Origin: Chromera velia
Taxonomy: Eukaryota
DNA: 52,304 bases
NCBI GenBank assembly: GCA_018398765.1
Contig: JAHBMJ010000294.1
Span: 1-52,304, forward strand
Direction: 5' to 3'
In this document: one piece after another, positions 1-52,304 of the stretch
Layout of the letters: each line of letters starts with the position of its first letter
How positions within the stretch are numbered: the stretch's first letter is position 1
The notes under the pieces: model-generated
What the model was told of the DNA's origin: nothing
The model's input: only the letters and a program-made list of their open reading frames with translations
The model's database searches: none
Program-made: the position numbers and the translations under genes

Positions 1-23381: not shown

Positions 23382-24029
23382 ATGACTTCCTTTCATACAA
23401 CTTTGTCTCTGGCAGCATTGTTTCTCTTCTCTCTGTTCGTCTGTGGGAAGACCCAAGACAAGAGATCCGTGCACGTCGTTAATATGATTGTGTGGAGCAC
23501 AACCAACGAAGATCTCCGTGAGATGTTCAGTCAGATCGGCACTGTGGAGAGTGCTGAGGTGCAGCGGGAGGCCGATCGCCGCTCCAGAGGCTACGGCATT
23601 GTCATTTTTCAGTCTCTTGAGGAGGCCCAAGCAGCTGTTCTCGAACTTAACGGCATAGAGCTGGACGGCAGGACTATTTTGGTTAGACTAGAGAGGTCCG
23701 GGCCCAAAGAGCCGGAACGCCCTTCTTGCCGGGGCCCCCTTTCAAGAGACCAGCTGCCCACTGAAGAGACTGCCGGTTCCTCAAGGTCTGTGCATGTCAC
23801 AAATGTTGCCTGAAACACAGGCGACGAAGCTCTTCATGAGATGTTCAGTCATGTCGGCACTGTAGAGAGTGCTGAGGTGCAGCGGTACGCCGACGGCCGC
23901 TCCAAAGGCTACGGCATTGTTGTTTTCCAGTCTCCTGATGATGTCCAAGCAGCTCTTCTCCAACTCAACAAGACAGAGCTGGAGGGTAGGACCATCTTGG
24001 TTAGAATCGCCGGAGAGGAGGCGGGCTGA
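23382..24029 (+). pseudogene. Intronless two-RRM (Gbp2/Hrb1-like) gene with signal-peptide-like N-terminus and in-frame TGA at 23811-23813
   Basis: RRM1 has RSVHVVNMIVWSTT...RSRGYGIVIF and RRM2 has RSVHVTNVA*NTG...RSKGYGIVVF. ORFs 23382 and 23841 are in the same frame. Confidence 0.75.
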
Positions 24030-24993
24030 AGAAATCGGCAGACTTCCCGGCCCCCCCTCTTTTCCCATTTGGGTTCAAGAGTGGAAAAGAAACGAATGGG
24101 CGACGGAGTAGGTACTGAAGGAGGGAAGGCTCAGGCGTACTCAAAGAAAACTCACCCGGAAAGGTGACGCTGTAGAAAAAGAGGAGGTCTGCCTATCATT
24201 ACACTGCGAGTCCGATTGATAGACGTGTGGCATACCACCGGAGGGGTTAGAGAGAAAAGAGAGAGAGAGAGCCTAGGAGAGAGCCGCCTCACAAACTCCA
24301 GGAGTGACTGTCCATTAAGCTAATGGCATTCTTGCTGCAAGATACAGGGATAGAAGGAGAGGGCGAAGCAGCCGAGGAGTATCACTGACAGTCTTGGAGT
24401 GTCTCTGGTGCATGTGTTTTTTTAAAAAAAGTATGTTTGTTTGTGTAGATTTTAGAGCGCTTGACTGCACGCCAGGAGCCTGGCAGAGGCCGAAGAGAGG
24501 GGAAAGGAAGGGAAGAGCAGAAACGGTCTGATCGATTAATTGATTGATTGATTGCCGATGATCAGAAGAGCCTTCTTTCTTCTCTCCCTTTTTTTCTTGC
24601 TTCCTTCGTCAAGCCTTACTGAGATTGACCCATGCGACCTGACTCCTGCATAAGATTTCCATCCTTGCATATGTCTCCAGAATCTCCGGGGCGGTGCATA
24701 TTGGGATTTTAGAAATGTTGTATCTAAGCGAGAAGGAAGAGGTGTAGGTGCCAAACCACTCGAAAGCGACGTTCAGTTTCAAAAGTTTCTTCTACACCGT
24801 CCAGGGGAAGGAGGGGCCTCGATCTAGGCCTCAATCTGACTTTCTTCTTTTTTCTTTTTTTTTCTTTCCGAGTCTGCTGTCACTCTACTGCATGTCTGCA
24901 ATGAGTCACGATGTTTATGGAGGGAGGAGTCATCGCCTCACAGCTATGAGACATCATTAATACGATTCATCATAGCGTTGAGAGAGGGGCAGC

Positions 24994-26603
24994 TAGTGAC
25001 CATGTTTGATTTAATTATATTTGATTTGATTTGATTTGATTTGATTTGAGCTTCAACCTCAAATATTTGATATTTGAGGTAAGATTTGAGGTTAACCTCT
25101 TAGGGTTCCTCACTGAGTCACTGACTTACTGTCACTCTGATCATTTTTCTCATGACAATAGTTATCAGAACATTTCTGATGTGTGTTTCAAAAATTTAAA
25201 AAAATATATACAAAATTATAACTTATCAGTTCTGTAAAAAAAATATGCCTGTATGGCAGTGTATATATACTAGTTACTGAGACTCACTCTAGTACTAATA
25301 GAGATTAAGAACGTAAAATTGATAGTAGATTTGAAATTGCATATGACTTTTTGTTGATACGATAAAGTTAGAACACGTACCAAAATTGAGATGACAATCA
25401 CTCAGCTTTATGGCACTTCCTTTTGCTCTTCTTCATGATCACTTTCTTTAATGTGAATCGAATTGATCGGTGGTGGGAGCTGCTGAGAGTTTTTTCTCTG
25501 GCTTTTCGGCTTTCCAGGAGTGGGTGCTCCTGGGCTTCTATTCGGTTGCAGAGAGATGACAACGGGGTGAGACGGAGAACCGCGCACACGTTTGCTATTG
25601 CTATTGGTGTTGGAACCGTCCTGTTTCTGGGCAGCTAAGTATACAGAGTTGGTAAGTTCGGCTACCTTCTATGCTGCGCCAGGGCCAACAACAAGCCCCT
25701 TGTGTTGGAGGTGAATATAGAGAGGTCGGTAGCCTTCCTCACAAGGAGTGATGACTTTCTCAGGAGCGGGAAGTTTCCCCCTAGCCTTCTCAGCATTTGC
25801 GTCTGCGGCCGCCTCCTTTAGTTTCAAATTGGTCCTCCCGCCGGGCCTTGCAGGAGCGGCCCCCCCTCCAGCACTGTCAGCAGCCCCCCCGTTGCCTGTT
25901 CCCTTGCCTTTCTGGAACTGCTCCACACCGACAGGGAATGGAGCAGCTGCACATGTTTATCAAACGTGATTATCAAGCCATGCTGATTAATGAGGTGGGT
26001 TTGAAAAGAACTGGTTGCCGCTGCTGCATACTCATGGCCACAAATAGTTTCTCCTTCCCCCTTGGCTCCTTGTATTTTCACCCGACACTGAATCACATTT
26101 GCCCCCTTTTGCACGGACCATATTTTTTTTGCGTACCCGGCTCTAAAAACAAATACCTCCTTCTTCCCGTTCGACCCTGTCGGATTGTGTGACATGTCTT
26201 TACGGGGTGTAAAATGTTTGCAGACGCTCAAAAAGGGGGCTGTAAAAGATGTTCCAGCACCAGAAAAGTCAAAACAGCTGTTTGGGAAAACGTTCAGCTG
26301 ATTGGTTTACCTGTGTATGAAGTAAAAGAGGGTGAAACATCAATTTTAGTGCAGCTCAAAACGTTTTTTTTTGAGAGCAAACCATCAAGATTTAGATTTT
26401 TTTATTTGAATCAGCATGCGTGACGGATTGGTACTTGCAAAAGTTTTTTTGGGACCTTCATATTTGAGGTTGAAAGTCATATTAATCAAATATTTGATCG
26501 TATTTGATAGGTCTTTTAACACTAGGTCCTCCCTGACTGGATATTTGATTTGAGCTTAAGCCCTACCTCAAATCAAATCAAATCAAATCAAACATGGTCA
26601 CTA
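24994..26603 (-). mobile_element. Non-autonomous hAT DNA transposon (1,610 bp) with BED zinc-finger remnant
   Basis: TIRs TAGTGACCATGTTTGATTT / AAATCAAACATGGTCACTA. Perfect 8-bp TSD GGGGCAGC (24986-24993, 26604-26611). Subterminal (ATTTG)n arrays. Confidence 0.92.
25824..26231 (-). pseudogene. BED-type zinc-finger ORF (transposase N-terminal remnant)
   Basis: KIWSV...VIQCRV...ICGHEYAAAATSSFQTHLINQHG fits the W...C...C...HL...H BED pattern. No DDE domain is visible. Confidence 0.7.
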
Positions 26604-26639
26604 GGGGCAGCGGCAGCGGCCGCAATCGGGTAGAAGGAA

Positions 26640-27690
26640 GAATGATCAGCCTTTCCTAATGGATAAGGCAGGGTCGTGGGAAGGCATGGAGAGCCCATAG
26701 AAGTTTAAGACTGCAGTCGTATCAAATCTAGGGGTTGATTGTTGTTCTTATCTTTAGGGCTTCTTGTTAACTATCTACTATTCATTATATAATCTAGTAT
26801 ATAATTAAATTGATACCAGATTGATACCTATCTAGGATACCTATAGACTGATATATATGTGCTTAATTATGCAGTGTATTGTGAGTCCTTGACTGGGATG
26901 ACGATTTTCTTTTTCAACCAGCCGCTAGATCAGCTGACCAACCCTGCAAAGACCTATAACAATTTAGGCAGGAACTTAGATACGAATCTAGAGGAATGTT
27001 TCTAGAAGAATTTAGACAAGAATTAGAAGGAATTTAGACAACGTAATAGACGTCTAAAATTCCTAAACTTTGGGGGTCAATTAAAATTCTCATAAACCCT
27101 ACTACCCTAGCATAAACCATAATCATAGTAGGGGGCGACCTCTATAAAAAAAAGATAGAAAAAACGGCAACAGTGCTCTAGAGCGGCAATAAATCACTAT
27201 TTAGCACTATTACTAAGATTCATGCAAAAATCAAAATATTTTGACGATATACTCTAAGATATAGTTTTGACTGGCAATGACTGCATATGTGTAGTTTCAA
27301 CTAGAATTTTAATTTTAAAAAATTAAGTGTTTAAGAATTAAATGAGAAAAAATAAAAAATATACATGTAGTAATTTATTTAAGACCTGAATGTATAGTTC
27401 AGTTTAGCTTTGGACCTAAAGTGAAATCCGAATCATTATCCGATGTAGAGATTAGTGCAGAGATGATTGCTGAGATGACAAACCCAAATTCTAGCCCAAA
27501 TTACATAAGCAGTATTCCGACCTATAGTACTCCAACAAGTTCCAGGATAAAGTACTATCCGATAATCTAGATTCTAATGGGGGCGCTCTTCAGATCCGCT
27601 TGAAAGCCTGTTTTTCTCAACACACTGGGCGGCTATTTTTTTGTCCTCTTTAGTTCACTCAGAGGACATGAGTAATTGGTAATTATCTCT
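26640..27690. mobile_element. AT/TpA-rich degenerate repeat relic
   Basis: No ORF of 60 aa or more over 1 kb. Dense TAG/CTA/TAA while TCCGA words survive. Termini not resolved. Confidence 0.4.
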
Positions 27691-27835
27691 TTACACTCCA
27701 ACAATAGTAGAAAAGACACCAATGAATGAGGAAAAGCAGAAGATTTTCAGACACACCCTGGCACATGGCAGAAGGAAAGAAACGACGACAGGATCCGAGT
27801 GAGAAAAGAGACCTGTCCAACCCCCTTTCTGGCCG

Positions 27836-28304
27836 TTACTGATGCTGTTCTGCAGGCATTGTTTGTCCCTGAGCCGCTCCGGCTGCCGCCTCAGTCTGAG
27901 GAGGCACCGCTGCAGGAGGGGCGACTGGAGGGGGAACGACGGGTGGCGGCGCCTGCTGATGCTGAGTCTGCAGCGCGGGAGGCGGAGGTAAAGGGGACGA
28001 GGGCCCGCCACCTGCCCCTCCCCCCACAGCTTCTGCTGCTGCCCCCACCCCTGCCGCAGCGTGCGGCTGTTGCTGCTGCTGCTGCGTCGGACTGCTTGGA
28101 TGAGGATGATTTGCCTGAGGCTGCGGTGCAGGGGGGGACGGAGACGCCGGTGCCCCTCCTCCCGCTGAAGAGACACCCGTCACGCCACCTACCCGCCCAG
28201 CTTGCCCGGGAAACGACCGGCCGTCCTTCATCCGAACCTGAGCATCTTTATGCACAAGACAGAGTTCATGCATACAAATGTACAATGAGCATGAAAATGC
28301 GCAG

Positions 28305-28339
<35 letters not shown>

Positions 28340-29056
28340 CAGCACGTGTACGCAAAGGAAACGCTTGTGGGATGCACGCATCGCAGTTGCCTCTTGGATT
28401 CTGCCCCCTTTCCATCTGACGGACGCGAAGCGTGCGAATGGCCCGGAAAGCGAATTTTCGGGCGTTCGCAGCTGCGAGGTCCTGGGTTCGAGCCCCTGCA
28501 CCCTCACTTTTTCGTCCAAATTTACGAGGAAATCATGCATGCATGCCCAGCCAGCCACGCGGTCCCCGTGCAATTGTTTTTAAGTGCCGTCCAGAGCTTC
28601 GCTTTCCGGGCCACAAAGGCAAGAAAAGCGAACAAAATTAGGGGGGCATCGATCGATCAGAAGGTCCAGCAGAAAGGGATGGACGGGAGCCCCCTCACCA
28701 TGCACATGTATGTATGGATACATATGTTTTACCCTACAATGCAAAAGCATGCGCACAAAGCTAAAGAAAGAAGGAAAGACGCAGGCAAGCACAGCAACAA
28801 GAAAGGGAACGAGTGAGAGTAACGTGCCTCCAGAATTGCGTTCTCCTGCAGATTTAGGTCAAACGGGTTCTTCTCCTGGTCAATCTCGTCGCCCTGCATG
28901 CATGCAATGCGTACGGACGGAAGTAAACAAACACATGGACTGACTCTTTTGAGATCCTTGAGAAGTAGAGAATCGGTTGACGGTGCGTCTGTTGCGAAAA
29001 CTGAAGACAACGAGTGTTCTCTCTCTCTTTCTCTCTCTCTCTCTCTATCTATCTCT

Positions 29057-29119
<63 letters not shown>

Positions 29120-29847
29120 GAAGAGGAAGGAAGGAAGAGACGAAGGAAGAAACAGAGAAAGAGGAAACGGACCTCAAAGAACAACCTGATGTCTGCAGAC
29201 CTCACCCCGACGTTTCTGCTGTAGCTCTCAACCAGCTTCCTGCATGCAGTGACGCACAAAGAAAAATGCCCACATGGAACCGCATGCGTTTTGTGGCATG
29301 ACCATAAGAACACTGATGGAATCTCGTCATCCTAGGTTGAAGGACAGGCACCAAAGGGGTGTAGGAGGTCACAACCAGCTTCCAACCACGGCAGAGCAGA
29401 GCCATCAATCAATATACCGCTGGACGATTCGCAATAAACGAATAGAGCCAAACCCCAGCCAGACGGAGCAGAAGGAAGAAGGAGAAAAACAAAACAGGAG
29501 AAGACGAAGCACGGACACAACATGGCAAAGACTAAAGAAAAAAACCTATGGGGAAACACACACAGAGACGCAATGGAAAACCGTCCGAAACCAAAAAACA
29601 GGAGAGAGAGATCCTTTCACATTCCAACTCTCTCTTTCACCCGACAGACTGAAAGGGGAAAGGTGCGCGCATCACTTTTCGTTCTGCCGATTCTCTTTCG
29701 ATCAAAAAACGCCCGACTTCTACTCCATCTCGGTCACTCCGGTGCAACCGCCATCCCTCACCCCCGACTGACGAGAAAGGCGTCGTCACGGCAGCGTTGA
29801 AGCGCAGTCGGGGAAGCTCTGGCATCTGGATACCTGCAAGCACGCAT

Positions 29848-29887
<40 letters not shown>

Positions 29888-32800
29888 GCTTGAATGCATC
29901 TCACTTTGTGGACTGGCAGAAATATCACGCGACAAGAAGCTCCGTACCCTCCCAATGAGAGGGTGCGCTTCAGAGAGACTGACTTTGCTGCCAGTCCTTT
30001 CACAGACAGGCCGCCTGACTTCTTTCATGTTTTTTTTTCAATACAAACAGCATTCAAACGGGCAATCACAAAAGAACGAACACACAGGCGGAGGACAAAG
30101 AGACGGACAGACAGCCAGGCACCCACAAACCCGCCCCCCCCGACCTTGAATGAAGAGCGAGACCCAAATCTTCTCTGCGTATTGAAGGGAAGACATCACC
30201 ACCACCTCCACCTTCACACGCCCACCCATACAATAGTCGACAGGGGCTAGGTCAGGAATCAGCTGCAGCGTTCGTGCCAGGAGGAAGAACAAACACGTAA
30301 GAGGAGGGGGAAAGCAAGCAAAAAATTGAACCTTCACAGAAACAAAGAAGTACGGCCCAAACTCAATCACTTTGTCAGATGAGATCGAGACGAAGGACGC
30401 GATGAGCAGGGGGCGAGACGGAGAAGAATATAATCAGTGTGCGTATGGCTGCAGGAAGTGAATAGAGAACAGTGCTGAACAAAGACACAGGCTCAAGGTA
30501 TACTGAAGTAGCTTGGTGGTGAATAAGTCTGCGTGACACTGGAGCACGGCAAGGCGAAGCAGAGAAAGACAGACAGACGGTCTTTCTATGAACCGACAGA
30601 CAGACTGACCACTTCCTTGCCATCTCTCCATCTGAGCTCGAGGACTTTCTTGTTCACCTCAGGGTGCATGCTCTGGTAGTGCCTCAGGATCTTCCTGCAA
30701 ACATCGACCCACGCATATGTTGTTCAGTCTTGCTTGCGCGGCTTTCTTTCTTCGTAATTTCTCACTACAGAGCACCCGCTTTTTGCACCTCCTGATTCCC
30801 TCCCACGAGCGCCAAGACTACCGGCGAGCAATGAAGAACCGACCAACACACTGCATGAGAAAATGATTAGAAGAGAAAGGAAGGGCCAAATAAAAGCAAA
30901 CCGAAGAGTAGAACAAAGGGAAGATCGAACCGTCAAGAAAAAGATACAGAAGGTGTCCGAGCAAGAAAAAGGACAAAACAGAAGAAGTAAGGAGCAAAAA
31001 GTCGACAAAGAATATCAAGGAGAATCGATACTAAGGGAAGAAAAGAAAGAACCCCGACATGACCTGAAGGGCATCGCCGTCTGCACTCTGAAGAAGACAC
31101 TGTTGCTGTTGGCCCTCTCCACGCACACCTCGATCATTGCGCTCTTCTCACTGGGCGAACCCCCGCCTGTCATTTCAGCACCTGCAGGCAGACAGAGAAG
31201 AAGCAGAAAAGCTTGTGTGTATGTTATTTGAACGATGCAGATCCGTAGACAAAACTCTCCTCTCAGAGATAAGTTTCTCATTTCGGCCCCTACACGCACA
31301 ACCTCACACCGGAACACGGCAGAACAAAAGAGAAAAGCAAGGCAGCAATGCAAGCAAAGGAAAACAGAGAGAAAGAGAGAGATCGAAAGGACTGACGGAC
31401 CTACCGACCTGGGGTGAGGCCCATCTCGGGTTTCTTTCCGAAGGCGCGGGTCAGCTGCACGAGCAGATGGGAGGGCGGAAGGAAGAAGAGAAAGCACGCA
31501 GATACTCTTCGTTGTACTGCGTCATTCTTGTAGTGACTCGTCTCTGTGCCTACGGATATATTACTATAGACCTGTGAATATATGAAGAAACACATGGAGA
31601 CATGATGAATTGCCAAATGATTCAGAGGCATCGTATGTCTTCGTGTTTGGTTCTGCTTTTTGGCAGGCAGATACAGGGGGGACTCCTCTCCCCCCCGCTT
31701 CCGATTTCCACTTCCTCTCGGTCCGTACGTGTGTGTTGTAACGCATACCCGCTCCTTTCCTGCCTCTCTCTGTCTCTTTTTTTAATATCTTGCAGCCTCC
31801 ACTTCAGACTTCCCCTCCCCTCTGTTCCTCCCCGCCCAACCGTCTTGCAGAGTGCCGCGTGGTTTGCGGAGGCGAAGATGAACTTCTTGGCCTTCTGGCA
31901 GATCGCGGAGAGGAACTGGATGACCTGCACGAGAGGGGGGAGGGAGGGAAATAGAAGGGAACATGTGAAGAGATAGAAAGGGAACGGACCGACTGAGTGA
32001 GTGACGGCATCAATCCACAAGCAAAATCATACACTCAGAAAGGGAACGCGATGAAAGGAGAAACGGAAAAGACCGAGTGGGATGGGCAAAGGAAGGTGTC
32101 GAGTGAGGGCAAGCGATCCAAAAGACAGGTGTAAACAGAGACGCTAGCGAACAAACAAACGAACCCACAGAACAAACAAACAAACAAACGAACGCACACA
32201 ACAAACAAGCAAACAAACGAACGAATGAAGGTACAAACGAACGCACAGAACGAATAAACAAACAAACAAACGAACGCACAGAACAAACAGAAAAACAAAA
32301 AAAAAGACCCACATGTCCCGTCACTGCGCGTCCCCCATCCTCGGACTGCAGAGGGACTTGAGACAAGTCGACCTCCCGAGCTCGTGAGAGGAACGCCACG
32401 ATCAGAGGAAGAACTCCCGGTTTGCACTCTGACGGCTGGAGCCGCAGACATGTGGAGTAAGAAAGGAGAATCGCCTTCGACGCACAGCTGCAGACAGTCA
32501 CAACAGAGAAACCATGCGTTCTTTCACAGGACTGCTGCTGTGCATAATGCCGAAAGCACAGATAAAGCCACCCCCATGAAGTGAATGAAATCAACCAAAA
32601 GGAAACTCGAGCTCCTGCGGTGCCAGACGAAAGCACAAATGCACAGGGACCTGCTCTACACACTTGCTCAAATACACGCACACGAAGACAAACAGACCCA
32701 CCTGGAGCAGACTCTGCGGAGTCGCGCAAAATCAGGCAGAGACAGGAATGAGGCGATGTATCCCCCCACGCCAAGAGGGATCACCCTCTTTCCTCCCGCT

Positions 32801-35800
32801 CCAAAGGAAAGGAAGACTGAGGGTGCCGCCCTCCCACTGCTGCTCTCATCCACGCACGTGGCCTTCCTGTACCTGTGCGGAGGCCACACTACGAACCGAC
32901 GGCACGCCAGGCCGACAGGGTATCCGGCAGGGGGCATGTTCGGCTGTGTGAGTGGATACGGGTGGTGGAGGGTGTTGTGTCTGAGTCTCCGGGTTCCGTA
33001 GAAGACAGAAGTCCTGCACGCACGCGTGCGTGAACGAAAAACAAAAGCTGAGGTCACGCTAAGTCTCTTGCTGTCCTGATGAATTCTGTTTGGCGAGGCG
33101 TGTCGTATGGCGTGCCTCCCTCTGCTGTTCATGCTGTTTGTTTGGGAGTGAGGCCAGGACGGAAGCTTGCAGACGGACTGAAAAGTGGAGATGCACAAAA
33201 GAATAACAAAGAACGCTAACGCTGAAACAGCACACGATTGAGACAGAGAACAGACCAAAGGAAGGACTGGAAGACTGGAAGCGAGAGAGTCAAACTGAGA
33301 CACGACGCCTCTCTGTGTCAGCCAAGCAATCCCCCCCGACTGACCAGAAATGTTGTCTGGCCACGCGTATGTGTTCGGGTTGTCTTCTCATCGGTGCGGG
33401 GAATGGCATAGGCAACACCGGGTTGTTCGTCCTCAAAACGTCCAGGGCATCGTCGAGGCAGTCCTCGTGCCTCTGCATGGTGCGGAGTGCAGACTGGACA
33501 CTTCGAAAAGAGGGTTTGTCTCTGTCGTCCCACACATTCTTCAACATACGGTGACGTTCGAGCAAGTCCGAGGAGGCATTATGGATAATTCTCAAGGCTC
33601 CCTCAAGAGATGTTGACCCTGTGATGTGTTCAAACATCGGCATTTTGGGACCAGGCTCCAAGGGGGGAAGGTCTCTGTCAAGCTCCTCCTCCTTCCCCAA
33701 GGCCTGTGCCTCCGCTTCCTCTGCCCCGCGTCTCTCCCGTCTCCTTTTCAACGCCTGCCGTCTCCTGAACTCGACAGTGCGGTGGAAGTCTGAAGGGGTA
33801 GGGCGGGGGGTCGGGGGGTCGTTTTTCCACCAGTCATCGTCGTCTTTTGTGTGGGACCGTCCGAAGAGGTTGGGCACACCTGACTTCTTGCCCTCCTGCA
33901 GAGACCTTCTTCTTCTCTCAATCAGGGTCGGAAGGACCATGGGCAGAGAATGGGACGCAGAGGAAGAGGATGCTACTGCTGCGGTGACGGCGCGAGCAGG
34001 GGGCGCAGGGGGAGAAGAGGAGACGGAGGGGAAGGCAAAGGACTTCGGGCGGGGTTTCCGACGCCACTTGTACCTCTTCTGCTGCTGTTCTGCAGCACCC
34101 GAAGAGGCGACTGCCGTCACACCTGTACCTGAAGCACTGGCAGCAGCAGCACTCGCAGGAGACGGAAGCAAATTGGGGGGCAAGGGGTGAAGAGGAGGAA
34201 GCTGAGCCTCCGCCTCGGCCTGGGCATCTGCCCCTGCCTGCTCTCCTTCGTCTGCCTTTTCGTCCTCCTGTGCCGCTGTAATCTCTTCCAACGACGCACC
34301 CCCCCTTTCCCTGGACGGCAAATTTCCCTCCGATCCCCGGAATGAGACGCGGCGCGCCCCGTCCCGGAAGACCACTTTCTCAGCCACGGCAACGTTTCTT
34401 GGAGCGAGTGCGAGGCTGAAAAGCGAATGGAAGTTCACCACCGGATTCAACGGTACATCATACTCTCCTGCGACTGCGTGGAAGGTCTTGACGTCTAGTT
34501 CGTTCCACAGGGGGGAAACGCCAGGGCCCCGCTTTCCGACAGCACACGAGGGCACGGACCCTCCGAAAGAGGATCCTCCAGAGTGTTTTGCCTTCTTTCT
34601 CATGATGGTGCTGCGGCAAGAGCCGAAGATGGTCTTTTTGCAGAAGGGACAGGTCGCCTCGAATTTTTCCTCTTGGACTAGGTGGCATCCCTGGGTGGCG
34701 CCTGAAGCGCTCTTGAACATCGAATGATGAAGTCGTGCGGTGAGGGGTTTGGGGGGGTGTTTGAGCTTGGGCGGGGGGGCACTGGGGGGTTTGGCGGGTC
34801 CGGGTGTGACTTTTCTATGGGCAGTCGCGCCGAGGAGGGAGAAGGGCGTCCATGGAAGGGGAGAGGGAGACGGGAGGAGGCCGTCAGACAACCAGGAAAC
34901 TCCTGGGGGTGGGGGTGGGGGTGGGGGGGAGTTTGAATGTGAGGATGTGTGCGGAATGAAGGAAGTGTCGATTCCGAGGGGCACGAAGGAGGGAGGATGC
35001 AAGATGGGGGGGGGGGAATTGTCTTCTCCTTCTTTTCCGTTTTCGTTTTCGGAATCCGAATCGGATCCGTCTCCCTCCTTCGCCTTCTCCTTCTGAAGTC
35101 GGGCACTTCGCCGGGGTGGTCCCTTTCCTTTTTTTGATGCAGACAGTCCTTTTGGAGCTTTCTCTTCGCCTTGTCCTCCCTTTCCCTTGCTTTCTCCTCT
35201 TTTCTGCATCTTTTGACGTTCTGTTTCTTCGGCACTTTTCTTGCCTACTCTCTCGGAGAGTCTTCTTGAAAAGGAAGAAGCAGCAAGATGAGGGTGAGGG
35301 GGTGAGGGTGATCTCGATTTGGTTTCTTTGTCCCCTTCTGCGGAATGTTTCTGCAGCCCCTTTCCTTTTCCTTTCCGAGAGGACGGGGCTGCCTGTCCTC
35401 CTGTTTTCTCTGCCACTTTTCCCCCTTCCCCCTTTTCCACAGAGTCACTCTGAGGGACAAAAGTGACTCCTTCTGCAGTGATCTTCGGCATGTACGAGAT
35501 CCCACAGCAGGAGACGGGCTGGCACTGTTGGCGTTTTCTGATCAGGGAGGCCGTTTCTGTCGACCCCGGGCTTTTTGCCAACAGGGGAAGCGTGACGTCC
35601 CCATGACTTCCAAACGAGACGTGCTCCCTCGCCTTCGCCCCACTGATCAAAGGCTCTCGGCGTTGCAACTCACTGCACGAGGCGTAGAGACCCAGACGAT
35701 CGGCTGCAGGCCAGCCGGGCGTGTTTCGGACGACTGCTGAGATGAGTGTGGGCGTGATGGGAGAATTTGTGAGACAGGCTTGGAGGTACGAGTAGTCTCT

Positions 35801-38800
35801 CAATAGCTGATCTCGTCTCTTGACTAACCAACGAAGGGGAGTGAGACCATCTGGAGGTTTGGTCTTGGAAGTCAAGTAAGAGGATAAGGCTTCGGGGGGG
35901 TCTGTGTGGGGGTCTGTGACTGTTTTGACGAAGTCTTTCAGGCGCGCTTGAGAGAGAATGGCTTGGGAGAACTGAAGGGTGCTTGACTCAAAAAGAAGGG
36001 AGGGACGGCTGAGAAAGAAGGCACGGGCTGTCTGGAACAATTTCTCTGGACCGAGACCGTCAACGGACACTTCAGCCTTGTCTCCGCTTTCTCCTAATCT
36101 TTGCTTTTCTTTTGTCTCACTTCTCCCCCCTTCGTTTCCTTTGGACGAACTGGAAGAGGAGGAGTCGACAGTACTTTTCGCGTTCTCTCCCTTCTCTTCT
36201 GTCCCCTCAATTTCTCTGAAGTTCTCCTCCTCGCGAAAGAAATCTCTGTTCGCAGCGACTCTGTCTCTTTCGTCTGAAAGACCTAGAGCGACGGGATAGA
36301 TCAGACGCGACAGCTCGGAATCCAACCACGCCAACCGAGATCCACGAACTTTCAAATCGTTCTTCTCATCTTCACTGCTACTCTTTGACGAATTGCCTCT
36401 GGACTCTCCCCTCTCTGGCTCCTTCTTCTCTTTGCCACTTTTCTTTGCCTCCACTATCACCCCTCCGTTTTTCTTCCGCCCTGACCGTCTGAGAGACGGC
36501 CTCTCTGCATCTCCCGCATTCTCCCTGCCCCTTTCTCTCCCCTTCCGTTTCCCTTTTCCTTCCTTCAACTCCTCTGCGTTCCCCCCACCTGCTGCAGAAG
36601 CAGAAGCAGGAGACCCAGTCTTCTCTTTCTTCTTTCCTTCGTCCTTCTTTTCTGTCGACACACTCCGCGAATCCTTTCTCTCCTCCTCCTCCTTCTCCAC
36701 TTCCACACACCCCCTCACCCCTCCAGACTTGATACCTGACTCCTCCCCCCNNNNNNNNNNNNNNNNNNNNNNNNNNNNNNNNNNNNNNNNNNNNNNNNNN
36801 NNNNNNNNNNNNNNNNNNNNNNNNNNNNNNNNNNNNNNNNNNNNNNNNNNNNNNNNNNNNNNNNNNNNNNNNNNNNNNNNNNNNNNNNNNNNNNNNNNNN
36901 NNNNNNNNNNNNNNNNNNNNNNNNNNNNNNNNNNNNNNNNNNNNNNNNNNNNNNNNNNNNNNNNNNNNNNNNNNNNNNNNNNNNNNNNNNNNNNNNNNNN
37001 NNNNNNNNNNNNNNNNNNNNNNNNNNNNNNNNNNNNNNNNNNNNNNNNNNNNNNNNNNNNNNNNNNNNNNNNNNCAGCCGAGTCCGGCCCCCCCCCTTCC
37101 TTCTCAACTTCCACAGTCTCAATGTTGGCAAGCGCAGAGTTCAAGTCAGACATTTGCGAAGAGCTGAAAGGGCCCCCACCTCCACCCAGGGCTACCGCAG
37201 GCCCCGGCAGAAACCGCATGCGCCCCCGTCTTCTCAAAGAGTAACCTTGCGGCTCGTCAGACTCAAACAGCGGGCCCAGTTGCGGAAAATTCTGCAACAT
37301 CGGAAGCGGATCGTAAAGCGCTCTCTCCGCGGATCGTAAAGCGCTTTCGGTCTGCTCCGCGTCGCCTGCTTGAAAGGTCGACAGCCCCTTCTGCAAGACA
37401 AACGACAAGGGGCGTAAATTCTTTGTACGCGGAAATGTTCACACACGCGAGTATATGCACATGACCACACTTTCCTTTAATCGGGAGGGCAGAAATTGTA
37501 ATGAAGACACCTAACAGGCAGTCCGATCCAGAAGAAGGGAACAGAGCAGGAGGGCAGAAAGAACGAAAGCCAGGAAAAACAGAACCGCATGCGACCCCTT
37601 TACTACAAGGAACATCTATGAGTATTTACTGTGTGAGAATCACGGTGCATATAGACAGGACAGTTGGGCTTTGTTTGGTGATTCCTCCCAACCAACCCTT
37701 CACCGTCTACACACCTTTTCCCTCTCCACAACTTTCCACAGAAACCGAAAGACCTCCTGAAAGGCAGGGAGACGCGAAGGATCTTCAGCCGAGACGCGAA
37801 GCATAGCCAGTGTCTGCTGTGCGAGTCGGAACTCTTTTCGTCTTCGTGCGAACCCCTCAAGGACATGCTCATCGTCCGTCTCTACCTTCAACTTCAACCT
37901 GCACGGCCTTGCGGCGACCATCTGCGCAGAAGAAGAGGAAGAAGAAGAAGAGGGGCATTCAGGTGCCCCCTCTTCCTCTTCCACTTTCTCTTCTGCCTCA
38001 TCCTCGGTCTCTCCAATTTGCAAACTCTTCGTGTTCTGCGCAAATCCGTAGTCCAAAACTTTCAGCATGGTCTCAAAACCCTCGAAGGAGACTTTGAACA
38101 GGTTATCGGACCGAAGTTGAATCCCGTACGCATGATGGAACAAGACCTGTAGACAGTTCGTCAAACCGTCAACAGCAAAACCAACGGCCAAAGCCCAACT
38201 GCTCTCCTGAGCCTCCACCGCTGGAGGCGACGCAGGAGGTACCAGGGGGGGCGGTACGGAGATCACCTTGCCGGCAGTTGCTGGGGGGTTTGAGGCATTC
38301 ATGAACTCTCGCCTGCCGTGCGGACGCCCGGGCCCGACCCTCGCGCTTGTTGCCCATGGCAGGGGCAACCATGTGAAGGGCAAGGGAGAGGCTGGAGAGA
38401 GTTTCAAACCTGTACCCTTCTCCTTCTGTTTCTCATTTGCTCGACGGATGAGTGACATATTCTCTTTGTCTCCTGCATTCTTCTTCTCTTCACGTCCTTT
38501 TCTCATCAAAGCCTCTCTTTCTGCCCTGCGTAAGTTCCGGGAAGAGGGCGCACCCATATCGGGTGACTGGACAGCCCTCGGGGCACGGGGGGGACTCTTG
38601 GACTCCTTTTCTTTTTCCGTTTGTTTTTCTCTTTGTTTCCCTCCTCTTTCGTCACTCTGAAAGGGACGCGGCCGTTTTCGGTCGCCCTTCCCCTCTTTGT
38701 CTCTGTCGCCTCTGCCAGCAGGAGTGGCTGCCTGGATGGTGTGAATGGTCTCGATCGCTCTCAACTTGGCCTGTCTGGCGTTGGCACTTCTGCTGGATTC

Positions 38801-41800
38801 CTGCCCATCCTTTCTTGCCGAGCGCGAGGCTTTGCCTCCACGAGACGGAGAGACGGCAGTGGGGTGGCGTGTCGGAGTGACGAGACGGGAGGCACGGGTC
38901 TGTCCTCCTCGTCGTCCTTCTCCTGCTCCTGCTGGTTGGGGAGGGGGGGGGGATGCCCGAGAGGTTTTGTTGAGAGGAACTGCGGATTTCCCTTTCTCTT
39001 CCTTCTCCTCTCTTTCTCTCTTAGCCCCCCCCCCTCTTCCTCTCCCTTTCCCCTCGTCGTTCTGGAGAGCTCTCTGCAGCGTCCTTGACGGGCCTGCGGG
39101 AGATGAGATGGATGCGTGCACTGAGATGATGATATGAATGTGCGAAGCGGCTGTATCTGTGTACGCGTGAAGAGCCTTCCGCTTCATCCTTGCCGGGCTT
39201 GATGCGGAGGGAAGCTGACGGGAAGAGAGAAGAAGGCTAGCGAGAGGAAGGTGGTGATGCATTCAACAACCGGCAGTGTCTTCAGTTGCCGTATTCTATT
39301 TCTCTGAATGAGGGGCAACGAAAAGGAATCCAAAAGGACCACGAAAGCGAGTAAAAGACACAGGAAAAGGGGGTACAGAAATGAATTGAACGGGGCGGGA
39401 AAACGTGTTTTTAATTCGGGAAAGAGATTCCAAAATAAGGCTAGGAAGGTCGACTGCCTCACTGACTTTTGGCCAAATCGCTTTGAGATGGTTCTCTCTT
39501 TGAGGCTGAAGGAGAACGGGAGAGTTGGGGGGACTTTTCTCTTTTGTCTCCCCCCCCCATTCCTCCCTTCTCCCTCCTTCCACAGCCGTGCTGTCGGTGC
39601 TCTCCATTTTCGGGTTCACGGTCGCTTCCAGGGGCAGAAAGGGATGGGGTGGGTGAAGGGGGGGAAGGGGCCGGTGGGAGTCGGGCTGAGATCGAAAGGG
39701 CTGGCAATTCGCACCGTCCGATGGGCACATACATGAGGGGAGGGGGGGGGGCAGATGCGTTTGCCTGGATGGGCCCTGAAGACTCCATTTGGAAAAACCG
39801 TTTTGCAAATTTGGAACCTCTCTTCAACTTCTTCCTGCTCTCCTTTCCTCCCTCCTTAGGAACCTCTTGAGGTTCTCCTGAGCTCTCTTTTTCCTTTTTT
39901 TCTTTTTCTTTGTCTCTCTTCGGTGAGGAAAGTCCCTTGTCCTTTCCTCGTCCTTTCTTCTCAGGGGGGGGAGGAGAAAGAGGGCGCTCAAGGGAAGAAG
40001 GCTTCGAGCGGACAATGGAACCGTTCACCATTACTACTGGAGACGGCTTCCGATTGTTTCGATTCGCTTTGTCTGTCTCCAGAGGTCCTCCCTGTCCACT
40101 GTCCTCATTCCTCACATTCACGCCATCTTGTGTTCCCATGTCCTCATCCTCATTCTTCTCTCCTGCTGCTGCTACTGCTGCTGCTGCTGCTGCTGATGCT
40201 GATGATGACGATGACACTTCCGCCTGCCTGCGTACAGCCCCGTCTCCCTCCTTCGAGTCTTTCGTTGCCTCGGAACCTGGAATGCTTGTCAAAGCTCCTC
40301 TCTTTACCCTTACCCGAAGTCGCGTTCTCTCAGACACTCCCCCCTGCTCTTTCTTATCCTTTGGACCTTCCTTTTTCTCGTCAAACTTTCCTTCTCCCTT
40401 CTGAGGATGCACAGGCGCACCCCATCCGGCTCCTCCAAGACCCTCCTTCTCAGACAACCCCCCCTGCTTCATAGATTCTTTCTTCCCTTTCGCCCTCCCT
40501 CCAGACTTATCTGCACAATCGCCCCCTCCAACTCCTTCATACACACCCGACGACCCACTCCCTTTCTCTCCCACACCGCTCTCTCTCGTCTCTTCCGCAA
40601 CCCCCGCCCCTTCAGAAGTTTTCAGCAACTTTCTCGGCCCACCGTCTTTCCCCGCACCCCCTGTGGAAAAAAATCTCTCCTGTACGAAATCTGCACAGAC
40701 CCATGCACATAGAAAAGAGAAAGCATGAGACTCAACAGAAAACAAATCCGAAAAGTGGTCTTAAATGCAAAAGCACGAGCGCTTCACTTCTCTGGAAAAG
40801 TGAATTTCTTTTTCCTCTTTCTTCCTTCCGTCTCTCCGTCTGTCTGTGTCTGTGTGAGTTGCGGCTGGAGGAAGGCACACGCACCCACCGAAGAAGACCA
40901 TCTCACTCAGACAGAGGCACACTGATTGCTCGACACATACACAGACAGATAGATTCTACACTGAGGCCACGGGACCACGCAGACAAAGAAAGAAGAAGAA
41001 GAAGAAGCAGGCAGGGCACAGACCCACCGACCGAATGCGTTGAGAGGATCAAAAGTCTGCACCCCAAAACGTCTCCACACTGGAAGGCCCCGAACGTACG
41101 AATTCTGTACAAGAACCCTGCGCTGTCTCCTCTCTCTTGCCCTCTCCTGAAGCACCACCGCCAAATCACCCCCCCCTTCTTTCGCCTCAACCTCACTCTC
41201 CGCTCTTCCTGCAGCCCCCACCGCACTCTTTGTCTCCGACCCACACAGACATTCCCCCCCCTCCCCAAACGCCTTTGCTCCCTTTTCATTTCCTTTTGCA
41301 ACCTCCTCTTCTTCATCTCCCCCTTCCGACTCGCTATCGCACTCCTCTGCCACGCTCTTGAACTTCATACGGAGCCTCTCGGACCCCGACCGGATCAGAG
41401 ACCTCATCCACACACCCATCCACATACGAGCTGATTGTAGTCCAACACACTGGAAAGGCTGCGGGCTGTCCAACGCAACTTTCTGGTGGGGACCGACGGG
41501 CAAAAGAGGGGTCAGGTTGGTCAGGCAACACAGAAAACGGGGCTCACACGCGAACATGTCTGGTCCAAAATGGACAGAGGGCGGCGCCTCGGCCAGAATC
41601 TGGTGGAGACGCGTCAAGCGGGGAGGGCGCGTTTTGCGCGCACGGCAAGTGCCTTCCCCATCGATCCGTTGCTGCTCTGCAACTAGACGCCCAACCTCCT
41701 CCATGTCGAAGAGACGGGTGGTAGGAGACAGAGAGGCGTCTGCACGGGCTCCTTCTTCTCCTTCGTCTCCTTTCCTCTCCATTTCCCCAGCTTCTTTCTT

Positions 41801-44800
41801 CTGTGACGCCACTTCCTCAACTCTCTCACCTTCACTTACCACCACTTTCTCTCCCCCGTCTCGGTCTTCCTCCTGTCTGTCCTTTCCCTCTGCTGACTTC
41901 CCAGAAGGACACTCAGCAGATCCACCTGCAGGGGAGGGAGGAACGGAGAACCCACAGACATCTCCCTGCTCCCCCAGCTCACTCTCATCACCTTCGAGCT
42001 CCTCCACCCCACTTCGGAACTGCATGACCGAAGGCTGGTATCCCAGCACCTCTTTCATTCCGTCCTCTCTTCTCTCTTTGTTGCGCGCACCCTCAAGCAA
42101 TGGGGCCCCTTCACCCTCTGCTGGATCGTCCTCTCGGGACCTCTCCATTAGCTCGGCATACCCAACAGGACCTCCGCTCTTCGCAAAGTTCTGACAGGAT
42201 CGAAGGGCACTCACGACCTTGAAGAGAGCCTGGGGGAATAGTGGCGTGACCTCAGGATGAAGAGGCATCCACACTGCGGGGGCAGCAGTTTGCTTCTGTT
42301 GTCTTTCGTTGTCGTTACTTTCCCCCCTCTCTCTTTCTCTGTCTTTGCGCAACAGAGAGATTCCTCCCGATGCCGCTTCTCTGCAGAGTCGGAGTGCCTT
42401 CTCTCCCACAGAGAACCCGGACGACAGTCTTTCTGAGAGAGGGACGGAGGGACGGTCTACGAAAAGATGGAAAGGGAGATCTGCAATTACTCGTGTCTGC
42501 TGCAAGCAGAGCGTTGCGATCCGAGGATTCGTGCGGGGATCTGGGAGGTGTGTCGGGATGGGTAGTGTGAAAGGAGGATCTTCCAGACACCACCGGGAGA
42601 AGGGCCCTCTGTACGCCCCCCCATCCGAAGGACTGTCGGGATTGAATCTTCGAGAACTCAGCAGAGCGTCGAGAAGGGGGTTCTCTTTCGTGTCTGTCCA
42701 CATAACAGAAAGAGGCAAGGGACCTGACGCACGCAGAGCTACAGACTTACACGATCTCAGAAGCGCCCTCTCACAACCCGGTAATTTCTTCAGAGATTCG
42801 AATGACTTCTCCTCATCAAGCGAACGAGAGGGAGGACTTAGTCTTGAAGCGAGGGAACCGAGGGGGGAGGCAGAATGGAAGTGAATTGCCGTTGCCCCCC
42901 CCCCTCCTGCTTGCGGCCCTGTAGCAGCAACGGGGGGAGATAACACTTCCCATATCAACCCCCCGCCGAGAGACGCCCCGATACCTCCCCCACTGACCGA
43001 AGGCGGCTCTGCTCCTGTGATCGGTGCAAGTCTAGGGGGTTGGGGCACAGTAGAGGCGCGGTGCTTCCCTCCATGCTGCCCCTTTCCCCCCCCCGTAGAG
43101 TTGCGAAGAGCGCGTGTTGCCGTGGCGAGTGCCTGTTCTCTCTCGAGTGTGCGGGCTGTTTCGAGAAGTTCTGCCGTTCTGGAGAGACCCGAGAGGCCCC
43201 CCTCAGCGAACAGACTGGAAGGCAAAGGAGAGGAACGAGATAGAGAGAGGGACAGAGAACCCTCACACACCCCAACAGACGCACTCTCACGAGGGCCCTC
43301 CAAGGCTGCCTTCCACCTACAAGGATGGGGAAAGACAGAAAGGAAGGAAGGATGGGCGGGACACATGCATGCAGAGAATCAAAGAGGGCCGGTGACCAGG
43401 AAGACAAAGGAGAGAAGCAGCGGACACAGCAATAGAGAGAGTGCGCATTGTCTACAGGTGGTGTACACAATGAGACTAATCATAGACTCGTCACTGTTGT
43501 TACGAAGTTGAAAATTCGTACTCATTTCAGTCCAGGTTGGTCTTTGACAGACTTACGATGCGACTGCTGGCTAAACACACGAATACAAAAAAGGGAGATC
43601 GGCAACAGAAGAACTGGCGAGGCAAAATTCTCTCAACCCAGACGCATTGTCCGAGCCACTGCGCCTCAATAGAATGAACTGTTTCTCGTTTACCCATTGA
43701 AGCAACCACCTTCGACTCCAATCGAAACAAAATCGGTGCTACTTACTTGTCAATGTCTCTTTCAAGGTTCGCGATTTCATTGAATCCCGTCTCTGCGCAG
43801 GTCATCATGGCCTGTGTCCTTGCCAGCATGCCGACCAGAAAGTTATTCACTTCTCTCGACGCACACATGGCCATCCAGGCACTTGCCTCCTCGGCAGAGG
43901 CCGTCGAGACGTCCCAAGTAGTCAACCCTCCCTGGTAGTGTGCCGTTCTGTCGGGTGCAGGGAAACGACTGGTCAAAAACGCAGCGCGGAGATTCGCTAT
44001 TTGTTCAAACGGGTTTCTCACCCCCTCCAACATCGTTTCAAAGGGTCCCCCTGTGAATTGACTCAAAGTGGAGCCGAAATTCAAACCGGGAGGAACAAGG
44101 GGAGGGAAGTTTGATGGGGGTCTCTTCCTTTCGCCATCGAAGTCCCCTTCCCCCCCTCCAGGCCCTGGAGGCCCCTTGTCTCTCTTCCCCGCCCCCCCGT
44201 CCTGCTGTCGAGTCTTTGTTCGCGAATCCTTTGCTCCTCCCTTCCCTCCTGTCTTCTGCTTCGGAGGCGCAGGGGAGGAGGGCGCAGGGCTGGAAGGCTC
44301 GGACAACTGCGCGGCCAGACCCGGCAAGGGCAACGGTGGGTGGGCCTGCAGGAGGGTGAGGATATTCGGGAATCTGCGGAAGTCCTGTGCTGGTGGTTTG
44401 GTCTTCTTCCACGAATGTGTCGGCACAGGGAGAAACACGGTCTCATCACAACCACCTGACACCGACACTGTCCCTGCCGCGCCTTTAGACACAAACACAG
44501 GTCGACTTTGAAGTGTTGCTAGGTGGTCATCAAAAAACCCACTCAGTCGGAGGAGTTTTCGATGGACACCGTCATTCCGTCGTAGAAGGCCTTCAGAGCG
44601 TCGGAGGGTGATGGCGGCGTGTCTGAGCACCATAGCAACTGCGTTTCGCAATGCAGCGTTCGAAGGAAGTGTGGGATTCGGGCCTAGGGCTGCCACAGCC
44701 ATGGCGGCGACGGTCTGACCAGGCTCACCGCCAGGCAACCCGTTGAGCCCCCCGCCGCCCCCAAAGTTTTCAAACTCGAAAGGCCCGAGGAAAAGTAAAT

Positions 44801-47800
44801 TCTGGGCAAACGGATTCGGCAGAGGACCCCCCCCTCCACCTGCGGGGCCGTCTGGGAGGGCATCTTCAGGGGGGGGGGGAAGAGGCGGGAGGGGGGGGCC
44901 GGCTTGGGGTCCCCCTCCGAAGGGCACTAGCGTCGCCTGTACAGTAGCCGGCACCCCGGCTGCGCCCAGCATGGCTTGAAGCAAATTGGCAAACTGCCCC
45001 GGCGCAGGACCCAGAGCGCCCCCCCCCGGTCCGGCGCCCCCTAGAGGCCCTTCCTCGTCTCCTCCTACGTCCATATCTGAATCACCACCTTCGCCTTCCT
45101 CTGGCTGACCTGCACCGCCTCCCCCTCCTCCTACCCCCTCACTTCCACTGCCTGCGCCCATCACGGCGTCGCCATCTGCCGGCTGCTGCTCTGGTACAGG
45201 TACGGGCCCAGTCACCGGTGCTGCAGCTGCTGCGGCGGCGGCAGGTGCGACTGGTTCGTCCACTTCTGCAGGAATCGGGAGGGGCAGAGGGCTGTGGGGG
45301 GTCAGCGGAGGGGGGGCTGAGGAGGAAGAGGGGGCAAAGGGGCTGAGGAAGGCCGGTGGCTGCACACTTGCCGGTGGAACAGGTGGAGGTAAAATGTCTC
45401 CGTGTGCTGGCTGATTGGATGCAGAGGAAGACGAAGAGGAGGACGAAGAGGAAGAAGAGGGGTTCGGAGGGTGCGGTTGCTGCTGCTGCTGTTCTTCTTC
45501 TGCTTGTGCCTTTTGTTCCGGCTGTTCAGGAGCAGACTTCACTTGAGGGGGGTGAGAGGAAAATTGCTGAAGGGAGGGGAACGGGACGGATGAAGACAGC
45601 GACGAAAAAGGAGCAGACGCAAAAGAAAGTGGCGGAGGCTTCTTGGCATCACCCGCGTCTCCTGAGACGGCAGCGCCTGTCTCGAGGGGTTGTGCTGCGG
45701 CGCCTGTGCCTGTCCCTGTGTCAGGGGCGCCTGTCAGACACGGCACAGCCAAAGACGAGGAAGAAGAGGAAGAGGAAGAAGACGCAGAGGATGGTAGAGG
45801 CCCTGCTCCCCTTCCTCCACCGAGAGAGAAAGAGGGCGCAAAGGGAAGCCCTCCCCCCCTCCCACCTCCCCCTGCCGTGACAGGAGCCAGAAAGGGAAGA
45901 CCCCTTCCTCCTCCTCTTGGTGCCCCTGCCTGTTCACCCGAGGAGCCTTTCATAGCCGCAGAGAGAGAAGGAAACGAAGAAGATGCCCCTCCGGTCTCTG
46001 CTGTTCCAGACGCCGCTCCTCCTCCTCCTCCTCCCTCTGCCTGTGCTTGTTCGTCTGTGTTCACATTCGGTTTGGTTGTGGCAGGTGCAGATGCAGACGG
46101 GGACAGAGACGGACTCAGCAACCCACCCCCATTCCCTTCGCTATCTGGAGACGGAGACGGAGACGGCAAGTCCACCAGGAGACCGCCTTGAGGAGACCTG
46201 CAGGGAGATAGAATGGAAACAAAAGAAGGCAGGGGAAAGAGCACGGGTGCATGTGCAGACGCGCCGTTTGACCACAAGTTTTGCTTGCAATGATGCCTCC
46301 CTGTCTCTCTGTCTGTTTGCCGTTCACAGAACGGAACGTGACCGAAAAAGGAAACAGATGCCGAAAGGAAGGAACGCGGTCCTTTCCTGTTGATTTGAGG
46401 GAGGCTCTACCAGGAGGTAACATCCTCACTCCAAAAAAGATAAACAAACAAGAACAACAAAGAGACCACACGGCCACTTTGACAGACCAACTTCTGTCAG
46501 ACTGCACGAGACAGTCAGAGTCAAGGTTCTGGCCGGTGTGAGAAGGTGAGAAGCTGTGTGAAAAAAATAAGAAAACGAGACGGACAGACAGATCGACCCA
46601 CCCACCCAGGTGCCGAAGAACCCGAAGACTGAGGAGGAAGATCCCCCCCTCCCCCTGCTAGAGCTTGGGGGAGGGCCACGTCGGCACCTGTAGGCTCTCC
46701 TCCTCCTTCCGTCTCTGTTGGTACTAGAGGGAGCGGGTTTCCTCCTTCTCCTCCTCCGGTTTGGGTGGGCACAGGGGCAAGGGGAGGCGGTGGAGGGGGA
46801 GGAGCCAGAGGGGCATCTGCTTGACCCGGTCCCGGAACAGTCCCCGGTGGCGGTGGAGAAGGAGGCGGATCTCCTCCCTGTGTCCCTGATCCTGGCTGCT
46901 GCATGCTGTCCATCTTTTTTCGAATTTTGATCAGAGTGTCAATTTGCTGCTTGACCCCCTGCAGTCTGTTCAGCTGCCTCTCCTGATTGGAAATTTGCGT
47001 CCTCACACCCGACTCTACTGTGTGCCACTCTGTGGGCTTCAGAGTGCGTTCGACATGCGCGGTCAGAATCTGCAGTCACAAAACAGTGGTTGCACGATGA
47101 GGCAAGACGAACGAGAGCACGTTTTTGACGAAGAACAAAATGTGACTCCCTTTGCGGGCTGCCTGAAAGGTGCGGATGGACGGCACCATCGGACGGCATT
47201 CTGGCCAGGATAGTAGGATACAGAGCGGGCGGAAAGGAACGTAGAAGAAAAGAGGGGCACGGGAAAGGCAGAGAAAACAGCAGAGAGCTTTTGTTTCGGA
47301 AAGTGTCACTGAGCCTGGGTGCTTACCGTATGACCTTTCTTTCAAGACAAGATTTTGCACTGCTTGAGTCTGCATCTCTAGAAAGAGGACGCGCAAAAAC
47401 GGAGAGAAAACAAAACAACAACGGCAGTCCGTCTGTGTCCCTTCTTGCACCTTCCCCCGACCCTTCCTTTCCCACCTGTCTCGGCAGCGGAGGAGCGTAG
47501 CAGCATTCCTCCGGCATAGTAGGGGTTGTGAGTTTGAGTCCTGTCTTCTTCGGGAAGTCCCTTCTCCGGACCCTCAAAGAGAAGATGATGGACCCCCGCG
47601 CCGCCTGACTGCAGTAGACGTTCTTCCACGCCGCAGCGCTACAGCACCCGTGCCCTCTGACACCCTGGGCCTCCATCAACTCGTGAAGAAGAGGGGAGCC
47701 CAGAAGGACGGCCTGGCAGTTTCCCAGACGTACAGGCGTCTTCTTGCGGTCGTCGTGAACACACGTGTACTTATTGAGTCTCAGAGGCATAAGGAGGGAC

Positions 47801-48408
47801 AAGAGGTCTTCCAGCTCAGGGTCGTCTACAACTGCGTTGGTGTGTCTGAAGTCTTCGAACGAGAGCCAGTCGGCAGGTGGAGCGACTGGGAGGCTGTGGT
47901 AGTGTACGTACACGAGGCGGGAGATGAGCACGTCGGGACAGAGAAGGGCGGGGCCGGCTGGGTCCACTTCTGAGACGACGGGGAGGCTGAGACCGGCAGT
48001 CTTGCAGATGGCGCGCAGGTTTTCAACCATGAAGTCGTGCAGCTTTTTGAACGCGGCATCGAAGTCGGCATACACTGAGTGCCCACAGGGAGAGTAGATT
48101 GCCTGCAGAAAAGAGGGGAGAAGAAAGAGTGCAAAAAGAACAGGGCGAAAAACCGTCTGGGGAGATCATTGCAAGGGGGGAGGCAGACTGACGAATTCCC
48201 GGCAGTCGTGGGGAGTGAACATCGTGGTGTAGTAGAAGGGCGTGCTGCGGAAGCGGGACCATGCTACACGCCAATCTGTAGGAAAAATGAGTGGCGAGGT
48301 CAATTCATCTGAAAGGGTCAAAGGCGCATAGCCGTCCTGAACAAACTTTCCGACAGCTGTCTGGACCTTTGCGGCCCTCGCAGGGTTGACCCGCCGTTTT
48401 GCTTCCAT
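27836..48408 (-). CDS. Giant ~4,770-aa protein: N-terminal MBD-like motif, long low-complexity region, F-box plus LRR-like module, two tandem SUMO-like (Rad60-type) domains
   Basis: 21 phase-consistent GT-AG exons: 48408-48193, 48102-47476, 47369-47327, 47200-47121, 47069-46606, 46197-43747, 43316-41032, 40690-39467, 39093-37754, 37390-33345, 33013-32702, 32487-32313, 31924-31841, 31454-31409, 31181-31064, 30694-30610, 30262-30145, 29833-29773, 29239-29173, 28893-28824, 28245-27836 (14,322 nt). Exon 10 spans an N gap. The splicing is my model and has no transcript support. Confidence 0.65.
28431..28614. repeat. Intronic ~180-bp unit bounded by inverted TGGCCCGGAAAGCGAA / TTCGCTTTCCGGGCCA
   Basis: 16-bp inverted pair at 28439-28454 and 28598-28613. 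28431-28454 is the exact reverse complement of 22183-22206. Confidence 0.6.
36751..37074. other. Assembly gap (324 N)
   Basis: Run of N. Confidence 1.
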
Positions 48409-48666
48409 CTTTCTGCCTTTCTTTCAGGACAAAAATGAACCCCTTTCGTTAAGAAAAGATGTCATTTCGTCAATTAATGAGAGTTCCGAGCACGAGAAAG
48501 TTGCATGTTTTTGTCCTCCTGCAACGATGCGCAGATCTTGTGACATCCTGTGACGACGTACGAAGACAAGCAACGCTTTTCGATCGTCGGATGTTGCTGA
48601 AGAGACAGCAATTAAGGCGATTATATAAAGGCGTCTCCCACACATGATTAGGTAATCCAACTAATG

Positions 48667-49143
48667 CAGGCTCTCTAGAGCGGCCATTTTTAGCACCGCG
48701 GCGCGGTTCCCTCCAGGCCCCTCCGCGGCGGCGCGCCCTCCCATTTGGGACATGGCCCCATATACCGTCAAAACGGCTTTTTCTGCGCGCCACAGGCGCC
48801 ACAAAATTTTTTTTAAGGTGTTTCAATGATAAATTTGATCAATTGCTGATCAATTTGGTTCAACTTACCTCAGAAAAGGTAAAGAACGGAACAATCACGC
48901 CGCGGTTCCCCCCTTTCTTCAAGGTTTTACAACCGCGGCACCGCGGCGTTTGACCGTAAATGCCGTGGTATCTAGAAAGAATCAGAACGGCGCAATGCGT
49001 GCGCGATTATTTGCAAACATGCAGAACGGCGCAATGCGCGCGCGAATATTTGCAAACATGCAGAAATAAAATGCATGCAAATAATCGCGCGCGCATTGCG
49101 CCGTTCTGATTCGGCGCAATGCGCCGTTCTGATTGAAAGCCTG
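48667..49143. mobile_element. 477-bp hAT-like non-autonomous element inserted in the host element's TIR
   Basis: Termini CAGGCTCTC / GAAAGCCTG. Perfect 8-bp TSD AACTAATG (48659-48666, 49144-49151). CCGCGG-rich left part, repeated and inverted CAGAACGGCGCAATGCG units on the right. Confidence 0.85.
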
Positions 49144-49918
49144 AACTAATGAAGAGTCAAATGTATGGCAGCTACACTAGCAAAAAAATGAGCCCCATTT
49201 TTGAAGGGCATCTTGGCTGTGGACTTTGTCTCTATTCTTTTCTATTATGGTGGTCTCAGTATAAGCACTCCAATGGTGGTCCCGCTTGCAGTCACCAGGC
49301 AGGCAGTCAGAGAAAAGAGAGCTCTGCAAGGAAGGGGGTTACACATGCAGAAAGAAGATAAAAAAGTCAAATCTGCATTGCATTCTTCCTCCCCTCTGCT
49401 TCTTTCTACACATGCTTTTGCTAGCTTTCACTACCAGAGTAACCAAAACAGCCGTATTTTGACCTCAAACCTGTCAGGTAATCTTTGCAAAATATAGGGG
49501 ATCTTCAATCAAGTATCCAATTTTTAAGATGTCCATTCTACAGAAAACGACATGTTGCCATATTGCAATGCATTTACACAAAGCACAGAAAGGGTGTGCT
49601 GGACGCATACCGTAAAATAGTGAGGTAAACCATGGGACCAGCCAATCCCGGGGTAAGCCGAACTAACGCGCACTGCCGCTACACGGGACGCCCGCAGCTC
49701 AAAGACCAACACACGCATACAGGCTTATGGAGGCGCCGCCATACCAGTGTATATTAGAAGAGAAATAAATAAAATAGAAATAAAATGGAATTAATTCAGT
49801 CAGCTGCGTATAGCCTAGATTGAGTAAACAACACTAGCTTGTAAAGCTTCTAGAAGCAGTTTGGAAGTGAACCTTGAACTGACAGACTTTCCGTAGTAGA
49901 GATCTAACCAAACTAAGT

Positions 49919-50606
49919 CTAGGGGGTAGCACTTCATATATGGGTAGCAAGACGCCATTTTCTGGTGGGGCTTGATATATATGAACTATAATAAATAAAA
50001 GTTGATCAAAAAAATGAGTAAATAAAGCAGTATTTGCACAATTTGAATTTATTCTTCATTTGTTTCTAACGAATCTGATATTTTTAGCATATTTGTATAA
50101 AAAATGGAAACTTCTTTGTTACCACGATTTGGCGGATGGCGGGGCTAGCGGGGGATAAAATTTTAATTTTTGCATAAATGTATTTTATGAACAAGAATGA
50201 ATGTGCAGGTGATATTTAAACAAAATCGGTGACCAAGGAGTAAAAAAAAATAATTGTGGCACTAGTTTTAGCTTGTTTTGATGAAATAATTTATGAAAGG
50301 GGCTTTAAAGTCATTTTATACTGGCGGGAACGCTTGGCGGGGCCACCCTATGGGCGGGGGTGTTGTTTCGCTTCCCACCACGAAGGAGCAATCCCCGCCA
50401 GAGATCAACTCCCGCCAGATCGTGGCGACATCGCTTTGATGGCCCGCCAAAGCCCCGCTATGATAAAACAAAGCCCACCATTATTAAAAACGAGTAGAGC
50501 ATGATTTATTGTGCAGAGTGTTCCAAATATGACCTCCTAATATATTATAGTGACATCATTTTAGACCCCGCCAAACTACTGTCCTAGTAGAGTATTACCC
50601 CCTAGG
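49919..50606. mobile_element. ~690-bp TIR element nested within a ~1-kb insertion (49611-50650)
   Basis: TIRs CTAGGGGGTAGCACT / AGTATTACCCCCTAG (13/15). Flanking direct repeat AACTAAGT (49911-49918, 50607-50614). GGCGGG words in the left half mirrored by CCCGCC in the right half. Confidence 0.75.
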
Positions 50607-51350
50607 AACTAAGTGCGCTCACTTAAGAGAAGAGGAGTCACCTCCTTATGCATACTGTTGCTTGTTTTCCTTACCTGTTGCATGATATATATAACTTGCA
50701 ACCGTTCAATAGAATTTACACCGCCCGCCCTGCATTATCTACAGGCAAGGTCTCTGCTACTGAGCTGTTTCATGTAAAGATTCATAAACGTTCCCGCTTC
50801 ACGGTCAAAGCAGGTATGTAGAAGCTTGACTAAGAGAGGAATACATGTATAGACGGAGGGGTCGACATGCTCATAGAATTCTACTGTGCGCAGCCCCAGA
50901 AAGCACCTGTGCATATGAATTTATATTGGGTGACTCTTCATAATTTGGATTGAGGAGACAGGAGTGAATATGTGCTTCTCTGCTGTCTTTGCAGGCCTGT
51001 CGGACGCCTCTGTGACCATGCGCACACCTGGCCCCTCCCTTCATTGCACTCTTTGCTCTCTTCAGTCAGTAACTGACTATCTACCACTTCTCTCTACTCT
51101 ATGTTCTATACATGGTGGACTCTTTCCTCTCTTATCTGTCTCTCTTGTCCCGTATTGGTCTCTTTTGCTCGCAAAGTTTAACCCCGCAAAATTGTCAGCA
51201 CGACGAAAGATTTTTTCTTTTCTTTTCTTTTGCTCCCCCTGTAGCAGGCCAAAAAATAGGGAAAAAATTGAAAGAGTTAGATTTTACTCAGTGCATCTTT
51301 TGTCACAGCCCCAACTTCCCATATTGTTCCTTTCTGAAAATAAAGTTTCC

Positions 51351-52120
51351 TTAGGCAATCCAAATTATGAAGAGTCACCCAATATAAATTTATATGCACA
51401 GGTGCTTTCCGGGGCCGCGCACAGTAGAATTCCATGAGCATGTCGACCCCTCCGTCTATACATACATTCCTCTTTCAGTCAAGCTTCCACACACCTGCTT
51501 TGACCGTGAAGCCGGAACGTTTATAGATCTTTGCATGAAATAGCTCAGCAGCAGAGACCTTGCCTGTGCAGAATGCAGGGCGGGCGGTGCAGATTCTGTC
51601 AAACGGATGCAACAGGTAAGGAAAGCAAGCAACAGTATGTATCTAGCATACCCTTTCTGTGCTTTGTGTGAATGCATTGCTATATGGCAACATGTCGTTT
51701 TCTGTAGAGTGGATATCTTAAAAATTGGATACTTAATTGAAGATCTCCTATATTTTGCAAAGATTACCCGACAGGTTTGAGGTCAAAATACGGCTGTTTT
51801 GGTTACTCTGGTAGTAAAAGCTAGCGAAAGCATATGTAGAAAGAAGCAGAAGGGAGGAAGAATGCAATGCAGATTTGACTTTTTTGTCTTTTTCTCTGCA
51901 TGTGCAACCCCCTTCCTTGTAGACTCTGAGCTCTCTTTTCTCTGACTGCCTGCCTGATGACTATAAGCGGGTCCACCATTGGAGTGCTTGTACTGAGACC
52001 ACCATAATAGAAAAGAATAGACGCAAAGTCCACAGACAAGATACCCTTTAAAAATGGGGCTCATTTTTTTTGCTAGTATAGCTGCTATACATTTGACTCT
52101 TCACTAGTTGGATTACCTAA
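51351..52120 (-). mobile_element. Intact ~770-bp non-autonomous TIR element (MITE-like)
   Basis: 27-bp imperfect TIRs TTAGGCAATCCAAATTATGAAGAGTCA / TGACTCTTCACTAGTTGGATTACCTAA (4 mismatches). TA immediately outside GG...CC. No credible coding capacity. Confidence 0.88.
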
Positions 52121-52304
52121 AAAAAATTTATTTCGAGACAGAGAGAGAGAAGAGAACAAAGATGATTCAATATGTTGTAGTGCTGGTATACCCTCTTCTT
52201 TTATGAAACTTTCAAAGCGTTGCTCTGTCTGCAGGAGTGAATATGTGCTTCTTTGATAGGGGGGTGAAATGCTTTTAGTATGGGGGGGGGGGGGGGGGGG
52301 GGAA

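What the first reader, a model, noticed from the sequence alone, without database searches (positions are those of the whole stretch)
49144..52120. RIP-like CpA->TpA hypermutation between two inverted transposon copies in an apparently non-fungal genome
Seen in sequence: I aligned 49144-49610 plus 50651-50952 by hand against the reverse complement of 51356-52109 (~750 bp). Approximate manual counts are ~56 substitutions: ~32 CA/TG vs TA, ~8 at CpG, ~9 other transitions, ~7 transversions. Examples: TTGCAG/TTATAG, GGTGTGTGGA/GGTATGTAGA, GGGTGTGCTGG/GGGTATGCTAG. The TA state occurs in both copies and on both strands, while many CpGs remain intact in both. Established: CpA->TpA in duplicated DNA is the hallmark of RIP in Neurospora and other ascomycetes (RID-dependent), and ordinary CpG decay gives TG/CA, not TA. 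Inference: this genome, which looks like a chromerid alveolate, may have a repeat-targeted CpA methylation or deamination defence. I am not aware of such a system being described there.
Basis: partly seen in the sequence, partly recalled or inferred. Interest (0 to 1): 0.88.

Follow-up and report, generated by a model that had tools for sequence, protein, structure and literature searches.

The report
RIP-like transposon hypermutation in Chromera
Dead transposon copies in this algal genome (Chromera velia, judged by matching proteins) carry far more C-to-T than T-to-C changes, mostly at CA and CG; this resembles fungal repeat-induced mutation and likely comes from a host DNA-methylating enzyme, but neither the enzyme nor strict targeting of repeats is shown.

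Summary
The two inverted copies are a 764-bp TA-flanked MITE. They differ at 54 of 744 columns: 46 transitions, 30 of them at CpA/TpG. A roughly 300-copy majority form points to C>T as the direction. A LINE remnant (28 C>T against 3 T>C) and a hAT-like remnant (14 against 1) show the same order, CpA >= CpG > CpT > CpC. Pooled CpA against CpT/CpC: odds ratio 3.9, P=8e-8.

One correction: per site, CpG mutates about as often as CpA (P=0.40), so CpG is not spared.

The host is Chromera velia. Introns and synonymous sites keep CA over TA (0.77-0.79), repeats do not (0.40-0.61). But one single-copy intergenic tract looks like the repeats (0.52), and no SNP control was available. Fungal RIP indices and strand clustering were not met.

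Best reading: slow, methylation-linked C>T decay in repeat-rich DNA, possibly by a DNMT4/RID-class enzyme; a published table lists one in the sister chromerid Vitrella. True RIP outside fungi is possible (about 0.2). My searches found no report of this in chromerids.

The parts
51352..52119 (-). Copy B: complete non-coding MITE (51354-52117) with about 25-bp terminal inverted repeats (GGYAATCCAA...GAAGAGTCA) and a TA on each side, Tc1/mariner-like by target site
   Evidence: Terminal-repeat motif at 51352-51369(+) and 52102-52119(-). Other genomic copies end at the same place: loose ends at 51351/51352. No Pfam hit in six frames.
48649..50956 (+). Copy A: the same MITE in inverted orientation, in three pieces (48649-48666, 49144-49610, 50648-50952); its right terminal repeat lacks the last bases
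   Evidence: Terminal-repeat motif at 48649-48666 and 50939-50956 (3 mismatches); alignments
48667..49143 (.). Insertion 1 in copy A: 477-bp MITE-like element, ends CAGGCT(C/T)TC, 8-bp target duplication AACTAATG (hAT-type by length, recalled rule), internal palindrome 48979-49112
   Evidence: Sequence; end check; self-BLAST
49611..50647 (.). Insertion 2 in copy A, flanked by ACGCATAC/ATGCATAC (8-bp duplication with one CG>TG difference)
   Evidence: Sequence; end check
49919..50605 (.). Element nested in insertion 2: terminal inverted repeat CTAGGGGGTA, flanks AAACTAAGT/GAACTAAGT, subterminal GGCGGG motifs
   Evidence: Sequence; end check
50953..52252 (+). One diverged unit of a high-copy head-to-tail (or circular) repeat of about 1.28 kb: about 0.5 kb of spacer plus MITE B; the next unit starts at about 52232
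   Evidence: A contig of depth 843 in X3/X4 runs from 52125 back to 50953 with 110 letters between. An X2 contig has depth 4418 against 14-15 for single-copy contigs. Second unit start found.
11429..13164 (+). Second test family: 3' part of a high-copy LINE-like retrotransposon; in-frame stop TAG where the majority has CAG, Tyr where the paralog and majority have His
   Evidence: Paralog P0002 with an RVT_1 domain; all 39 majority differences listed; contexts
25411..26195 (-). Third test family: internally deleted transposase-like remnant (BED-finger- and hAT-like motifs by eye; no Pfam support)
   Evidence: Paralogs P0003-P0007; contexts; Pfam negative
8540..11100 (.). Control: single-copy intergenic tract with repeat-like composition (GC 0.40, CA/(CA+TA) 0.52, CpG o/e 0.57)
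   Evidence: Single-copy depth and 0 differences in X1 and X2; composition; no significant Pfam hit in its ORFs
14531..15178 (-). Host gene for a ciliary B9-C2 protein; a marker of a flagellated, non-ascomycete host (its absence from ascomycetes is recalled, not tested)
   Evidence: PF07162, E=3e-35

Best explanation
Transposon copies in this chromerid carry a strong excess of C-to-T changes in the order CpA >= CpG > CpT > CpC, on both strands and in three unrelated families, likely because a host cytosine methyltransferase, possibly of the DNMT4/RID class, acts on repeat-rich non-genic chromatin and the marked cytosines would then deaminate over many generations. Shown: the spectrum, its direction, its spread over three families, and the different composition of genes and introns. 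Inferred: the methylation, the enzyme, and the restriction to repeat-rich chromatin. It works like a weak RIP in outcome, since it breaks frames (Gln to stop, His and Cys to Tyr), but it looks gradual rather than burst-like.
For: MITE pair: CpA 30/124, CpG 6/32, CpT 7/102, CpC 3/72. Of the 33 transitions among the 40 rows shown (of 107), 28 have T in copy B where the high-copy majority has C. LINE copy, all rows shown: C>T 28 of 849 C sites against T>C 3 of 885 T sites, P=1.5e-6; CpA 12/214, CpG 5/143, CpT 7/270, CpC 4/222. hAT-like remnant against P0007: 14 C>T in the window, 1 the other way; CpA 7/81, CpG 3/35, CpT 4/69, CpC 0/90. Four other genomic copies change 5 of 22 His/Cys to Tyr and 0 of 9 Tyr back. 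Pooled odds ratios: CpA against CpY 3.9 (P=8e-8), CpG against CpY 2.5 (P=0.01). C/(C+T) before A is 0.79 at synonymous sites and 0.77 in intron-rich DNA but 0.40-0.61 in repeats, while before C it barely differs (0.45-0.46 in intron-rich DNA, 0.45-0.55 in repeats). The LINE spectrum would settle at 11-26% GC, against 52% in intron-rich DNA. A host-gene duplication (RRM) shows no CpA skew: 5/25, 5/20, 4/29, 4/20. PMC10538959, supplements 1 and 7, lists Vitrella CEM15752 as DNMT4, with DNMT1, 3, 5 and 6 not detected.
Against: No methylation data and no Chromera methyltransferase were seen; the enzyme rests on a sister genus. Its link to fungal RID is only moderately supported, and a 2026 review calls RID fungus-restricted. 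The single-copy tract 8540-11100 has repeat-like composition. The RRM control is coding and small, and differs from the MITE pair only at P=0.058. In the LINE alone the CpA skew is modest (P=0.043 against other contexts). Selection or GC-biased conversion could keep genes and introns CA-rich under a genome-wide bias. For copy A the direction rests on sites being absent from a truncated table.
Confidence: 0.5

Rival explanations
1. True RIP-type defence: homology between repeats is sensed directly and a RID/DNMT4 orthologue converts C to T in bursts, perhaps at a rare sexual stage.
For: CpA ranks first, as in Neurospora (PMC3318451 passages), and both copies are hit. The load is patchy: one part has 16 transitions in A against 6 in B, the other 8 against 16 (P=0.01). 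The tightly linked inverted pair has the strongest skew (odds ratio 5.2 against 2.6 in the LINE; difference P=0.22). CpA makes up 30 of 46 changes separating A from B but 3 of 10 shown changes they share (P=0.07). Vitrella has a DNMT4-class protein.
Against: CpG is hit equally. No strand runs in the LINE copy (17 runs, 14.7 expected). TpA/ApT is 0.85 and (CpA+TpG)/(ApC+GpT) is 1.53 in the MITE, which misses the usual RIP cut-offs (about >0.89 and <1.03, recalled). A roughly 300-copy head-to-tail form, the ideal RIP target, keeps its cytosines in the majority sequence, although contig assembly hides rare variants.
Confidence: 0.2
2. A genome-wide mutation bias toward C>T at CpA and CpG, visible only where selection and GC-biased conversion are absent (dead transposons and intergenic DNA).
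For: The single-copy intergenic tract 8540-11100 has the same composition as the repeats. No neutral single-copy substitution spectrum could be measured.
Against: Intron-rich DNA is 52% GC with TpA o/e 0.38-0.43 and CpA o/e 1.16-1.33, far from the simulated equilibrium (GC 11-26%, TpA o/e 1.1-1.2, CpA o/e 0.7-0.8). Synonymous sites keep CA/TG in 370 of 467 cases. The intergenic tract could be an old repeat below the 80% likeness cut-off.
Confidence: 0.23
3. The direction is the reverse (TpA to CpA/TpG), or a cytidine deaminase unrelated to methylation is responsible.
For: A pairwise alignment alone cannot give direction, and earlier scan notes report the reverse pattern in a diatom (unchecked). 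6 of 7 CpT changes in the LINE are TCT, though that site is common there.
Against: At 14 of 21 transition sites where B has T and A has C the shown majority letter is C; only 1 of about 24 sites where A has T is shown with majority T. The window's LINE and hAT-like copies carry stops and Tyr where paralogs have Gln, His and Cys. The preference lies in the 3' base, whereas known cytidine deaminases prefer a 5' base (recalled).
Confidence: 0.07

Closest known systems
Repeat-induced point mutation (RIP) of Neurospora crassa and other Pezizomycotina (RID/DNMT4-dependent)
   Same: Polarised C>T in repeats, CpA the top context, both copies of a linked duplication over 400 bp and over 80% identical affected, coding capacity destroyed
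   Different: Alveolate host; CpG hit equally; low load, no CpA depletion, no strand runs; high-copy families keep an intact majority form; homology sensing, sexual timing and RID dependence untested
CpG decay of methylated transposons (DNMT1/DNMT5 organisms; TpCpG hypermutation in Pucciniomycotina, PMC3318451)
   Same: Slow C>T accumulation in repeats on both strands, CpG elevated (odds ratio 2.5 over CpY) and depleted (o/e 0.44 in the MITE)
   Different: CpA is at least as mutable as CpG and supplies most changes; the sister genus Vitrella is listed without DNMT1, DNMT3 or DNMT5
Non-CG (CHH/CpA) methylation of transposons by plant RdDM, fungal DIM-2 or animal DNMT3
   Same: All cytosine contexts raised over T>C; rank order close to the CG > CA > CT > CC preference recalled for DNMT3
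   Different: No 5mC data and none of these enzymes shown for Chromera; CpA is not below CpG here
Diatom, Tribonema and Vitrella DNMT4 clade (PMC9998398, PMC10538959)
   Same: Candidate enzyme class in a sister chromerid
   Different: Function stated as unknown in diatoms; no mutational signature linked to it in the passages read; Chromera orthologue not checked

Membership tests
RIP (Neurospora type) | Polarised C:G to T:A transitions in repeated DNA | tested here: met
   28 against 3 (LINE); 14 against 1; 28 of 33 shown (MITE B)
RIP (Neurospora type) | CpA preferred over CpT and CpC | tested here: met
   Pooled odds ratio 3.9, P=8e-8
RIP (Neurospora type) | CpA preferred over CpG | tested here: inconclusive
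   Pooled odds ratio 1.4, P=0.40; few CpG sites
RIP (Neurospora type) | Both members of a duplication are mutated | tested here: met
   14 TA states in A, 16 in B
RIP (Neurospora type) | CpA depletion and TpA excess past the usual RIP indices (cut-offs recalled) | tested here: not met
   MITE TpA/ApT 0.85, substrate index 1.53; no class below 1.1
RIP (Neurospora type) | Strand-coordinated clusters from single rounds (recalled feature) | tested here: not met
   17 strand runs against 14.7 expected in the LINE copy; only one copy tested
RIP (Neurospora type) | Confined to repeats over about 400 bp and over 80% identical | tested here: inconclusive
   Genes and introns differ from repeats, but a single-copy intergenic tract does not; no SNPs available
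RIP (Neurospora type) | Needs RID/DNMT4 | not testable with these tools
RIP (Neurospora type) | Acts in premeiotic nuclei of the sexual cycle | not testable with these tools
   Needs crosses or lineages
CpG methylation decay | C>T excess confined to CpG | tested here: not met
   CpA rate equal or higher in all three families
Non-CG transposon methylation | 5mC at CpA, CpT and CpC in repeats | not testable with these tools
   Only contigs were served
Tc1/mariner-type MITE | Short non-coding element with terminal inverted repeats and TA target duplication, many dispersed copies | tested here: met
Tc1/mariner-type MITE | Autonomous partner with a DDE/DDD transposase and the same ends | not tested

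The most novel reading that the evidence does not exclude
Chromerid algae run a RID/DNMT4-dependent, homology-triggered C>T mutator on repeats, that is, RIP outside fungi with a CpA/CpG target. This would give the orphan DNMT4 clade of diatoms and Vitrella a function and move the origin of RIP-type defence far beyond ascomycetes.
Probability: 0.2. Interest if true: 0.92.

Novelty: new variant of a known kind. Interest (0 to 1): 0.68.

Why it matters
CpA-biased hypermutation of repeats is treated as a fungal hallmark. A polarised CpA/CpG signature in three transposon families of a free-living relative of apicomplexans points to an undescribed cytosine-modifying activity in alveolates. It also offers a direct test of what non-fungal DNMT4-class enzymes do, which the papers read call unknown. 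Even the milder reading (non-CG methylation decay) would be a first look at cytosine modification in chromerids, as far as my searches reach.

Tried and rejected
- Whole-genome analysis: no genome held.
- More full copies: metagenome scan for the terminal repeat gave 0 matches.
- RNA: no RNA holder listed; this says nothing about expression.
- Neutral SNP control: X1 and X2 show 0 differences over the single-copy contigs listed for 7800-11465.
- Structured RNA or rDNA origin of the repeat unit: only sub-threshold hairpin matches, mostly in the palindrome.
- Coding origin of the MITE: no Pfam hit.
- Taxon by B9 search: only the window's own protein at E<=1e-20.
- Search for longer relatives of the BED-like ORF: none; the full scan then found 4.
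- 47 ORFs of AT-rich tracts: two weak sub-cut-off Pfam hits; Atlas blank for 9351-9824.
- The 842-bp identical direct repeat (18329-19170 / 19391-20232) abuts an N at 19171 and was dropped as a likely assembly overlap.
- The 22552 intron repeat misaligned and was dropped; the other short repeats there are too small to test.
- Literature: Chromera + RIP 0 papers; Vitrella + RIP 0; Chromera + methylation terms 0; Chromera + 5mC 2, unrelated; searches listed nothing on chromerid methylation or RIP by title or abstract start. PMC5890265 has no mention of Chromera. 12 of 23 supplements of PMC9998398 and 12 of 16 of PMC4501334 were searched without a relevant hit; the unread files could bear on Chromera methyltransferases, and subscription journals are not covered.

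Full report
Observation. The two inverted stretches are real (arms 49352-49613/51632-51893 at 93% and 50696-50952/51356-51612 at 90%). A two-part alignment gives 744 columns with 46 transitions and 8 transversions. Taking C as the ancestral state, the changes per available site are CpA 30 of 124, CpG 6 of 32, CpT 7 of 102 and CpC 3 of 72. CpA exceeds CpT (P=5e-4) and CpC (P=3e-4) but not CpG (P=0.64). TA states fall in both copies (14 in A, 16 in B) and on both strands.

What the element is. A motif scan found the same terminal inverted repeat at 48649, 50956, 51352 and 52119 (5 matches, one of them unrelated at 17602; 0.17 expected). Copy B is a complete 764-bp non-coding element between TA dinucleotides, a Tc1/mariner-like MITE. 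Copy A is the same element inverted, carrying a 477-bp insertion (8-bp duplication AACTAATG) and a 1037-bp insertion that itself holds a nested element. Public contigs show other dispersed copies ending at 51351/51352. They also show a high-copy form in which the MITE and about 0.5 kb of spacer repeat head to tail: one contig of depth 843 runs from 52125 back to 50953. One X2 contig has depth 4418 against 14-15 for single-copy DNA, about 300-fold.

Host. Paralogs of two remnants in the window are named Chromera velia gene models: P0002 (81% identical over 52% of the query) and P0003-P0007. The window also has a ciliary B9-C2 gene. Runs X1 and X2 hold 196 and 200 Mb of contigs; the published Chromera assembly is 193.6 Mb with about 30 Mb of transposons (PMC4501334, passages). 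The contig is not fungal.

Direction. A pair cannot tell CA>TA from TA>CA, and earlier scan notes claim the reverse process in a diatom (unchecked). One search shows 40 of 107 differing places. Of the 33 transitions shown, 28 have T in copy B where the majority has C (13 CpA, 6 CpT, 5 CpG, 4 CpC). At 14 of 21 sites where B has T and A has C, the majority is shown as C. Only 1 of about 24 sites where A has T is shown with majority T; the rest are absent from a truncated table, so direction in A is likely but not fully shown. A and B also share changes against the majority, which fits a root on the majority branch.

Second family. For the LINE remnant 11429-13164 all rows were shown (39 rows, 3 outside the element dropped). 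There are 28 C>T among 849 C sites against 3 T>C among 885 T sites (P=1.5e-6), plus 5 transversions. By context: CpA 12/214, CpG 5/143, CpT 7/270, CpC 4/222. The window copy has TAG where the majority has CAG and Tyr where the paralog has His, so it is the derived one.

Third family. The transposase-like remnant at 25411-26195 differs from P0007 at 22 of 262 codons: 14 C>T in the window, 1 the other way, 6 transversions, 1 multi-step. By context: CpA 7/81, CpG 3/35, CpT 4/69, CpC 0/90. Four other genomic copies turn 5 of 22 aligned His/Cys into Tyr and none of 9 Tyr back (29 differences in 475 residues, 3 of them start-codon artefacts). Pooled over the three families, CpA against CpT/CpC gives an odds ratio of 3.9 (P=8e-8), CpG against CpT/CpC 2.5 (P=0.01), and CpA against CpG 1.4 (P=0.40).

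Is it targeted? The direct control failed: X1 and X2 are identical to the window over single-copy DNA. Indirect controls favour a compartment effect. C/(C+T) before A is 0.79 at synonymous sites (370 of 467, from 3841 codons of eight long open frames taken as coding) and 0.77 in two intron-rich tracts, but 0.40-0.61 in the repeat and AT-rich classes. Before C the intron-rich and repeat classes barely differ. The LINE spectrum would equilibrate at 11-26% GC with CpA o/e 0.7-0.8, whereas intron-rich DNA is 52% GC with CpA o/e 1.2-1.3. An internal RRM duplication of a host gene shows no CpA skew, though it is coding and the contrast with the MITE pair is only P=0.058. Against strict targeting, the single-copy tract 8540-11100 has repeat-like composition (0.52). 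It may be an old repeat or plain intergenic DNA.

RIP or slow decay? For RIP: CpA ranks first, both copies are hit, the load is patchy along the pair (P=0.01), and the linked inverted pair has the strongest skew (not significant). Against RIP: CpG is hit equally, the load is low, CpA is not depleted (TpA/ApT 0.85, substrate index 1.53; cut-offs recalled), there are no strand runs in the LINE copy, and high-copy forms keep their cytosines. It therefore works like a weak RIP but is not filed as RIP.

Candidate enzyme. PMC10538959 (supplement 1 part 1, supplement 7 part 2, and passages) lists Vitrella brassicaformis CEM15752 under DNMT4, with DNMT1, 3, 5 and 6 not detected. Its tree groups the protein with diatom DNMT4 (78.6/92), next to the clade holding Neurospora DNMT4/RID (94.2/86). 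PMC9998398 (passages) calls the RID-diatom DNMT4 link moderately supported and the function in diatoms unknown. A 2026 review (PMC13297926, passages) says RID is restricted to fungi. Chromera itself is not in that table, and I could not check its proteome. RIP's published criteria come from PMC3318451 (passages).

Verdict. The signature is real, polarised and general across transposon classes in this window. My searches found no report of it for chromerids; subscription journals were not covered. Odds: methylation-linked decay in repeat-rich chromatin 0.5, genome-wide bias 0.23, true RIP-type defence 0.2, other 0.07. Interest 0.68.

Noticed in passing
window 50953-52252: The MITE sits inside a roughly 1.28-kb unit that is present head to tail (or as a circle) at about 300 times single-copy depth and has a cytosine-rich majority form; the window holds a diverged unit at the contig end.
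   Followed up: partly
window 5860-6400: Telomere-like 11-bp minisatellite (CACTTTGGGTT / CACTTAGGGTT) inside a gene region; only 1 of about 45 CA sites reads TA.
   Followed up: partly
window 18329-19170 and 19391-20232: 842-bp 100% identical direct repeat next to a single N at 19171; likely an assembly overlap.
   Followed up: no
window 23343-24005: Two tandem RRM domains, 83% identical at DNA level, with an in-frame stop between them in the frame read, beside the transposase-like remnant.
   Followed up: partly
window 8540-11100: Single-copy, AT-rich, CpG-poor tract between two repeat ends, with a 158-aa open frame (9351-9824, minus) of no clear family.
   Followed up: partly
window 48979-49112: Long imperfect palindrome with a 39-bp tandem repeat inside insertion 1; gives sub-threshold microRNA-hairpin matches only. 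This element is CpG-rich (o/e 1.48), so it may be young.
   Followed up: no
window 33290-46406: Coding DNA strongly avoids TpA (o/e 0.24); C is used at 82% of synonymous C/T sites before A but only 48-55% before other bases.
   Followed up: partly
window 13088-13146 and 13344-13402: The LINE 3' end with an (ATCA)n tail occurs twice, 256 bp apart.
   Followed up: no
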